64,000 nt of DNA. It comes from Gammaproteobacteria bacterium. GTDB lineage: Bacteria; Pseudomonadota; Gammaproteobacteria; Burkholderiales; Rhodocyclaceae. A program made the position numbers and the translations under genes. The stretch lies in the NCBI GenBank assembly GCA_018819515.1, contig JAHJPX010000003.1, forward strand, positions 56,588-120,587. The letters run 5' to 3'. The notes under the pieces are model-generated. The model made no database searches. It saw only the letters and a list, made by a program, of their open reading frames with translations, and had not been told where the DNA came from. Shown here piece after piece: positions 1 to 64,000 of the stretch (positions are counted from its first letter, which is position 1; each line of letters starts with the position of its first letter).

Positions 1-1827
1 GCAACATTGTCGTCCGACCAGCTTCAACTGGTTGATTTCAACGACATGGACGAGCAGATTGCCGTCAAGGGGCTCGCCAGTCGCCTGCAGGACGGCTGCG
101 AGGAAGGTTTGTTCGCTGCCGGCCGACGGCTCTCGTTTCTTGCCGGCCGGGACGATACAGTATGGTCGCTGGAGACAGTGCTTGCCGAGGCTGCCTACGC
201 CGCGTTGAAGGAGTCCGAATTGCCGGCACCGTTGCGCCTGGAGGTGCTGGGTGGTCTAGACCGCCGAAGCGTCAAGATACTGGGCCCGGTGGTTCACGAT
301 CTCAACGCCTTCCTGGTGGGGCGTCGTGTGTTGCCGACCGTGCGTCGCAGCTACACTCGGGTCAAGCGGGAAAAAGCGGATGGCAGCGGTTCCTCCGATG
401 CGACCGCAGGCACAAGCGGAGATGTTTTCGCGCTTCTTCAGCGCCTCGTACCTTCGACAACGGCCGGGGGTGCGCCGATTTCGGCCGGGCCGGCGGTGCC
501 GATGTCTCCCGAAGCTATGGCGGTGGCGATGCAGCGCGTGATGGCCTCGCTCGATTCGTTGCAGCACGTCCTGCCACAGATATCCGAGACAACGCCTTCC
601 ACCAATATTTTGCGCGAGTTTCGTGGCAGTGACGTTGGCCAGAATCTCGACCATCTTGATGCTGTGACAGTGGACATTGTCGCGACGCTGTTCGACTTCA
701 TTTTTGACGACAAGTCGGTTTCCGATCCGATCAAGGCATTGATCGGACGGCTGCAAATTCCCGTACTGAAGGTGGCGATGCTGGACAAGACTTTTTTCTC
801 CAGCAAACAGCACCCGGCCAGGCGTCTTCTCGACAGCCTCTCCCGCGCGGCGGCGCGTTGCGGACCCGAGGTTGGCCATACGGATCCGCTCTACGCGCAT
901 ATTTCCTCGATCGTTGAGCGCCTGCAATCGGAGTTCAAGCAGGATGCGCGTCTGTTCGATGTGCTGTGTGGCGAGTTGAACGACTTCCTTGAGCAGCAGG
1001 AAAGCGAGGCCGATGCCTGGGCGCTAAAGGCGGCGCCGCTGGTCGCCGAGCAGGAGCGACGCGAGCTTGCCGCGGTTGCCGCGGATGCGGTGCTGGCGGG
1101 CTGGCTGACTTCGTCGCTACCGGAGCCGGTTGCCGATCTGCTGACAACCGAATGGCGGACGCTCCTGGTCCGCCATTATCTGAGCGACAATACAGAAGGA
1201 TGGGAATCGGCGGTAGCGACCGCAGCCGATTTGGTGGCGAGCGTGGAGCCTGTTTCCGACGCGACGGGGCGCAGGGAACTGGCATCCAAGTTGCCGACTT
1301 TGGTGAAGCGGATCCACGATGCGCTCGATCAGGCCGGGGTTACCATGGAGCGGCGGGTATCGTTGCTCGATTGCCTGTTCAGCCTCCATGCTGCGGTGTT
1401 GAGGGGAGCTACGCCCCCGGAGGCCACGATGTGGTCGCCTCCCGAGACGCCTGCCGGACCGGCGATCGTCGCCGAGTCGATCGAGACCGGTGGCGCGATG
1501 CTCCAGAGCATGTCCCTGGTTGACTCGGCCAATGTTCCGGTGCTCGAGGAGGACAGCGACTCGCAGCGTCATGTCGACGAGTTGCAGCGCGGCGATTGGG
1601 TCGAGTTTCCCGGCGGCGAGTCGGGTCCCATTCGTTATCGCCTGTCCTGGGTCAGTCCGGAACGAGGCATTCTGCTGTTCACCAATCCCCATTCACCACG
1701 CGCACTGTCCATTGCGCCGGCTGCGTTGGCCCTGCAACTGGAACGCGGCGAAGCGATGATTGTTCCGGTCGAGCCGATCTTTGAACGGGCGGTAACCCGG
1801 GCTCTGGAGACATTGAAGGCCGCCTGA
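1..1827 (+). CDS. DUF1631-like protein, 5' end probably outside window
   Basis: Track ORF 7..1827. The frame stays open to base 1. The C-terminal block RGDWVEF..IRYRLSWVSPERGILLFTN matches my memory of DUF1631 proteins. No other domain recognised. Confidence 0.45.
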   Translation, partial: ATLSSDQLQLVDFNDMDEQIAVKGLASRLQDGCEEGLFAAGRRLSFLAGRDDTVWSLETVLAEAAYAALKESELPAPLRLEVLGGLDRRSVKILGPVVHDLNAFLVGRRVLPTVRRSYTRVKREKADGSGSSDATAGTSGDVFALLQRLVPSTTAGGAPISAGPAVPMSPEAMAVAMQRVMASLDSLQHVLPQISETTPSTNILREFRGSDVGQNLDHLDAVTVDIVATLFDFIFDDKSVSDPIKALIGRLQIPVLKVAMLDKTFFSSKQHPARRLLDSLSRAAARCGPEVGHTDPLYAHISSIVERLQSEFKQDARLFDVLCGELNDFLEQQESEADAWALKAAPLVAEQERRELAAVAADAVLAGWLTSSLPEPVADLLTTEWRTLLVRHYLSDNTEGWESAVATAADLVASVEPVSDATGRRELASKLPTLVKRIHDALDQAGVTMERRVSLLDCLFSLHAAVLRGATPPEATMWSPPETPAGPAIVAESIETGGAMLQSMSLVDSANVPVLEEDSDSQRHVDELQRGDWVEFPGGESGPIRYRLSWVSPERGILLFTNPHSPRALSIAPAALALQLERGEAMIVPVEPIFERAVTRALETLKAA

Positions 1828-1877
1828 CCACGGCCGCGGCAGTTCGCGGTGATACCATTGACGGCGGAGACGCCGCC

Positions 1878-3053
1878 ATGAACCACGACCATTCCCTCGA
1901 CGAATTGCATCAGCGGATTGCCGCATTGCGGCGTGATCTGCATGCCCATCCCGAACTTGCCTTCAGCGAAGCGCGTACCTCCGATGCGGTTGCCGCTGCC
2001 CTGACCCGGCTCGGCATCGAGGTGCATCGCGGTCTGGCGAAAACCGGCGTGGTGGGACGGTTGCGCATGGGGTCGGGCGAAGGGCCGGCCATCGGGCTGC
2101 GTGCCGACATGGATGCGTTGCCGCTGGAGGAATTGAATTCCTTCCCGCATCGTTCCCGGCACGAAGGCCGCATGCATGCTTGCGGCCACGACGGGCACAC
2201 GGCAATGTTGCTCGGTGCGGCTGAGGTCTTGGCCGCCCGGCGAGAAGGCGGGCCCAACGGTATCGTCCATTTCATTTTCCAGCCGGCGGAAGAGCATGAA
2301 GGCGGTGGTCGCGTGATGGTCGAGGAAGGCCTGTTCGAGCGCTTTCCAATGGAACGCGTGTTCGGCCTGCATAACTGGCCCGGGCTGCCCGCAGGCCGTT
2401 TTGCCGTCATGGCCGGGCCGATCATGGCGGGTACGGATCGCTTCGACATCACCATCACCGGTCGCGGCGGCCATGCGGCCATGCCGCACCAGGCCAGGGA
2501 TACGGTCCTCGCCGGTGCGGCGCTGGTGCAGAGCTTGCAATCCCTGGTCAGCCGTTCGGCCGATCCCTTGGAGCCGGCGGTCGTCAGCGTGACGCGCTTC
2601 CATGCCGGCCATGCGGACAACGTGTTGCCGGAAACCGCCGAGCTCGGCGGCACGACGCGAGCCTTCGACCCCGAGACGCAGGAAATGCTGGCGACGGGCA
2701 TGCGCCGGATTTGCCAGGGCATCGAGCTTGCGCATGGCGTCGAGATCCGGTTGCAATACCGGCGGGGCTATCCACCGACCATCAACGACGCGGGGGCGAC
2801 GCAGCTATGCCGCGAAGCGGCGGCCGAGGTGAGCGGCGGCGAACAGGCGCTGGTCGCAGCGAAGCCGAGCATGGGCGCCGAGGATTTCGCCTACTTGTCG
2901 AACGTCGTGCCGGGCTGCTACGTCTGGCTGGGCAACGGGCCGGGCGAGGGCGGCTGCATGCTGCACAGCCCGCATTACGACTTCAACGACGCCGTTATCC
3001 CGACCGGTATCCGCTATTGGGTGCGGCTGGCGGAGAAGGCGCTCACGCCCTAA
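1878..3053 (+). CDS. M20D-family amidohydrolase (hippurate hydrolase / N-acyl-amino-acid amidohydrolase type)
   Basis: 391-aa ORF with LHAHPELAFSE, HACGHDGH and FQPAEE motifs typical of M20 metallo-amidohydrolases. Confidence 0.8.
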   Translation: MNHDHSLDELHQRIAALRRDLHAHPELAFSEARTSDAVAAALTRLGIEVHRGLAKTGVVGRLRMGSGEGPAIGLRADMDALPLEELNSFPHRSRHEGRMHACGHDGHTAMLLGAAEVLAARREGGPNGIVHFIFQPAEEHEGGGRVMVEEGLFERFPMERVFGLHNWPGLPAGRFAVMAGPIMAGTDRFDITITGRGGHAAMPHQARDTVLAGAALVQSLQSLVSRSADPLEPAVVSVTRFHAGHADNVLPETAELGGTTRAFDPETQEMLATGMRRICQGIELAHGVEIRLQYRRGYPPTINDAGATQLCREAAAEVSGGEQALVAAKPSMGAEDFAYLSNVVPGCYVWLGNGPGEGGCMLHSPHYDFNDAVIPTGIRYWVRLAEKALTP

Positions 3054-3802
3054 AGGACAAGACGGCCGCCCATGCAGGCGTGCCAGCCTTCGAGGCGTGT
3101 CACCGTCGGCAGCAGGTTGAGGCCGGTTGCCTTGTTCAGCGTTCGCGCGGATGCCCGCAGTTCCGCCAGCCGAAAGTCGATCGTGTCGCCCGTTGCGGCG
3201 AATGCGACGGTGTTGCCGGAATCGCAGGAGGGAAACGCCAGCGCGCGGCCGTCGAAGGCCTCTGTCAGGCGCTCCACGCTGCGCATGACATTCCTGCTGC
3301 GGCTCAGGAGATTGGTGGCGAGCAGGCCCTGTTCGGTGAGCAGGGCGCGGCAGTTGGCGTAGAACGGCGCGGTTTCGAGCATACCGGTGCGGGCCTTGTC
3401 GTCGAAGCCGTCGACCATGATCAGATCGAAGCGCTTCTTGCACCCGGCAACGTAATCGGCGCCGTCACCGATCACGATATTGAGGCGCTGATCCTCCTCC
3501 GGCAACTTGAAGTGCTGGCGGGCGGCGGAAACGACCGCCAGTTCGATTTCGACCACAGTCAGTTTCGAGTTCGGGCGATGGCGATGCAGGAACTTGGTCA
3601 GCGAAGCAGCGCCCAGGCCGATCAGCAGCGCCTTACGCGGCCAGTTGGCCTCCGGGCGCAGCAACAGGCTCGCCATCATTTCCTTGGTGTAGTCCAGTTC
3701 CAGCGCAAACGGGCGGGCGATGCGCATCGCTCCCTGGACCCAGTCCGAGCTGAAGTGCAGATAGCGGATCCCCGCTTCCTCGCTGACGAGAATCTCTACC
3801 AT
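3050..3802 (-). CDS. Spermidine-synthase-like SAM-dependent methyltransferase-fold protein
   Basis: 250-aa ORF. It has an N-terminal RYLHF..QGAM block, an LLIGLGAASL glycine-rich loop and DLIMVDGFD, as in spermidine-synthase-like proteins. Its start overlaps the hslO stop by 1 nt. Confidence 0.55.
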   Translation of the reverse strand: MVEILVSEEAGIRYLHFSSDWVQGAMRIARPFALELDYTKEMMASLLLRPEANWPRKALLIGLGAASLTKFLHRHRPNSKLTVVEIELAVVSAARQHFKLPEEDQRLNIVIGDGADYVAGCKKRFDLIMVDGFDDKARTGMLETAPFYANCRALLTEQGLLATNLLSRSRNVMRSVERLTEAFDGRALAFPSCDSGNTVAFAATGDTIDFRLAELRASARTLNKATGLNLLPTVTRLEGWHACMGGRLVL

Positions 3803-4650
3803 TAATGCAACGTGCGCGCAGCGGGCGGGAACAAGACGTCCAGAATTTCCGCACCGTAGCGGTATTCCTGGTTGCAGATGTCGTCGCTGATGACCATCTC
3901 GCCATGTTCGGCCAGCGCGGCCTCGATTTCGGCCCGGCCGAGCAAGCGCAGCATTTCCAGCACCTTATCCTCGTCGCGCGGGCAATGGAAGCTGACCGTG
4001 CGCGGCTCGAAGAGGCGAATGTCCTCGTCGGGAAAGAGACGCGTCAACAGTGTTTCCGCAGGCAGTGCCAGTTCTGCGGCGACGACGGTGGCGGCGAGTT
4101 GCTGGACGCGGTTCCAGCCGTCGGCATCGCGCGCGTCGGCGCCGGGAAGCCTTTGCAGGAAGAGTCCGCAGGCATGCGCGGCGTCGGCCATTAGCCACAG
4201 GCGGGATGGCGTCTGTTCCGACTGCATGAGGTAGTGCTCGAATACCGCCGCCACGGTATTGCCGGCCAGCGGCACAATGCTCTGATAGGGCTCGCGTGCG
4301 TTGTTGGTGTCCAGGGTCAGCGCCAGTTGGCCGTCGCCGAACAGTTCGGAGATGGGCGCGGTGGCAAGGTCCGCCGGCGTCTTGGCAATGCCGCGCAGGC
4401 GCAACTGCTCGTCGCAATCGACCAGCAATAGCCGCACCGGACCGTGGCCGCGCAAGTGGAAGGTCAGCCGCCCCGGCGTCTTCAGCGTACTGGCGATGAT
4501 CGTCGTCACTGCAGCGAGTTCGCCGAGCAGGGCGCGCGTCGTCTCGCCATATCCGCGCTCGGCCTGCATCTGCCGCCAGGCGGGGCCGAGCTGCACCAGC
4601 GCGCCGCGGATGTCGAGGTCTTCGAACAGAAAGCGGCGAACGACATCCAT
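3802..4650 (-). CDS. hslO: Hsp33-like chaperonin
   Basis: Internal Met of track ORF 3802..4971. MDVVRRFLFEDLDIRGALVQLG is a typical Hsp33 N-terminus. The ATG at 4648-4650 overlaps the upstream ArsC-family stop by 1 nt. Confidence 0.75.
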   Translation of the reverse strand: MDVVRRFLFEDLDIRGALVQLGPAWRQMQAERGYGETTRALLGELAAVTTIIASTLKTPGRLTFHLRGHGPVRLLLVDCDEQLRLRGIAKTPADLATAPISELFGDGQLALTLDTNNAREPYQSIVPLAGNTVAAVFEHYLMQSEQTPSRLWLMADAAHACGLFLQRLPGADARDADGWNRVQQLAATVVAAELALPAETLLTRLFPDEDIRLFEPRTVSFHCPRDEDKVLEMLRLLGRAEIEAALAEHGEMVISDDICNQEYRYGAEILDVLFPPAARTLH

Positions 4651-4997
4651 CACTTGACGAAGCTGGCGAACATGGCCGGATCGAAGCCGACCAGCAACTG
4701 GCCGCTGGCTGTTTCGACCACGGGGCGCTTGATGCAGCTTGGGAAATCCATCATGGTCGCTACTGCCTTGCTCTGCGTCGTGATGTCCTGTTGCTCGGGC
4801 GTCAGCTTGCGGAACGTCGGACCGCGCGTGTTGAGCAGCGTTTTCCAGCCGGCGGCCTGACACCATGCGACCAGCCGTTCGCGTGGTACGCCCTGTTTCT
4901 TGTAGTCGTGGAATTCGTAGGCGACGCCGCGTTCTTCGCACCAGGCGAAAGCCTTCTTCATCGTGTCGCAATTCTTGATGCCGTAGATCCTGTTCAT
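4650..4997 (-). CDS. ArsC/Spx-family protein (YffB-like)
   Basis: 115-aa ORF. IYGIKNCDTMKKA..W is the characteristic single-Cys N-terminus of YffB/ArsC-family proteins. Confidence 0.75.
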   Translation of the reverse strand: MNRIYGIKNCDTMKKAFAWCEERGVAYEFHDYKKQGVPRERLVAWCQAAGWKTLLNTRGPTFRKLTPEQQDITTQSKAVATMMDFPSCIKRPVVETASGQLLVGFDPAMFASFVK

Positions 4998-5004
4998 GTT
5001 AGGC

Positions 5005-7311
<2,307 letters not shown>

Positions 7312-7387
7312 GGAAATAAAGGGGTGAATCGATGCGGGGCGCGAACCTTACCTCAGCCCGAGGCGACCGACAAGGCTTGACGAATCG

Positions 7388-9286
7388 TCAATAACCCTCG
7401 CAAAAAGCCTGTACGCGGCTGAAGTCCGCGCGGGCCAAGTCTTCTTCGTGGATCATGAAATACAGCATACCGGTATCCGTTCCCCACATGAATTCGTCGT
7501 CGCTGTCGATCTGGAGCAGTAGACGCCAGCCTCGGGCTTCCCTGCCGTCGTTGGCCAACGCGGCGGCCTGCTTCGCCGGGTCGAACGATTGCAACAAAGT
7601 CGGATATCCGCCGAGGCGGTGTCCGGACGGAAGTCCTTCGGGAAAACGGCTATCGAGGAAATTCTGATATTCCGCAACCTCATTGTCGGGAAGCAGGTGT
7701 GCTTGCACGACGGCCGCATCGATGGCTGGCAGGTCGGTACGATCCTTTGCCAGGCGTATCCCTTGCGGTTTGCGGTTGGTGGCGAGGTGTCGGGCGGCTG
7801 AGGTAGCGACTTCCGGCGTCCAGAGTACGTGCGTGGCGATGGGCTCGAAGTCGTCAGTCAAGGCTTCGCCTTCGTCGTTTTCCGCGGCGTAGAACGCCAG
7901 CTGCCCATGGTCCGGCAAGCCGATGTCCGCCGCGGTAGCGGCCACTTCGGCGAGATCGATCTGACACAAGAGCGTCATCGGCTTGCCGTTGTGCTCAGGA
8001 AGCGGGGTATCCGGCGGCAGGTCGGCGTGGCCGTAGAAGTGCGACCGGCGATCGGGTTTGTATTTGCTCGGGCGCAAGGCGATGGCCGGACGTCGCCAAG
8101 TCTCCAGCAAGGCCTTGTAGACGGGCGGTTGGGTCCGCTTCGCCGCCTTGGCCGGTAGCGCGGCTTGCCATTCCAGGGATGTGGCGGGGAAGCTTTGAAC
8201 CCTGCCTTGGTTCAGGGTGACGAATCCGTCGTCCAGCGCGCAGCTTGCCGGCAGGAAACGGACTTTCACACCTGTTTCTTCCTGGTGCAGCGGCGCTTCC
8301 TCCCGGGGCATGAGGTGATCGACGAGCGAATGCGCCCGTCGGTCGATATCGATCAGCCACGTGTGTTCCCAAGCCATGGCCAGCAGGTAACGACCATTCG
8401 GTGATATCGAAAGCGCGAACTGCGAGCGATGTACCGGTGGCGTGACACGCAGGGCTGCGATGCTGGTGCAGCCATTGTCGATGACTTCGATGAGCCCACT
8501 GTGGTCCGCGGTTGCGAAACGGTCGACATTTGCCGCGGCGGCAATGCCGGCATAGCCCTTGCGGGCGTGACGCGGTTTACCTGCCAGCAGATCGCCTGAC
8601 CCTGCTAGCGGGAAGCTACGAATCTGTCCGGTTTCGCGATTGCGAAGATAAAGATGTGTCGCCGAGAAGGCAACGTCATCCCGGACAAGGTTGTCGATGT
8701 CCGGCAATGCCAGTTCCAATATGGTGCCAGTGAAGCGAAACAGCCGGAAATCGGCATGGATCGCAATCTTGGCAAACCCATTGCCCGAGGCGTACAAGAA
8801 CAGCCCGGTGTCCAGCAGGTAGTCCCGTATGTGGATGCCTAGACGCTGCATGAGGTCATCGGCCGTCTCTTCAGTCAGGACGGTGTTGGTCACAATATCG
8901 ACGACGCGCAAGAGTGCCGGACCGACATTGCCGGCAAAGACCAGTAGAGCGCGTCCCTGGCCGAGATCGCCCGCATGCTGGGGAAGCTGCACGTAGTTGG
9001 CGGTCGCTTGATCCACCTGCCAATTCAGTTTGTCGCCCGCCACGGCAGGCAGGTTAGGGTAGGTGTCGCGCATTTTGGTGATGGTGCGCGTCACGGCTTC
9101 GTGAGATAACGAACGGCTGCACAGGTCGAAGCGATCATGTTGCCGGCCATCGCCGTCGCGCCAATAGGCGTAACCGATATTGCGCGCAGGCAAGGGCAGG
9201 GCGCAGGTACCGCAAAACTCTGTGGTAAGGGCCAGAAGGCCATGTGATCCCAGATTGACGAGGTGTTCGTGAAGTGCGAATTGCAT
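7388..9286 (-). CDS. DUF1963 (YwqG-like) domain protein with long N-terminal region
   Basis: 632-aa ORF. The C-terminal third (LLCQIDL..GQLAFY...GHRLGGYP...LLLQIDSDDEFMWGTDTGMLYFMI) looks like DUF1963. The N-terminal about 400 aa was not recognised. Confidence 0.5.
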   Translation of the reverse strand: MQFALHEHLVNLGSHGLLALTTEFCGTCALPLPARNIGYAYWRDGDGRQHDRFDLCSRSLSHEAVTRTITKMRDTYPNLPAVAGDKLNWQVDQATANYVQLPQHAGDLGQGRALLVFAGNVGPALLRVVDIVTNTVLTEETADDLMQRLGIHIRDYLLDTGLFLYASGNGFAKIAIHADFRLFRFTGTILELALPDIDNLVRDDVAFSATHLYLRNRETGQIRSFPLAGSGDLLAGKPRHARKGYAGIAAAANVDRFATADHSGLIEVIDNGCTSIAALRVTPPVHRSQFALSISPNGRYLLAMAWEHTWLIDIDRRAHSLVDHLMPREEAPLHQEETGVKVRFLPASCALDDGFVTLNQGRVQSFPATSLEWQAALPAKAAKRTQPPVYKALLETWRRPAIALRPSKYKPDRRSHFYGHADLPPDTPLPEHNGKPMTLLCQIDLAEVAATAADIGLPDHGQLAFYAAENDEGEALTDDFEPIATHVLWTPEVATSAARHLATNRKPQGIRLAKDRTDLPAIDAAVVQAHLLPDNEVAEYQNFLDSRFPEGLPSGHRLGGYPTLLQSFDPAKQAAALANDGREARGWRLLLQIDSDDEFMWGTDTGMLYFMIHEEDLARADFSRVQAFCEGY

Positions 9287-9361
9287 GGACTTGATTCCTG
9301 CTATCCGACCGAATGGATGCGGCTGACATCATAGCCGCATCGTCTTCTGGACAGTCCGGGC

Positions 9362-9766
9362 TCAGGTCTTCTTTTCGAGTTTCAGTGAGGCCGAGTTGAT
9401 GCAGTAGCGTTGTCTCGTCGGTGCCGGGCCATCCGGGAAGACGTGGCCGAGATGCGCCCCGCATTGCGCGCAGGTGACCTCGGTGCGGATCATGCCGTGG
9501 CTGCGGTCAACGTGCTCGTCGACGCCGTCCTTGTCCATGGGTGCGGTGAAGCTTGGCCAGCCGCAACCGGCGTCGAACTTGGTTTCCGAGGCGAACAGCG
9601 GCGCGCCGCAGCAGATGCAGCGGAAGGTGCCATCGTCGCGGCTGGCCCAGTACTCACCGGTGAAGGCCCGCTCAGTGCCTTTCTCGCGGGTGACGTGGTA
9701 TTGCATGTCGGTGAGTTGTTCGCGCCATTCGGCGTCGGTCCTAATGACTTTGGCGATCTTGGGCAT
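9362..9766 (-). CDS. msrB: Peptide-methionine (R)-S-oxide reductase
   Basis: 134-aa ORF with CxxC..CxxC zinc site and the GWPSF / RYCINS catalytic motifs. Confidence 0.9.
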
Positions 9767-9809
9767 GGTGGCGTTAACATTCGCATGAAGACGGAGGAAG
9801 AGACAAGAA

Positions 9810-11054
9810 ATGCGTGTATTGGTTCTCGGTGGCGGTCTGGTCGGCGTTGCCTCGGCATGGTACCTGAGCGGGGATGGCCACGAAGTGGCCGTGGTCGATC
9901 GTCAGCCCGGCGTCGCGCTGGAGACGAGCTTCGCCAACGGTGGCCAGATTTCGACCAGCCATGCCGAGCCGTGGGCGAATCCCGGCGCGCCCTGGCTGGC
10001 GCTGCGCTCGCTGGGGCGCGAGGATTCGCCCTTGTTGTGGCGGATGCGCGCCGATCCGGCGCAACTGGTCTGGGGGCTGCGCTTCCTGCGCGAGTGTACG
10101 CCCGGCCGCACGCGGGACAACACCATCGCCATCCTGCGCCTCGCCCTGTACAGCCGGGCGCTGCTGAAGGAACTTCGCGCCTCGCTTGCCCTGGAATACG
10201 ACCAGCAGCCGCGCGGCATCCTGCATTTCTATACCGATCCGGCGGAGTTCGAGCGCGCCGTTCCGCAGGCGGAACTGATGCGCCAATACGGCTGCGAGCG
10301 CGTGATGAAAACGGCGGCCGAATGTCTGGCCATCGAGCCGGCGCTGGCTCGATCGAGCGTTCCCATCGTCGGTGGCACCTACACGGCGGACGACGAATCG
10401 GGCGATGCGCACAAGTTCGTGCAGGCGCTGGCCGAACACGGGAGGGCGCGCGGCGTGGCATTCCGCTTCGGCGCCGGCATCGCGGCGCTGCTGCGGGAGG
10501 GCGATCGCATCGCTGGCGTTCGCTTGGACAATGGCGAGACGCTGACGGCGGACGTCTACGTCGTCGCGCTCGGCAGCTACTCGCCGCTGCTGCTGAAACC
10601 GCTTGGCTTGCGGATTCCCGTCTTTCCGGTGAAGGGCTACTCGGCCACGTTTCCGCTGACGGCCGACAGCATCGCGCCCGTGGTGAGCCTGACCGACGAC
10701 GGCCACAAGATCGTTTTGTCGCGGCTTGGTGATCGCCTGCGCGTGGCCGGCACGGCCGAGTTCACGGGCTACGATACGTCGTTGAACGACGTGCGTTGCC
10801 AGGCGCTGGTGCGCCGGACGCGGGCGATATTTCCGGAATTGAAAAGCGGCGAACCGGAGCTCTGGACCGGCCTGCGGCCATCGACGCCGAGCAACGTGCC
10901 GCTGATCGGCGGCACCCGGCTATCGAATCTCTATCTCAACACGGGCCACGGCACGCTGGGCTGGACCATGGCCTGCGGTACGGGCAGGCTGCTCGCCGAC
11001 CTGCTGTCCGGCCGGGCGCCGGACATCGATCCCTCGGCGTACCGCCACGGCTGA
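9810..11054 (+). CDS. dadA: D-amino acid dehydrogenase small subunit
   Basis: 414-aa [25 protein letters not shown] fold, and NTGHGTLGW near the C-terminus. The last 5 codons and the TGA stop lie inside a 24-nt motif copy. Confidence 0.85.
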
Positions 11055-11059
11055 CTTTT
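11036..11059 (+). repeat. 24-nt motif copy, 0 mismatches
   Basis: Encodes the last codons (AYRHG) and the TGA stop of dadA. Its T-tract plus the next A forms the TAA stop of the convergent gene. Confidence 0.95.
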
Positions 11060-12233
11060 AGTGCAGGTGGCGGGGTGCGGCCTCGGCCTGCTCTTCGGGC
11101 AATTCGGCGTGGCTCGGTTCGCCTTCCGGGTTCGGGTAGAGCGGCGCGCCGCAATCGTCGCAGTACTCGATCGGGAAGCGATGGTCGAGCACGAGAATCT
11201 CGCGCAGGCCGGCTTCGCGCAGGACGGCCTCGATCTGCGCGGGCATGTCGGCGGCTTCGTCCTCGGCTTCGAGCAGGGGCCAGACGACGCCATGTATCAC
11301 GTCGCTCGATTCGCTGAGCGTAAAGCCGATGCGGAACTCTTCGAGCTGCCGATCGTGATAGGGCGCCAGCACGGCGCGCAAGTCGCTGGCGGCGACGTTG
11401 AGCGTCGTCTGCAGGAAGGCGACCGCCGCCCGCAGCGAGTAGGGGCGCGAGGCGCGGTCGGCGTCGCGGGCCGCGGCGTGGTAGGGCTGCGGCAGCAGCA
11501 ATTCCATGGCGCACGCCGGCAACAGCGGCCTGATAGCCTCGCCGCCCTGGCCGCGCCATTGCTTCAGCACCTCGATTCGCGAGCCGTCGTCCTCCTGCCA
11601 GCGGAACAGTGGTTCGCCGCGTGGTGCCGCTACGGCGCCGATCAGGTAGCGGGTGTCCGAGAGAAAGGCCGTCGTCTCTGCCAGGCTGCTCGCGTCGAGG
11701 TGGACATTCTTGCCATGCAGTGCGGCCTTGGCCAGCCGATCGGTGAGCTGCGTGGTTTCCGAATAGCTCTTCGGCAGCTGGTCCGGACTCCATAGATAGT
11801 CGGTCAGGCCAATTTTCGTTTCGGCGGCGAAGACGTGCGCCTGCAACTGCACGCGCAGGGTGTCGAGATGTGCGGGCGCGATCGGGCCGGAGGGAATGCC
11901 GAAACGCGACCACGCCAGAAGCGGTGCCGCGAAAAGCACGATGTCCTGCGGTGTCGCGGTATCGGGCCGGCGCGTTTCGCAACAGGCCTCGATCATGTCG
12001 GCGAGTTCGTCGTAGCTGCGATCGCTCACACCGTAGAGGTAGTCCAGCGTACCGTTGAGCGTGGCGTCGTCGCCGCCGGCCAGCAGCCGGTCGACCGCCG
12101 TCGCCAGTCGCTTCTGCCAGAATTCGTCTTCGATGCGGCAGGAGGATTGCGAGAGTTGGCCGGCGAGCTTCGCCAGTTCCTCGGTCGCGGGGTTGTGCTT
12201 GGTGCGGCGGGAATATCGATTGCGTTTCGTCAT
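11058..12233 (-). CDS. Conserved hypothetical protein (DUF2863-like)
   Basis: 391-aa ORF with normal codon bias. The family call is from memory of betaproteobacterial DUF2863 proteins (basic N-terminus, C-terminal CxxC). Weakly supported. Confidence 0.4.
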   Translation of the reverse strand: MTKRNRYSRRTKHNPATEELAKLAGQLSQSSCRIEDEFWQKRLATAVDRLLAGGDDATLNGTLDYLYGVSDRSYDELADMIEACCETRRPDTATPQDIVLFAAPLLAWSRFGIPSGPIAPAHLDTLRVQLQAHVFAAETKIGLTDYLWSPDQLPKSYSETTQLTDRLAKAALHGKNVHLDASSLAETTAFLSDTRYLIGAVAAPRGEPLFRWQEDDGSRIEVLKQWRGQGGEAIRPLLPACAMELLLPQPYHAAARDADRASRPYSLRAAVAFLQTTLNVAASDLRAVLAPYHDRQLEEFRIGFTLSESSDVIHGVVWPLLEAEDEAADMPAQIEAVLREAGLREILVLDHRFPIEYCDDCGAPLYPNPEGEPSHAELPEEQAEAAPRHLH

Positions 12234-12359
12234 GGGGCCTGGGCGCGGACGTGAGGTCGTCCGTTGGAAGTGGCGAGCATTCTAGCAGTTCGCGTTTTTG
12301 CCGACCCCGGCGGGAACTGACTGTTAGAATGTGTCAGTTTCGTTACAGCCGGTGATCCC

Positions 12360-12998
12360 ATGTTTTCACGCCTGATGCCCCAGGAAGGGAAGTTTTTCGA
12401 TCTTTTCAACGCGCACGCGGAACTGATTGCCCAGGGCGGACGGGAACTGGGAACCCTGGTGGACGAGTTGGTCGACGGCAAGGGCGATATCGCCCAGCGC
12501 ACCAGGACAATCGACCAGATCGAGACCCGTGCCGACAAGATCACCCACGAAACCATCGCACTGCTGCACAAGACCTTCAACACGCCACTCGACCGCGACG
12601 AGATACACAAGCTGATCACGCGCATGGACGACATCCTGGACCTGACCCAGGACGTGGCGCAGTCGATGCACCTGTACGACGTGCGCAAGCTGACCCAGGA
12701 AGCCTGCCACCTCTCCGACATCTGCGTTTCCTGCTGCGAGCGGGTCAAGTCGGCGGTGTCGCTGCTCAGCAACATGGACAACGCGGCGGCGATCCTGAAG
12801 ACCTGCGACGAGATCGGACGCCTGGAGTCGGACGCGGACCGGGCCATGCGCACCGGCATGGCCAAGCTCTTCAGGGAGGAGCAGGACGTCCGGCAACTGA
12901 TCAAGCTGAAGGCGATGTACGAACTCATGGAGACGATCACGGACGCCTGCGAGGACGTGTCGAACATCATCGAAGGCATCGTCCTCGAGAACTCCTGA
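12360..12998 (+). CDS. DUF47 / PhoU-like phosphate-transport accessory protein
   Basis: 212-aa ORF starting MFSRLMPQEGKFFDLF. It lies immediately upstream of a PiT transporter, which is the classical pairing. Confidence 0.8.
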   Translation: MFSRLMPQEGKFFDLFNAHAELIAQGGRELGTLVDELVDGKGDIAQRTRTIDQIETRADKITHETIALLHKTFNTPLDRDEIHKLITRMDDILDLTQDVAQSMHLYDVRKLTQEACHLSDICVSCCERVKSAVSLLSNMDNAAAILKTCDEIGRLESDADRAMRTGMAKLFREEQDVRQLIKLKAMYELMETITDACEDVSNIIEGIVLENS

Positions 12999-13001
12999 CC
13001 C

Positions 13002-14009
13002 ATGTCGGGAACCGAAATCAGTTTCACCGCGGTTGTCGTGCTGGTCATGCTGGCGCTTGCCTTCGATTTCATGAACGGCTTCCACGATGCCGCCAACTCC
13101 ATCGCCACCGTCGTTTCCACAGGCGTCCTGAAGCCCCATCAGGCCGTCGCATGGGCGGCCTTTTTCAACGTGCTGGCCGTGGCCGTGTTTCAGTTGAAAG
13201 TGGCGACCACCATCGGCAAGGGCACCATCGATCCCTCCATCGTCGATCATTACGTCATTTTCGGCGCCCTGATCGGGGCCATCGTCTGGAACTTCATTAC
13301 CTGGTACTACGGCATCCCGTCGAGCTCGTCGCATGCGCTGGTCGGCGGCCTGGTCGGCGCCGCGCTGGCCAAGTCGGGCACCGGCGCCATGATCTGGGCC
13401 GGTATCGGCAAGACGGTTCTGTTCATCTTCGTCGCGCCGCTGCTTGGCTTCACGCTTGGCTCGCTGCTGATGGTGCTGGTGGCCTGGATCTGTAACCGGA
13501 CGACGCCGCGCAAGGTGGACAAGGTGTTCCGCCGCCTGCAACTGACCTCTGCCGCGCTGTACAGCCTCGGCCACGGCGGCAACGACGCGCAGAAGACCAT
13601 CGGCATCATCTGGATGCTGCTGATCGCCGCCGGCATTTCGCACTCGAACGAGAGCGTCCCGACCTGGGTGATCGCGTCCTGCTACATCGCCATGGGTCTC
13701 GGCACAATGTTCGGCGGCTGGCGCATCGTCAAGACGATGGGCCAGAAAATCACCAAGCTGAAGCCGGTCGGCGGTTTTGCCGCCGAGACGGGCGGCGCCA
13801 TCACGCTGTTCATGGCGACCGGCCTGGGCATTCCGGTTTCGACCACACACACGATCACCGGCTCGATCGTCGGCGTCGGCTCCACGCGCGGCGCGCGCAA
13901 CGTGCGCTGGGGCGTGGCGGGTGGTATCGTCTGGGCGTGGGTGCTGACCATTCCCGTGACCGCGCTGATATCCGCCATCGCCTGGTGGCTCGGGCAGACG
14001 CTTCTGTAA
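13002..14009 (+). CDS. pit: Inorganic phosphate transporter, PiT family
   Basis: 335-aa polytopic ORF with duplicated GxxDAxNxIAT / GHGGNDAQK signatures. Confidence 0.9.
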   Translation: MSGTEISFTAVVVLVMLALAFDFMNGFHDAANSIATVVSTGVLKPHQAVAWAAFFNVLAVAVFQLKVATTIGKGTIDPSIVDHYVIFGALIGAIVWNFITWYYGIPSSSSHALVGGLVGAALAKSGTGAMIWAGIGKTVLFIFVAPLLGFTLGSLLMVLVAWICNRTTPRKVDKVFRRLQLTSAALYSLGHGGNDAQKTIGIIWMLLIAAGISHSNESVPTWVIASCYIAMGLGTMFGGWRIVKTMGQKITKLKPVGGFAAETGGAITLFMATGLGIPVSTTHTITGSIVGVGSTRGARNVRWGVAGGIVWAWVLTIPVTALISAIAWWLGQTLL

Positions 14010-14025
14010 TCTCCTCCGCATCGGC

Positions 14026-14934
14026 ATGACCGACCGCGTTGCGCCCGGCCCGGCCGCCTTCGCCATCATGGTGCTGCTGTGCGCCATCTGGGGCATGCAG
14101 CAGGTGGCCATCAAGCTGGCGCTGGCCGGCATCTCCCCGCTGCTGCAAGTCGGATTGCGTTCCGTCGTCGCCGCCGTGCTGGTGTTCGGCTGGGCGCGGG
14201 CGCGCGACATCTCCCTGTTCCCGGCCGACGGAACGATGCGGCCCGGCCTGCTGGCGGGGCTGCTGTTCGCGCTGGAATTCATCTGCATCTACGCCGGGCT
14301 CGAATACACCAACGCCTCGCGCATGATCGTGTTCCTCTACACAGCGCCGTGCTTCACCGTGCTCGGGCTGCACTGGTTCGTGGCCGGCGAGCGCATCGGC
14401 GTGCGCCACGGCTTCGGCGTTGCGCTGGCCTTCGCCGGCATCGTGCTCGCCTTCGCCGAAGGCATGTGGCGTCCCGCCACGGCTGACTTTTCCGCGACGT
14501 GGATCGGCGATCTGCTCGGTGTGCTCGCCGCCATCCTCTGGGCCGCGACCACCGTGGTGATTCGCGCCACCGGCCTCGCCCGCATCAGCGCCACCCGGGT
14601 GCTGCTCTACCAGCTCGTCGTGTCGGCGGCGATCGTATTGCCGCTTTCCTTCCTGATGGGCGAGCCGGGCATCACCGCGCCGACGCCGACCGTGCTGCTG
14701 GCGATGGCGTACCAGGCCGTCATCGTCGCCTTCGCCAGCTACCTCGCCTGGTTCTGGCTGCTCACGAAATTCCTCGCCAGCCGGCTGATGGTGTTCTCCT
14801 TTCTTACGCCGCTGTTCGGCGTGCTGTTCGGCGTCGTCCTGCTCGGCGAACGCCTGAGCGCCCAGTTCGGACTCGCCGCGCTGCTCGTCGTCGCCGGCAT
14901 CGTGCTGGTGAACGCGCCGGGACGGCGGACATGA
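14026..14934 (+). CDS. DMT-superfamily (EamA) transporter
   Basis: 302-aa ORF with about ten hydrophobic helices in two EamA halves. A motif copy sits in the central loop (MWRPATADFSATW). Confidence 0.8.
   Translation: MTDRVAPGPAAFAIMVLLCAIWGMQQVAIKLALAGISPLLQVGLRSVVAAVLVFGWARARDISLFPADGTMRPGLLAGLLFALEFICIYAGLEYTNASRMIVFLYTAPCFTVLGLHWFVAGERIGVRHGFGVALAFAGIVLAFAEGMWRPATADFSATWIGDLLGVLAAILWAATTVVIRATGLARISATRVLLYQLVVSAAIVLPLSFLMGEPGITAPTPTVLLAMAYQAVIVAFASYLAWFWLLTKFLASRLMVFSFLTPLFGVLFGVVLLGERLSAQFGLAALLVVAGIVLVNAPGRRT
14468..14491 (+). repeat. 24-nt motif copy, 1 mismatch
   Basis: GGCGTCCCGCCACGGCTGACTTTT. Inside the EamA transporter, read as RPATADFS. Confidence 0.9.
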
Positions 14935-15632
14935 ACGACCATACGGGAGAACGTCGGGCCGCGTTCTGGCTGGGCGTGCGGGCGTTGCTGCCCATGCATC
15001 TGGGCGTCGTGCCGTTCGGCGTCATCTACGGCGTCGTCGCCCTGCAAAGCGGCATCCCGCCGCTGGCGGCCATACTGATGTCCTCCATCGTCTTCGCCGG
15101 CTCGGCGCAATTCCTGATCGCTCAGCTTGTCGGCGTCGGCGCGCCGGCATTGCTGATGGTCGGCGCGGCGGGCTTGGTGAACCTGCGCCACGCGCTCTAC
15201 AGCGCCTCCGTGGCGCCCGTGCTCGAACACCTGCCGATGCGCTGGAAGTTGGTGCTGAGCTACTTTCTGACCGACGAAGCCTACGCCGCCGCCATCCCGC
15301 ACCTGCTCGCCGAGCCGCGCAGCCCCTTCGCGCACTGGATACTGCTCGGAGCCGGCTTCGCCCTCTGGGCCGGCTGGCAGATCGCCACTATCGTCGGCGT
15401 CGTGCTCGGCGCGGAACTGCCCACCGACTGGTCGCTCGACTTCGCGCTGCCGCTCACCTTCATCGCCATCGTCGTGCCGCTGCTCACCGACCGGCGGCGC
15501 ATCGCCGTTGCGCTGGCAGCTGGCGCACTGGCCGTACTGCTCGCGGGGCTGCCCTACAAGCTCGGTCTGTTCTTCGCCGCGATCGGCGCGCTGGCCCTGG
15601 CGGCCATCCTGCCGAAGGGGAAGGCGCAATGA
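14931..15632 (+). CDS. azlC: AzlC-family branched-chain amino acid exporter subunit
   Basis: Internal Met (MNDHTGERRAAFWLG...) of track ORF 14499..15632. ATGA overlap with the EamA stop. Hydrophobic AzlC-like sequence followed by azlD. Confidence 0.75.
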   Translation: MNDHTGERRAAFWLGVRALLPMHLGVVPFGVIYGVVALQSGIPPLAAILMSSIVFAGSAQFLIAQLVGVGAPALLMVGAAGLVNLRHALYSASVAPVLEHLPMRWKLVLSYFLTDEAYAAAIPHLLAEPRSPFAHWILLGAGFALWAGWQIATIVGVVLGAELPTDWSLDFALPLTFIAIVVPLLTDRRRIAVALAAGALAVLLAGLPYKLGLFFAAIGALALAAILPKGKAQ

Positions 15633-15943
15633 ACCTCTGGTGGATATTCGTCGCCTCGGGGCTACTGACCTTCGCCATCCGGCTGTCTTTCATCGCCCTC
15701 TCGGGCCGCTACCGGCCGCCCTCGTGGTTCGTCGTCATGCTGCCCTTCGTGCCCATCACCGCGCTGACCGCGCTGATCGTGCCCGAACTGCTGCTCGTCG
15801 CCGGCCAGATCAGCATCGGTTTCGACAACCCGCGTTTCTGGGCCGGCCTCGTCGCCATCGGCGTCGCCGCGTGGAAGCGGAACGTCCTGCTCACCATCGG
15901 CTGCGGCTTCGCGGCGCTGTGGGTGATGCAAGTCCTGCGATAA
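15629..15943 (+). CDS. azlD: AzlD-family small membrane protein
   Basis: 104-aa hydrophobic ORF overlapping azlC by 4 nt. Confidence 0.7.
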   Translation: MNLWWIFVASGLLTFAIRLSFIALSGRYRPPSWFVVMLPFVPITALTALIVPELLLVAGQISIGFDNPRFWAGLVAIGVAAWKRNVLLTIGCGFAALWVMQVLR

Positions 15944-15992
15944 GAGTCAGCCCTGACGGTACGCCACCTGCCTCTTGCTTTTTGTCCGGTAG

Positions 15993-16008
15993 CTGTATAA
16001 GAATACAG
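15993..16008 (+). promoter_or_regulatory. LexA operator (SOS box) CTGTATAAGAATACAG
   Basis: Perfect CTGT-N8-ACAG palindrome 21 nt upstream of the lexA ATG. Confidence 0.85.
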
Positions 16009-16028
16009 GTATCGACAAGGAGACAGGC

Positions 16029-16628
16029 ATGGCCGACAACCTCACCCCCCGCCAGCAGGAAATTCTCGACTTCATCCGCAACTCGCTGGAAGTGCTGGGC
16101 GCGCCGCCGACGCGTACGGAGATTTGCAGCGCGTTCGGCTTCGCTTCGCCCAACGCGGCAGAGGACCACCTGCGGGCGCTGGCCAAGAAGGGCGTGATCG
16201 TTCTCGAGCCCGGCTCGGCGCGCGGCATCCGCCTGGTCGAACAGCTCGGCCTGCCGCTGATCGGCTCGGTGGCGGCGGGCAGCCCGCTGCTGGCGGTGGA
16301 GAACCAGCTCGGCAAGGTGCAGGTCAATCCCAACCTCTTTTCGCCGCGCGCCGACTACCTGCTCAGGGTGCGCGGCAACAGCATGGTCGATGCCGGCATC
16401 CTCGACGGCGATTTGCTGGCCGTGCACAAGACCGGCGAGGCGCGCTCCGGCCAGGTGGTGGTGGCGCGGCTGGACGACGAGGTGACGGTGAAGCGTTTGA
16501 AACGCACCGGCCGGCGCATCGAATTGCTGCCGGAAAATTCCGACTACGAACCGATCGCCGTCGAGGGCCACGAGTTCGCCATCGAGGGCCTCGCCGTCGG
16601 GCTGATCCGCGGCGGCAAGCCGCTATGA
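16029..16628 (+). CDS. lexA: LexA repressor
   Basis: 199-aa ORF. N-terminal [12 protein letters not shown] wHTH, AAG cleavage site, and S24 peptidase block ([21 protein letters not shown]). Confidence 0.95.
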
Positions 16629-17323
16629 GCGCACTCGCGGAAATCCTCGTCCGCCCCGATGTCTGGCGCGGCGACCGGCTGGCGCAGGCGCCGCTGCCGA
16701 CGGTGGCGAGCGGCTTCGCGGCGCTCGACTCAGAGCTGCCCGGCGGCGGCTGGCCGCGTGGCGCGCTGACCGAATTGCTGGTCGACGGGGCCGGCATCGG
16801 CGAGTTGTCGCTGCTGACTTTTGCGCTGGCGAAGATCCGGGAAAACGGCGGCTGGTCGCTGCTGGTGGCGCCGCCGCATCCCCTGCATGCGCCGGCCTGG
16901 GCGGCGGCAGGGCTTGATCTGGCCCGCCTCGCCGTCGTCTCGCCGGCCTCGGGGCGCGATGCGCTGTGGGCCATGGAGCAGGCGCTGGTCAGTCGCGCGC
17001 CGCGCGCCGTGGTCGGCTGGCTGCCTTATGCCGATGCCCGTGCGCTGCGTCGCCTGCAGGTGGCGGCGGCCGGCAGCGATGCGCTGGCTTTCCTGTTCCG
17101 TTCGACGCGCCTGGCGGTCGATGCCTCCGCCGCGCCGTTGCGCCTGCAACTGGCAGGCGAGGAGGGGCAACTGACGGTGCGCATCATCAAGCGGCGCGGC
17201 CCGCCGCTGGCCGCGTCGATCCGGCTGGCGCTGCCGCGCCCGGCGCGCTTGCGCAGTCGTGACCATGCGCATGAATCCCCTCTGGCTGGCCGTCCGGCTG
17301 TCCGACAACCCGCCCACGCCTAG
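16625..17323 (+). CDS. imuA: ImuA (SulA/RecA-like) translesion-synthesis accessory protein
   Basis: Internal Met of track ORF 16124..17323 with ATGA overlap on the lexA stop. [29 protein letters not shown] is the ImuA signature. Confidence 0.8.
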
Positions 17324-18593
17324 CGGCCTCGCCGCCGGGCCGTCCCAAGGCGAGGCAGTCAAGCACGCGGAGCCGCGCAGCGGCGAACACCCGTCACCCC
17401 TGCCCTCAGGGCGGGGGGCGGGGGGTGGGAGTCAATTGGCCTGTTGGGCGGGAGCCTTCACGCCCCGGGTGAGCCTTGCGGAAAACGCGCTGCTGCTGGA
17501 GATCGGCGGCTGCCTGCGCCTGTTCGGCGGCCTCGATGTCTTGCGCACGCAAGTGGCGCAGGGGCTGGTGGAACAGGGCATCGCAGCGCGCATGGCCGTC
17601 GCGGCGACCCCGCAGGCGGCACTCTGGTTGGCCGAGGGCGGCGGCGATGTGCTCGATGCGCTGGCCATCACCGACCTGACCTGGCCGCCCGGCGTCGCGG
17701 AAAAGCTGACCCGCTTCGGCCTGCGCCGACTCGGCGAGTTGCGACGGCTGACTTTTGCTGCGCTGGCGCGGCGCATCGGCAAGCCGGCCGCGACCCTGCT
17801 CGCCCGCGCCTGGGGCGAAGCGCCCGACCCGCGCCTCGACTTCGTCTTCCCGTTGCGCTTCGACGAGGCCATCGAGCTGCCCGCCGCGGTGGAGAACGCG
17901 CCTGCACTCATGTTCGCGGCACGCCGCCTGACCGGCGCGCTGGCCGGCTGGCTCAACGTCCGCCAGGCGGGCCTGCGCGAATGCCGGCTCGACCTCGTGC
18001 ACCGGCAGGGCGCGACGCCGCTGCCGCTGCGCTTCGCCGAGCCGACCCGCGACGGCCAGCGCTTCGAGCGCGTGCTGCGCGAACGGCTGGAACGTTTGCA
18101 ACTCACGGCGCCCGTCGAACGCCTGCGCCTCATCGTCGATTCGGTCGAGGCCTTGCCGGGCAGCAGTGGCGGCCTGTTCGACGAAGGCGGCGCGAAGGAG
18201 GGCATGGCCGCATTGGTCGAACGCCTGCGCGCGCGGCTGGGCGAAGAGCGTGTGTTCGGCATCGCGCCGGTTGCGGAACATCGGCCCGAGTGTGCGACAC
18301 GACAGGCGACGGTAGGTGCATCCACTGCGAGCCCAACGCCTCCCCGACCATTCTGGCTGCTGGAAAAGCCCGAGTCGCTGGTCGAAATCGGCGGCCGGCC
18401 GCATCGGCGCGGCCCGCTGCGCCTGCTGGCCGGCCCGGAGCGCATCGAGTCCGGCTGGTGGGATCAACAAGAAGGCGTCGGCGACATCCGCCGCGACTAC
18501 TTCATCGCCCTGACGCAGGACCAGCGCTGGGCCTGGGTGTTCCGCGAGCTCAGGGCGCCGGGCGGCTGGTATCTCCATGGCTGGTTTGCCTGA
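17259..18593 (+). CDS. imuB: ImuB, Y-family-polymerase-like protein (atypical N-terminus)
   Basis: 444-aa ORF between imuA and dnaE2. It has LWLAVRL.., FTPRVSL, LLLEIGGCLRLFGG and C-terminal ERIESGWW blocks. The start could be the Met at 17271. Confidence 0.75.
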   Translation: MTMRMNPLWLAVRLSDNPPTPSGLAAGPSQGEAVKHAEPRSGEHPSPLPSGRGAGGGSQLACWAGAFTPRVSLAENALLLEIGGCLRLFGGLDVLRTQVAQGLVEQGIAARMAVAATPQAALWLAEGGGDVLDALAITDLTWPPGVAEKLTRFGLRRLGELRRLTFAALARRIGKPAATLLARAWGEAPDPRLDFVFPLRFDEAIELPAAVENAPALMFAARRLTGALAGWLNVRQAGLRECRLDLVHRQGATPLPLRFAEPTRDGQRFERVLRERLERLQLTAPVERLRLIVDSVEALPGSSGGLFDEGGAKEGMAALVERLRARLGEERVFGIAPVAEHRPECATRQATVGASTASPTPPRPFWLLEKPESLVEIGGRPHRRGPLRLLAGPERIESGWWDQQEGVGDIRRDYFIALTQDQRWAWVFRELRAPGGWYLHGWFA

Positions 18594-21500
18594 TTACGCC
18601 GAACTCCACTGCTGCACCAACTTCAGTTTCCTGCGCGGGGCTTCGCATGCCGAGGAACTGGTGGCGCGGGCGGCGGAGCTGGGCTATGCGGCGCTGACGA
18701 TCGCGGACGAGTGTTCGCTGGCGGGTGTGGTGCGCGCGCATGTGGCAGCGAAGGAGGCTGGACTCAAGCTGATCGTCGGCAGCGAGATCGCGCTGGCCGA
18801 TGGCATGCGGCTGGTGCTGCTGGCGCAGAACCGGGCCGGCTACGGCAACCTCTCCGCGCTGGTTACGCTGGGCAGGCGGCGTGCCGCCAAGGCTGACTTT
18901 TCATTGACGCGCAACGACCTCGACTGGGGCGTGCCGGATTGTCTGTGCCTTTGGCTGGCCACCAAGGATTCGACGCGCGCGGACGCCGACTGGCTGGCGG
19001 CGCGTTTTCCGGAGCGGTGCTGGATCGCCCACGAGCGCTTTTTGCAGCCTGACGATGCGGAGCGATTCGAACATTTGCGGACGCTGGGCCTGCCACTGGT
19101 GGCGGCGGGCGACGTGCACATGCATGTGCGGGCGCGCCGGCCCTTGCAGGATGCGCTGACGGCGCTGCGGTTGAAGACAACGGTCGACGCGGCCGGCCAT
19201 GCGCTGTTCCCGAACGGCGAGCGGCATTTGCGTTCGCGCCTCGCGTTGTCGCGCCTCTATCCGCCCGAGCTGTTGGCCGAGAGCGTGAGGATCGCCGCGC
19301 TGTGCGACTTTTCGCTCGACGAGCTGCGCTACGAGTACCCGGAGGAGATCGTGCCGCACGGCGAGACGCCGGCCTCCTTCCTGCGCGCCGAGGTGGAGAA
19401 GGGGCTGGTCGTGCGCTACCCGCAGGGCGTTTCGGACAAGGTGCGCGGTCAGGTCGAGCACGAACTGGCGCTGATCGCCGAGTTGCAGTACGAAGCCTAT
19501 TTCCTGACAGTGTACGACATCGTCGCCTTCGCGCGCCGCGAACACATCCTCTGCCAGGGGCGCGGTTCGGCGGCGAACTCGGCGGTGTGCTACGCGTTGG
19601 GCATCACCGAGGTCGACCCGGCGCGCTCGGCCATGCTGTTCGAGCGCTTCATGTCGAAGGAGCGCAACGAGCCGCCGGACATCGACGTCGACTTCGAGCA
19701 CCAGCGCCGCGAAGAGGTGATCCAGTACATCTACGGCAAATACGGCCGCGCCCGCGCCGCGCTGACGGCGACGGTGATTTCGTACCGCAGCCGCTCGGCG
19801 CTGCGCGATGCCGGGCGGGCGCTGGGTTTTTCGCTGGAGGCGATCGGCGCGTTGTCGGAGAACCTGGCCTGGTGGGACAAGCCGGACAGCTGGCCGGAGC
19901 GCATGGCCGAGGCGGGGCTGGACGCCCGCAACCCGCGCGTGAAGAAGTGGCTGTGGCTGGCGCAGCAGATGAAGGGCTTTCCGCGCCATCTGTCGCAGCA
20001 CGTCGGCGGCTTCGTCATCTCGCGCGGCCGGCTCGACCGGCTGGTGCCGATCGAGAACGCGCGCATGGCGGAGCGCAGCATCATCCAGTGGGACAAGGAC
20101 GACATCGACGCGCTGGGGCTGATGAAGGTGGACGTGCTGGCGCTGGGCATGCTCTCGGCGATCAGGCGGGCGCTCGACTGGGTGGCGAAGAAGCGCGGCG
20201 TGCCATTCCGCATGCAGGACATTCCGGCCGAAGATTCCGCGACCTACGACATGCTTTGCCACGGCGATTCGGTCGGCGTCTTCCAGGTCGAGTCGCGGGC
20301 GCAGACGGCCATGCTGCCGCGCCTGCGGCCACGCCGCTTCTACGACCTGGTGGTCGAGGTGGCTATCGTCCGGCCGGGGCCGATCCAGGGCAACATGGTG
20401 CATCCGTATTTGCGGCGCCGGCAGGGGCTGGAGCCGGTGAGCTACCCGTCGGAAGCGGTGCGCGACGTGCTCGATCGTACGCTGGGGGTGCCCATCTTCC
20501 AGGAGCAGGCGATGCAACTGGCCATCGTCGCCGCCGGCTTCACGCCCGGCGAGGCCGACCAGTTGCGCCGGGCGATGGCGGCGTGGAAGCGCAAGGGCGG
20601 CCTCGGGCCGTTCCGGGAGAAGCTGCTCGCCGGCATGGCGGCGCGCGGCTATCCGGCCGAGTTCGCGCAGAACCTGTACCAGCAGATCGAGGGCTTCGGC
20701 GAATATGGTTTTCCGGAATCGCATGCGGCCAGCTTCGCGCTGCTGGTCTATGTCTCGGCCTGGTTGAAATGCCACGAGCCGGCGGCGTTTCTGGTCGGCA
20801 TGCTGAACAGCCAGCCAATGGGCTTCTATTCGGCTTCGCAACTCGTGCAGGACGCACGCCGCCACGGTGTCGAGGTGCTGCCGCCGGATGTGACGGCGAG
20901 TGCGTGGGAGACGACGCTGGAGGAGGGCGCCGTTCGCCTCGGCCTGCACATGGTCAAGGGCCTGGGGCAGGCGGCGGGCGAGCGCATCACAAAAGTGTGG
21001 GGCGATGCCCCATCCCTCGCTTCGCTCGGGACCGCCACTTCGTGGCGTCCTGCGCCCTTCGGGCTGGTCAGCCGTGGCGGTACGCCACCTCCGCTTACGG
21101 TGGCCGATCTGGCCCGGCGGGCGGCGCTGGAACGCGGCGATCTGGAGGCGCTGGCGGCGGGTGGGGCGCTTCGGCAGCTTGCCGGCCATCGCTTCGGTGC
21201 GGCCTGGGAAGCGGCGGCGGTATCGGTGCGGCGCGACCTGCTCGATGCCGTGCCAGTCGCCGAAACGCAGCCGGCCTTGCCGGTGCCGAGCGAAGGCGCC
21301 GATCTGGTGGCCGATTACGCCAGCCTGGGCCTGACGCTCGGCCGCCACCCGATGGCGCTGCTGCGCGGCCATCTGGACAGGCGCTACGCCACGGCTGACT
21401 TTTTGCGGCAGATGGCCCACAACGCACCGGCGCGCTGCGTCGGACTCGTCACCTGCCGGCAGCGGCCCGGCACGGCCAGCGGGGTGATCTTCCTGACGCT

Positions 21501-21705
21501 GGAAGACGAAACCGGCCTCGCCAACATCATCATCCATCCGAAGCTGGTCGAGCGGCAGCGCCACGAGGTACTCAACGTCGGTCTGCTCGGCGTGCTCGGC
21601 GTGCTGCAACGGGAAGGGGAGGTCGTGCACCTGCTGGCGAAGCGACTGGTCGACCATGGCGCGCTGCTGGGTCGATTGACCGTCGCCAGTCGCGATTTCT
21701 GCTGA
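18577..21705 (+). CDS. dnaE2: Error-prone DNA polymerase DnaE2 (ImuC)
   Basis: 1042-aa ORF with a PHP N-terminus (YAELHCCTNFSFLRGAS) and a Pol III alpha core. It is the last gene of the lexA-imuA-imuB cassette. Confidence 0.95.
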   Translation: MAGLPDYAELHCCTNFSFLRGASHAEELVARAAELGYAALTIADECSLAGVVRAHVAAKEAGLKLIVGSEIALADGMRLVLLAQNRAGYGNLSALVTLGRRRAAKADFSLTRNDLDWGVPDCLCLWLATKDSTRADADWLAARFPERCWIAHERFLQPDDAERFEHLRTLGLPLVAAGDVHMHVRARRPLQDALTALRLKTTVDAAGHALFPNGERHLRSRLALSRLYPPELLAESVRIAALCDFSLDELRYEYPEEIVPHGETPASFLRAEVEKGLVVRYPQGVSDKVRGQVEHELALIAELQYEAYFLTVYDIVAFARREHILCQGRGSAANSAVCYALGITEVDPARSAMLFERFMSKERNEPPDIDVDFEHQRREEVIQYIYGKYGRARAALTATVISYRSRSALRDAGRALGFSLEAIGALSENLAWWDKPDSWPERMAEAGLDARNPRVKKWLWLAQQMKGFPRHLSQHVGGFVISRGRLDRLVPIENARMAERSIIQWDKDDIDALGLMKVDVLALGMLSAIRRALDWVAKKRGVPFRMQDIPAEDSATYDMLCHGDSVGVFQVESRAQTAMLPRLRPRRFYDLVVEVAIVRPGPIQGNMVHPYLRRRQGLEPVSYPSEAVRDVLDRTLGVPIFQEQAMQLAIVAAGFTPGEADQLRRAMAAWKRKGGLGPFREKLLAGMAARGYPAEFAQNLYQQIEGFGEYGFPESHAASFALLVYVSAWLKCHEPAAFLVGMLNSQPMGFYSASQLVQDARRHGVEVLPPDVTASAWETTLEEGAVRLGLHMVKGLGQAAGERITKVWGDAPSLASLGTATSWRPAPFGLVSRGGTPPPLTVADLARRAALERGDLEALAAGGALRQLAGHRFGAAWEAAAVSVRRDLLDAVPVAETQPALPVPSEGADLVADYASLGLTLGRHPMALLRGHLDRRYATADFLRQMAHNAPARCVGLVTCRQRPGTASGVIFLTLEDETGLANIIIHPKLVERQRHEVLNVGLLGVLGVLQREGEVVHLLAKRLVDHGALLGRLTVASRDFC
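18878..18901 (+). repeat. 24-nt motif copy, 2 mismatches
   Basis: GGCGTGCCGCCAAGGCTGACTTTT. Inside dnaE2, read as RRAAKADFS. Confidence 0.85.
21067..21086 (-). repeat. 24-nt motif copy, inverted, 20/20 core (T-tract lost)
   Basis: The plus strand reads GTCAGCCGTGGCGGTACGCC. Inside dnaE2, read as VSRGGTP. Confidence 0.85.
21380..21403 (+). repeat. 24-nt motif copy, 3 mismatches
   Basis: GGCGCTACGCCACGGCTGACTTTT. Inside dnaE2, read as RRYATADFL. Confidence 0.8.
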
Positions 21706-21752
21706 TGGCGCGACTATACTAAGCCATCGATATTCGAGTATTCCCCTCATCA

Positions 21753-23054
21753 ATGTTCGAGATCGTCTCCACGCTGGATTTGAAGCTCGGCATGTTTGTC
21801 GCCGACCTGGATCGTCCATGGCTGGAGTCTCCCTTTCTCCTGCAAGGCTTCCTCATCGAGGAAGACGAACAGATCGCGACCTTGCGGGACTTGTGTCGCT
21901 TCGTCACCGTGGACCGGACGCGTTCGATCGGCAATGAATATCGCGCCGACGCGCTGTTCGTCCCGGAAAAGCGCACGCCGATCAAGCCGCCGCCCCGGAT
22001 CATCCAGTACGAGAGCAAGAAGAAGCTCAAGCTGCCGCCGCTGGCCGTGAGCGTCGAGCGCGGGCTGGGGCGCCACAAGTTTCCCACCGTCGCCTATGTT
22101 GACGAAATCCGCATCGAGGAAGAACTGCCGGCGGCGGAAGCCAGCTTTGGGAACGCGCAGGATCTGCTCGAGGACATCAACGAGCAGGTATCGGCCGGCA
22201 AGGTGCCCGATATCGAGCATGTCGAGAGCACGGTCGACGGCCTGGTCGAGTGCGTGGTGCGCAATGCCGATGCGCTGCTGTGGATGTCGAAGCTCAAGCG
22301 CACCGACAACGAAACCTACGATCACGCCCTCAGCGTTTCCATCCATCTGATGGCGTTCGGCCGCAATCTCGGTTTGCCGCCCGACGACCTTCACCATCTC
22401 GGCATGGGCGGCCTGCTCAAGGACGTCGGTTTCATCCAGCTGCCGGCCGAGCTGATCCACAAGCCGAGCGGCCTGACGCCAGTCGAGCGAGCCCGGATGC
22501 GCCAGCACGTGCAGATGGGCTGCGAGTTGCTGGCCCGGGATTTCCCCATGCCGGACGCAGTGTTCGACATCATCGTCAAGCACCACGAGCGCATCGACGG
22601 CAGCGGCTACCCGGCGCACCTCACCGGCGAGGAGATCGGACTCTTTCCGGAGATGGCCGGTCTGGTCGACAGTTATTGCGCGATGTCCTATCCGCGCGCA
22701 TTCCGTCCGGCACGCAATCCACACTGGGTGATCGACGAGATCAATGCAATGCGCGACGTGAGTTTCACGGACTCGGTGGTCGACGAGTTCGTCCAGTTCG
22801 TCGGGCTTTATCCCGTCGGTACCCTGGTCGAACTGAACAGCGGGGAAGTCGGCGTGGTGTTCGAACAGAATCGGGTGCGCCGACTCAAGCCGCGCGTGAT
22901 GGTGTTGCTGGGACCGGACAAAACGCGCAATCCTTCGCCGGGTATCGTCAACCTGCTTACCGATCCCATGGTGCGCGAAGGCTTGCCCTATCGGATCGTT
23001 CGCGTACTGCCGGCCGGATCGTTCGGGCTTGATTCCAGGGAGTTCTACTTTTGA
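21753..23054 (+). CDS. HD-GYP domain c-di-GMP phosphodiesterase
   Basis: 433-aa ORF. N-terminus MFEIVSTLDLKLGMFVADLDRPW (DUF3391-like), HD block (HALSVS..LLKDVG) and HHERIDGSGYP. Confidence 0.85.
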   Translation: MFEIVSTLDLKLGMFVADLDRPWLESPFLLQGFLIEEDEQIATLRDLCRFVTVDRTRSIGNEYRADALFVPEKRTPIKPPPRIIQYESKKKLKLPPLAVSVERGLGRHKFPTVAYVDEIRIEEELPAAEASFGNAQDLLEDINEQVSAGKVPDIEHVESTVDGLVECVVRNADALLWMSKLKRTDNETYDHALSVSIHLMAFGRNLGLPPDDLHHLGMGGLLKDVGFIQLPAELIHKPSGLTPVERARMRQHVQMGCELLARDFPMPDAVFDIIVKHHERIDGSGYPAHLTGEEIGLFPEMAGLVDSYCAMSYPRAFRPARNPHWVIDEINAMRDVSFTDSVVDEFVQFVGLYPVGTLVELNSGEVGVVFEQNRVRRLKPRVMVLLGPDKTRNPSPGIVNLLTDPMVREGLPYRIVRVLPAGSFGLDSREFYF

Positions 23055-24856
23055 TCATCCGACCGCAGGGGAACGACTCGGGTTTATTGCCGCGATCATG
23101 GGCTACCGCCGAAGTCGACGACGACCATTTGTTGCGTTTCGGACTCGATGCGCGCGCCAGATCGGGGCTGCACGCCTGTTTCCGCCGCACTGACGGCGAG
23201 GATGCGGCGTCCCGGCGCGGTGAGGCCCTGTTCACGGCCTTGACCGAGTCCGACGTGCATAGCGCTGCCGACAATGTTGCCCTGCGGCAGTTCATCGACG
23301 TGTTCGCCGAGATGCCGGAGGTCGATTTCTCGCCCGAGTGGCTGGAGCGGCTGGAAAGCCGGTGGCGCCAGTTGCGACAGGCCGGTTGCAGCGAAGACAT
23401 GCCGTTGCGCGTGGTCCAGGCGATGGTTGTCCATGCCAGCCGGGAACTGCTTGCGGGACGATCGGCACTGTCCGCGCTGGAAGTCGAAATCGTCACCGCG
23501 CTGTCGGCAGGTGGTATCTGCATTGCCGAGAGCCTGACGCGCGCGGGGCGGCGCGAGTCGTGTGCGGCCGTGATCGACAACCTGACCGCGATCGGCGCCG
23601 GAGACGTGCTGCTTGAAGGCCTGTCCGCGGCGCTTCGGGAGGCCGGCGGCAAGGATGTGGGGCTGTTGTCCGTGCGCCTGCGCATGCGTTCGGGAACGCT
23701 GACGCTGGGGCGGGATCAGCGCGACGTGCTGATGGATGCCGCTGTCCAGCGGATTGGCGCGGCGATGCGGGCGGAGGATGTCGTCGTCCGTACCGACCTG
23801 CATTCCTGCGCGGTGATACTGACCAACCTGCAGACGCATGCGCAAGTGCAATTGGCTGCGGCCAAGGTTTCGCAATTGCTGGAACAGCCGTTGCCGGTAC
23901 AGGGCACGAATGTGCGCGCCACGTTCCTGGTCGGCGCCGTATGGGCGCCGGCGCATGGAGAGTCCGCCGAGGAGCTTATTCGCTGTGCCGACATCTCTAT
24001 CGAGGCGGCCGATCGCGAAGATCGGTCGATCGTGCTTTTCGACGACCGGATGCTGGCCGCGGCCCGTCACGAGGCAATGATCGAAAAAGAGTTCGTGGTC
24101 GCCATGGAGAATGGTCAGCTTCAGGCGCATGTGCAACCTCAGATCGATCTCGCTTCGTGGCGATGCATTGGCGGCGAAGTGCTGCTGCGCTGGACCGATA
24201 GCGCCGGCAATGAGGTGCCCGCGGCGAGCATTCCCGAGGTGGCCCTGCGTGTCGGCGCGGCGGCACAGCTCACCCGCTGGCTGGTATTCGGCGCTTGCCG
24301 GGTACTCAACGACCTGGTCAAGGCGGGCATCGACATGCAACTGAGCGTGAACCTGATGGCTCGCGATGTGATGGATCCGGAGTTACCCTTGCTCGTCGAG
24401 CAGGCGATCAAGTTCTGGCGCGTACCCCCGGAAAAACTGGTCTTCGAACTGATCGAGAGCGCCGTCCTTGAAGATCCCGGCGTTGGCGCCGAGGTGATGA
24501 CCCGGCTGATCGAACTTGGCGTTTCGACGTCGATCGACGACTTCGGCATCGGCTACTCGTCGATTCTCTACCTGCGGCGTTTACCACTGGACGAACTGAA
24601 AATCGACAGGGCTTTTGTGGATGTCATGTTCCGCTCCAATGAAGACCGGGAAATTGTCGCGACGCTGATCCGGCTGGCGCATGGTCTCGGCCTGCATGTC
24701 GTCGCCGAAGGCGTCGAGAATGAGGAGACCATGAATTTGTTGTGCGAAATGGGGTGCGATCGCGCCCAGGGCTACTGGATCAGTCGCGCCATGCCGGCAA
24801 GTGCTTTGCCGGAATGGTTCGAGAACTGGAATCGGCGACACGCTTCTGCCGACTGA
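23051..24856 (+). CDS. EAL-domain protein with degenerate GGDEF-like middle domain
   Basis: 601-aa ORF with a TTG start overlapping the upstream stop. EAL-type blocks EVLLRW, ELIESAV, DDFGIGYSS and KIDRAFV. No intact GGDEF motif seen. Confidence 0.75.
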   Translation: MIIRPQGNDSGLLPRSWATAEVDDDHLLRFGLDARARSGLHACFRRTDGEDAASRRGEALFTALTESDVHSAADNVALRQFIDVFAEMPEVDFSPEWLERLESRWRQLRQAGCSEDMPLRVVQAMVVHASRELLAGRSALSALEVEIVTALSAGGICIAESLTRAGRRESCAAVIDNLTAIGAGDVLLEGLSAALREAGGKDVGLLSVRLRMRSGTLTLGRDQRDVLMDAAVQRIGAAMRAEDVVVRTDLHSCAVILTNLQTHAQVQLAAAKVSQLLEQPLPVQGTNVRATFLVGAVWAPAHGESAEELIRCADISIEAADREDRSIVLFDDRMLAAARHEAMIEKEFVVAMENGQLQAHVQPQIDLASWRCIGGEVLLRWTDSAGNEVPAASIPEVALRVGAAAQLTRWLVFGACRVLNDLVKAGIDMQLSVNLMARDVMDPELPLLVEQAIKFWRVPPEKLVFELIESAVLEDPGVGAEVMTRLIELGVSTSIDDFGIGYSSILYLRRLPLDELKIDRAFVDVMFRSNEDREIVATLIRLAHGLGLHVVAEGVENEETMNLLCEMGCDRAQGYWISRAMPASALPEWFENWNRRHASAD

Positions 24857-24862
24857 GATTGT

Positions 24863-25708
24863 CTAGCCCTGGCCACCTTCCGTAAGATCAAAGCGGGCGT
24901 CGTGATCGATCGCCAACGCGTCGGCCAGAAACGGGAGCACTCCGTGCAAGGTTTCGGCCAGCGTCCATGGCGGGTTGACGAGGAACACGCCGCTGCCATG
25001 CATTCCAAAGCCGTCCGCCTGGGGCGCCTTCACGGTGAGACGGGCGTCTAGCCACTTCGGCGCCAGCTTTTTGAGCTTTTCCGGCAATTCGCGCGCGTCG
25101 CCGCGCTGAAGTTGCGGATACCAGACGGCGAAGGTTCCGGTCGCGAAGCGCGAAATTCCTTCCTTGAGGGCGGCGACTACGCGCACGTAGTCGCGCTTGT
25201 CCTCGTAGGCGGGATCGATCAGCACCAATCCGCGCCGCGGGGGCGGCGGTAAAACGGACTTGATTTCATGGAAGCCGTCGGCCTGACGAATCGCGACGCG
25301 GGCGCCGGCCTTGGCGAAGGTCTTCTCCAGCTGGCGGACGTCGCTACCGTGAAGTTCGAACAGTCGCAGGCGATCTTCAATGCGCATGTTTTCATAGGCG
25401 AGCCATGGCGAGCCGGGATAATGGCGCAGTCGGCCGTCCGAATTCATGGCGCGCACCTGGGCGACGTAGGCTGCGACGGCGGCCGGCAGGCCGTCATCCT
25501 GCCAGAGTCGCCCGATCCCGGTTTCGAACTCCGCCGTTTTCACCGCTTGTTCGGAGTCGAGCAGGTAGCGGCCCGCGCCGGCATGCGTGTCGACGAACCA
25601 GTATGGCTTCTCCTTTTGGTTCATGTGGCCGAGCAGTTGCAGCAGGATGCAGTGCTTGAGGACATCGGCGTGGTTGCCGGCGTGAAAGGCGTGGCGATAA
25701 CTGAGCAT
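24863..25708 (-). CDS. rlmJ: 23S rRNA (adenine2030-N6)-methyltransferase
   Basis: Internal Met of track ORF 24863..25867. MLSYRHAFHAGNHADVLKH is the RlmJ N-terminus. Confidence 0.85.
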   Translation of the reverse strand: MLSYRHAFHAGNHADVLKHCILLQLLGHMNQKEKPYWFVDTHAGAGRYLLDSEQAVKTAEFETGIGRLWQDDGLPAAVAAYVAQVRAMNSDGRLRHYPGSPWLAYENMRIEDRLRLFELHGSDVRQLEKTFAKAGARVAIRQADGFHEIKSVLPPPPRRGLVLIDPAYEDKRDYVRVVAALKEGISRFATGTFAVWYPQLQRGDARELPEKLKKLAPKWLDARLTVKAPQADGFGMHGSGVFLVNPPWTLAETLHGVLPFLADALAIDHDARFDLTEGGQG

Positions 25709-25743
25709 GCGTGGGCGCGACGGGCGGGCGGTAGAATCGTGGC

Positions 25744-26604
25744 ATGAATGATACGTCAGCCCCGCCGCCGGGACGCCCTGGGGCGGGCGCGAAGATTCGC
25801 GTTCGCAGGGCGAACGCCGATACCGGTGCCCGGCCGGGACAGCCTCCCGCCGTCGCGCGCTCCGCACAGACCGCGGAGGGGGGGGAACGCGTTTCCAAAT
25901 TGATGGCCGCGCGCGGGCTTTGCTCGCGGCGGGAGGCCGACGCCTACATCGAGCAGGGTCTGGTGTTCGTCAACGGCGAACGGGTGACTCAGTTGGGAAC
26001 GCGGGCGGCGCCTGACGCTGCGATTACGATGGCCGGCGAGGCCCGGGCGCGGCAGGAAAACCAGGCGACGATCCTGTTGCACAAACCCGTCGGTTACGTC
26101 TCCGGCCAGGCCGAGGACGGCTACAAGCCCGCTGTGACGCTGATTTCGGCACGCAGCCAATGGGCGGAGGACCGCGGTCGACGTTTCCAGCCGGCCTGCC
26201 TGAAAGGGCTCGCGCCCGCCGGACGGCTCGACATCGATTCGACGGGACTACTCGTGCTGACGCAGGACGGTCGTGTCGCCCGGCAGCTGATCGGCGAGGA
26301 TTCGAGCGTCGAAAAGGAATACCTGGTGCGCGTTTCGGGTACGCTGGACGAACGCGGATTGAAGCTGCTCAATCACGGCCTGTCGCTGGACGACCGGCAA
26401 CTGCGGCCGGCGCGCGTCGAGCGGTTGAACGAGGATCAGTTGCGTTTTGTGCTGCGCGAAGGCCGCAAGCGGCAGATTCGTCGCATGTGCGAACTGGTCG
26501 GACTGAAGGTGACCGGCCTCAAGCGGGTACGTATCGGCAGGGTGTGCCTGGGGGATCTGCCGCCCGGCCAATGGCGCTTTCTGAAAAAAGGGGAACGATT
26601 CTGA
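25744..26604 (+). CDS. rRNA pseudouridine synthase (RsuA/RluF family) with S4 domain
   Basis: 286-aa ORF with an S4 block ([22 protein letters not shown]) and catalytic [17 protein letters not shown]. The exact start is uncertain. Confidence 0.8.
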
Positions 26605-27647
26605 TGGACGACGCAAACAGCAATTCCGGCGCCGGATGCGAGGCGTCGCCACTTCGTCCGGACATCACGCCGAGTGCGATCGTCAGATACCTTGACCAGT
26701 ACGTCATCGGCCAGGACGAGGCCAAAAAGACCATGGCGGTCGCTGTCTACGCGCATTACCGCAAGGTGGGGCCCGCCCGGGCCGAAGCCGCGACGACCAC
26801 CAAGAGCAACGTGCTGATGGTCGGACCGACCGGAACGGGCAAGACGCTGATGTGCGAAACGCTGTCGCGCGCCATCGACGTGCCCTTCGTTACCGCCGAT
26901 GCGCCGTCGCTGGCGCAGACGCAGTATGTCGGCGACGAAATCGAGGCCATGCTGGAACGGCTGGTCGACCGGGCCGATGGCGACGTTCTGCGGGCACGAC
27001 GTGGCATCATCTTCATCGACGAAGTCGACAAACTCAAGGCGGTCGGTGGTCAGGGACGCGGCGTCAGTGGCGAAGCGGTGCAGAACGCGCTGCTCAAGAT
27101 CATGGAGGGTGCGCCGGTCAAGTTGCGCGACGGGCGTTACATCGACACGACGGACGTCCTGTTCATATGTGGCGGCGCCTTTGTCGGACTCGACCAGATT
27201 CTCACCCGCACCCATTCATTCGGCTTCATTGCCACTTCGGACGGCGAAAACCAGCGCATTCTCGATCGCCTCAACGCGCGGGTGAAGCCGACCGATCTCT
27301 TCGAGTTCGGGCTGATTCCGGAATTCGCCGGTCGCCTGCCCGTTGTAGCCCGTTTGGGCGACTTGTCGCGTGAGATGCTGATGCGCATCCTGGCCGAACC
27401 GCGCGACGCGATCTACAGGCAGTTTCGGGAACTGTTTCGCGCGGAAGGCGTCGATCTGGTTGTCGAGCCGCAGGTGATCGGCCAGATTGCCGATCTGGCG
27501 ATCGAATACAAGATAGGTGCACGTAGTCTGCGCGGCATTTTCGAGGAAATGATCACGCCGGCGCTGTACGTGGTTCCGGACCGCAAGGACATTCGGCGGG
27601 TGGTGTTCCGCTCGCTGTTCGAGGACGCGGACTTCGTCTGTGGCTGA
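26604..27647 (+). CDS. ClpX-like AAA+ ATPase lacking the N-terminal zinc-finger domain
   Basis: Internal Met of track ORF 26160..27647 (TGATG overlap with the upstream stop). Has LDQYVIGQDEAKK, Walker A GPTGTGKT and Walker B IIFIDEVDK. No CxxC zinc module. Confidence 0.7.
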   Translation: MDDANSNSGAGCEASPLRPDITPSAIVRYLDQYVIGQDEAKKTMAVAVYAHYRKVGPARAEAATTTKSNVLMVGPTGTGKTLMCETLSRAIDVPFVTADAPSLAQTQYVGDEIEAMLERLVDRADGDVLRARRGIIFIDEVDKLKAVGGQGRGVSGEAVQNALLKIMEGAPVKLRDGRYIDTTDVLFICGGAFVGLDQILTRTHSFGFIATSDGENQRILDRLNARVKPTDLFEFGLIPEFAGRLPVVARLGDLSREMLMRILAEPRDAIYRQFRELFRAEGVDLVVEPQVIGQIADLAIEYKIGARSLRGIFEEMITPALYVVPDRKDIRRVVFRSLFEDADFVCG

Positions 27648-27707
27648 AACAGGCGGTAGAATGCACATTCAAGCCATGGGCGGCGAATATGTCGCCGGCC
27701 GATATCC

Positions 27708-27736
27708 GAAGGCGAACCATGGTTCGCCTTTTCTCA
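27708..27736 (+). terminator. Rho-independent terminator candidate
   Basis: GAAGGCGAACC-AT-GGTTCGCCTT inverted repeat followed by TTCTC, 60 nt after the ClpX-like stop. Confidence 0.6.
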
Positions 27737-27748
27737 TGAAAGTCGAGC

Positions 27749-29650
27749 ATGTTCGATAGCGTTCGTAACAACAAGAAGATCGTCCAGGTCATTCTGGCCC
27801 TGATCATCCTGCCTTTCGCCTTCTGGGGGGTCGAGTCCTACATCAGCAATGCCGGCGGCGGCAGCGATACGGTAGCGACCGTCGGCAGCAGCAAGATATC
27901 GCGCGCCGAGTTTCTGGAAGCGCTGCGCGAGCAGCAGGATCGACTGCGCCCGGCGCTCGGCGGGCGCGACCCGGCGCTGCTCGACAGCCCGGAATTGCGG
28001 CGCGCCGTGCTGGACAATCTGATTCAGCGCCGCCTGATGGACATGCACGCGGCCAGCCTGAAGCTGTCGGTAAGCAACGAGCAACTGGCGGGTTTCATCG
28101 CGTCGGTGCCGCAGTTGCAGGAGGATGGAAAGTTTTCGCCACAGCGTTATGAACAACTGATCGCGGCGCAGGGCAAGAGCAAGGCGATGTTCGAATTCGA
28201 GGTCCGGCACGACATGACCATCCAGCAGGCGATCGCCGCGGTCGGCAACGCTTCGCTGGTCAGCCGCGCGGGCGCCGATCGCTGGCTTGCGGCCCAATTG
28301 GAAGAGCGCACGGTCAGCGAGTTTCTCTTGCACCCGGATCCCTTTCTGGTCAAGGCGAAGGTGACTCCCGACGCCGTCAAGGCCTACTACGAAGCGAATC
28401 TAAAAAAGTTCGAGCTGCCTGAGCAAGTGCGTGTCGAGTACGTTGTCCTGAGCCGAGCCAAGCTGGCCGAGCAGGTCTCTGTCAGCAATGACGAGATCAA
28501 GGAATGGTATGCGGCGCATCCCGAGCGCTACCAGCAGCCGGAAGAGCGTCGCGCCAGTCATATTCTGGTCGCGCTCGACGCCAAGGCCCCTGACAAGGAC
28601 GTCAAGGCGGCGGAAGCGAAGGCAGCGGAGGTGCTGGCCGAAGTGAAAAAGGCGCCCGGTGACTTCGGGCGCCTGGCGCAACAGTACTCGCAGGATCCCG
28701 GTTCCGCCGCAAGGGGTGGCGATCTCGACTGGTTTGGCCGTGGCGCCATGGTCAAGGCGTTCGAAGACGCGGTGTTCTCGATGAAGGAGGGGCAGGTGTC
28801 GGACGTGGTGCGTTCGGACTTCGGCCTGCACATCATCAAGTTAACGGGTATTCACCCCGAGCGCAGTCGGTCGCTCAGTGAGGTGAGTGGCGAGATCACC
28901 GCGGAATTGAAGGCGCAGAAGGCAGCGAAGGAATACGCCGAGCTCGCGGAGTCGTTCAGTAATATGGTTTATGAACAGCCCGACAGTCTGGCGCCCGCCG
29001 CCGAGAAGTTCAAGCTTGTCATCGAGAATAGCGACTGGCTGGCGAAGGGCGGGAATGCCGGTGCGCCGTTTTCGGACCCGAAGCTGATGGCTGCGCTGTT
29101 TTCCGACGACGCGATCAAGGGCAAGCACAATACGGAGGCGATAGAGGTATCGCCGAACGTCCTGGTGTCGGCGCGCATCACCGAGCACAGGCCGGCCGCC
29201 CAGCAGCCTCTGGATACTGTGTCGCCAACGATCGCGAAGTTCCTTGCGCAGCAGGAGGCTGTCCAACTGGCAATCAAGGATGGCGAACAGAAGCTGGCGG
29301 CTCTGCTCAAGGGCGAGAAGGTAAATATCGCATGGGGCAAACCGCAGACGGTGATCAAGGGCATGCCTGGCGATATGCCGGCGATGGCGGTCGACGCCAT
29401 GTTCAAGGCCGACGTGGCCAAACTGCCGGCCTATTCGGGCGCGGCGGGATCCGGCGGCTATGCGTTGTTCCGCGTCTCACAGGTGAAACGCTTCGATGCG
29501 GATGCGCCCGAAACTCCGCAGGCACGCGCGATGCGCGGCGAATATGCGCGGCTGGTGGCGGAAGAGGAGTTCTCCGCCTGGCTGGCGAATCTGCGGAGCC
29601 TGTATCCGATCGAGGTCAACGAGGCCGCGCTCGACCGTCGGGAAGGTTAG
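27749..29650 (+). CDS. ppiD: Periplasmic folding chaperone PpiD (PPIC-type PPIase domain)
   Basis: 633-aa ORF with an N-terminal membrane anchor ([23 protein letters not shown]) and a parvulin block (ASHILV...[19 protein letters not shown]). Confidence 0.85.
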
Positions 29651-30447
29651 GCGGGCATCGGATCGGCGTTGCCGAGGGCGGTGGTGTTCAAGCCACCGTC
29701 CACATACATGATTTCCCCGGTAATGCCGCTGGCCAGGTCGGAAAGCATGAACGCCGCGGCATTGCCGACTTCCTCGATGGTGACGTTGCGCCGCAGCGGT
29801 GCGTGGTGGGAGTTGTAGGCCAGCAGCTTGCCGAAGTTGCCGATGCCCGAGGCCGCCAGAGTCTTGATCGGGCCAGCCGAAATGGCGTTGGCGCGAATTC
29901 CCTGCGGGCCGAGGCAGAACGCCAGATAGCGCGTCGCTGCTTCCAGGCTGGCCTTGGCCAGACCCATGGTGTTGTAGTTGGGCATGGTGCGCTCGGCGCC
30001 GAGATAAGTGAGCGCCAGCAGGGCCGGTTTGTTCCCCTTCAGGAGCAGTGGCCGGGCAGCTTTGGCCAGCGCCGGATAGCTGTACGACGATACGTCGTGG
30101 GCGATACGGAAGGATTCGCGGGAAATGCCATCGAGAAAGTCGCCTTCGATGGCTTCGGTCGGTGCATAGGCGATCGAATGCACGAGGCCATCGAGGCCTT
30201 CCCAGCCTTTGCCCAGCTCCTCGAACAGGGCGTTGATTTGTTCGTCGTCCGAGACGTCGCAGGGAAATATCAGGTGGCTGCCAAGCTCATCGGCGAACTT
30301 GGCGAGGCGGTCCTTGAAGCGATCGTTCTGATAGGTGAATGCGAGGCGCGCGCCTTCGCGCTGGCAGGCCTTGGCGATGCCGTAGGCGATCGAGCGGTTG
30401 GACAGCAGACCGGTAATGAGAATGCGCTTGCCGGCTAGAAAGCCCAT
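29647..30447 (-). CDS. fabI: Enoyl-[acyl-carrier-protein] reductase (NADH)
   Basis: 266-aa [30 protein letters not shown] is the classic FabI N-terminus. Confidence 0.95.
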
Positions 30448-30652
30448 CGTTTTTCCCCTGTTGGTTGAACGGCGCGGATTATAGCGGATGCGATAAGCTG
30501 GCCCTTCATGCGAATCTTATCGACTGTCGCCGCCCAGCCGCTCTTGTCGCTTCTTTTCGCCCCGTGCGGCGGAGCTTTGGCTACCGGCCAGTCAGGCCCA
30601 TCGTTTGCCCGAAAAATTGCACCTATCCACGACATGATGTGGGTCGATACAT

Positions 30653-30668
30653 TGTGAAGTATACGACA
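30653..30668 (+). promoter_or_regulatory. NifA upstream activator sequence candidate (TGT-N10-ACA)
   Basis: TGTGAAGTATACGACA, about 50 nt upstream of the sigma54-type element before nifV. Confidence 0.5.
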
Positions 30669-30717
30669 AATAGCAGCATGACGATTGTAACATCATGAAG
30701 TAAAAGAGAATATTGCC

Positions 30718-30733
30718 AGGCATCGTATTTGCT
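30718..30733 (+). promoter_or_regulatory. sigma54 (-24/-12) promoter candidate for nifV
   Basis: AGGCATCGTATTTGCT has GG and GC 12 nt apart. It is very similar to the nifB element (TGGCATCGAGCTTGCA). It lies very close to the first ATG, so nifV may start at a downstream Met. Confidence 0.5.
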
Positions 30734-30744
30734 CACATTGAGGC

Positions 30745-31881
30745 ATGAATTCCTTGATGTCTTCTGCCATGTCGATCGTCGTAAACGACACCACGCTGCG
30801 CGACGGTGAGCAGTCGGCGGGCGTCGCGTTTTCGATCGACGAAAAGCTCGATATCGCCCGTCGCCTGGATGCGCTGGGTGTGCCCGAGATGGAAGTCGGC
30901 ATTCCGGCCATGGGCGCGACGGAGCGCGAGAGCATTCGCGCCGTGGCGAATCTCGGCCTATCGGCTCGGCTGATGGTCTGGAGCCGCATGCATACTGCCG
31001 ACATTGCGGCTTGCGCGGGGCTTGGTGCACAACTGATCGATATCTCGGTGCCGGCGTCGGATCAGCATCTGCGTTCCAAATTGCGCCGCGACCGCGACTG
31101 GCTGCTGGCGGAAATTCCGCGCCATGTCCGCTACGCGCTCGATCTTGGTCTCGACGTATGCATCGGCGGAGAAGATGCCTCGCGAGCCGACCTCGATTTT
31201 CTCAAGCGCATCGTCGAAGTCGCGCAGGCGGCCGGTGCGCGCCGCTTCCGTTTTGCCGATACGCTCGGCGTGCTCGATCCGTTCTCCACCTACGAGCGTA
31301 TCGGTGCCTTGCGCGCGGCCAGCGACATCGAGATCGAGATGCACGCGCATGACGATCTCGGCATGGCGACCGCCAATACCCTGGCGGCTGCCAAGGCCGG
31401 TGCCACGCATGTGAATACCACCGTCAACGGACTCGGCGAGCGGGCGGGCAACGCGCCGCTCGAAGAAGTCGTGATCGGTCTGCACCGCTGCCATGGCATT
31501 GAGACCGGAGTGGACCTGCGCGATTTTCCGCCGTTGTCGGCGCGTGTCGCCAGTGCTTCCGGCCGCCCGGTGGGCTGGCAGAAGAGCTTGGTCGGCGAGG
31601 GCGTGTTCACCCACGAAGCCGGCATCCATGTCGACGGCCTGATCAAGCATCCCGACAACTACCAGGGCTTCGATCCGCAACTGGTCGGGCGCGAACACCG
31701 CATCGTGCTTGGCAAACATTCCGGTCGCCGTGCCGTACAACTGGTCATGGCGCGCCTGGGCCGCCTGCTCGACGACGTTGAAGCCGATTCACTGCTCGAC
31801 CGCGTGCGCGGCTTTGTCGCCGCGTACAAGCGGCCGCCGACCGACCTCGAATTGCTGCAACGGCTGATGGAGGCATCATGA
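30745..31881 (+). CDS. nifV: Homocitrate synthase
   Basis: 378-aa ORF with [17 protein letters not shown] and an HxH metal site ([15 protein letters not shown]). Followed by nifW-nifZ-nifM. Confidence 0.9.
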
Positions 31882-32204
31882 GTACGGACCCATACGATTT
31901 CGAAGATGAAACCGCCGACTGCGAGAGCGCCGAGGATTTTCTCGAGCACTTCGCCATTCCCTTCGAGCGCGCGGTGGTACATGTCAATCGCCTGCACATC
32001 CTGCAGCGGTTCCACAACTATCTCGATGTGCATGCCACGGACGGTACGACCGGCTACGACGAATATCGCGGCTGGTTGCTGCGCGCCTACGAGGACTTCG
32101 TCCAGTCCGACGCGCTGACGGAAAAGGTGTTCAGCGTCCATCAACGCGCGGCCGGCATTGCCAAGGTTTCCATCGGCTCCATCGGACGCGGCAAGCCGAC
32201 ATGA
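31878..32204 (+). CDS. nifW: Nitrogenase-stabilizing/protective protein NifW
   Basis: 108-aa [36 protein letters not shown] is the NifW signature. 4-nt overlaps on both sides. Confidence 0.85.
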
Positions 32205-32674
32205 TGCACAACAAGTGGGATCTCGGCGAAGCCGTGCGCGTGACGCGCAACGTGCGCAACGACGGGACTTACCCCGGCGAGGAAACCGGTGCGTTATTGA
32301 TCCGGCGCGGCAGCGTTGGCAACGTCGTCGACGTCGGCACCTTCCTGCAGGACCAGATCATCTACTCGGTGCACTTCCTCGACGACGGCCGCATCGTCGG
32401 CTGCCGCGAGGAGGAACTGATGGGCGCGGAAGAACCCTGGGTACCGAGCGCCTACGAGTTCCGGCAGAAGGTGCGGGCGGCGAAGACGCTGGCCTCGAAT
32501 GGCGAAACCCTCGTCGTGGCGGGCAGCATCGGCGAAGTGCTCAAGGTGCTGCGCGATGCGCCGGGCGGCGTGGCCTATCACGTTCATTTCGAGAGTCTGC
32601 CCGGGCGTCCGCTGCTGGTTTCGGAAGGCGCACTGGCGCCCCTGGTACCTCAAGCGGCGTGTCATGACGGCTGA
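32201..32674 (+). CDS. nifZ: NifZ
   Basis: 157-aa ORF. WDLGEAVRVTRNVRNDGTYPG...VHFLDDGRIVGCREEEL is a NifZ domain, duplicated in the C-terminal half. Confidence 0.85.
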   Translation: MMHNKWDLGEAVRVTRNVRNDGTYPGEETGALLIRRGSVGNVVDVGTFLQDQIIYSVHFLDDGRIVGCREEELMGAEEPWVPSAYEFRQKVRAAKTLASNGETLVVAGSIGEVLKVLRDAPGGVAYHVHFESLPGRPLLVSEGALAPLVPQAACHDG

Positions 32675-32679
32675 CTTTT
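32656..32679 (+). repeat. 24-nt motif copy, degenerate (5 mismatches, 3' half intact)
   Basis: GGCGTGTCATGACGGCTGACTTTT. Contains the nifM ATG (32664) and the nifZ TGA (32672). Confidence 0.6.
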
Positions 32680-33500
32680 CCTACCTGACGCTCAAGCTCG
32701 CCCACGAGCTCTACAGCAAGGTGCCGGACGCGCTTGACGAAACGGAGCGCAAGCGGGTTTCGACCATCGCTGCCCGCCAGCAGGAAATCGAGCAGCGCAT
32801 ACTCGGCAGCGCCAACGCGGCGCTGGTGGTCCTGCCCGAGGCCTCGGTGGAAGCCTGTATCAAGGATATTCGCGACCGCTATCCGGACGGGTCTGAATTC
32901 GAGGCGGATCTGGCACGCACCGGCCTTAGTGTCGAATCGCTACACGCATCGATCGAGCGCGATCTCAAGGTCGAGGCCGTGCTGGAGCAGGTGGCTGCAA
33001 GCGCGGCGCCGGTCAGCGATACCGAGGTCGAAATCTTCTACCTTCAGCATCGTGACCGTTTCGCCAGATCGGAGACGCGTTCGTTGCGCCACATTCTCGT
33101 CACCGTCAACGACGAGGTACCAGGCAGCACGCGCGCGGCCGCGGCGGCAAAGATCGAGGCAATTCGCGAGCGACTCGTCAAGGACATCGGCCGTTTCGGC
33201 GAACAGGCGCTCAAGCACTCCGAGTGCCCGACCGCGATGAACGGCGGGCTGCTCGGCAAGGTGCCGCGCGGCAAGCTCTATACGGAAGTCGAAGCCGCGG
33301 CTTTCGAGCTGGAAGCCGGCGAGCTTTCGGGCGTCGTCGAATCGCCGCTCGGATTTCACGTCGTGCTCTGCGATGCCATCGAGCCGGAAACGCAGGTGCC
33401 GCTCGCGGATGCGCGCGAACGCGTGCGTGAGCATCTAACAACGAACCGCCGCGCCGCCGCGCAGAAAAGCTGGATTGCCGGCTTGTTCCAGTCCGCCTGA
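32664..33500 (+). CDS. nifM: NifM, PpiC-type peptidyl-prolyl isomerase for Fe-protein maturation
   Basis: Internal Met of track ORF 32499..33500. Has a C-terminal parvulin block (LRHILVT...GGLLGKVPRGKLYTEVEAAAF..GFHVVLC) and sits after nifZ. Confidence 0.75.
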   Translation: MTADFSYLTLKLAHELYSKVPDALDETERKRVSTIAARQQEIEQRILGSANAALVVLPEASVEACIKDIRDRYPDGSEFEADLARTGLSVESLHASIERDLKVEAVLEQVAASAAPVSDTEVEIFYLQHRDRFARSETRSLRHILVTVNDEVPGSTRAAAAAKIEAIRERLVKDIGRFGEQALKHSECPTAMNGGLLGKVPRGKLYTEVEAAAFELEAGELSGVVESPLGFHVVLCDAIEPETQVPLADARERVREHLTTNRRAAAQKSWIAGLFQSA

Positions 33501-33965
33501 TCAGGCGGGCGGTTCGGCCGCCTGCCTTGCCTCGGCTTCGCGCACGAAGGCGCCAAGCTTCTGGTCGATTCCCAGTACGTGGTTGCGCAGCCATTCGTTG
33601 AGGTACTTCAGCACGTCCATGCGCGAAACCGGCCGCCCCTCGCGCAGGTGATCACATACGGCCACGACCTGACGCGAGAAGTCGCGATGCTGGGCGATAT
33701 GGGCGCGGGCGACGTCCGGAAACGCGGCCTCGTAGCCGTAGCGCTTCATCAGGCTTTCTTCGGTCTCGAAGTGCATGATCGCGTAGTTGAGAAGATCCTT
33801 GGCGATTTCACCGAGCAACGCGCCCTCGTGATCGCCGAGCAGCCTATCGTTGGCGCGCCGGAGCGTATCGACCAGGTAACGGTGCTGGGCGTCGACTTGC
33901 GGTACTCCGGTTGCCATTTTCTCCGACCATTCGATCGGCGTGAAATTGATATCTACCTGTGACAT
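33501..33965 (-). CDS. Bacteriohemerythrin
   Basis: Internal Met of track ORF 33501..34310. W.EKMATGVPQVDAQHRYL, HFETEE, HIAQHRDF and WLRNHVLGID are hemerythrin His/Glu/Asp ligand motifs. It overlaps the upstream stop by 13 nt. Confidence 0.85.
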   Translation of the reverse strand: MSQVDINFTPIEWSEKMATGVPQVDAQHRYLVDTLRRANDRLLGDHEGALLGEIAKDLLNYAIMHFETEESLMKRYGYEAAFPDVARAHIAQHRDFSRQVVAVCDHLREGRPVSRMDVLKYLNEWLRNHVLGIDQKLGAFVREAEARQAAEPPA

Positions 33966-36900
33966 ATGCCTGCTCCCCGAGACTTGAAGTCGGCGAACCA
34001 TTTCTGGAATGTGGCTGCCGGCATGGGATGTCCCAGACCATAGCCCTGGACGACGTTGCAGCCGAGATCGACGAGGTGACGTACATGCCGGTCGGATTCG
34101 ACGCCCTCGGCGACCACGCGCAGTCCGAATGCCCGTCCCAGGCCGATCACACCGACGACGATGGCCTCGTCTTCCGGATCGTCGAGCATGTCGCGTACGA
34201 AAGACTGGTCGATCTTCAGTTCTTCTACACTCAGGCGCCGCAGATAGATCAGCGATGAATAGCCGGTGCCGAAATCGTCCAGGGAAAAGCCGATGCCCAT
34301 TTCCAGACATTCCTTGATGACGCTCTCGATCGGGTCGAGTTCCTCCAGCGCCGAGGTCTCGACGATTTCCATCAGCAGGCGGTGATTGGGCATGTCGGGC
34401 CAGTGCAAGCTGATTGCATCGCGCAAATCATCGATAAAGGTCGGGTACTTGAGGTGGCGCGGGAAGAGGTTGATGCTGATCGGCAGGGCGATGCCCATTT
34501 CGTTCCAGAGCCGCGCCTGGCGCACCGCCTGTTCCATCACCCAGCGGCCCATGCGCAAGGCCAGGTTGTCGTCCTCGATCAACGGCAGGAATTCCTTGGG
34601 GCGAAGCAGACCAAGAACAGGATCGTTCCAGCGAACCAACGCCTCGACGCCGATGACGACTCCGCCGACGCAGTCCACCTTCGGCTGGTAGTGGAGCTCG
34701 AAAAGACCCGCATCGAGGGCGCGTTCGGCCTTGGCCAGGAACTCGACGCGCGAGGTGATCTGGCGTTCCAGGCGCGAATCGAACAACTGGTAGCGATTCT
34801 TGCCAAGCTGCTTCGCCGAATACATGGCATGGTCGGCGTGACGCAGCAGGCTGTCCGCATCCGCGTTGTCGTCCGGATACAGGGTTACGCCAACGCTGGC
34901 GGAAACCGAAATGGGCACGCCGTCCAGCAGCATGGGCGCCGAGACTTCCTCAAGGATGCGATCGAGCGCCTGGTAGCACTCGGCTTCGGCGCCGACGTCG
35001 TTCCACAACAGCACGAACTCGTCGCCACCCAGGCGGGCGACGGTATCGTCGGCGCGCGACATGGATTGCAGCCGCCGGGCAATCTCGACGAGAAGGCGGT
35101 CGCCACCCTCGTGGCCAAACTGGTCGTTGATCGGTTTGAAACCGTCGAGGTCGAGATAGCAAACGGCCAGGTTCTTTCCATGGCGGCGAGTATGGGCGAT
35201 GGCCTGTTCCAGCCGGTCGCCGAGCAGCCGCCGGTTGGGCACTCCGGTGAGTACGTCGTAGTGCGCGATGCGGTCGAGATCCGCCTCGTGCGCCTTGATC
35301 ATGCTGATGTCCGAAAACGCGCCGACGTAATGCCGGAGCCTGCCGCGCTCGTCCCTGACGGCGATGATCGACAACAGCACGGCAAACGCCTCGCCGTTCT
35401 TGCGCCGGTTCCACAGTTCGCCCTGCCAGAGTCCCGTCGCATTGATCGATTGCCACATCCCGGCGTAGAACTCCCGTCCCTGGCGGCCGTCGCCGAGAAA
35501 ACCGGGATCCCGTCCGAGCGCTTCCTCGCGGGTATACCCGGTCAATTGGGTGAAGGCCGGGTTGACGTCGATGATGTGGTTTTCGCGATCGCTGATCAGG
35601 ATGCCTTCCTGGCTGGTGGCGAACACACTGGCCGCAAGGCGCAGACGCTCCTCATTCCGAACCCGGTCGGTGATGTCGCGGGTGATGGCCAGCACCGAAG
35701 TCGCGACCCCGTTCGCGTCGAACTCGGGAACCGCGCGCATCGTTCCCCAATGGAGACCTCCTTGAAGATCGCGATAGGCCAGTTCGCCGGAGCATTCCTG
35801 GCCGCTATCGAGCGCCCGCTGCAGCTTGAGCATATAGTCCGCCGGGTCCACCAGAGGCGACTTGCTGGTCGGCGGCTTGCCGAGCGTTTCAGCCGGCGGG
35901 GTTGTGAATATGCGCTGCAGCGCCGGGTTGACATAAGCCCGGCGCAGCTTGCGGTCGTAGCGCGCGATGAAATCGGGTGAATTCTCCACCAGCGCCCGGA
36001 AGAGCTGTTCGCTGGCGGCAAGGTTTTCCTCAAACTGCTTGCGTTCGGTAGTGTCGACAATCGAGACGAAGATGCGGGCGAAGCTGCTCTCGTAGCCAGG
36101 ACATACGGAGAAATAGACGGTCACCTGCCGTTCGCGCCCGGTCAGCGTGCGCAACACCGTATCCAGGCGCAGTTCGGTAGTGCCGCGCATCAGCGCCACC
36201 AGCAGGTTGCGGAAGGCAGGCAACGTCTCCGGCAGGAAGGACTGAGACAGGTCGTGCCGGAGCGTCTCTTTATCCTCCGCCTCGTGGAACTGCAACGCGG
36301 CGCGATTGACGTCTACGATCTTGACCAGCGAGGAGTACTCGGCCAGCAGTTCCGGGTGCCCGGCGAGGTGGGCGTCGATGTCGTCGCCGACGGTTTCGCG
36401 CAGCGCGTCGAGCCGGCGCTTGACCGCCGAGTAGTCCTCCTCCTGGATGGGCAGCGGAGAGTTCTCGAAAAGGAGCCGGAAGCGCTCCTCGCTTTCGCGC
36501 AGGCTGCGGGTGATCAGGAGGGTGTTCAGGGCATCCGAGACGCGATGGCCGATCGCCTCGAAGAGGTTTGCTTCCTCGTTGGTCCAGATGCGCTCGCGCG
36601 AACACTGGTGTATGCCGAATTGCCAGGGTTGGCCGGTTCTCGGGTGCAACGCCATGGACATGATGGACTTGATACCGAATCGCTCCGAAGCCGACTTGGG
36701 CAGCGGGTGATCCGATTCGGGCCCAAAGACAAGGGGGCCCGGGTGGTCCAGCAAGGCCTGTAGCGTGTCCGCTACGTCCTTGTCCATCGGGATCGGTTGA
36801 TTGAGTGCAAGAACGCCTGGGTACTCCGGACGGGTGCGCTCCATCGGCACGGTCCAGTGGCTGCCGGCGGGATCGCAAGGGTGCAGCAGGAAGGCGCGAT

Positions 36901-38386
36901 CGCAGTCGAATATCGCCAGCACCTCATCGAGCACGTCCATCGTCATTTGCTTGATGTCGGTGCGGCCCTGGATGGAGCGATTGATACGATCCAGGCTTTC
37001 AAGGAAATGCAGGTGTGCCTGCCGTTCCTCCTCCGCCTGCCTGCGTTCCGTGATGTCGTGCGAGATGACCAGCACCGTCGCAACCTGGCCATCGGGACCG
37101 AGTTCCGGCGTGAAGCGCCAACTGGCCCAGCCAATGCGTCCATCAGGGGTTCGGTACGCGCCATCGAGCCTCTGCTCCGCGGCTGTTTCGATCACCCGCC
37201 GGATCGCGGCCATGTAGCTGTCCGGGTCGACGAGAGGCGAACCGCTGGCTGGTGTAACGCCCAATACCTGCTCGACCGGCGCCTCGAACAGCTTGCGAAT
37301 CGCCTGGTTTACATAGATGCGGCGCAGTTCCCGGTCATAGCGGGCGATGGGCTCTGGGGAATTCTCGACCATCGCCCGGAAAAGCTGTTCGCTGGCTGCA
37401 AGCTGTACTTCCGCCTGCTGGTGGGCGGCACGCGCGCGCAGGTTCGTGATGCCGAAGGCCAGGTCGCAGGCGAGTTCATCGAGTAGATGGATCTCCTCCG
37501 GAGTGATTGCGTTGGCTTCTCCGGAATAAATGAGCAGGCCGCCGAGGACATTCTGTCGATCATCCTTCAGCGGGAAGGCGACCCCTGAGCGATAGCCGCG
37601 CGCCAAGGCCCTTTCGCGCCACGGCAGCATGCGCGGATCGGTGGCGATATCCGGGATCTCGACGATGCTGCCTGTCCGGATCGCCGTTCCAATGGGACCG
37701 CGGCCGAGATCTCTGTCCGCCCAGGTCAGCTTGGCGCCTGCGAAGTAGTCTTCGCTCATTCCCGCCCAGGCCACGGGGCGTACCGTCTGCTCGGCGTCGT
37801 GTTCGGCATAGGCGACAAAGGCCACCCGGTAGCCGGCTTCCTCGACGATGATGCGGGTGACTTCGTCGAGCAGCGCCTGCTCGTCCTCGGCCCGCATCAG
37901 TGCCTGGTTGCAGTTGCTGATGGCGCGCAGCTCGCGGTTGAGTTGTTTCTGGATTTCCTCGGCGCGCTTGCGTTCGGTCAGGTCAACGAACGCCGTCACC
38001 GCCCCGTCGCCAAGCATCACGGTGGAGACCTCGACGATGCGCACGTCGCCATTCTTGCAAGTCACCCGGACCTCTACGGGCGGCAGGTCGCCGCCCTCCC
38101 GCATTGCCTTGGCAATGGCCGTGTCCCATGCAAGCTTCAGTTCCTGGCGATAGGCCGGGTCCGGGTAGGCCCGCGGCCACCATTCGTCGAGCGTCGGAAT
38201 GTCGTCCTGGGTATAGCCGAACAGCTCGCTGAAGCGATCGTTGGTCTCGAGCACGGTGAAGTCGGTGGCCGTATGCGAAAGGGCGATTGGCACCTTCTTT
38301 ACAAGAAGGCGGAGGCTGGCTTCGCTCCTGGCCAGCGCCACATCCGCGGCAGTAACGGTGGGCGGACGGACGCTCATGCGCCACAA
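33953..38386 (-). CDS. Multi-PAS / GAF / GGDEF / EAL c-di-GMP signalling protein
   Basis: 1477-aa ORF with several PAS-like repeats, a GAF-like block, an intact RLGGDEFVLL, and EAL blocks (EALVRW, DDFGTGYSSL, KIDQSFV). Confidence 0.9.
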   Translation of the reverse strand: MWRMSVRPPTVTAADVALARSEASLRLLVKKVPIALSHTATDFTVLETNDRFSELFGYTQDDIPTLDEWWPRAYPDPAYRQELKLAWDTAIAKAMREGGDLPPVEVRVTCKNGDVRIVEVSTVMLGDGAVTAFVDLTERKRAEEIQKQLNRELRAISNCNQALMRAEDEQALLDEVTRIIVEEAGYRVAFVAYAEHDAEQTVRPVAWAGMSEDYFAGAKLTWADRDLGRGPIGTAIRTGSIVEIPDIATDPRMLPWRERALARGYRSGVAFPLKDDRQNVLGGLLIYSGEANAITPEEIHLLDELACDLAFGITNLRARAAHQQAEVQLAASEQLFRAMVENSPEPIARYDRELRRIYVNQAIRKLFEAPVEQVLGVTPASGSPLVDPDSYMAAIRRVIETAAEQRLDGAYRTPDGRIGWASWRFTPELGPDGQVATVLVISHDITERRQAEEERQAHLHFLESLDRINRSIQGRTDIKQMTMDVLDEVLAIFDCDRAFLLHPCDPAGSHWTVPMERTRPEYPGVLALNQPIPMDKDVADTLQALLDHPGPLVFGPESDHPLPKSASERFGIKSIMSMALHPRTGQPWQFGIHQCSRERIWTNEEANLFEAIGHRVSDALNTLLITRSLRESEERFRLLFENSPLPIQEEDYSAVKRRLDALRETVGDDIDAHLAGHPELLAEYSSLVKIVDVNRAALQFHEAEDKETLRHDLSQSFLPETLPAFRNLLVALMRGTTELRLDTVLRTLTGRERQVTVYFSVCPGYESSFARIFVSIVDTTERKQFEENLAASEQLFRALVENSPDFIARYDRKLRRAYVNPALQRIFTTPPAETLGKPPTSKSPLVDPADYMLKLQRALDSGQECSGELAYRDLQGGLHWGTMRAVPEFDANGVATSVLAITRDITDRVRNEERLRLAASVFATSQEGILISDRENHIIDVNPAFTQLTGYTREEALGRDPGFLGDGRQGREFYAGMWQSINATGLWQGELWNRRKNGEAFAVLLSIIAVRDERGRLRHYVGAFSDISMIKAHEADLDRIAHYDVLTGVPNRRLLGDRLEQAIAHTRRHGKNLAVCYLDLDGFKPINDQFGHEGGDRLLVEIARRLQSMSRADDTVARLGGDEFVLLWNDVGAEAECYQALDRILEEVSAPMLLDGVPISVSASVGVTLYPDDNADADSLLRHADHAMYSAKQLGKNRYQLFDSRLERQITSRVEFLAKAERALDAGLFELHYQPKVDCVGGVVIGVEALVRWNDPVLGLLRPKEFLPLIEDDNLALRMGRWVMEQAVRQARLWNEMGIALPISINLFPRHLKYPTFIDDLRDAISLHWPDMPNHRLLMEIVETSALEELDPIESVIKECLEMGIGFSLDDFGTGYSSLIYLRRLSVEELKIDQSFVRDMLDDPEDEAIVVGVIGLGRAFGLRVVAEGVESDRHVRHLVDLGCNVVQGYGLGHPMPAATFQKWFADFKSRGAGICHR

Positions 38387-38748
38387 TCCTTGCGGACAGG
38401 ACTGCCCGGCAACGCTTCGTCGACGGCGTGGAATGCCGCGAAGTCCGTTGCGAGAACCACCTTCTCAGGGATTCTGATTGCGTTGGGCACTACCGAGCCC
38501 CTCTCTGTCAGTCAGCGTCGGGTATCTCCCGCCGCCGTTGTTCTATTAGATGTATATTTTGGCACCATAGTACTAAAGTTAAGTTGATAAGTCTCAACTT
38601 TCTTGCAAAATGGATAATGTAGCGCTTCGTTCGCCGGCCGCGCAACAAGGTTTCGCGGCCGCCCGGCGCGGCGTCCGCATTTAGCCATGTCATGACGATG
38701 GGAATTTGGCGGCAGAAGCCCTGCCGTCACGGCATTCCCGGCGAGTCG

Positions 38749-39027
38749 CTACTCGTCGTCCCCGCCGTCGCCATCGCGGCGCGGCACGGTGAGCGGATCG
38801 CAGGTGATGGGGCGATAGATTTCGACGCGGTCGCCGGCGCGTAGCGCGGCTTCCAGTTTCACGACCTTGTTGAAGACGCCGACCTTTTGTGTCTCCAGGT
38901 CGATGGCCGGGAACATCTTGAGGATGCCGGATTTCTCGATGGCATCCTTCACCGTGGCGTCGTCGGGCACCTCGATGTTCATCCAGATCTGCTGGCCGGG
39001 TTCGGAGTAGGCGACGCCGACTTGCAT
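38749..39027 (-). CDS. rnfH: RnfH (UPF0125) protein
   Basis: 92-aa ORF. VEIYRPITCDP is the RnfH C-terminal signature. Directly downstream of rnfE. Confidence 0.8.
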   Translation of the reverse strand: MQVGVAYSEPGQQIWMNIEVPDDATVKDAIEKSGILKMFPAIDLETQKVGVFNKVVKLEAALRAGDRVEIYRPITCDPLTVPRRDGDGGDDE

Positions 39028-39029
39028 GG

Positions 39030-39701
39030 CTACGCTCCCTGTGCGGAAAAGTCAGCCGTGGCGGTACGCCGCGCCATGCGGGCATCGGCGATGCGCTTGG
39101 CGGCGAGCAGGAAGCCGAGCACCAGGAAGCCGCCGGGCGGCAGGATCATCAGCAGCACGCCGCCGTAGTTGGGGATGACGGTGGTTTCGAGGAAGGCGAA
39201 GCTCTGGCCGAGCAGCAGGCTGGCTTGTGAGAACAAGGTGCCGCTGCCCAGCAGTTCGCGCACCAGTCCTATGAGGGTCAGCGCCAGCGTGAAGCCGAGG
39301 CCAGAACCCAAGCCGTCGAGCGCCGAGGCGAGCACGGGCGACCTGGACGCGAAGGACTCAGCGCGGCCGAGGATGGCGCAGTTAACGACGATCAGGGCGA
39401 TGAACAGGCCGAGCACTTTGTAGAGGTCGTGAAACCAGGCATTGAGGCTCATGTCGACCAGCGTGACCAGCGTCGCGATCAGCACCACGAAGACGGGGAT
39501 GCGCACCTGCGGACTGACGAAGTTGCGGATCATCGCGACCAGCACGTTGGAGATCACCAGAACGGTGGTGGAGGCCAGACCCATGCCCAGACCGTTGGTG
39601 CCGCTGGTGGTGACGGCCAGCGTCGGACACAGCGCCAGCATCTGTGCGAAGACGACGTTCTGGCTCCAGATGCCGTCCTTGAAAATCTGGAAGTGGTTCA
39701 T
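39030..39701 (-). CDS. rnfE: Electron transport complex subunit RnfE
   Basis: Internal Met (MNHFQIFKDGIWSQNVVFAQMLALCPTLAVT) of track ORF 39030..39764. The C-terminal tail contains a perfect motif copy. Confidence 0.9.
   Translation of the reverse strand: MNHFQIFKDGIWSQNVVFAQMLALCPTLAVTTSGTNGLGMGLASTTVLVISNVLVAMIRNFVSPQVRIPVFVVLIATLVTLVDMSLNAWFHDLYKVLGLFIALIVVNCAILGRAESFASRSPVLASALDGLGSGLGFTLALTLIGLVRELLGSGTLFSQASLLLGQSFAFLETTVIPNYGGVLLMILPPGGFLVLGFLLAAKRIADARMARRTATADFSAQGA
39047..39070 (-). repeat. 24-nt motif copy, inverted, 0 mismatches
   Basis: The plus strand reads AAAAGTCAGCCGTGGCGGTACGCC. Inside the rnfE 3' end, read as RRTATADFS. Confidence 0.95.
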
Positions 39702-39702
39702 G

Positions 39703-40329
39703 TCAGTCTCCGATGATCTCGTCGCGGTGTGCGGCGAAAAAGTCGAGCCCGCCCTTGACGGCACTGACCACCGCGCGAGGGGTGATGGTGGCGCCGGCGA
39801 ACTGGTCGAAGACGCCGCCGTCCTTCTTTACGGCCCACTTGTCGGCCGGTAGGTTGTCGAGCGACTTGCCGTTGAAATCGAGAATCCAGCTGGTCTTGGC
39901 GATGTCGATCTTGTCGCCCAGGCCAGGCGTTTCCTGGTGCTTGATCACGCGCACACCAAGCAGCGTGCCTTTGGCGTCGACGCCCATCAACACCACTATG
40001 TCGCCGGCGTAGCCGCGCCGCGCCATGCGGAACACCGCGCCGGTGACGGCACCGGCCTTGCGCGCGCGGTAGACCAGCACCGTGGCCGGCGTGTCGCCAC
40101 GGCTGACTTTTACGTCCAGCGTGTCCTTGAGCAGTTCGTTGTCGTAGGAGCCTTCGGGCAGTACCTGCGACAGGGAGGACTGCAGGTCGCGTGCCTCGGC
40201 TTCGGCGATGGCCGGGCCGGTGAGCTTGTTGCCGACCGAGAGCGCGGCGCTGGCGACCAGCGCGACGACGCCGAGCGAAATGGCCTGGTAGCTCAGCTTG
40301 TCACGGACGAATGCAGTATCGAAGCTCAT
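39703..40329 (-). CDS. rnfG: Electron transport complex subunit RnfG (FMN-binding)
   Basis: 208-aa ORF with an N-terminal anchor and the FMN attachment block (ETPGLGDK...DQFAGATITPRAV). Confidence 0.9.
   Translation of the reverse strand: MSFDTAFVRDKLSYQAISLGVVALVASAALSVGNKLTGPAIAEAEARDLQSSLSQVLPEGSYDNELLKDTLDVKVSRGDTPATVLVYRARKAGAVTGAVFRMARRGYAGDIVVLMGVDAKGTLLGVRVIKHQETPGLGDKIDIAKTSWILDFNGKSLDNLPADKWAVKKDGGVFDQFAGATITPRAVVSAVKGGLDFFAAHRDEIIGD
40088..40111 (+). repeat. 24-nt motif copy, 2 mismatches
   Basis: GGCGTGTCGCCACGGCTGACTTTT. Inside rnfG (minus-strand gene), read as KVSRGDTP. Confidence 0.85.
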
Positions 40330-41405
40330 AGCGGCAGCGAAGCTCCCTTGCGGTTGCGGCCGTAGATGCGCGGCTTGACGAGCCTGTCGATGGCGGGTGT
40401 CAGCGTATTCATCAACAGCACGGCGAAGGCGACGCCTTCCGGATAGCCGCCCCAGGTGCGGATCACATAGGTAAGGAAACCGCAGCCGAGGCCGAAGACG
40501 AGTTGGCCGGCGCGCGTGTTGGGCGAGGTGACGTAGTCGGTGGCGATGAAGAAGGCGCCGAGCAGCGCTGCGCCGGAGAGGACGTGCGTGGTTGCGTCGA
40601 GGTAGCGGGCGGGATCGACCGCGTGGCCGATGGCGGCGGGGATGGCGATGCCGGCGAGCATGGCGAGCGGGATGTGCCAGGAGATGATGCCCATGGCGAT
40701 CATGGCGATGCCGCCGGCGGCGATCAGCAGGCCGGCGGTTTCACCCATGCTGCCCGGGCGCGCGCCGGTGAATGAAAGGTATTGGCCAAGGTGGTCGGCA
40801 GAGAGCGACTGCAGGAGGTCGACGCCGCGCGAAAGCTCGGCCTTGGCGTGGCCGAGCAGCGAGGCGGAGGAGATCGCGTCGAGGTTGGGCACGCCGGTGA
40901 GCGTGATCATCAGTCCGTCGAGGAAGCCGGGCGCGCCGGCAGCAGTCAGCGGCAGTGGTGCCACCCAGGCGGTCATCGCTACCGGGAAGGAGATCAGCAG
41001 CGCGACCCGCGCGACCATCGCCGGGTTGAACAGGTTCTGGCCGATGCCGCCGAACACCTGCTTGCCGACGATGGTGGCGAACAGGCCGCCGACTGCGCCC
41101 AGCCACCACGGCGCCCAGGGCGGCAGCGACAGCGCCAGCAGCCAGCCGGTGAGGAGTGCCGAGCCGTCGAGCAGCACGGGCCGCGCCCGCCGGCCGGCGA
41201 GGCGCAGGCTGAAAGCTTCGCCGAGCAGCGCGGCGAAGACGGTGATGAACCAGAGGTGGATGGCCGGCCAGCCGTAGAGCCAGAAGCCGTAGAGCGTGGC
41301 TGGTGCCAGCGCCGCCATCACCTTGAGCATGACAACCGAGACGCCGGCGCCGCCGTGGGCGTGCGGCGAAGCGATGGGGGGTGAGGTGGTGGCGAGCGTG
41401 TTCAT
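40326..41405 (-). CDS. rnfD: Electron transport complex subunit RnfD
   Basis: Internal Met (MNTLATTSPPIASPHAHG...) of track ORF 40326..42404. ATGA overlap with the rnfC stop. Polytopic, with a TGATPL-like GARPGSMGET block. Confidence 0.85.
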   Translation of the reverse strand: MNTLATTSPPIASPHAHGGAGVSVVMLKVMAALAPATLYGFWLYGWPAIHLWFITVFAALLGEAFSLRLAGRRARPVLLDGSALLTGWLLALSLPPWAPWWLGAVGGLFATIVGKQVFGGIGQNLFNPAMVARVALLISFPVAMTAWVAPLPLTAAGAPGFLDGLMITLTGVPNLDAISSASLLGHAKAELSRGVDLLQSLSADHLGQYLSFTGARPGSMGETAGLLIAAGGIAMIAMGIISWHIPLAMLAGIAIPAAIGHAVDPARYLDATTHVLSGAALLGAFFIATDYVTSPNTRAGQLVFGLGCGFLTYVIRTWGGYPEGVAFAVLLMNTLTPAIDRLVKPRIYGRNRKGASLPL

Positions 41406-42928
41406 GCCGTCGTCTCCGCGCCGCTGGTATCGGCGCTTGCGGCCGCGGCGGCGGCTTCCGCGGCTTTCTGTTTGGCGCGCTCGGCCTTGCGGCGGGCGGC
41501 GGCTTCCGCCTTTTCCTTCGCCTCGCGTTCGAGGCGTTCGGCGCGCGCGGCGACCAGGCGCTTGGTGGCGTCGTTGCGCAGTTTTGCGCGGTCGCGCGCG
41601 GCGAGTTCGCCCTTGGCGTGGCCGAAGTACTGCACCAGCGGAATGCGCGAGGGGCAGACATAGGCGCAGCAGCCGCAGGCGATGCAGTCCTTGAGGCCGA
41701 GGTCGACCGCGCCCGCGTAGTCCTCGTTGCGGATGCGTGCCGACATCTCCAGCGGCAGCAGGCCGACCGGGCAGGCGCGCACGCAGGACGAGCAGCGGAT
41801 GCAGGGTTGCGCTTCGCCGTCGGCGGCTTCTTCGGCGGTCAGCGCGAGCAGGCCGCTGCTGCCCTTGACCACGGGCACGAACTCGCTCGGCAGCAGCGTG
41901 CCCATCATCGGTCCGCCCATGATCAGGCGCGCCGGCTGCTCCTTGAATTCCGTGGCGGCGATGATGTCCGATACCAGCATGCCGATTGGTGCGACGACGT
42001 TGCCCGGTGCGCGCCAGGCGCCGCCGTTGAGTGTGACGATGCGCTCGACCAGTGGCCGGCCGTGGCGGATCGCGGTATGCACGGCGGCGGCCGTGCCGAC
42101 GTTGTGCACCAGCACGCCGAGGTCGGTGGTGCGGCCGTCGGCCGGCACTTCCTTGCCGGTCAGGGCGGAGAAGAGGTGCTTTTCCGAGCCCATCGGATAG
42201 CGTGCCGGCACCGGGCAGATGCGGATTTCCGGGAAGCCGGCTGCCGCTTGCTGCATGGTGGCGATGGCTTCCGGCTTGTTGTCCTCGATGCCGACCAGCG
42301 CTTCTTTCGCGCCGGTTGCGTGCAGCATCAGGCGGATGCCATCGACGGCTTCGGCGGCGAAATCGCGCATTACGCGGTCGTCGCAGGAAAGATACGGCTC
42401 GCATTCGCCGCCGTTGATGATCAGCGTCGTGATGCCGGTTTTCTTGCCGATGTTGAGTTTGAGTGCCGAGGGGAAAGTCGCGCCGCCCATGCCGACCACA
42501 CCAGCCGCGCCGATGCGGCGGCTGATTTCGGCCGGCTCCAGTGAAAAGGGATCAAAGGCGGGATCGTCGGGAATGTCGGCGGCTTCTATCCAGCGATCCT
42601 CGCCGTCGCATTCGATGGTGATGCCGGGCACGGGCAGGCCGGAAGCGTGCGGCGCGGTGATTTCGCCTACGGCAGTGATGGTGCCGGAACTCGGCGCGTG
42701 GATGGCGGCGGATGTCGCGCCCTGCGCTTCGGCGATCAACTCGCCCTTCAGTACTTTCTGTCCAACTAGCACGATCGGCCGGGCCGGCGCGCCGATGTGC
42801 TGCTGGAGCGGCACATAGAGATGGCTCGGCAGCGGCAGGCGGCGCAGCGGCAGGTCGGCGGCCGGGCGCTTGCGGTCGTCCGGATGGATGCCCCAGTGGT
42901 TGCCGAAGATGCGGTCGAGGATGCCCAT
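41402..42928 (-). CDS. rnfC: Electron transport complex subunit RnfC
   Basis: Track ORF 41402..43000. The start at 42928 was chosen because GGAGG lies 7 nt upstream. Has GGVHP-like WGIHPDD, two CxxCxxCxxxCP clusters and a Lys/Ala/Glu-rich tail. Confidence 0.85.
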   Translation of the reverse strand: MGILDRIFGNHWGIHPDDRKRPAADLPLRRLPLPSHLYVPLQQHIGAPARPIVLVGQKVLKGELIAEAQGATSAAIHAPSSGTITAVGEITAPHASGLPVPGITIECDGEDRWIEAADIPDDPAFDPFSLEPAEISRRIGAAGVVGMGGATFPSALKLNIGKKTGITTLIINGGECEPYLSCDDRVMRDFAAEAVDGIRLMLHATGAKEALVGIEDNKPEAIATMQQAAAGFPEIRICPVPARYPMGSEKHLFSALTGKEVPADGRTTDLGVLVHNVGTAAAVHTAIRHGRPLVERIVTLNGGAWRAPGNVVAPIGMLVSDIIAATEFKEQPARLIMGGPMMGTLLPSEFVPVVKGSSGLLALTAEEAADGEAQPCIRCSSCVRACPVGLLPLEMSARIRNEDYAGAVDLGLKDCIACGCCAYVCPSRIPLVQYFGHAKGELAARDRAKLRNDATKRLVAARAERLEREAKEKAEAAARRKAERAKQKAAEAAAAAASADTSGAETTA

Positions 42929-43027
42929 GATCATGCCTCCGTAGGGCCGCCCCAAGGAGGCAGGCGCCCCCCTGTGGGGGGCGGCGAACCGAATTGACAA
43001 ATGAGGTGAGCGTGGGGGGCCATATCT

Positions 43028-43555
43028 TTAGACGAGAGCAGGCTTGGGCCAGACCCAGTGTTGCAGGGTCACGGGTACGGGTTTCATGACCATCGCCTCG
43101 GTCGGACAACGGTCGATGCAGGCGGCGCAGCCGGTACAGGCTTCGCGGATGACGTTGTGGATCTGCTTCGCTGCGCCGAGGATGGCGTCGGTCGGGCAGA
43201 CCTTGATGCAGCGGCAGCAACCGATGCAGATTTCCTCGGAGACGTAGGCGATCTTCGGCCCTTCGTCGACCATGCCCGAGAGGTCGAGCGAGAGGCCGAG
43301 TTTTTCCGCCAGTTCCGAAGCCAGCGCCTTGCCGCCGGGCGGGCAGCAGGTCGGCGCGGCGCGGCCTTCGACGACCGCCGTGGCGGCGCCGGAACAGCCG
43401 GGGAAGCCGCATTGTCCGCAGTTGGTGCCGGGCATCAGGGCCGTGAGTTCATCGACCAGCGGATTGCCCTCGACGGCGAATTTTTTCGCGGCGACGCCGA
43501 GGCCAAGGCCGAGGGCGATGCCGAGCAAGGTGAGGCTTAGTACGGCGGCGATCAT
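43028..43555 (-). CDS. rnfB: Electron transport complex subunit RnfB
   Basis: Internal Met ([16 protein letters not shown]...) of track ORF 43028..44059. Has a CGQCGFPGC cluster plus two 4Fe-4S ferredoxin motifs. Confidence 0.9.
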
Positions 43556-44133
43556 TTGAAGTTCAACCCCGCAAAGCCCATGAAAGCGAGCGATAGCAGA
43601 CCGGCGAGCACGAAGCCGATCGGCGCACCGGAAAACGCGGCGGGCACGCGCGCCAGCGCCAGCCGTTCGCGCATGCCGGCGAACATCACCAGCACCAGCG
43701 TGAAGCCGAGCGCCGAGCCGAAGCCGTAGAACAGGCTGGTGACGAAGTTGTTCTTCTCCATCACATTGAGCAGCGCGACGCCAAGCACGGCGCAGTTGGT
43801 GGTGATCAACGGCAGGTAGATGCCCAGCGCCTGGTAGAGGCCGGGGCTGGCCTTCTTTACCGCCAGCTCGACGAATTGAACCGTGGCGGCGATGACCAGG
43901 ATGAATGTCAGGATGCGCAGGTAGGAAAGGCCGAGCGGAACGAGCAGCCAGTTTTCCAGCATCCAGGCCGCGGCACTGGCGACGGTCAGGACGAAGGTCG
44001 TGGCCAGGCCCATGCCAAAGGCGCTGTCGACGCTCTTCGAGACGCCCATGAACGGGCACAAGCCGAGGAACTTCATCAGCACCACGTTGTTGACCAGGGC
44101 GGTCGATATCAGCAGGAGAAGGAATTCGGTCAT
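43552..44133 (-). CDS. rnfA: Electron transport complex subunit RnfA
   Basis: Internal Met ([32 protein letters not shown]) of track ORF 43552..44172. AGGAG lies 6 nt upstream. Confidence 0.9.
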
Positions 44134-44156
44134 GGATGGCTCCTGGACGGCTATCC

Positions 44157-44171
44157 GCAGGTTTCGTGCCA
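44157..44171 (-). promoter_or_regulatory. sigma54 (-24/-12) promoter candidate for rnfABCDGEH
   Basis: The minus strand reads TGGCACGAAACCTGC (TGGCAC-N5-CTGC), about 24 nt upstream of the rnfA ATG. Confidence 0.6.
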
Positions 44172-44349
44172 CCCGATTGGCGCGTAAGGGAATTGGCTAC
44201 AAGCCCGCACCGTTATGGGGTTTTTTGTTTTTCGCCGCACCCCGAAGGCGCAGCCTTTGTTCTGTCGTGTTTGCGACAAGCGGGAATGAAACCGACACTG
44301 AAACCTGAATTGCCCCGCCAGCAGTGGCTCTTGGCGATTTCCGCGGCTA

Positions 44350-45899
44350 TTGGCATGGAACGTGCAGAATGGGGGTATGAAATCGAGCAAACCCACAGGT
44401 AGCACCGAGATTCCCGCCCAGGTGTTCGAGCAGGTCGTCGAGCAGGCTGACCTGGCCGTTTCGATCACCGACACGCGGGCCAATATCCTCTACGTCAATC
44501 CGGCGTTCACGCGCATCACCGGTTACCAACCTGCGGAAGCGATCGGCAAGAACGAGTCGATGCTTTCGCACAAGGTCACGCCGCCGGCGGTATACCAGTC
44601 GCTATGGGGCAAACTCACGGCGCGTGAATCGTGGAGCGGCCGGCTGGTCAACCGCCGCGCCGATGGCCGCAAGTATCTGGCCGAGCTTATGATTTCGCCG
44701 GTACTGGACGAAACGGGCGAGGTCATCCATTACCTCGGCCTGCATCGCGACGTCACCGAACTGCATCGTCTCGAATCGGAAGTCCGGAACCAGAAGGCGC
44801 TGATCGAATCCGTGGTCGACGCGGCGCCCGTGGCGATGGCGCTGGTGGATGGGGAAGAGAGCGTCGTCCTCGACAACCAGGAGTACAAGAAACTGATGGG
44901 CGACCTGGCGATGGCCGAGCCGGCCACGGCCATCCTCGATGCCGTTCGCGCCGACATGGGGCATGGGCTTGGCACGCCCCGGTCCGGCAGCCACGCCTTC
45001 CTCAACCGCGAGGTGCGCATCGATCCGCCGGGCAACCGGCCGGCGCGCTGGTTCTCGTGCTCCGGCATCTGGGTGCGGCGCGACGACGGCGATGCCGACA
45101 GCTTCTTCGACCACCAGAACAGCATCTATCTCCTGTTGGTGGCGATGGAAATCACCGAACTGCGCGCCCAGCAGGAGAAGTCGCGCATGGCCGCCTTGCA
45201 GGCCATGCTGGCCGAAGAGGGGCGCATCAACGCGTTGCGCGAAACGCTGGCGGCGGCCTCCTTCCAGCTCGAAGGGCCGGTCAATGTGATGAACACGGTG
45301 CTGGCGACCATGGAGCGGCGCGGCAGCGGTTTGAATGGTGTGTCGAATGCGGGCGACGCGCTCGCCGATGCCTTGCGCGCGGCGCAGGCGGCGGTCGACA
45401 CGCTGCGCAACGCGATTCCTGCGCAATCCGACGAGGTGCCGACGGCGGTCAACCTCAACGAGGCGCTGCACGACGTCCTCAATCTCGCCACCGGACGCAT
45501 GCTCGCCGCCGGCATTCGCGTCGGCTGGCGGCCGCAGGCCGTGCTGCCCGCCATCAACGGCTATCCGAACCGGCTGCGCGCCATGTTCAAGACGCTGGTC
45601 GACAACGCCATCGAGGCGATGAACGTTCGCGGCTGCGTCGAGCGCGAACTCACCATCGCCAGCCGCAGCCTGCCGGATGCGCTGGAAGTCGTCATCGAGG
45701 ACAGCGGCCCGGGCATTCCCGAGGACGCACGTTTGAAAGTCTTCGAACCTTTCTACACCACCAAGAAGAATGGCGGCCATCTCGGCACCGGCCTGTCGTC
45801 CGCGCTGCAAGTCGCGCAGGACCACGGCGGCGGCATCGAGATCGATCCGCTGGATGCCGGCGGTTGCCGCGTGCGTATCGTTCTGCCGCTGAAGAGATC

Positions 45900-45903
<4 letters not shown>
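44350..45903 (+). CDS. nifL: NifL, redox/nitrogen-responsive anti-activator of NifA
   Basis: 517-aa ORF (TTG start; an ATG at 44377 is an alternative). Has a PAS block ([34 protein letters not shown]) and a C-terminal GHKL-like domain. ATGA overlap with nifA. Confidence 0.85.
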
Positions 45904-47482
<1,579 letters not shown>

Positions 47483-47486
<4 letters not shown>

Positions 47487-47941
47487 CCGTCCGGGATCTC
47501 CGGCTCGACAAGCTTCGCCAGTTGCGACAGCGATTCCTGCCACCCGAGATAGCACATCTCGGCCGGAATGGCGGCGGGAATTCCTTCCTGGACAATGCTG
47601 ATCTCCGTCCCACAGCTCACCTTGGCGAGCGACACCGTCGTCACCATTTCGCCAGGCAGGTTGGGGTCGTCGAAGCGGTCGGTGTAGCGGAGCTTCGTAG
47701 GCGGTGTCAGTTCGAGGAAGCGTCCGCCGAAGGAATGGCTGTGACCCGTGCCGAAGTTGGTGAACGACATGCGGTAGCTGCCGCCGACGCGGGCGTCCAT
47801 CTCATGTACTTTGCCGGTGAAGCCGTAGGGTGGCAGCCATCTGGCCATGGCGTCGGGATCGAAAAAGGCGCGGTAGACGCGCTCGGGCGGCGCGCGCAGC
47901 ACCTGGGAAAGGCGGACAGTGTGGCCGGCTGTGTCAGGCAT
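47483..47941 (-). CDS. SRPBCC / AHSA1-like domain protein
   Basis: 152-aa [29 protein letters not shown] is typical of Aha1/SRPBCC proteins. Its stop shares the CTAG tetranucleotide with the nifA stop. Confidence 0.7.
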
Positions 47942-48065
47942 GGCGATTCCCCTATCGATAGCCGTGTAGTGCCAAACTCATTGTGGATCTGCCGAATGCA
48001 CGGTTGCCAATCGAATGATTGAATACGCAAAAGTGCGCTAGCTGCTGTGGTTGTGACGCCGCGGG

Positions 48066-48443
48066 TCAGGGCTTCGTCGAACACGCACCGCCCGACTGTT
48101 TTAGCTCCATGATCACCACGTGCGTGGGCGTCTCGCCGACGTTCTCTCCGATGTGCGTTTGCGGTTCCGACCACATCACATCTCCGGCCTTGAATTCCCG
48201 CCTGAGCACTTTTCCGTCCGGCAGGGTCAAGGTGCGTTTGAATGGGGTCAGCGCATAGAGAACAAACGCGGGGTGTGCGTGCCGGTGCGTCCTTTCGCCG
48301 GGGACGTCCTGATAATCAAGGACGCGAACACAGGCGTTTTCGAGGATAACCTTGTACTTGTCGCCATCGGTTTTAACTGCATCCTGCGCGAGCGCGGAAT
48401 TGGACAGAGCGGCAAGCGCCGCGACAATTGAAATGCGTAGCAT
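48066..48443 (-). CDS. Secreted cupin-domain protein
   Basis: Internal Met (MLRISIVAALAALSNSALAQD signal peptide) of track ORF 48066..48518. Has an H-x-H..E..H cupin-like pattern (THRHAHP...GENVGETPTHVV). Confidence 0.6.
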   Translation of the reverse strand: MLRISIVAALAALSNSALAQDAVKTDGDKYKVILENACVRVLDYQDVPGERTHRHAHPAFVLYALTPFKRTLTLPDGKVLRREFKAGDVMWSEPQTHIGENVGETPTHVVIMELKQSGGACSTKP

Positions 48444-48570
48444 GGGTTGTGCTCCTGAAGTTTCGAGGTGTCGACCTGTTCCGCGCCTGCCAGCATCGAC
48501 GAGTGGCAAGCGAGCCAAGTGGTGGCACGGAACGACACTACGCGCATTTCAAAACCAAGGTGGGCAGTAG

Positions 48571-48668
48571 TGGCTCTGGGCTGACTTTCCTGGAACTGCT
48601 GGCGGACGCCGCCGCGCCGGATCGCCTACCGCATCCAGATCCTCGACATCGAAGTGAAGCAGTCCTGA
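48571..48668 (+). pseudogene. Remnant of a nifA-like 3' end
   Basis: 48620-48663 matches nifA 47438-47481 at 43/44 nt. It encodes ..[15 protein letters not shown] and ends in TGA. Upstream, 48571-48619 resembles the nifA linker (GLTFLELLADAAAP vs [14 protein letters not shown]), including a decayed 24-nt motif. No start codon or AAA+ domain. Confidence 0.75.
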
Positions 48669-48669
48669 A

Positions 48670-49224
48670 TCATCGTTCCTCATGCTGTGCGGCTGGCATC
48701 GCACTCAGTTCGACAAGACGGGAAAGGGTGTTGAAATTTCTCGTTGTTGCGGCGACCTTGAGTTTTCGTTCGAAGAAATTGTTGTGGAATTTCGAGTCGC
48801 TTAGTTTCGTCGCGTAGAGGGTGTAGATCACGCTGCCGACGATCCGCACGTCGTCGGGTGAAAAGTCGAGCCGGCGCAGCTCCTCGACAAGCGGCGCTGA
48901 CGGGTTTGCGGCGAGCAGCGAGAAGTAGGTGCGCGAAGCAGCCTCCGGGGGGAACGGGTTGTGCGCCATGACATATTTCAACTGCGCGTGCGTTCGGGCG
49001 AGTATTGCGATGTCGGCACCGATCGCCCGGGCAATGACCTCGTGAACCAACGCCTCGACGGCGGCCTGATCGAGCCCGGATCGGGCGATGACATTGCCGC
49101 TCTGGATGTATGTCCGCACGTCGCGCAGCCCCGCCTCGGCGAGGGCGATGCGCAGTTCGGCCATCGGCACCCGGTTCCTGCCGGTCGGGGTGACGCCGCG
49201 CAGCAGAATCGCGTAGGTCTTCAT
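48670..49224 (-). CDS. DUF1697 family protein
   Basis: 184-aa ORF. MKTYAILLRGVTPTGRNRVPMAELR..VRTYIQSGNV is the DUF1697 N-terminus. Confidence 0.75.
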   Translation of the reverse strand: MKTYAILLRGVTPTGRNRVPMAELRIALAEAGLRDVRTYIQSGNVIARSGLDQAAVEALVHEVIARAIGADIAILARTHAQLKYVMAHNPFPPEAASRTYFSLLAANPSAPLVEELRRLDFSPDDVRIVGSVIYTLYATKLSDSKFHNNFFERKLKVAATTRNFNTLSRLVELSAMPAAQHEER

Positions 49225-49284
49225 GGTGCAAGACGGTATTGCGCCACGCTGCTTCCCTGCGTATCGGCGACTGTCGAGCGAAAC

Positions 49285-49929
49285 CTATTTTGCACCACGC
49301 GACCCGGCAAGCGCCGCTAAGACGCCAAGACCGATGAATACGCTGCCGCCGAGCCGCTGGCCGAATCGGCGAAGGCCCCGGTCGCGCAAAGCGGGCACCA
49401 CCGCGCTGGCGGCAAGCGCATAGGCGCTGTCGGTTGCAGCGGCGATGGCGACGAAGAGCGAGCCGAGCGCCATGCTTTGAAACATCGGCGACGCGTTTTG
49501 ACCGAGGAACTGCGGCAGGAAGGCGGCGAAGAAAATGGTGGTCTTGGGGTTGAGCAGGGCAACGATGAATCCATCGCGGAATATACGGCCCAGCGGTGCG
49601 GCGACAGGCGCAACGATCGGGTTCTCTTCAGAGGAATGGCGGAACATCTGAATACCGAGATAAATGAGGTAGAGCGCGCCGGCGTACTTGACGACCGTAA
49701 AGGCGATCGACGAAACCGCGAACAGCGCGGCAAGGCCGACCGAGGCGGCGAGCATGTTGCCGAAGTTGCCGAGCGCGACGGCGGCGGCCGAAACCAGACC
49801 GTACCGGCGACCCTGGACGAGGCTGCGGGTGACGACGTAGAGCACGCCGGGGCCGGGCGTGATGGCGAGGACGAAACTGGCGGCGAGAAACGCGGAAAAC
49901 AATGGCCAGGGCGGAATCAGGTCACTCAT
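49285..49929 (-). CDS. LysE/RhtB-family amino acid exporter
   Basis: 214-aa hydrophobic ORF with an ITPGPGVLYV motif. Confidence 0.8.
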   Translation of the reverse strand: MSDLIPPWPLFSAFLAASFVLAITPGPGVLYVVTRSLVQGRRYGLVSAAAVALGNFGNMLAASVGLAALFAVSSIAFTVVKYAGALYLIYLGIQMFRHSSEENPIVAPVAAPLGRIFRDGFIVALLNPKTTIFFAAFLPQFLGQNASPMFQSMALGSLFVAIAAATDSAYALAASAVVPALRDRGLRRFGQRLGGSVFIGLGVLAALAGSRGAK

Positions 49930-49930
49930 T

Positions 49931-50542
49931 TCATGCCTTTTCCGCGACCATCAGAAACAGCGGGAACTCCGTCTGACCCGGACCGTCACCCTTGGTCATG
50001 CGGAACACGGTGTCGAAACGGACGTTGCGGAATCCCGCCTGTGCTGCCTTCCGGGCGAGTTCGTCGCGGTCGAAGCCCTTGTGTCCGTTGAACGCCGGGC
50101 CGTGGAAGGAACCATCCTCGCTGTCGAGGTCGGCGAGGCAAAGGTAGCCTGGCGAATCGAGGAGGGTGTAGAGGCTGCGCAATACGCCTTCGGTGTCGGG
50201 AATGTGGTGAAGCGTCATCAGCGAATAGACCAGACCATAGCGGTCGTCCGGCAGGGGATCCGACGCGAGGTCGAGCATCAGCGGCCGCATGTTCGTTGTC
50301 CCGGCGGCCGCAATTTTCTTGCGCAGTACATCGAGCATGCCCGCGGAGTTGTCGGCCAGGGTGACATGCTTGAGATGAGGGAGGAGGGCGAAGCTCAACA
50401 GTCCGGTGCCGCAGCCGAACTCGAATCCGGTGAGTTCCGACAGCGGGACGTGCCGCCGAATGCCGTCCGCCACGGCCTGCGCGCGGGCGAGTTTGACCGG
50501 GTCGGAATCCCAGGTCGTGGCTTTGTCGTCGAAGTCGTTCAT
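49931..50542 (-). CDS. Class I SAM-dependent methyltransferase
   Basis: Internal Met (MNDFDDKATTWD..) of track ORF 49931..50635. Has the SAM motif FEFGCGTGLLS. Confidence 0.7.
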   Translation of the reverse strand: MNDFDDKATTWDSDPVKLARAQAVADGIRRHVPLSELTGFEFGCGTGLLSFALLPHLKHVTLADNSAGMLDVLRKKIAAAGTTNMRPLMLDLASDPLPDDRYGLVYSLMTLHHIPDTEGVLRSLYTLLDSPGYLCLADLDSEDGSFHGPAFNGHKGFDRDELARKAAQAGFRNVRFDTVFRMTKGDGPGQTEFPLFLMVAEKA

Positions 50543-50639
50543 GGCGGCGGTCGGGTTTCGTGTCGAGTTGCCATTCATTCTAGGGTAGGGCGCACTGCTA
50601 CCGGTAGGCGGAGGCGTCGCAACTCCGCCATTCATTCAT

Positions 50640-50655
50640 TGTGGCGTTCCCGACA
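50640..50655 (+). promoter_or_regulatory. NifA upstream activator sequence candidate (TGT-N10-ACA)
   Basis: TGTGGCGTTCCCGACA, about 40 nt upstream of the nifB sigma54 element. Confidence 0.5.
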
Positions 50656-50695
50656 ACCGCTCGTTCAGATGTATATGAATCAACAGGTTACAGGC

Positions 50696-50711
50696 TGGCA
50701 TCGAGCTTGCA
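50696..50711 (+). promoter_or_regulatory. sigma54 (-24/-12) promoter for nifB operon
   Basis: TGGCATCGAGCTTGCA is a near-perfect TGGCAC-N5-TTGCA, 34 nt upstream of the nifB GTG. Confidence 0.8.
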
Positions 50712-50744
50712 ATAAGGAAGGCAAACAACTCGCGGAGAACGAAA

Positions 50745-52289
50745 GTGGACCTCCCGGAAATTGCCTCACAGGCACCCTCGACCCCAACGAGCCCACAGGG
50801 CGGTTGCAGCGCCGGTAGCTGCGGTTCGACGTCCGGACAGATGTCCGGGCTGTCGGAGGAAATCCGCCGCAAGGTGGAAGATCACCCCTGCTATTCCGAG
50901 CAGGCCCACCACCACTTCGCGCGCATGCACGCGGCGGTGGCGCCGGCTTGCAATATCCAGTGCCATTACTGCAACCGCAAGTACGACTGCGCCAACGAGT
51001 CGCGGCCGGGTGTGGTGTCGGAACTGCTGACACCCGAACAGGCGGTGAAAAAGACGCTGGCCGTCGCCGCCGCCATTCCGCAGATGTCGGTGCTCGGCAT
51101 CGCCGGCCCCGGCGACCCCCTCGCCAACCCCGAGCGCACCTTCGCGACCTTCCGCGAACTGGCGCAGAAGGCGCCGGACATCAAGCTCTGCGTGTCGACC
51201 AACGGTCTCGCCCTGCCCGACAGCGTCGAGGAGCTGGCCAAGCACAACATCGACCACGTCACCATCACCATCAACTGTGTCGACCCCGAAGTCGGCGCCA
51301 AGATCTATCCCTGGATCTTCTGGAAGGGCGAGCGCATCCGCGGCATCGAGGCGGCGCGCATCCTCATCGAGCAGCAGCAGAAGGGCCTGGAGATGCTGGT
51401 GGCGCGCGGCATCCTGGTCAAGGTCAATTCCGTGATGATCCCGGGCGTGAACGACGAGCACCTCAAGGAGGTGTCGAAGGTCGTCAAGGCCAAGGGCGCC
51501 TTCCTGCACAACGTCATGCCGCTGATCGCCGAAGCCGAGCACGGCACCTTCTACGGCATCATGGGCCAGCGCAGTCCCAGCCCGGCCGAGCTGAAGAACC
51601 TGCAGGACACCTGCGAAGGCGACATGAACATGATGCGCCACTGCCGCCAGTGCCGCGCCGACGCGGTTGGCCTGCTGGGCGAGGATCGCGGTGCCGAGTT
51701 CACCATGGACAAGGTCGAGGCGATGGAAATGGACGACGCCTTCCTCGCCGAGGCGATGGCGAAGCGCAAGGCGCTGCGCGAGCAGATCGCGGCGGAGAAC
51801 GAGGCCAAAAAGGCCAAGGCTCACGCGCCGCAGCCGGCTGGCGTCGCCGTAGTCACCATACATCGGCGTACCGCCACGGCTGACTTTTCGCAAGGCCGCC
51901 CTGTGCTGATGGCCGTGGCCGCGAAGAACGGCATGGTCGCCGAGCACTTCGGCCACGCCCGCGAATTCCTGGTCTACGAAGCAACCGCCGCCGGTGCCAA
52001 GCTGATCGGACACCGCAAGACCGACCTCTACTGCGACGGCGGCGACACCTGCGGCGACGGGGAATCCGTACTCGCGAAAACTATCAAGGCGCTGGAAGGC
52101 TGCGAAGCGGTGCTGTGCTCCAAGATCGGCTACGAACCCTGGGGCGAACTGGAGGCGGCGGGCATCCGCCCGAACGGCGAGCATGCCATGGAAGCCGTCG
52201 AGGATGCCGTGATGGCCGTCTGGCACGAAATGCTGGCAGCGGGTCTGCTGAATCCGAAAACGACTGCCGAAGCCAAGAGGTGTGCGTAA
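50745..52289 (+). CDS. nifB: FeMo-cofactor biosynthesis radical-SAM protein NifB (with NifX-like C-terminal domain)
   Basis: 514-aa ORF. Has HPCYSEQAHHHFARMHAAVAPACNIQCHYCNRKYDCANESRPGV and a C-terminal NifX/NafY-like domain. A perfect motif copy sits in the interdomain linker. Confidence 0.95.
   Translation: MDLPEIASQAPSTPTSPQGGCSAGSCGSTSGQMSGLSEEIRRKVEDHPCYSEQAHHHFARMHAAVAPACNIQCHYCNRKYDCANESRPGVVSELLTPEQAVKKTLAVAAAIPQMSVLGIAGPGDPLANPERTFATFRELAQKAPDIKLCVSTNGLALPDSVEELAKHNIDHVTITINCVDPEVGAKIYPWIFWKGERIRGIEAARILIEQQQKGLEMLVARGILVKVNSVMIPGVNDEHLKEVSKVVKAKGAFLHNVMPLIAEAEHGTFYGIMGQRSPSPAELKNLQDTCEGDMNMMRHCRQCRADAVGLLGEDRGAEFTMDKVEAMEMDDAFLAEAMAKRKALREQIAAENEAKKAKAHAPQPAGVAVVTIHRRTATADFSQGRPVLMAVAAKNGMVAEHFGHAREFLVYEATAAGAKLIGHRKTDLYCDGGDTCGDGESVLAKTIKALEGCEAVLCSKIGYEPWGELEAAGIRPNGEHAMEAVEDAVMAVWHEMLAAGLLNPKTTAEAKRCA
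51865..51888 (+). repeat. 24-nt motif copy, 0 mismatches
   Basis: In the nifB linker between the radical-SAM and NifX-like domains, read as RRTATADFS. Confidence 0.95.
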
Positions 52290-52567
52290 TGGCCCTCGAA
52301 ATCGTCGAATCCTGCGTCAACTGCTGGGCCTGCGAACCGCTCTGCCCGAACAAGGCGATCTTCGAAGCCGCACCGCACTTCCTCATCGATGCCGACAAGT
52401 GCACGGAGTGCATCGGCGACCACGCCAAGGCGCAGTGCGTCGAGATCTGCCCGATCGAAGGCGCCATCGTCAACGAACTCAACGAGCCGATGAATCCCGC
52501 CGGCTCGCTGACCGGCATTCCGCCGCAGCGTTGGGCAGCCGCCCAGCGCGAAATCTCGCAAAGGTAG
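52289..52567 (+). CDS. fdxN: 2[4Fe-4S] ferredoxin, FdxN-like
   Basis: Internal Met of track ORF 52115..52567 (1-nt overlap with the nifB TAA). Has CVNCWACEPLCP and CTECIGDHAKAQCVEICP. Confidence 0.7.
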   Translation: MALEIVESCVNCWACEPLCPNKAIFEAAPHFLIDADKCTECIGDHAKAQCVEICPIEGAIVNELNEPMNPAGSLTGIPPQRWAAAQREISQR

Positions 52568-52569
52568 CT

Positions 52570-53046
52570 ATGGCCACAGTCACGTTCTACGAAAAGCCGG
52601 GCTGCTCCGGCAACGCCAAGCAGAAGAAGATCCTCGAAGCCGCCGGTCACACCGTGGAGCCGCGCGACCTGATCGGCCGTGCGTGGACGCGCGGCGAACT
52701 GCTGTCGTTTTTTGGCGGCCTGCCGATCGCGCAGTGGTTCAACAGCAACTCGCCGGCCATCAAGAGCGGCGAGATCGTGCCAGAGGAATGCGACGAGGCG
52801 ACGGCAGTGGCGCTGATGCAGAAGCATCCGCTGTTGATCCGCCGCCCGCTGCTGGAAGTCGAAGGCGTGCGCAAGGTCGGCTTCGACGTCGCCGCCATCG
52901 ATGCCTGGATCGGCCTCGGTGCGGATCTGCCCGACGAAGACATGGAAGAATGCCAGCACGGCAAGGAAGGACACGTCTGCCAGGGACACGCTCACGATCA
53001 TCCTTGCGGACACGACCATGAACATGGTCAAAGCGACGGCTGCTGA
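52570..53046 (+). CDS. Nitrogenase-associated ArsC-like protein with Cys/His-rich tail
   Basis: Internal Met (MATVTFYEKPGCSGNAKQKKILEAAGH..) of track ORF 52282..53046. ArsC/glutaredoxin-like fold. The tail is ECQHGKEGHVCQGHAHDHPCGHDHEHGQSDGC. Confidence 0.7.
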   Translation: MATVTFYEKPGCSGNAKQKKILEAAGHTVEPRDLIGRAWTRGELLSFFGGLPIAQWFNSNSPAIKSGEIVPEECDEATAVALMQKHPLLIRRPLLEVEGVRKVGFDVAAIDAWIGLGADLPDEDMEECQHGKEGHVCQGHAHDHPCGHDHEHGQSDGC

Positions 53047-54286
53047 AGGCGCGATCGAGCTCGTTCCCGACGTGCATTGGGTCGGTGCGCTCGACCCCGG
53101 CCTGCGCAGTTTCGACATCATCCTCAAAACCGCCAACGGCACCACGTACAACAGCTACGTGGTGCGCGGCAGCGCGGGCGTCGCCGTTATCGACACGGTG
53201 AAGGAGAGTTTCTCCGACACCTTCTTCCGTCGTCTGGAGTCGGTGGCCGATTACGGCGAGATCACCACCATCGTTCTCAACCACCTCGAACCGGATCATT
53301 CCGGCGCACTGCCCGAACTGCTGCGCCGCGCACCGCAGGCGAAGCTGTACATCTCCTCGCGTGGCGGGCCGATGCTGAAAGGCCTGCTGCATGGCGAGCA
53401 ACTGGCCTATCAGCCGACGCGGACGGGCATGGAGGTCGACCTCGGCGACCGCAAGCTGCGCTTTTTGCAAACGCCTTTCCTGCACTGGCCGGATACGCAA
53501 TGCACCTGGCTCGAAGACGCCGGCGTGCTGTTCTCGGGCGATGCCTTCGGCTGCCACTTCTGCGATCCGCGCCTGTTCAACGACAACGTCGGCGATTTCC
53601 GTTTTTCGTTCGATTACTACTACGCCCACCTCATGCGGCCGTTCCGCAGCCGTGTGCTGGATGCACTGGAACTGATCGAGCCATTGCCGCTGAAAGTGAT
53701 TGCGCCCGCGCACGGCCCCATCCTGCGCGATGCGCCGGACCGCTATGTCGCACGTTACCGCGAACTGTCCGCCTCCCGCCTCAAGAACGAAGCGGCCGAG
53801 GAGAAGACGCTCATCATCTTCTATCTGTCCGCCTACGGCAGCACGCGCGCCATGGCAGAGTCTCTGGCGGCCGGGGCCGAGGATGCCACGGGCGTGCGCG
53901 TCTCGCTCTACGACATCGAGGGCGGCGAGGTATCGCCTTTCGTCGACCTGATCGAGGAGGCCGACGGCCTGGCTTTCGGCAGCCCGACCATCAACGGCGA
54001 CGCGGTGAAACCCGTGTGGGACCTGCTCTCGTCGCTGGCCGCCGTCGATATCAAGGGAAAACTCGGCGCCGCCTTCGGCTCCTACGGCTGGAGCGGCGAA
54101 GCCGTGCCCATGGTCGAAGACCGCCTGCGCGGACTCAAGCTGCGCGTGCCCGTCAAGGGCGTACGGGCACGACTTGTCCCCACGCCCGAGGAACTGGCGC
54201 AATGCCGCGAACTCGGCCGCGAACTGGCCCTGCACCTGACTGGCCGCCAGGAATCCACTGAAATAGACATGGCCGCGCTGGCCTGA
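53018..54286 (+). CDS. Flavodiiron protein (FprA-type O2/NO reductase)
   Basis: Internal Met of track ORF 52901..54286. Has a metallo-beta-lactamase block (NHLEPDHSG), then a flavodoxin block (IFYLSAYGSTRAMAE...FGSPTINGD). Confidence 0.85.
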   Translation: MNMVKATAAEGAIELVPDVHWVGALDPGLRSFDIILKTANGTTYNSYVVRGSAGVAVIDTVKESFSDTFFRRLESVADYGEITTIVLNHLEPDHSGALPELLRRAPQAKLYISSRGGPMLKGLLHGEQLAYQPTRTGMEVDLGDRKLRFLQTPFLHWPDTQCTWLEDAGVLFSGDAFGCHFCDPRLFNDNVGDFRFSFDYYYAHLMRPFRSRVLDALELIEPLPLKVIAPAHGPILRDAPDRYVARYRELSASRLKNEAAEEKTLIIFYLSAYGSTRAMAESLAAGAEDATGVRVSLYDIEGGEVSPFVDLIEEADGLAFGSPTINGDAVKPVWDLLSSLAAVDIKGKLGAAFGSYGWSGEAVPMVEDRLRGLKLRVPVKGVRARLVPTPEELAQCRELGRELALHLTGRQESTEIDMAALA

Positions 54287-54299
54287 AAGGAAAACCGAA

Positions 54300-54587
54300 A
54301 TGCCCAAAGCTAAAGTCACCTTCGAAGACGTCGGCGTCACCGTCACGGTGCCGGCCGGCACGCGCCTGATCGAAGTCTCCGAGAAGGTCGGCGCGGGCAT
54401 CACCTACGGCTGCCGCGAAGGCGAATGCTGCACCTGCCTGACCAAGGTCGTTTCCGGACATGAGCATCTGGCTTCGCCCTCGGTGCTGGAAGACCAGGTA
54501 CTCAAGGACAACTTCGCGCCGCGCCACCATCGCCTCGCCTGCCAGGCGCAGGTACTGGGCGGCGAAGTGGTGGTCAAGCCAGCGTGA
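54300..54587 (+). CDS. 2Fe-2S ferredoxin
   Basis: 95-aa ORF with CREGECCTC...C cluster ligands. Confidence 0.8.
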   Translation: MPKAKVTFEDVGVTVTVPAGTRLIEVSEKVGAGITYGCREGECCTCLTKVVSGHEHLASPSVLEDQVLKDNFAPRHHRLACQAQVLGGEVVVKPA

Positions 54588-54629
54588 CCGCCACTTCGCC
54601 TTGCGGCCCAAGGACCCACCCCCTCCCGG

Positions 54630-54649
54630 CCTCCCCCTCGCGGGGGAGG
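54630..54649. repeat. GC-rich hairpin (REP-like) between the two ferredoxin genes
   Basis: CCTCCCCC-TCGC-GGGGGAGG is an 8-bp perfect stem. No T-tract follows. Confidence 0.6.
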
Positions 54650-54719
54650 TGACTGATCGGCTCGCTGCGCTCGGGATGTGCGGCGGCCACCGATGAACGC
54701 TTTTCCATAGGAGTACAGC

Positions 54720-55082
54720 ATGGCCCTCGTCACCTTTTCCAGTCCTTTGCACAAGGACAAGACCGTCTATGCCGTTTCCGGCAGCCACAAGCAGACCATC
54801 CTGCAAATCGCCAAGGACAACCACATCCCCATCGACTTTTCCTGCGGCGACGGCGAGTGCGGTACCTGCCTGGTCAAGGTCAAGGTGATCGACAAGAACA
54901 AGCCGCGCCTGGCCAACCCGCTCAACGAGCGCGAGCAAAAGGTGCTGAAGGAGATGGGCAAGGTCACCCAGGCCGAACTCGACAAGATGCAGGTCGACGA
55001 TTTCGCGCCCAACGAGTGGCGCCTTGCCTGCCAAATGGTCATCCGCGATGAGGACATCCTCGTCGAGTATCCGAGCCGCTGA
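54720..55082 (+). CDS. 2Fe-2S ferredoxin
   Basis: 120-aa ORF with CGDGECGTC...C cluster ligands. Confidence 0.8.
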   Translation: MALVTFSSPLHKDKTVYAVSGSHKQTILQIAKDNHIPIDFSCGDGECGTCLVKVKVIDKNKPRLANPLNEREQKVLKEMGKVTQAELDKMQVDDFAPNEWRLACQMVIRDEDILVEYPSR

Positions 55083-55962
55083 GTTAGCCGAAAGGGCCGA
55101 GGCGGCCTATCTCGGCCTGGCGCTGGGCGACGCGCTGGGCGCCACGGTCGAGTTCATGACGCCGCGGGAGATTCGTGCCCAGTACGGCGTCCACAACGAG
55201 ATCCGCGGTGGCGGCTGGCTGCGCCTGAAACCGGGCGCCGTTACCGACGATACGACCATGAGCCTCGCGCTCGGCGAAGCCATCCTTGCCGATGGCGGTC
55301 GCGTCGAGCCGCTTTCCTGCGCGCGCGCCTTCGATGCCTGGATGCGTGCCAAGCCCGTGGACATCGGCAATACCGTGCGCCGAAATCTTGTCGCTTTCCG
55401 CCGCAGCGGCGAGCCCGTGGCGCCGCCTTCCGAGCACGATGCCGGCAACGGCGCCGCGATGCGCGTGCTGCCGGTGGCGCTGGCGACGCTGGGGCAGGGC
55501 GACGATGTCGTACGCACCGCCGTGCGCGCGCAAGCGCATGTGACGCACAACAATCCCGATTCCGACGCGGCCACCGAATTCCTCGCGCTGGCCGTGCAGG
55601 ACGCAATCGGCGGCGAGAATCTGCGCGGTGTTTATCGGCGGCGCATCCGTCCCATTGTCGACGACAAACCGGCCTTCGCCTACCGCGGCCGCCGGCGCGA
55701 GAATCCGAGTGGCTGGATCGTCGAAACGATGCAGGCCGTGCTACAGGCGCTGCTCGACACGGACAGCTTCGAGGATTGCCTCGTCGACGTCGTCAATCGC
55801 GGCGGCGACGCCGACACCACCGGCGCCATCGCCGGCATGCTCGCCGGCGCGCTCTACGGCCGCGACGCGCTCCCCGCCCGCTGGCTCAAGGCGCTTGACC
55901 CGAAGATGCGCGAGGCCTGTGCTGCGCAGGCGCGGAAACTGGTGGCGCTGACTTCCGCTTGA
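55048..55962 (+). CDS. draG: ADP-ribosyl-[dinitrogen reductase] glycohydrolase
   Basis: Internal Met of track ORF 55024..55962. Has GLALGDALGATVEF, VTDDTTMSL and GGDADTTGAIAGMLAGALYG (ADP-ribosylglycohydrolase family). Last gene of the nifB operon, with a 35-nt overlap on the preceding gene. Confidence 0.8.
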   Translation: MRTSSSSIRAAELAERAEAAYLGLALGDALGATVEFMTPREIRAQYGVHNEIRGGGWLRLKPGAVTDDTTMSLALGEAILADGGRVEPLSCARAFDAWMRAKPVDIGNTVRRNLVAFRRSGEPVAPPSEHDAGNGAAMRVLPVALATLGQGDDVVRTAVRAQAHVTHNNPDSDAATEFLALAVQDAIGGENLRGVYRRRIRPIVDDKPAFAYRGRRRENPSGWIVETMQAVLQALLDTDSFEDCLVDVVNRGGDADTTGAIAGMLAGALYGRDALPARWLKALDPKMREACAAQARKLVALTSA

Positions 55963-55969
55963 ATCAGGT

Positions 55970-55993
55970 GGCGTATCGCCACGGTTGACTTTT
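55970..55993 (+). repeat. 24-nt motif copy, 2 mismatches
   Basis: GGCGTATCGCCACGGTTGACTTTT. Intergenic, 8 nt after the draG stop. Confidence 0.85.
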
Positions 55994-56104
55994 CTTGCTT
56001 GGTTACAATGGCCATGTCATTATCAAGCTCAGCGAGACCTAGGGCTCTTGTCTACTACCACGCTCATTCTCGTTTCGAAAATCTAATATTGGGAAGCTAA
56101 CTAA

Positions 56105-56515
56105 ATGCCACGCAACCCGGAGCTATTCGAACTTACCGCTGGATTGGCAATGGCTCAGCTATACGAGAAATTTCCCATCCCAAAGGACATTGATTTTCGC
56201 GCCCTATACGCCGAGGTATCAGATCGATTCCCTGATGCATCGATGTCGGACTACATCAAGATCTACTTGGTTATACGACACACCTTCGAATGGTTGCAAA
56301 AGGAGGATTTCATTCGCTATGAAAGTATTGGCGAAAACGCAGCGCGCAATTTGCAGCTTACGGAAAAGGGGCTAAGAGCTCTTAAAGCGGTACCGAAAGA
56401 GCTTGATGCACAAAGACAGTCTTTGGCCGAGTTCCTTGTGGAATCCGCAAAGGAAGGGGCTAAGGAGGCCCTAATGAAGGGTGTTGGTTGGCTTCTGGCG
56501 GCTTCCGCAAGCTAG
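56105..56515 (+). CDS. Hypothetical protein (visibly lower G+C)
   Basis: 136-aa ORF, helical-looking, no recognised motif. Flanked by 24-nt motif copies. Confidence 0.5.
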   Translation: MPRNPELFELTAGLAMAQLYEKFPIPKDIDFRALYAEVSDRFPDASMSDYIKIYLVIRHTFEWLQKEDFIRYESIGENAARNLQLTEKGLRALKAVPKELDAQRQSLAEFLVESAKEGAKEALMKGVGWLLAASAS

Positions 56516-56568
56516 TGGTGGCTAATAGCGGGTAGTCGGAAGTAGACAGCGATTCCCGATGTGAGGGT

Positions 56569-56592
56569 GGCGTACCACCACGGCTGACTTTT
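56569..56592 (+). repeat. 24-nt motif copy, 1 mismatch
   Basis: GGCGTACCACCACGGCTGACTTTT. Intergenic, followed by a short hemerythrin-tail relic. Confidence 0.9.
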
Positions 56593-56691
56593 TCCAGTTC
56601 CCCTGCGCCTTGAGCCGCGTTCGCTTATGCTTGCGCAGTTGGAGTTCGATCTGAATGAGCGGCGGCGACAGGTGCAGGTTGGTCGGGAGGA

Positions 56692-57111
56692 ATGTTCATG
56701 AACGCCAAAATGGTGAGGTCGTACGGAGCACGGCTATTGATCGTAGTGGCGGCATTGGCAGGCATGGCCTGCGGCAGGCAGGAACATTCAACGGGCAGTG
56801 CGAAATCCGGGGTCGCCTCGAGTCAACCCGAATACGCGGGGGTGGACGACGCGTCGGGGGACCGGATGTATGTCGTGAAGGATACGATCGACGGCGTGTT
56901 CGCGTTCCGGGACCGATGCCGGGAACTCTGCAAGGGCGAAGATACGTTCTTGGTCTGGAATGACAACGAAAATCACATATGTCGCTGCCCGGATCAGGGG
57001 AAACGGTATCTCCTGAAAATGATGGAAAGCGAGCGCATGACCATGTCGGAGAAGGAATTTCGCGAGGCAATCCGGAAAAGCATTCGGGAAAGGACAAGGC
57101 CCGCGAATTGA
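56692..57111 (+). CDS. Hypothetical secreted protein / possible lipoprotein
   Basis: 139-aa ORF with a signal-like N-terminus (LLIVVAALAGMAC) and four further Cys. The start may be a downstream Met. Confidence 0.5.
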   Translation: MFMNAKMVRSYGARLLIVVAALAGMACGRQEHSTGSAKSGVASSQPEYAGVDDASGDRMYVVKDTIDGVFAFRDRCRELCKGEDTFLVWNDNENHICRCPDQGKRYLLKMMESERMTMSEKEFREAIRKSIRERTRPAN

Positions 57112-57175
57112 GGGGTTGTCGGAGACGGCCGTTACTCCGAGCCATCGGCGACGGACCGCGTTCTCCGCCCAGGGT

Positions 57176-57199
57176 GGCGTCCCGCGACGGCTGACTTTT
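57176..57199 (+). repeat. 24-nt motif copy, 2 mismatches
   Basis: GGCGTCCCGCGACGGCTGACTTTT. Intergenic, followed 25 nt later by the hemerythrin 3' remnant. Confidence 0.85.
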
Positions 57200-57224
57200 C
57201 TACGTCGGCGCCAGCCGCCGCTTA

Positions 57225-57400
57225 CTACTTCCCCTGTGCCTTGAGCCGTGCAGTCAGCGCGCTGTCCATGGTGGTTAGGCGCGTCTTGAACCAGTCGGGC
57301 AGGCTGGCAGCGACGTAGGCGCGGCAGATCATGGCGAGTTCGCCGAGGATGCGCTGGTGGTTGCTTTCGTGTTCGCCGATAGCGGGGAAGCGGCAGCACT
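57225..57400 (-). pseudogene. 3' remnant of a hemerythrin-like gene
   Basis: The minus strand reads in frame CRFPAIGEHESNHQRILGELAMICRAYVAASLPDWFKTRLTTMDSALTARLKAQGK*. This parallels the last 70 codons of the intact gene at 58335-58724, but with a 13-codon internal deletion and no start. Confidence 0.8.
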
Positions 57401-57525
57401 CTTATGCCCACTGCCTTTCTCCGGTACAGTTCGAACAGCAGTACTTCAGCGGACTCGACCAGTGTCTGCCGGAGCCGGCAATCTCTGCCCCCCGTTTTCT
57501 TACATTCGATGCTCGCGGGAACGCA

Positions 57526-58338
57526 ATGTTGCTCCGTAGCCTGACCTCAGTCGCCATCGCCATGTACGCCGCATGCAGCGTCGCCGATGCGCCGATGGCA
57601 GCCGTGGTGATCAACCGGAACCACAGCCACCAGCTCACCTCCTGGAGTGGGCCGTATTTCCCGAGTTTTCCAAAGGGTACGATGCCGCGGGACGGAACCT
57701 GGCTGGCGCTTTACTGCGACGATGCGGGCTGCGAGGTGAGAGAGGCCGCCGTGGCCGTGATGGGCGGCACGATTGCCAACTGTGACGACCGGGAGCAATA
57801 CGCCGAAACCATCTTTGCCGGCGGCGAGCCGGTTGCTGTGTTCAACAGCGTGAATCTTCCACTCGGGAAGGTTGCGACCGCACTGCTGGCCAGGAAGGCG
57901 CCGGCCGCATCCTCGCAATTCGAGGACTTCAGGACGGTGGGCGTCTGGTACGTGCTGTTCAACGGCAAGTACCTGGGCATTTCCTGGGTTCGCATGGTGT
58001 CTCCGCATTCACCGGACGAGTATCTGTACCGATACCATCTCGTCGATGGCGCGACGAAGCAGTTCATCTTCTCCTCCACCGGTGGCAGGGCGGAGGCGGC
58101 CGGCGGTGCCGTTGCGCCATTCGTGCATTGGGCCGGCGATCTGGACCAGGACGGCAAGGTCGACCTGCTGGTGGAAATCCCGTACAGCCTGGATCACGGG
58201 ACGAATGCGCGGTGCCAGGTTTCCCACCGGCTCTACTTGTCATCTTTGGCGCAGGCGCAGGAAGTTCTCCACAAGGCCGCGCAGACTTCCGGGCAGCAGC
58301 CGGCGTGTGCCTGTCGACTCGGTCGAGGCGGCCGCTAG
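57526..58338 (+). CDS. Hypothetical secreted protein
   Basis: Internal Met (MLLRSLTSVAIAMYAACSVADA signal-like) of track ORF 57331..58338. Has a DLDQDGKVDLL calcium/FG-GAP-like motif. The first 65 codons of the track ORF run antisense through the hemerythrin remnant, so they were excluded. Confidence 0.5.
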   Translation: MLLRSLTSVAIAMYAACSVADAPMAAVVINRNHSHQLTSWSGPYFPSFPKGTMPRDGTWLALYCDDAGCEVREAAVAVMGGTIANCDDREQYAETIFAGGEPVAVFNSVNLPLGKVATALLARKAPAASSQFEDFRTVGVWYVLFNGKYLGISWVRMVSPHSPDEYLYRYHLVDGATKQFIFSSTGGRAEAAGGAVAPFVHWAGDLDQDGKVDLLVEIPYSLDHGTNARCQVSHRLYLSSLAQAQEVLHKAAQTSGQQPACACRLGRGGR

Positions 58339-58724
58339 GTACCCTGCGCCTTCAGCCGCGCCGCCAGCGCGCTGTCCATGGTGGCGAGGTGCGTCTTGAA
58401 CCAGTCGGGCAGGCCGACGGCGACGTAGGCGCGGGCGAGGCCGAGGCGACCCTTGGCGACGCCGCGGCCGATCTGGGCGAGTTCGCCGAGGATGCGCTGG
58501 TGGTCACTTTCGTGTTCGCCGATGGCGGGAAAGCGACAGGCACGCATCAGGCGGCCTTCGTTTTCGAAGTGGGCGCGGGTGTGCAGGGCGAGCGCGTGAA
58601 AGCGGCGCGGGAAGTCCTCGTCGCTGGCCTTGGTGAGAGCCGCGAGTTCATGTACGAAGTCTTCGTGGGTAGCGTCCATGTCGGCGACGCCGACGGCGTG
58701 CAGTTCGGGTTTCCAGTTCAGCAT
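58335..58724 (-). CDS. Hemerythrin-like (HHE cation-binding) protein
   Basis: Internal Met (MLNWKPELHAVGVADMDATHEDFVHEL..HTRAHFENE..EHESDHQRIL..WFKTHLATMD) of track ORF 58335..59615. 7-nt overlap with the upstream SIR2-like gene. Confidence 0.8.
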   Translation of the reverse strand: MLNWKPELHAVGVADMDATHEDFVHELAALTKASDEDFPRRFHALALHTRAHFENEGRLMRACRFPAIGEHESDHQRILGELAQIGRGVAKGRLGLARAYVAVGLPDWFKTHLATMDSALAARLKAQGT

Positions 58725-59581
58725 GTCACGGCCTCCGAAGTTTCCACACTTGCGCCCATCAACTCGCTGACGTTGCCCGCGACGATCTCGATGCCCATCT
58801 TGGCCAGAAAGCGCTTTTCCTTGTCGGTCGGTTGCTCGATCAGCGCCCAGCCGGTGGGGCCGGTGGCGGCGCCGTAGACGATGTCGGACATGACCATGCG
58901 CTCGCTGTCGCGGTTGAAGCGCATGCCGAGGAAGAGGTAGCGCTTGTCGCGGCGCAGTTCCTTGACGTAGGCGGGCACGGCGAAGCCGCCCATGAGTTCC
59001 GTGATGTAGTCGACGTAGTCGGCGTCGGAGGCGATGTAGGTCGACTCCGGCCTGGGCGAACCCATGGGCTTGAACAGCAGTGGCAGGCCGAGGGCGGCCT
59101 GGCCGGGCAGGATGGCGGTGTAGTGCGCGCCGTCCCAAGCGAACAGCTTGAAACGGAAGTCGGTGCCGCCGAGACGCGCGCAGCCGAGCACCAGGGTGTG
59201 CGGCACGTCGGCGTAGGAATCGAGCAACTGCGTGTCGCGGTTGATGTCGATGACGTAGGCGGGCTTGATGGACTTCAGCCAGTCGTGCACGGCGCTGCGC
59301 GTCCAGGGTGCGTTGTAGGTGGCGTCGAGGAACTTCGTTACCGCCGAACGGCCGCGCTTGAGTTCGATGTTCATCGCCGCTCGCGGGAATTCGTACATCA
59401 GTTTGGGCGACATCGGCTTGCCCCCGTTCATGGCAAGGATTAGTTCGTCGCTGGTGGCGGGCATCGGGGCGCCGGTTTCGGTGTGGCGGACATCGGCCAG
59501 CACGCCGGGGCCGAGATAGGGAACGACGCTGCCGTCGGCGAGGCCGGCGAGCAGGTCCTGACGGGTTTTTGTAGTAATCAT
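58718..59581 (-). CDS. SIR2-like (SIR2_2-type) domain protein, catalytic His apparently absent
   Basis: 287-aa ORF. The motif order PYLGPGV / VIDINRDTQLLDSY / LLFKPMGS / SDADYVDYI / YLFLGMRFNRD parallels the FLGAG / TTNYD / KLHGS / DY / LFLGYS blocks of SIR2_2 proteins as I remember them. Not verified by search. Confidence 0.45.
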   Translation of the reverse strand: MITTKTRQDLLAGLADGSVVPYLGPGVLADVRHTETGAPMPATSDELILAMNGGKPMSPKLMYEFPRAAMNIELKRGRSAVTKFLDATYNAPWTRSAVHDWLKSIKPAYVIDINRDTQLLDSYADVPHTLVLGCARLGGTDFRFKLFAWDGAHYTAILPGQAALGLPLLFKPMGSPRPESTYIASDADYVDYITELMGGFAVPAYVKELRRDKRYLFLGMRFNRDSERMVMSDIVYGAATGPTGWALIEQPTDKEKRFLAKMGIEIVAGNVSELMGASVETSEAVTC

Positions 59582-59724
59582 GCCAATCTCCTTGGGGTCG
59601 AGAGATGACTAGCAAGAATCCGACCTGAAAGATTCGCCTTTTCCCCTGGGGGTTTTCAAGTGGCGTCGCCGTGCAACCACAGATTGACCTGCCGTACCGC
59701 TTTCAGATAATCGCAGGGCGGTAA

Positions 59725-61701
59725 ATGAGGTCACGGAGGACCCGGATGGTCAGGAAACGTGGTTTGGCTTTAGGGCTCATCCTGCTTGCGGCGCTGCTGG
59801 CCGCATGCGGAGGTGGAGGGGGCGGCGGGAGCAGTGGCACTACCAGCGGTTCCGTCCCGATATCCGCCTCATGCTCAGGCGTTTCCTGTTCGGGGCATGG
59901 GGCATGCGTCAGTGGAACGTGTTCCTGCAACACCGGGTATGGGGGATCGAGTTGTTCGACATGCGCCGCCGGGTATGTCACCAGCGGATCGTCGTGCGTG
60001 CTCGACAACCCCCTGGGACGAGCATTCGATCATGTGGGCGTGCCGTACCCAACCGAAGCCCTGCCCGGCATCGCAGGCAGTCCGTCGACCATGGCGATCA
60101 TGCCGACGTTGCCGAATGGCGCCTTCTACACAGCCCACGACTGGTACGCCGGCAACGCGGACTCCTACGATCCGGTGACCGTCTCGACGCCGACGCCACC
60201 GGTGACGGTGACCGCTGGAGTCTATGTCGTCAACAAGTTCCACGCCGGCGCGACCGACGCGGATCAGGGCGCCAATGCGATCGGCGGCGTGGTGTACGGC
60301 ACGACAGATCTCCCGCGAAGGACCATGCCGCTCGTCGGTGGAAACGTCGGCTACGGGGCTGGAACGCGCATATTCGTCTATGGCGACGGCACGCCGCGGC
60401 CGACGGACTGGAATATCAATCGCAAGGTCGACTACGAGGACTGGCCGACTACCTGGGAGTTCAACTGCACCGCTGCCGCGCCGTGCTGGCTGGTGGGCAT
60501 CGACGATCCGCGTATCGCTGCCAATGAGGTTTCCATCAGCAACTCGGAACATCTCATCATCGACGGCGTCGTCTTCGATACGACCGTAGCCCAGGGGGCA
60601 TCGCTGGACGTGGATGGCAGCCGATACATCACGCTTCGCCACAGTGCCCAGTACGGCATGAACAAGAATGGCCTGTTCGACGTAAACGACTCATCGTTCG
60701 TCATGTACTACGACAACGAGTGCGCCTATACCGGCTATCTCGGCAACAAGACGTTCTCGACCGCCGATCGACATTGCGTTCGTCCGCTTTACGGTAGCCG
60801 CTTCGTATGGTTCGTCGACAGCCATATCCATTCCTTGAGCGGCGACGGCATGCAGTCCGGAAACAGCTCCAACACGCTACCCCAGGAGCAGTCGACGCAC
60901 TACGTGTACTTTGCGGGGAACAACGTCCATACCGGCCGCGAAAACGCCGTCGACAACAAGAATTCGTATCACGTGGTGGTCAGCGAATGCAATATCCACG
61001 ACTACTACGCTGCCTACGGTTCCGACGGTGGCACTGCCGTCATCCTGAGCAACAATGACGAGGGGCCGTGGACCGGGTATCACTGGATCATCAACAGCCG
61101 GATTCACGATGCCACCAACGGTGTGCGCGACTCGTCGGATCAGGATGGCGAGATCAACTACACCATTGGCAACGTGTTCTACAACATCGAAGACGGCGCC
61201 CTGGTCGAGCAGGACAGCAATCAAGGCAACCACGAGACGACCTACTGGGTCAGCAACACGATTCACGACGCGGGTCACGGATATGTGCGGGCGCGACAAC
61301 AGGTTACCTACACCTCCTATATGGAGGGGAACCTGTTCAGCAACGTGAGGCTGTCGGTGTTCGCCTCGTCCGGAGGCTCGGGAGTCTATGAGAACGACGC
61401 GGATGGCCAAACGCACGCCAGCTACAACCTGGCGTACGGCAACGCCGCCGGGACGCCGACTACCGGCTGGGCATCGTGGTTGAACAACATCATTGGAGAT
61501 ACCGCGGGCGAGGATCCTCTGCTGGCTGCCCCCGACAATCTGGATTTCACCCTGCAGACGGGGAGTCCGGCCAAGGACGCAATTCCGACCGAGCCTGTTG
61601 TTTACCAGCACTTCGAGGACTTGTACGGTCTCGACATACGCCGCGACTATCTTGGCACCGTGCGACCGGCGGGCAACTGGAACATCGGGGCGACGGAATA
61701 G
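59725..61701 (+). CDS. Lipoprotein with EGF-like Cys-rich module and right-handed beta-helix repeats
   Basis: 658-aa ORF with an LLAAC lipobox, a Gly/Ser linker, CSGVSCSGHGACVSGTCSCNTGYGGSSCSTCAAGY, then repeated N/H/D-rich turns (NNVHTG, ECNIHD, NSRIHDA) typical of pectate-lyase-fold proteins. Confidence 0.6.
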   Translation: MRSRRTRMVRKRGLALGLILLAALLAACGGGGGGGSSGTTSGSVPISASCSGVSCSGHGACVSGTCSCNTGYGGSSCSTCAAGYVTSGSSCVLDNPLGRAFDHVGVPYPTEALPGIAGSPSTMAIMPTLPNGAFYTAHDWYAGNADSYDPVTVSTPTPPVTVTAGVYVVNKFHAGATDADQGANAIGGVVYGTTDLPRRTMPLVGGNVGYGAGTRIFVYGDGTPRPTDWNINRKVDYEDWPTTWEFNCTAAAPCWLVGIDDPRIAANEVSISNSEHLIIDGVVFDTTVAQGASLDVDGSRYITLRHSAQYGMNKNGLFDVNDSSFVMYYDNECAYTGYLGNKTFSTADRHCVRPLYGSRFVWFVDSHIHSLSGDGMQSGNSSNTLPQEQSTHYVYFAGNNVHTGRENAVDNKNSYHVVVSECNIHDYYAAYGSDGGTAVILSNNDEGPWTGYHWIINSRIHDATNGVRDSSDQDGEINYTIGNVFYNIEDGALVEQDSNQGNHETTYWVSNTIHDAGHGYVRARQQVTYTSYMEGNLFSNVRLSVFASSGGSGVYENDADGQTHASYNLAYGNAAGTPTTGWASWLNNIIGDTAGEDPLLAAPDNLDFTLQTGSPAKDAIPTEPVVYQHFEDLYGLDIRRDYLGTVRPAGNWNIGATE

Positions 61702-61809
61702 CGGACGGCTGAGCAATCCTTGCCATCCAGCGAGTGTCGGAATGTCGCTAAACCAGTTCAGTTGGGCCGCAATTGCTGGAACTTCAACTTCATCGAACTG
61801 GAGGGATTT

Positions 61810-62337
61810 ATGGCGCTGTCGAAGGAAGCAGTCGTGCTCTACACAGCTGTTGTTGCCTTGCTTACCGGTATTGTCGGGCTTGTCGCCAGCGTAATGAATG
61901 CCATAAGGACTCAAGAATATGCGCAAACCATCAATGCGACCGCAGCTACTGTCGAGGAGATCAAGAACTGTCGCGGTCAAGTGGCCGTGAGAATCGACAG
62001 TCCCAGCCCCGTCGATTCTGAAGTGGAGCAAGTATCTGAAAGAGTGAATGTGCAGGGTGAAGGCACCGTACACCAAACCTGTCACTATGTCCTCTTGCTT
62101 GTGCATGACGTGTCAGTACCTGGTCGCCCATGGACCATTTCTGATTTGGTTCAGATAAACACGACCGGCAGATGGGCCGGCATTGCGCAATTGCATGACG
62201 TTCTGATTGGAGGTTTGGCGGAAATCGATGCTCGCGTCGTAGCTCAGCCTTCAGAATTTCCCGTTGGAAACAGCTATCCCTATCCGATCGAGGCGGGCGT
62301 GCGTTCCAACATAGTTCGAGTGAGGAGAATCAATTGA
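61810..62337 (+). CDS. Hypothetical membrane-anchored protein (lower G+C)
   Basis: Internal Met of track ORF 61720..62337 with GGAGGGA 5 nt upstream. N-terminal TM helix (VVLYTAVVALLTGIVGLVASV). Confidence 0.55.
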   Translation: MALSKEAVVLYTAVVALLTGIVGLVASVMNAIRTQEYAQTINATAATVEEIKNCRGQVAVRIDSPSPVDSEVEQVSERVNVQGEGTVHQTCHYVLLLVHDVSVPGRPWTISDLVQINTTGRWAGIAQLHDVLIGGLAEIDARVVAQPSEFPVGNSYPYPIEAGVRSNIVRVRRIN

Positions 62338-62759
62338 GTGCATTGATCAAGAAGTTCTTCATCTTCTTTCTGATTTGCTTGCCGACAAGTGTCTTTGCCG
62401 GTTCGTTTGTGATCACAATAGACAAGATCGTCGCTGGCAAGCAAATAACCGGACACATTCAGGGCCTGGCTCCCCAGGCGGCGTCCAAGTACAAGGTGCT
62501 AGTCTACGTGCACACCGACCGATGGTATATCCATCCCTACGCCGGACAGGGCGAGGAGAGAACATGGGCATCGGTCAAGGAAGACGGGTCTTGGCAAGTA
62601 CAAACAGTTCAGCGTGAATTTCGCGCTGACAGCGTCGCAGCGCTTCTTGTATTGAGGAGCGTTCCAGAACCCAACAGAGTCGAGAGCCTTACCAATATCC
62701 CGTACCAGGCGGCGATTACGAAGGTTCTTCAAGGAACACCGGATTACGGGAAGCTGTAG
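62334..62759 (+). CDS. Hypothetical secreted protein (lower G+C)
   Basis: 141-aa ORF with a TTG start overlapping the upstream TGA and GAGGAG 6 nt upstream. Signal peptide FFIFFLICLPTSVFAG. Confidence 0.55.
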   Translation: MSALIKKFFIFFLICLPTSVFAGSFVITIDKIVAGKQITGHIQGLAPQAASKYKVLVYVHTDRWYIHPYAGQGEERTWASVKEDGSWQVQTVQREFRADSVAALLVLRSVPEPNRVESLTNIPYQAAITKVLQGTPDYGKL

Positions 62760-62871
62760 GGCGAGCTCGCAATCACCCGGGTGAATGTAGTGAGGCTTTT
62801 TGACAGGGCGACCTGTTCGCCGTCGTTTTTTGATGGCACTTCGCGTTCGCCGTTGCGGTTGGTGTTGCGGG

Positions 62872-62895
62872 AAAAGTCAGCCGTGGCGGTGCGCT
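62872..62895 (-). repeat. 24-nt motif copy, inverted, 2 mismatches
   Basis: The plus strand reads AAAAGTCAGCCGTGGCGGTGCGCT. Intergenic, 3 nt beyond the MFS stop codon. Confidence 0.85.
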
Positions 62896-62898
62896 GCC

Positions 62899-64000
62899 TT
62901 ACGACTTCTCCGCCGACAACGGCGCTGCCACGGCCTCCAGCGACGCCTGCTCGGCACGCACGCCGTAGCGCAGCTCCACCAGTGCGGCAACGTACATGAG
63001 TCCGGCGCCGAGGGCGTAGCCCCAGAAGACATTGAGCCGGTCGCCGCTGCCGATGAGCAGGCCGAACAGCCACGGTGCGACGATGCCGCCGGCCGCGGTG
63101 CCGAGCGAATAGAAGACGGCGATGGCCAGCGCGCGCAGTTCGAGCGGGAAGACTTCGCTGATCGTGAGGTAGGCCGAGCTGGCCGCCGCCGAGGCGAAGA
63201 AGAAGATCACCGCCCAGGCGGCCGTCTGGCCGGTGGCGCTCAGCGTGCCGGCGACGAAGGCGGCGCCGGTGGCCAGCAGCAGTGTCGCGGCCATGGCATA
63301 GGTGCCGGAAATCATCGCCCGCCGGCCGAGACTGTCGAAGTAGTGGCCCATCAGCAAAGGGCCGAGGAAGTTGCCGATGGCGAAGGGCAGCAGATAGAGC
63401 CCGGTGTTCTGCGCCGGTACGTCGTAGAAGCGGGTCAGGACGAGCGCATAGGTGAAGAAGATCGCGTTGTAGAGGAAGGCCTGCGACGCGATGAGCACGA
63501 AGCAGAGAAAGGCGCGCTGGCGGTAGCGACCGAACAGCGTGGAGAAGATGATGCGCAGGCCGAAGCGATGACGCGGATGGATGGTCAGCGTCGCCGTCGC
63601 CGGTTCCAGGACTTTGCCCGTCTGCCGCTGCACCTTGGCCTCGATTGCGGCCATGGCTTGCTCGGCTTGTATGCGGCGGCCGCGGATGCTGAGCCAGCGC
63701 GGGCTTTCGGGGATGAAGGCGCGCGCGAGCAGGACCACGAAGCCGAGCGTGGCGCCGATGCCGAAGCCGACCCGCCAGCCGGTATCGACGGCGAATATCG
63801 CCGGGTCGAGCAGCAGCACGGTGGCGCCGGAGCCGACCATGGCGCCGAGCCAGAAGCTGCCGTTGATGATCAGGTTGATGCGACCGCGCAAGCGGGCGGG
63901 GATCAGTTCGTCGATGGCCGAGTTGATGGCGGCATATTCGCCGCCGATGCCGAAACCGGTCAGGCAGCGGAAGGCGGCGAGGCTGGCGAAGTCCCACGAG
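62899..64000 (-). CDS. MFS transporter, 5' end outside window
   Basis: Track ORF 62899..63891. The same frame stays open to the window edge (..SWDFASLAAFRCLTGFGIGGEYAAINSAIDELIPARLRGR..), which is a typical MFS loop 2-3/4-5 signature. Confidence 0.8.
   Translation of the reverse strand, partial: SWDFASLAAFRCLTGFGIGGEYAAINSAIDELIPARLRGRINLIINGSFWLGAMVGSGATVLLLDPAIFAVDTGWRVGFGIGATLGFVVLLARAFIPESPRWLSIRGRRIQAEQAMAAIEAKVQRQTGKVLEPATATLTIHPRHRFGLRIIFSTLFGRYRQRAFLCFVLIASQAFLYNAIFFTYALVLTRFYDVPAQNTGLYLLPFAIGNFLGPLLMGHYFDSLGRRAMISGTYAMAATLLLATGAAFVAGTLSATGQTAAWAVIFFFASAAASSAYLTISEVFPLELRALAIAVFYSLGTAAGGIVAPWLFGLLIGSGDRLNVFWGYALGAGLMYVAALVELRYGVRAEQASLEAVAAPLSAEKS

Follow-up and report, generated by a model that had tools for sequence, protein, structure and literature searches.

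How did three small genes come to lie between draG and a hemerythrin-like gene that directly meet in related genomes? In the window (the whole 64,000-nt stretch of DNA analysed, from a MAG), 2.4 kb separates the two genes, and this array (locus tags KJ634_00500-00510) holds three small ORFs, copies of a 24-27-nt motif, M, and relics of the hemerythrin gene. The original prediction explained the array by repeated insertion of foreign single-gene segments at one junction, each insertion duplicating its anchor. The three M copies, the two hemerythrin remnants and the three ORFs were all located where it had placed them (27 nt for M; 176 and about 22 nt for the remnants). The explanation that we favour, with moderate confidence, is that this lineage-specific accessory islet grew by three or more separate insertions, each with target duplication, at an originally overlapping tail-to-tail junction, by a mechanism that we infer. 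The features of the locus were as follows.

55048 to 55962, plus strand: draG (ADP-ribosylglycohydrolase), the left conserved flank (Pfam PF03747, E 1.7e-63; start codon uncertain).
55967 to 55993, plus strand: M1 (GGTGGCGTATCGCCACGGTTGACTTTT), left copy of a 27-nt direct repeat around the orf136 block (pattern match).
55994 to 56565, plus strand: the orf136 insert, 572 nt, carrying orf136 (56105-56515); placed by G+C profile and alignment of the window with relative L081.
56566 to 56592, plus strand: M2, which belongs to two repeats, as the right-hand copy of the one at orf136 and as the left-hand copy of M plus hemerythrin end at orf139 (pattern match).
56599 to 56620, minus strand: short relic of the hemerythrin 3' end (TTCCCCTGCGCCTTGAGCCGCG on the plus strand), an 18/19 match to that end.
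56698 to 57111, plus strand: orf139, 137 aa, a putative lipoprotein (PGAP start; the ORF is open from 56692).
57173 to 57199, plus strand: M3 (pattern match); a 25-nt spacer separates it from the long relic.
57225 to 57400, minus strand: long relic of a hemerythrin gene: the final 57 codons and the stop, in frame but with 11 codons deleted (87% identical to 58338-58543).
57401 to 58338, plus strand: the orf270 segment, a 125-nt leader and orf270 (57526-58338), an intact ORF of no Pfam family.
58335 to 58724, minus strand: the intact hemerythrin-like gene, right conserved flank and source of the relics (Pfam PF01814; NCBIfam hemerythrin models).
58718 to 59581, minus strand: a SIR2_2-domain gene in an operon with the hemerythrin gene (Pfam PF13289).

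The relatives provided the ancestral state. In L001, L021, L091, L092 and L093, draG and the hemerythrin gene lay tail to tail with nothing between them, and in the compact relatives the two 3' ends overlapped by about 23-75 nt. Window draG was 85% identical to that of L001 at the amino acid level. Since the closest relatives (L001 and L091-L093) have this compact, overlapping junction, the 2.4 kb is a derived insertion. L081 differed from the window in its blocks: orthologues of orf139 and orf270 and part of the long relic were present, the orf136 block was missing, with a single M at the orthologous empty site, and an extra block of its own, two hexapeptide-transferase genes ending in an M, occupied the middle of the array. 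Because L081 lacks orf136 and carries a different extra block, the blocks arose in more than one event. Repeated insertion at one junction was thus borne out by four empty junctions (L001, L091, L092 and L093) and by the presence/absence of blocks in L081. Judged by G+C content and parsimony only, the orf136 insert would be a gain in the window, and the most recent event, and the hexapeptide block a gain in L081. The orf136 block is known from one MAG assembly only; the second and third blocks are independently confirmed by L081.

The clearest duplication surrounded orf270. Its flanks formed a 176-200-nt repeat matching the single hemerythrin end of L001 and L091, and no M was duplicated. The long relic aligned with the hemerythrin 3' end at 156/179 positions (87%) with one clean 33-nt gap, and its translation ran in frame (..CRFPAIGEHESNHQRILGELAMICRAYVAASLPDWFKTRLTTMDSALTARLKAQGK*), so we read it as the left copy of a target duplication of about 200 nt. 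Identity was highest to the resident gene (86-87%), lower to L081 (80-82%) and lowest to L001 (74-80%), which bears on the earlier question of a donor paralogue: the nearest gene is the resident one, not a distant paralogue, and no additional copy of the hemerythrin end was found elsewhere within the 64-kb window. L081 retains about 30 nt of the inner end of this relic with the same breakpoint, M3 and the remaining relic having been deleted there. The relic is slightly nearer the window gene than a duplication before the L081 split would predict, and gene conversion or chance is needed to account for this. The orf270 stop codon, TAG, overlaps the hemerythrin stop within the palindrome CTAG.

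Around orf139 the repeat was shorter, about 50-78 nt, and broken by indels (a 5-nt versus a 25-nt spacer), so that its original extent is uncertain. The 18/19 score of the short relic was reached by 0/3000 shuffles. This relic includes the TGA that serves as the draG stop in compact relatives, has an orthologous copy at the same place in L081, and contains a string, GCGCCTTGAG, that recurs in the overlapping junction of L092; L091 has the near-identical GGGCCTTGAG. The two relics had been described as more alike than either is to the intact gene. The counts agreed in direction (20/22 between relics, 18-19/22 for either against the gene), but only 3-4 bases are involved, and one difference is a window-specific change in the intact gene, L081 hemerythrin having the relic base.

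The direct repeat around orf136 was M alone. At 27 nt it is short for RecA-dependent recombination, and the orf136 event may therefore need a different mechanism. Every insertion thus duplicated an anchor, as predicted, but the proposed anchor of hemerythrin end plus motif described only the orf139 event (M, spacer and about 22 nt); orf136 had M alone and orf270 about 200 nt of hemerythrin with no M.

The cargo was heterogeneous, and the term "foreign" suited one gene best. The orf136 stretch had a G+C content of 46-50% against 64% overall; in the per-block comparison that had been proposed, no other stretch in this part of the window was strongly depleted in G+C. The gene matched the phage family phrog_2266 in PHROGs (E 1.2e-25), had just three relatives among 5.8 billion proteins, and its distant relatives lay close to the genome ends of P2-like phages. 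By comparison, orf139 is an ORFan of its clade, represented in the protein collection by the window and L081 copies alone, and has no Pfam, NCBIfam or PADLOC family. The orf270 family, with 28 homologues, a conserved C-terminus and at least seven unrelated gene contexts, is roaming among Rhodocyclaceae-like genomes. Both genes were under purifying selection relative to L081 (dN/dS 0.26 for orf139 and 0.39 for orf270); dS for orf270 was 0.19, against 0.47-0.74 for its neighbours. Their N-termini look like signal or lipoprotein peptides, and the orf270 protein, secreted or lipoprotein-like as read from its sequence, has a DxDxDGK motif. None of the three ORFs belonged to a mobility family in Pfam, NCBIfam, PHROGs or PADLOC scans, and a PDB sequence search with orf136 and orf270 gave no significant match. 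Domain-family, PDB and RNA/attC scans of the region found no recombinase, attC, tRNA or Rfam element in the array, and no integrase domain was present among ORFs scanned from 52.9 to 62.9 kb. Block leaders and tails had nothing in common apart from the 27-nt M.

These observations suggest the following course of events. Each incoming segment, 0.6-1.1 kb long with one accessory gene, would have borne at its downstream end a copy of sequence already at the junction: about 200 nt from the 3' end of the hemerythrin gene with orf270, M alone with orf136, and with orf139 the 27-nt M plus a spacer and 22 nt or more from the hemerythrin end. Recombination inside the shared stretch would insert the segment and leave the stretch on either side, through one crossover with a circle or loop as intermediate, or through break repair copying across the stretch. 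Host recombination functions would have been used, as no recombinase travels with the cargo, and the DNA probably entered by natural transformation or phage. The copy joined to the remainder of the hemerythrin gene would keep it intact while the other decayed to a relic. As the two genes overlapped, only duplicative insertions leave both draG and hemerythrin functional. M may have supplied portable homology, or else a point where breaks or joints preferentially form, rather than a dedicated cassette site. No donor, circular intermediate or same-strain sibling with an empty site was seen, and the crossover is read from topology. Which of orf139 and orf270 came first, and any active part played by M, are inferred as well.

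The islet matches a published class, "insertion with long target duplication" (Nobusato et al. 2000, Gene 259:99; Furuta, Abe and Kobayashi 2010, NAR 38:2428, PMC2853133), here repeated at one site and with non-restriction cargo. Members of that class have flanking direct repeats of >30 bp whose target sequence is otherwise unique in the genome, and they occur mostly in naturally competent bacteria, and their mechanism is unresolved (PMC2853133). As in that class, small gene units are present in one genome and absent from a relative with alignable flanks, and long, variable direct repeats are single-copy at the empty site, most clearly for orf270. Transposase and integrase are absent, the G+C content of the insert often deviates, and the repeats may extend into the 3' end of a neighbouring gene. 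The array differs in that three events are nested at one junction, that its duplicated segments, 87% identical, have diverged with age instead of being near-identical, and that one duplication is just 27 nt, below the published threshold, and consists of a multi-copy genomic repeat. The cargo is not restriction-modification, and the explanation by restriction-enzyme double-strand breaks is therefore not directly applicable.

Two further relatives had insertions at the same locus. L070 carried a 5.2-kb histidine kinase/response regulator insert with a 267-nt duplication spanning both gene ends, and L030 a TacA/TacT toxin-antitoxin pair between the two copies of a 505-nt duplication, 97% identical. 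Neither insert had an integrase gene or an M at its boundaries. These are independent cases of the same architecture at the draG/hemerythrin locus. The locus also resembles the minimal mobile elements of Neisseria, where different genomes hold different whole-gene cassettes between the same two conserved genes, mobility genes are absent, and spread is assumed to occur by recombination of homologous flanks after transformation, in a lineage rich in uptake-like repeats. Those elements reportedly lack flanking duplications by definition; here, by contrast, relics and motif copies mark each event.

M itself was common in the window. A scan with the pattern GGTGGCGTNYCRCSACGGYTGACTTTT gave 14 matches where shuffled sequence gave an expectation of 0; counts were about 14-17 copies per 64 kb, or roughly one per 4.5 kb. 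Zero-mismatch copies on the plus strand began at 55967, 56566 and 57173. Beyond the core, M1, M2 and M3 agree in flanking AGG(G)TGGCGT, M2 and M3 share the 5' flank AGGGTGGCGT, and M2 and M3 run on into homologous relic sequence; on these grounds the three are copies of one another, not independent arrivals. Other copies, at least nine, lay inside Pfam-supported conserved genes (Tex, EamA, DnaE-like, NifA, NifB, RnfG and others), mostly in inter-domain linkers and in both orientations, with an overall bias of 13:3 for the plus strand, the G-rich one. M was enriched in non-coding DNA in general, and many intergenic copies lay in sense orientation 0-60 nt past a stop codon at loci without insertion joints. 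The dialects gCCGTCCCGCCAGCGCCGACTTTT, GCCGTCCCGCCGGCGCTGACTTTT and GGCGTGCCGCCACGGATGACTTTT recur in other genomes. M is a previously undescribed dispersed repeat with variants in related genera, its genome-wide spread being extrapolated from one 64-kb window. A REP/BIME-type extragenic repeat was ruled out by the intragenic copies and by the hairpin, which is lacking in another dialect.

Among known repeats, M is most readily compared with the DUS/USS of Neisseriaceae and Pasteurellaceae. It shares with them high copy number, occurrence in coding (mainly linker) and intergenic DNA, often just after genes, lineage dialects, and new copies arising by improvement of pre-existing similar sequence; extrapolated from the 64-kb window, its abundance fits the hundreds to thousands of copies per genome expected of a DUS. 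It differs in length (24-27 nt versus a 10-12-nt core) and in its 13:3 orientation bias. Literature searches found no paper tying uptake sequences to these genera. To our knowledge, sitting at recombination joints is not a property of DUS or USS.

A second joint at an M copy was found outside the array by blastn and alignment.

62780 to 62898, minus strand: an MFS transporter stop, M directly behind it (62898->62872), then about 90-110 nt of internal draT.

The draT relic matched L081 draT at 78% over 111 nt (blastn, E 9e-19). An M-like string within draT of L081, L091 and L093 encodes (V)P(P/S)RLTLYRG, and L081 has no M behind the MFS gene. Several novel joints thus sit exactly at an M edge: orf136 (M1/M2), the start of the orf139 repeat and the start of the draT relic. 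These three cases hint at something more specific than generic homology. The claimed tie between the 24-mer and gene acquisition stood as a positional association, which includes this second locus, but not as causality.

M could instead be the attachment site of a recombinase acting in trans (tyrosine, serine, HUH or IS110-like), with [gene + M] modules entering a resident M as integron cassettes do at attI/attC and the hemerythrin relics as incidental passengers. This we consider unlikely. Its appeal is that the orf136 block has exactly one M per side and the L081 empty site one M, that M follows every module (draG, orf136, orf139, the L081 hexapeptide block and the MFS gene), that the MFS/draT joint falls within an M or at its edge, and that M borders orf270 homologues in L081, L087, L099 and L100/L101 and stands right behind the draG stop in L033, L074 and L037. 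The statement that each block starts with a motif can indeed equally be read as a motif after each gene (4 nt after draG, 50 after orf136 and 61 after orf139). However, M is too frequent and too often inside conserved genes, in both orientations; we know of no att sites at such density or in conserved-gene linkers. In NifB and DraT it arises through altered existing linker codons, not as a discrete insertion. The orf270 event duplicated hemerythrin sequence without M, L070 and L030 have like insertions without boundary M, and no recombinase gene was found in or beside the array. A hairpin is confined to the window dialect (-9.6 kcal/mol, against -3.2 and no stable hairpin in the other). The motif is not cassette-specific.

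Nor is M a cassette site in the integron sense. The array does resemble integron cassettes in its promoter-poor single genes, which all point the same way and each have a short conserved element behind them. attC sites are 57-141-nt imperfect inverted repeats with R/L boxes, whereas M has 27 nt and a 4-6-bp stem and also occurs within housekeeping genes; no intI or attI was found in the region scanned, and the L081 insertion sits mid-array. The earlier statement that this is no classical integron was upheld, with no integrase, attC or tRNA found. Islands placed in gene 3' ends by tyrosine integrases likewise have an intact target on one side, a displaced partial 3' copy on the other and direct repeats, yet repeat length here ranges over 27-505 nt, and the inserts span just 0.6-5 kb. 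Such an integrase-mediated island was rejected, with no integrase in the window array, the L070 insert or the L030 insert.

Alternatively, M may play no part: an uptake-like or 3'-end element would accumulate in unconstrained DNA, its place at block borders merely reflecting that it favours positions right behind stop codons, and the relics would stem from unrelated duplicative insertions. The non-coding enrichment of M, its many copies 0-60 nt past stops at non-joint loci and the M-free borders of L070 and L030 agree with this, but we doubt it, since M1, M2 and M3 are mutual copies by their shared flanks and relic continuation, the draT relic begins exactly at M, and point mutation is an unlikely source of a G+C-rich, lineage-specific 27-mer 50 nt past a foreign gene of 47% G+C.

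Less probable still is homology-facilitated illegitimate recombination (HFIR) during natural transformation, in which hemerythrin or M homology holds one side of a linear fragment and the other side is joined illegitimately. It would suit the absence of mobility genes, the foreign or roaming cargo, the enrichment of published long-target-duplication cases in naturally competent species and the several DNA-uptake-sequence properties of M. In HFIR, however, the joint is said to lie beyond a foreign tail, with recipient DNA deleted or replaced and the anchor unduplicated, and here the anchor was duplicated in every event. The homology-anchored integration originally proposed has to be amended on this point, one-sided linear HFIR being expected to replace or delete, and the topology fits instead a crossover of a circle or loop or break-repair copying.

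An ancestral locus of tandem hemerythrin paralogues with intervening genes, decayed here and wholly lost in relatives, would account for old relics that keep their frame, the long one in part predating the L081 split, but is close to refuted by the nearest outgroups (83-88% hemerythrin identity), all with overlapping ends and no spacer, by the lack of any match to orf136, orf139 or orf270 in 80 draG loci, by the low G+C and phage relationship of orf136, and by relics that are 3' fragments only, with sharp inner breakpoints and the 5' parts absent.

The SIR2_2 gene adjoined draG in 48 of the 80 loci and is a conserved partner of draG and draT among relatives, with the gene order draT-SIR2_2-hemerythrin in L091 and L093. 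draG and the hemerythrin gene are a nitrogen-fixation-associated pair.

The region between draG and the convergent hemerythrin gene reads as the original prediction described it: three motif copies, two remnants of the hemerythrin 3' end (relics) and three accessory ORFs are stacked between the two genes, and the statistical checks hold. The relics were checked as possible chance similarity; the score of the short relic was reached in 0 of 3000 shuffles, and the long relic is in frame and 87% identical to the intact gene. The low G+C of orf136 was also borne out.

Features of the draG-hemerythrin region (M1, M2 and M3 are the array copies of the 27-nt motif M)
ending at 55962: draG (Pfam ADP_ribosyl_GH, E 1.7e-63)
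55967-55993: M1
56105-56515: orf136, in a low-G+C stretch (46-50% vs 64% for the window)
56566-56592: M2
56599-56620: short relic, a 22-nt hemerythrin-like string (18/19 match)
56698-57111: orf139
57173-57199: M3
57225-57400: long relic, a 176-nt hemerythrin 3' remnant with one 33-nt gap
57526-58338: orf270, its TAG sharing the palindrome CTAG with the hemerythrin stop
58335-58724, minus strand: hemerythrin-domain gene
58718-59581, minus strand: SIR2_2-domain gene

Locus tags KJ634_00500, _00505 and _00510 belong to the window genome, an NCBI MAG, which homologue searches identified; exact-protein queries with hemerythrin, orf136 and SIR2_2 gave no record. An Rfam gathering search and a tRNA scan of the whole window returned no family and no tRNA, and Pfam, NCBIfam and PADLOC gave no family match for orf136, orf139 or orf270.

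Each accessory ORF lies between direct copies of junction sequence. For orf270 the duplicated stretch is about 200 nt of the hemerythrin 3' end; for orf139 it is M, a spacer and 22 nt or more of the hemerythrin end; for orf136 it is M alone. The proposal of repeated insertion with anchor duplication was right in that more than one event took place, each leaving a direct duplication. Relic identity was highest to the resident hemerythrin gene (86-87%), followed by the hemerythrin genes of two related loci, L081 (80-82%) and L001 (74-80%). The relic therefore derives from the resident gene lineage, and a distant paralogue as its source was ruled out. The string GCGCCTTGAG is present in both relics; in L092, a relative with a compact junction, the same string contains the draG stop within the gene overlap, and L091, also compact, carries GGGCCTTGAG in its place. 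Apart from M, no leader or tail pair shared among the blocks scored above shuffles.

A DraG scan of species-representative genomes recovered 80 loci, all Rhodocyclaceae-like (best amino-acid identity 85%), in which draG is commonly convergent with hemerythrin-SIR2_2 or with SIR2_2 alone; SIR2_2 adjoins draG in 48 of the 80. The window aligns with L001 on both sides of the array, and 55950-58344 is absent there. Three further loci (L091, L092 and L093; 83-88% identity) were obtained from a metagenome scan with the hemerythrin protein, and in all three draG and hemerythrin overlap by about 23-75 nt. Searching the 80 draG loci with orf136, orf139 and orf270 by tblastn gave no match. Given these empty junctions and the lack of ORF matches, vertical ancestry of the array is very unlikely. 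In about one third of the relatives with SIR2_2 or hemerythrin (L004, L016, L017, L023, L024, L027, L033, L037, L043, L047, L050-L052, L054, L075 and L080), 1-9 kb of unrelated DNA separates draG from the convergent gene. Insertion at the draG junction has therefore recurred across the family, which makes it a hot spot.

Only one other genome, L081 (GCA_050287865.1), found through its 84%-identical orf270 protein, has these genes. Reading from the end of draG, it has a single M, then the short relic and the orf139 orthologue, then some 30 nt from the inner end of the long relic, whose breakpoint is the one seen in the window, then two hexapeptide-transferase genes ending in M, the orf270 orthologue and hemerythrin. 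Judging from this gene and relic content, orf139, orf270 and both relics pre-date the split of the two lineages. Comparison of related genomes, as originally suggested, thus revealed presence/absence differences between blocks. The orf136 block (599 bp including one M, bounded by M1 and M2) occurs in the window only and is known from one assembly, a MAG; in L081 the empty site is preserved, with only one M. A different extra block is present in L081, which has lost M3 and most of the long relic. For both blocks the polarity, gain in one genome versus loss in the other (orf136 in the window versus L081, the hexapeptide block in L081 versus the window), is one that we infer.

Cases of insertion with long target duplication have been collected for more than 20 years, almost only for restriction-modification genes. 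The draG array matches this pattern. Published cases have long, variable target duplications, no mobility genes and a target that is single-copy in the comparator; they come mostly from naturally competent species and have so far been described for restriction-modification genes (PMC2853133). Compared with the published class, the window adds non-restriction cargo, the nesting of three events at a single junction, and one event in which a dispersed repeat is the duplicated target. The finding is of a known but poorly understood insertion class, here tied to an apparently undescribed repeat family.

The same architecture arose independently at the draG locus in two relatives. In L070 (Accumulibacter sp. 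UW18), a 5.2-kb histidine kinase/response regulator insert lies at the same draG/SIR2_2 junction between the two copies of a 267-nt duplication (10774-11040 and 16006-16235) covering both gene ends, so that a draG 3' relic stands beside intact SIR2_2 and, at the opposite end, a SIR2_2 relic beside intact draG; unlike in L070, no draG remnant was found by M2 or M3. In L030, a TacA/TacT (GNAT) toxin-antitoxin pair is inserted between the copies, 97% identical, of a 505-nt duplication (11448-11952 and 13186-13691) that comprises the SIR2_2 5' end and upstream region and includes one motif copy. None of the inserts in the window, L070 or L030 encodes a recombinase. The signature is repeated at a single junction and is seen independently in three genomes. 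Its cargo now includes accessory genes of ordinary kinds, namely secreted ORFs, a phage moron-like gene, a toxin-antitoxin pair and a two-component system.

These structures could be produced if the incoming segment were circular or looped, bore a copy of the junction, and underwent a single crossover with the resident junction. Such a crossover would account for all three structures and for where the novel joints fall (55993/55994, 56620/56621 and 57400/57401). The same outcome would follow from break repair copying across the shared stretch. The original prediction favored homology-anchored integration of incoming DNA, here taken as HFIR, with a linear fragment anchored on one side. The repeated insertion and anchor duplication that it invoked are present; however, a fragment with a single anchored side is expected to replace recipient DNA, not to copy the anchor, and neither this mechanism nor a cassette-site role for the motif is established. 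The restriction to duplicative events at the draG site can be explained by selection alone: because draG and hemerythrin originally overlapped, any non-duplicative insertion would truncate one of them. Overlapping convergent genes that tolerate only duplicative insertions thus offer a selective reason for the signature. The locus also provides a defined, PCR-sized system for testing circular intermediates, RecA dependence and motif dependence.

M is abundant outside the array. In the window the degenerate 27-mer is matched 14 times, against 0 in shuffles, and 17 copies occur in the 64 kb at up to 5 mismatches, a density of about one per 4 kb. Copies outside the array lie at 5090, 5516, 11033, 14465, 15942, 18875, 21377, 32653, 39047, 40085, 47256, 51862 and 62872. 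Most of these are inside conserved genes, typically in inter-domain linkers or at gene ends, and at least nine fall within genes that have Pfam support, chiefly in linkers between domains or at termini. The genes concerned encode Tex (two copies, antisense), a DAO oxidoreductase whose stop codon is supplied by M, an EamA transporter, a DnaE-like polymerase (two copies), a PpiC-type isomerase, an Rnf-Nqr family membrane subunit, RnfG, NifA (ahead of the HTH) and NifB. Orientation is 13:3 in favor of the G-rich strand, and a small hairpin is confined to the window's dialect.

Strict lineage specificity of M was rejected: an exact search with the motif tail gave 0 matches in the loci of 80 relatives, and a fuzzy search found dialects such as gCCGTCCCGCCAGCGCCGACTTTT, GCCGTCCCGCCGGCGCTGACTTTT and GGCGTGCCGCCACGGATGACTTTT at a density similar to that in the window. 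The carriers are Rhodocyclaceae-like (L003, L021, L023, L025, L030, L037, L039, L044, L045, L047, L052, L074, L084, L087, L090, L099 and L100), and no dialects were found in other genera of the compared set. Across genera the NifB linker holds the motif in sense (HRRPASADFS) or antisense (QKSALAGR), in 1-3 copies by genus; L001 NifB has the window's copy at two mismatches and no indel. In DraT, conserved RLTL codons already match the motif tail, and the window lineage extended the match to 21/24. These properties are closer to those of DNA uptake sequences than to those of REP elements, terminators or att sites. Nothing relevant to the motif strings, or to uptake sequences in Rhodocyclaceae genera, turned up in the literature searched. 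This repeat family, M with its dialects, may be the first of an uptake-sequence-like kind to be described beyond Neisseriaceae and Pasteurellaceae. Nitrogen-fixing and phosphate-accumulating Rhodocyclaceae are environmentally important, and an uptake-like M would bear on how gene flow is channeled among them.

M is a candidate sequence at several novel joints, and to that extent the proposed link between the 24-mer and gene acquisition stands, as one of position; M is not specific to the array, and a causal role is putative. M1 and M2 flank orf136 exactly, and the duplicated repeat around orf139 starts at M. M2 and M3 have common flanking bases beyond the core and are therefore copies of each other. 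At a second locus (62780-62898, minus strand) the stop of an MFS transporter gene is followed directly by M and then by 90-110 nt of internal draT, the truncated fragment starting exactly at the M copy; in L081 draT is intact and M is absent after the MFS gene. Homologues of orf270 are bordered by M copies in several unrelated contexts, and in L033, L074 and L037 the draG stop is followed by an M. Against an involvement of M, the orf270 event duplicated no M, the L070 and L030 inserts have boundaries without it, and M generally favors the first bases past stop codons. In light of both sides, we regard M as a stretch of portable homology or a favored joint; its role is putative, and this kind of insertion does not require it. 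A stronger reading, which we consider unlikely, is that M is both an unrecognized Rhodocyclaceae-like signal sequence, uptake-like because of its abundance, dialects and spread into protein linkers, and the point where incoming DNA is cut, protected or joined. This 24-27-nt repeat, spread through the genome, would then also serve as a distributed, recombinase-free docking site for modules of one gene plus M, and a single process would have produced the draG array, the joint between MFS and draT, and the copies of orf270 bordered by M.

At its natural 3' end (55936-55962, CTGGTGGCGCTGACTTCC), draG has a sequence similar to both ends of the motif (GGTGGCG...CTGACTT) minus the central 11 nt, which may be coincidence or microhomology that attracted the first motif-bearing insertion. 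Adjoining the draT fragment is 1.1 kb of low-G+C DNA (61703-62780) with two small ORFs (~61810-62337 and 62334-62759, the latter with a signal peptide), in place of which L081 has fn3 and pectate-lyase-like genes.

The cargo genes differ in their distribution. orf136 matches phrog_2266, a family of unknown function (E 1e-25), and has only 3 relatives among 5.8 billion proteins; distant relatives are located near P2-like phage genome ends, and two of its contexts (L082 and L083) are one low-G+C islet from which the motif is absent. orf139 is an ORFan of the window and L081. Compared with L081, dN/dS was 0.26 for orf139 and 0.39 for orf270, indicating that both are real genes. PDB sequence searches with orf136 and orf270 gave no significant match. 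The dS of orf270 was 0.19, well below that of neighboring genes (0.47-0.74), which hints that orf270 may have been exchanged more recently; a sliding identity plot for a recent recombination tract gave a plateau of about 90% around orf270, compared with 80-88% elsewhere, and no sharp borders.

The orf270 family comprises 28 proteins in at least seven unrelated neighborhoods, and its members are usually the final gene ahead of a convergent gene. Its 3' end as a decayed copy of the draG end plus M was rejected, the codons HKAAQTSGxQPACxC being family-conserved in unrelated contexts. The CTAG stop overlap was likewise rejected as a rule for orf270 insertion, being absent in L088, L090, L099 and L100. 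In the four closest contexts (window, L081, L084 and L087) the CTAG palindrome ends the family gene and is shared with the stop codons of unrelated convergent genes, encoding hemerythrin, a 719-aa protein and a GGDEF protein.

In many Rhodocyclaceae nif regions, draT, the SIR2_2-domain gene and the hemerythrin gene lie in one orientation as a compact unit that is convergent with draG (window 58335-59581; L091 1166-3324; L093 5116-8381). The NAD-dependent SIR2-like enzyme and the O2/NO-binding hemerythrin may be functionally linked to the adjoining DraT/DraG nitrogenase switch.

Follow-up and report, generated by a model that had tools for sequence, protein, structure and literature searches.

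For the SIR2-like gene of the pair analyzed here, the closest described counterpart comes from Pseudomonas stutzeri A1501; it is PST1325, named pnfA by Yan et al. (2010, BMC Genomics 11:11; PMC2820453) and later annotated as a "SIR2 family protein" (PMC11332353). Expression of pnfA in P. stutzeri depends on NifA and RpoN, and its homologs were found in diazotrophs only, including Dechloromonas (54%) and Azoarcus (55%) (PMC2820453). A nonpolar pnfA mutant (A1325) had 23% of wild-type nitrogenase activity at 0.5% O2 and could be complemented; its activity under anaerobiosis was like that of the wild type, and nifH mRNA was unchanged (PMC2820453). The annotation "SIR2 family protein" recurs for nif-island genes of R. 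capsulatus, Z. mobilis, and R. etli as well as P. stutzeri. The Rcc03262 protein is absent from an R. capsulatus nifA mutant (PMC6925177), and in Z. mobilis, N2-fixing conditions induce ZMO1821 (PMC8600466). The nif clusters of many model and environmental diazotrophs contain pnfA-type genes, among them P. stutzeri, Azotobacter, Dechloromonas, Rhodobacter, rhizobia, and Zymomonas; in P. stutzeri, the one species for which this is known, the gene matters for nitrogenase activity when oxygen is present. Several papers presume that the protein is a SIR2 deacetylase acting on lysine, a view against which the residue data given below speak. As for hemerythrins, one in the nif cluster of Cand. Thalassolituus haligoni has been noted as "O2 defense" (PMC11290528).

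The pair lies toward the end of the 64,000-nucleotide stretch of contig JAHJPX010000003.1 that was analyzed (the window) and consists of a gene for a 287-amino-acid SIR2-like protein followed by one for a hemerythrin (Table 1). A preliminary description made from the letters of the window had regarded a SIR2-plus-hemerythrin module as undescribed; the SIR2-like gene, however, belongs to the family that Yan et al. described as pnfA (PMC2820453), and for the window itself our results amount mostly to a correct annotation rather than a discovery. Judging from the homologs listed in that paper, and from size, position, and promoter, the 287-amino-acid gene is probably the source genome's ortholog of pnfA, and we use that name for it here. 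The two agree in size (~31.5 kDa, matched by 31.7 kDa), in their restriction to diazotrophs, in their linkage to nifHDK, and in a -24/-12 promoter; a TGT-N10-ACA box is found in relatives, and a second, distant subfamily appears both in the paper and in our analysis. Unlike PST1325, the source gene has draT and inserted genes between itself and nifH, is coupled directly to a hemerythrin gene, and has a shortened upstream region that lacks the canonical NifA box.

Table 1. Features of the pnfA-hemerythrin locus (window positions unless a contig is named)
Feature	Position	Strand	Basis or remark
draG, convergent with the gene pair	55024..55962	+	ORF; ends 2.4 kb from the hemerythrin gene
Decayed partial copy of the 3' part of the hemerythrin gene	57225..57396	-	Repeat search, families D1 and D2
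Single-domain bacteriohemerythrin, 129 aa	58335..58724	-	ORF; PF01814, TIGR02481, NF002522
pnfA-type nif accessory gene (probable), 287-aa SIR2_2-fold protein	58718..59581	-	ORF and translation
7-nt overlap ATGCTGA (hemerythrin ATG 58724-58722, pnfA TGA 58720-58718)	58718..58724	-	Sequence
Hemerythrin ribosome-binding site GGAGG, within the pnfA 3' end	58732..58736	-	Sequence
AAGGAGA ribosome-binding site of pnfA	59587..59593	-	Sequence
Sigma-54 type -24/-12 element AGGTCGGATTCTTGCT (GG-N10-GC)	59611..59626	-	Alignment of the window and 9 relatives
draT	Contig JAHJPX010000003.1 122728-123492 (~window position 66,100-66,900)		Divergent from nifHDK

Profile and structure comparisons bore out the earlier assignment of the 287-amino-acid protein to the SIR2_2 type. 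Pfam SIR2_2 (PF13289) matched residues 163-266 with 35.2 bits, above its gathering score of 24.5, and all the quoted motifs follow one another in the expected order (PYLGPGV, 21-27; INRD, 113-116; KPMGS, 171-175; DADY, 186-189; LFLGMRFNRD, 216-225). For the AF2 model (pLDDT 84), the top Foldseek match in the PDB was the SIR2 domain of DSR2 (E 3.5e-9, TM 0.66), with KomC as a further top match. At the level of sequence, a search against PDB chains returned chance matches only (E > 0.4), the sirtuin family PF02146 gave no match even at E <= 1, and NCBIfam held no model for the protein. A Zn module is lacking, since the only cysteines are C134 and C287. Also upheld was the observation that methionine takes the place of the catalytic histidine: in a profile alignment with the genome's own ThsA/Dsr-like SIR2 protein, M173 aligns to the histidine of VLKAHGT (aligned pairs LFKPMGS/VLKAHGT and IDINRD/LTQNVD). 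The substitution is a property of the family, with methionine at position 173 in 85/90 orthologs and histidine in 0/90. N114, the catalytic asparagine of the T-x-N-x-D motif, is kept in 90/90, and D116 and the glycine loop (G-x-G) are conserved in all 90. A distant branch of 28 members has leucine (16/28) or histidine (2/28) at position 173 and tryptophan in place of N114 in 16/28. Invariant in all 118 sequences (90 orthologs plus 28 distant members) are E73, R78, G174, D188, and P203. In a search for domain fusions, the 50%-identity representatives P0126, P0130, and P0198 carried no extra Pfam domains; two candidates were rejected, P0196 (with DUF1646), which resembles a chimera or miscall, and P0250 (Fic plus SIR2_2), which is a member of another branch.

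The alphaproteobacterial SIR2 proteins of nif islands (Rcc03262, ZMO1821, and RHE_RS30545 of R. etli p42d) belong to the same family and are likewise encoded in nif operons; RHE_RS30545 is 31% identical to the 287-amino-acid protein over 92% of its length (E 1e-23). They differ in forming the distant branch (26-32% identity), in lying after nifB-fdx-nifZ-nifT, in usually having tryptophan for the asparagine and leucine at position 173, and in having no hemerythrin partner that we could see.

The upstream region of pnfA carries a sigma-54 type promoter element. When 10 upstream regions were aligned, the window included, the GG and TTGC columns of the -24/-12 element were invariant, as was the GGAGA of the pnfA ribosome-binding site, and no sigma-70-like site was found upstream on the pnfA strand. 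A canonical NifA box (TGT-N10-ACA) is absent from the window's 143-nt intergenic region before pnfA. Of 75 relatives, 65 have the box, ~100-120 nt ahead of the pnfA start, and it is present also where pnfA has become detached from the nif cluster.

The wider neighborhood is that of a nif cluster. The preliminary description had placed draG 2.4 kb from the pair, which is right, and had called it free of an adjacent draT, which is not: draT was found on the same contig together with nifHDK, ~6.5 kb beyond the pair and just past the end of the window, and draG seemed orphaned because the window edge precedes draT. On its other side, draG is the last gene of the row nifB-fdx-arsC-like-flavodiiron-fer2-fer2-draG, and the same row, with draG recognized by Pfam ADP_ribosyl_GH, is present in a relative (L001). 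The pnfA gene of the source genome thus sits between draG/nifB and draT/nifHDK. In tblastn searches, the convergent arrangement of draG was conserved in most of the best 80 loci, and in 68 of these 80 the flank that was retrieved contained nifH/D/K, nifB, draT, or draG. Genes are most often arranged as nifKDH <- -> draT-pnfA-(X185)-(Hr) <- draG...nifB, in which Hr is the hemerythrin gene and X185 a further gene; in loci without draT, pnfA is divergent from nifH. In two genomes, draT and pnfA fall into a single open frame (680 and 623 amino acids); we take the shared frame as chance rather than as a fusion, given that the spacer of relatives contains a promoter with a NifA box.

The family is compact and confined almost entirely to proteobacterial nitrogen fixers. 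Two samples were surveyed, one of the class (400 genomes) and one of the phylum (391 genomes). In the class sample, 31 genomes carry the family, and 29 of the 31 have a true nifH; of the other two, one is a draT-bearing assembly of 74% completeness, and in the other the gene lies at a contig end, so that only 2 of ~360 genomes lacking nifH have the family. In the phylum sample, nifH accompanies it in 22 of 24 carriers. Across both samples, the carriers without nifH come from incomplete assemblies, have the gene at a contig end, or fall below a strict cutoff. The family is not a core requirement for nitrogen fixation, since it is missing from 11/40 nifH genomes in the class sample and from 26/48 in the phylum sample. 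Orthologs are 57-90% identical across Beta- and Gammaproteobacteria and keep a fixed position in the nif region, those of Dechloromonas being 64-67% identical to the 287-amino-acid protein. With a high-G+C gammaproteobacterial ortholog as the seed, neither Pseudomonas nor Azotobacter appeared among the top 120 homologs.

The second gene of the pair encodes a hemerythrin, as had been proposed, and its set of metal ligands is intact. Its product scores 35.9 bits against PF01814 (gathering score, 25.3), 59.2 against TIGR02481 (51.75), and 90.8 against NF002522, and alignment to the DcrH-Hr domain (PDB 2avk) recovers 7/7 di-iron ligands (H20, H52, E56, H71, H75, H111, and D116); the two share the four-helix HHE fold and the full H-HxxxE-HxxxH-HxxxxD ligand set. 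It resembles other single-domain bacteriohemerythrins, including in its location in a nif cluster, and is predicted to bind O2, but it is translationally coupled to pnfA. The 7-nt overlap reported earlier was found exactly as described and indicates that the two genes are translationally coupled in the source genome's clade; in 9 related loci, the spacing ranges from a 4-nt overlap to 33 nt apart. Of the 72 decidable loci among the best 80, 35 have a hemerythrin gene in the same orientation no more than 3 kb downstream of pnfA, and one of these (L088) has neither draT nor draG in the fetched stretch; direct pairing, in contrast, is peculiar to one clade. Elsewhere, the hemerythrin usually stands behind X185, a gene absent from the source genome, and in most hemerythrin-bearing loci it is coupled to X185 and not to pnfA. 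X185 and the hemerythrin stay together even 2.7-4.3 kb away from pnfA (L039 and L052). Direct pairing may therefore be a by-product of X185 loss, given that the hemerythrin elsewhere travels with X185. The X185 protein, whose predicted model has a pLDDT of 92, matched nothing significant in Pfam, NCBIfam, PDB sequences, or PDB folds (best Foldseek E 0.03, TM 0.28).

We favor the reading, with a probability of roughly 0.6, that PnfA is a NifA-regulon, nonhydrolytic, nucleotide-binding helper that, with an O2-binding partner, sustains nitrogenase in the presence of O2. The pnfA gene would be a sigma-54/NifA-driven nif accessory gene, normally divergent from nifHDK either directly or just after draT, and its product, with a SIR2/DSR2-like Rossmann fold, would bind either NAD(H), ADP-ribose, or a comparable nucleotide or else a partner among the Nif proteins. 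Binding is preferred to catalysis because the histidine is replaced and the rhizobial branch also lacks the catalytic asparagine; on these residue losses, PnfA most likely neither cleaves NAD+ nor deacylates proteins, although with N114, D116, and the G-x-G loop retained, it may have an unusual catalytic mechanism. Because the published mutant showed normal nifH transcription and lost activity only under microaerobic conditions, PnfA would act as a posttranscriptional helper that keeps nitrogenase supplied or protected during respiration. The hemerythrin, predicted to be an intact di-iron O2-binding protein on the same transcript, would serve as an O2-binding or O2-sensing partner in this task, a functional contact that we infer from the arrangement. 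Our analysis shows the identity of the genes, the fold of PnfA and its loss of catalytic residues, the nif-specific distribution, the type of promoter, and the coupling of the two genes; the NifA/RpoN dependence and the oxygen-dependent phenotype of pnfA come from the literature. Of the O2-gated, NAD-linked module tied to nitrogen fixation that had been envisaged for the pair, the nif tie therefore stands in outline, but the consumption of NAD, with the catalytic histidine absent from 90/90 orthologs, is unlikely. A more specific and doubtful version would make PnfA a histidine-less pseudoenzyme with the SIR2 fold, a sensor of NAD(H) or of some derivative of ADP-ribose that forms, with the X185-hemerythrin unit (here the hemerythrin alone), an oxygen-responsive module adjusting the electron supply or protection of nitrogenase posttranscriptionally.

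Among the alternatives, it is unlikely that the 287-amino-acid protein is an active enzyme, that is, an NAD+-dependent lysine deacylase or an ADP-ribosyltransferase/NADase that modifies NifH or other Nif proteins by means of noncanonical residues. Such an enzyme would fit the SIR2 fold, the retention of N114, D116, and the glycine loop in 90/90 orthologs, the acetylation of nitrogenase proteins in Z. mobilis with coinduction of ZMO1821 (PMC8600466), and the proximity in many genomes of draT, which itself encodes an NAD+-using enzyme. It is at odds with the absence of histidine from 90/90 orthologs and 26/28 distant members, the change of asparagine to tryptophan in 16/28 of the latter, the lack of both a sirtuin Pfam match and a Zn module, and the family-invariant E73, R78, D188, and P203, which differ from the SIR2 catalytic set. 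Still less probable is an accessory role in the DraT/DraG switch, such as oxygen gating of DraT or the reading or buffering of ADP-ribosyl-NifH. Position speaks for it, as ~19 of the best 80 loci have pnfA in the orientation of draT and 80-230 nt behind it, and most have pnfA placed between the two dra genes; NAD+ or ADP-ribose could, moreover, be accommodated by a SIR2 fold. Distribution and regulation do not: of the 22 class-sample genomes that carry an ortholog, 12 have draT and 10 do not, pnfA then standing beside nifH; the family is missing from 8 genomes that have nifH as well as draT; a NifA box and a sigma-54 promoter proper to pnfA stand between draT and the pnfA start; and the rhizobial branch is placed after nifZ-nifT, with no draT or draG in the 14.8-kb stretch around the R. 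etli p42d copy.

The other reading offered earlier, a small SIR2-type antiphage module in an accessory island, is contradicted by the results and highly improbable. The closest solved structures are indeed defense NADases (DSR2 and KomC; with ThsA of Thoeris, they share the SIR2_2-type Rossmann fold at TM 0.6-0.66 and probability 1.0), and low-G+C insertions of unknown genes flank the pair in the source genome. However, identity to these NADases is ~14%, their catalytic histidine (H171 in DSR2) corresponds to methionine, and sensor or partner domains are lacking. At E <= 1, PADLOC models gave 0 matches to the protein; the second SIR2_2 protein of the genome, which keeps the N...H residues and served as a control, matched ThsA (62.8 bits), LmuA, Dsr1, and Dsr2. 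No partner genes (TIR, HerA, or pAgo) are present, the neighbors being nif and dra genes, and a sigma-54 type element precedes pnfA, to which most relatives add a NifA box. Finally, a family restricted to diazotrophs, whose orthologs from Beta- and Gammaproteobacteria share 57-90% identity and occupy one fixed place among the nif genes, does not show the patchy occurrence of a defense gene.

The recurrence of a hemerythrin partner agrees with the published oxygen-dependent phenotype of pnfA, and a helper of the kind favored here would be relevant to the engineering of nitrogen fixation into aerobic hosts, where there is a demand for accessory genes able to support nitrogenase when oxygen is present. 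If the sensing pseudoenzyme module were true, it would constitute a control layer in about half or more of the sampled proteobacterial diazotrophs, built on a fold that otherwise serves phage defense. In the window, the insertion that separates draG from the hemerythrin gene also contains the decayed partial hemerythrin copy, which is 86-90% identical to positions 58335-58539.

The two genes of the pair are as closely coupled as the preliminary description had it: the ORFs of the SIR2-like protein P0001 and the hemerythrin P0002 overlap by 7 nt, the hemerythrin ATG (58724-58722) preceding the P0001 stop codon (TGA, 58720-58718), and a GGAGG is read in the window sequence 8 nt upstream of that ATG. 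The motifs quoted for P0001 are all present in the order claimed. P0001 matches Pfam SIR2_2 over residues 163-266 (35.2 bits; gathering score, 24.5), P0002 lies above the cut-offs for both Pfam Hemerythrin and TIGR02481, and alignment with the DcrH hemerythrin domain (PDB 2avk) shows a complete set of seven di-iron ligands (H20, H52, E56, H71, H75, H111, and D116).

Our results identify the P0001 gene, with a probability of about 0.9, as a nif accessory gene of the pnfA type. The preliminary description knew of no described SIR2-plus-hemerythrin module; the family of the SIR2-like gene was named pnfA in 2010 and is routinely annotated. New for the window are the correct annotation, a correction concerning draT, and the finding that the direct hemerythrin coupling reflects a clade without the conserved 185-aa protein X185. 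In Pseudomonas stutzeri A1501, pnfA (PST1325) encodes a 31.7-kDa product, is divergent from nifHDK, carries a TGT-N10-ACA box in addition to its -24/-12 promoter, depends on NifA and RpoN, and responds to N2 fixation with 9.7-fold induction and to ammonium shock with repression (Yan et al. 2010, PMC2820453). PnfA homologues were reported only in diazotrophs (Azotobacter vinelandii, 72%; Azoarcus BH72, 55%; Dechloromonas aromatica, 54%; Halorhodospira, 49%), besides a further subfamily that is about 20% identical. A complemented, non-polar mutant had unchanged nifH mRNA; its nitrogenase activity was 23% of the wild-type level at 0.5% O2 and wild-type-like under anaerobiosis, it showed no nitrate-supported anaerobic fixation, and the authors proposed that PnfA acts in electron transfer or protects against oxygen (PMC2820453). 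We regard PST1325 and the P0001 gene as orthologous because the paper includes Dechloromonas and Azoarcus homologues, Dechloromonas loci are 64-67% identical to P0001, and the two genes are identical in size and share position and promoter. The label "SIR2 family protein" was later given to PST_1325 (PMC11332353) and is also used in Rhodovulum (PMC9412634), Paenirhizobium (PMC13455631), and Thalassolituus (bioRxiv 2026 preprint). Two more family members bear this label: Rcc03262 of Rhodobacter capsulatus (operon nifB1-rcc03265-nifZT-rcc03262) is absent in a nifA mutant (PMC6925177), and ZMO1821 of Zymomonas mobilis is induced under N2 fixation and was assumed to be a deacetylase (PMC8600466). 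The nif-cluster hemerythrin of Thalassolituus haligoni was noted as "O2 defense" (PMC11290528).

Features of the pnfA-hemerythrin region and of related loci (window positions unless a contig or locus is named)
Feature	Position	Strand or direction	Basis or remark
P0001, SIR2-like, 287 aa	58718-59581	minus	ORF
P0002, hemerythrin, 129 aa	58335-58724	minus	ORF
-24/-12 type element AGGTCGGATTCTTGCT	59626-59611	minus	alignment of upstream regions
Variant CAATnTGTGGT...GGCGACGC	59582-59724		also in close relative L009; replaces canonical TGTCGCAAACCCGACA of other relatives
nifB-fdx-arsC-like-flavodiiron-fer2-fer2-draG		rightwards	first block of local order
Inserted genes			between draG and hemerythrin gene
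Hemerythrin and SIR2-like genes		leftwards	after draG-side insertions
Further inserted genes and MFS transporter			between SIR2-like gene and draT
draT, then nifHDK		leftwards, then rightwards	last block of local order
draT, full length	C5:122728-123492	minus	PF07357, 325 bits
29-nt motif, three copies	55965, 56564, 57171		small low-G+C gene after each
Decayed copy of hemerythrin gene 3' part	57225-57396		86-90% identity to 58335-58539
Shorter hemerythrin-gene relic	56591-56617		
26-nt inverted match, 85%	57025-57050 and 58884-58909		inserted ORF 56692-57111; SERMVMSD-coding part of pnfA
SIR2_2 paralogue, 289 aa, contig C14	L005:1390-2259	minus	catalytic Asn and His kept
X185, example	L073:10865-11422	plus	
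Three-gene insertion between draT and pnfA	L001 8228-9870		also in L013 and L021
draT and pnfA in one frame, 680 aa	G355:C79:2115-4060		class sample
draT and pnfA in one frame, 623 aa	G330:C6:54872-56619		class sample

The genomic context agrees with this identification. The draG gene had been called an orphan; a full-length draT lies about 6.5 kb past the P0001 gene, just outside the window (which covers C5:56588-120587) and divergent from nifH, nifD, and nifK, and the orphan state is a window-edge effect. More than 4,300 proteins of a large collection are homologous to P0001, many of them at 70-90% identity, and since these give only 252 clusters at 50% identity the family is compact. A scan of genomes, one for each species, yielded 385 loci, and the flanks of the best 80 were called by tblastn with the Nif and Dra proteins of the window's genome; 68 of these best 80 had nifH/D/K, nifB, draT, or draG in the flank, the typical order being nifKDH <- -> draT-SIR2-... 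<- draG-fer2-fer2-flavodiiron-...-nifB, which is also that of the annotated relative L001. Some Rhodocyclaceae have draT and pnfA separated by three inserted genes, which encode unknown proteins of 194 and 83 aa and a 260-aa sigma-70 family factor. In two genomes draT and pnfA share a single uninterrupted frame, which may reflect either a fusion or a chance open frame in G+C-rich DNA.

We also counted the family in 400 genomes of the class, drawn evenly, and in 391 of the phylum; because of the relatedness among the sampled genomes, counts only are given, with no test statistic. In the class sample, 31 genomes carried the family (22 orthologues at 57-65% identity and 9 of a distant branch at 26-32%) and 40 had true nifH, which was present in 29 of the 31 carriers; the others were a 74%-complete assembly having draT and one with the gene at a contig end, and the family thus occurred in 2 of about 360 nifH-less genomes. 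draT was found in 25 genomes of this sample, 12 of the 22 orthologue genomes had it and 10 did not, and 8 genomes had nifH and draT but no pnfA family member. In the phylum sample, nifH was present in 22 of 24 carriers, and the family was missing from 26 of 48 nifH genomes. The pnfA family is diazotroph-specific, not DraT-specific. In draT-less genomes the orthologue is divergent from nifH, about 0.5 kb off (L088-L093), and members of the distant branch follow nifZ and nifT on the downstream side of nifB, a position matched in Rhizobium etli p42d (nifA-nifB-fdx-nifZ-nifT-"SIR2 family protein," RHE_RS30545). Two genomes of one family in the phylum sample (G469 and G597) have the orthologue with no nifH at E <= 1e-90; nifH was found in 5 of their 7 sampled relatives with pnfA.

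The preliminary description had offered an NAD-linked module tied to nitrogen fixation and, alternatively, a small defence module. An AlphaFold2 model of P0001 (pLDDT, 84; pTM, 0.85) matched DSR2, a defence NADase, in its SIR2 domain (E 3.5e-9; TM 0.60-0.66; about 14% identity), and also KomC; on this model the SIR2 fold assignment holds. An anti-phage role is nevertheless contradicted, both by the lack of any PADLOC match for P0001 at E <= 1 and by the absence of the catalytic His. The control was the ThsA/Dsr-like SIR2_2 paralogue on contig C14 of the same genome, a defence-type SIR2 protein unrelated to the nif copy, which did match PADLOC ThsA (62.8 bits), LmuA, Dsr1, and Dsr2. In a profile alignment of the two proteins, IDINRD stands opposite LTQNVD and LFKPMGS opposite VLKAHGT, placing Met against the catalytic His as had been noted. 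Position 173 is Met in 85 of 90 orthologues (Leu in 3, Val in 1, Thr in 1, and His in none); of 28 distant members, 16 have Leu there and just 2 have His. All orthologues keep Asn114, which is replaced by Trp in 16 of the 28 distant members, and E73, R78, G174, D188, and P203 are invariant in 118/118 sequences. Because the catalytic set is not preserved, the sirtuin Pfam family is not matched by P0001, and the Cys4 zinc module is lacking (the whole protein has two cysteines), canonical NAD+ cleavage or deacylation appears unlikely as the conserved function. The tie to nitrogen fixation is upheld in outline by the nifH counts among carriers, and canonical NAD+ cleavage is not, with no His in any orthologue.

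Upstream of pnfA, alignment of the window with nine relatives revealed an invariant GG-N10-GC element with TTGC, some 30 nt ahead of the start codon; no sigma-70-like site was found on the pnfA strand of this region. In 65 of 75 loci the start codon is preceded, at a distance of about 100-120 nt, by a TGT-N10-ACA NifA box (typically TGTCGCAAACCCGACA). This box is kept both with draT as close as 80-200 nt upstream and with pnfA detached from any nif cluster. In both the window and L009, a close relative, the box is degenerate only, and in the window the upstream region is shortened by a divergent inserted gene; for these reasons NifA dependence of the window copy is something we infer.

Among the best 80 of 385 loci, 72 were decidable for a same-strand hemerythrin gene within 3 kb downstream of pnfA, and 35 had one. 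It directly adjoins pnfA in 9 of these (from a 4-nt overlap to a 33-nt gap), all from the closest Rhodocyclaceae relatives; X185 intervenes in 22, and another short gap in 4. In two loci (L039 and L052), X185 and hemerythrin remain abutted though 2.7-4.3 kb from pnfA. Since X185 intervenes elsewhere and is absent from the window's genome, direct pnfA-hemerythrin coupling is a clade-specific state, probably reached through loss of X185. Hemerythrin also accompanies pnfA in the nif locus L088, with no draT or draG in the stretch examined. Homologues of X185 occur in about 28 of loci L008-L087, including those of Dechloromonas, Azonexus, and Sedimenticolaceae, in the order pnfA-X185-hemerythrin and translationally abutted to hemerythrin. 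X185 had no match in Pfam or NCBIfam, and its confident AlphaFold2 model (pLDDT, 92) had no significant match among PDB folds (best E 0.03, TM 0.28).

Taken with the published phenotype and regulation, the ORFs, context, distribution, promoter, fold, and residues analyzed here indicate that the pair is most likely a nif accessory operon under sigma-54 and, by homology, NifA control. PnfA, as a SIR2-fold protein without the catalytic His, would probably bind a nucleotide or a Nif partner without hydrolysis, and the published phenotype places its action after transcription, dependent on oxygen or respiration; the cotranslated hemerythrin, with its full ligand set, could plausibly serve in this task as a partner that binds or senses O2. 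Both the binding mode and the cooperation with hemerythrin are what we infer, and we hold this whole reading, mechanism included, with moderate confidence. The biochemical role of the pnfA family is a testable question.

The motif copies and hemerythrin-gene relics at 55965-57400 suggest that the 3' end of the hemerythrin gene has been a site of repeated insertion, and the 26-nt inverted match may be a remnant of pnfA or a product of chance.
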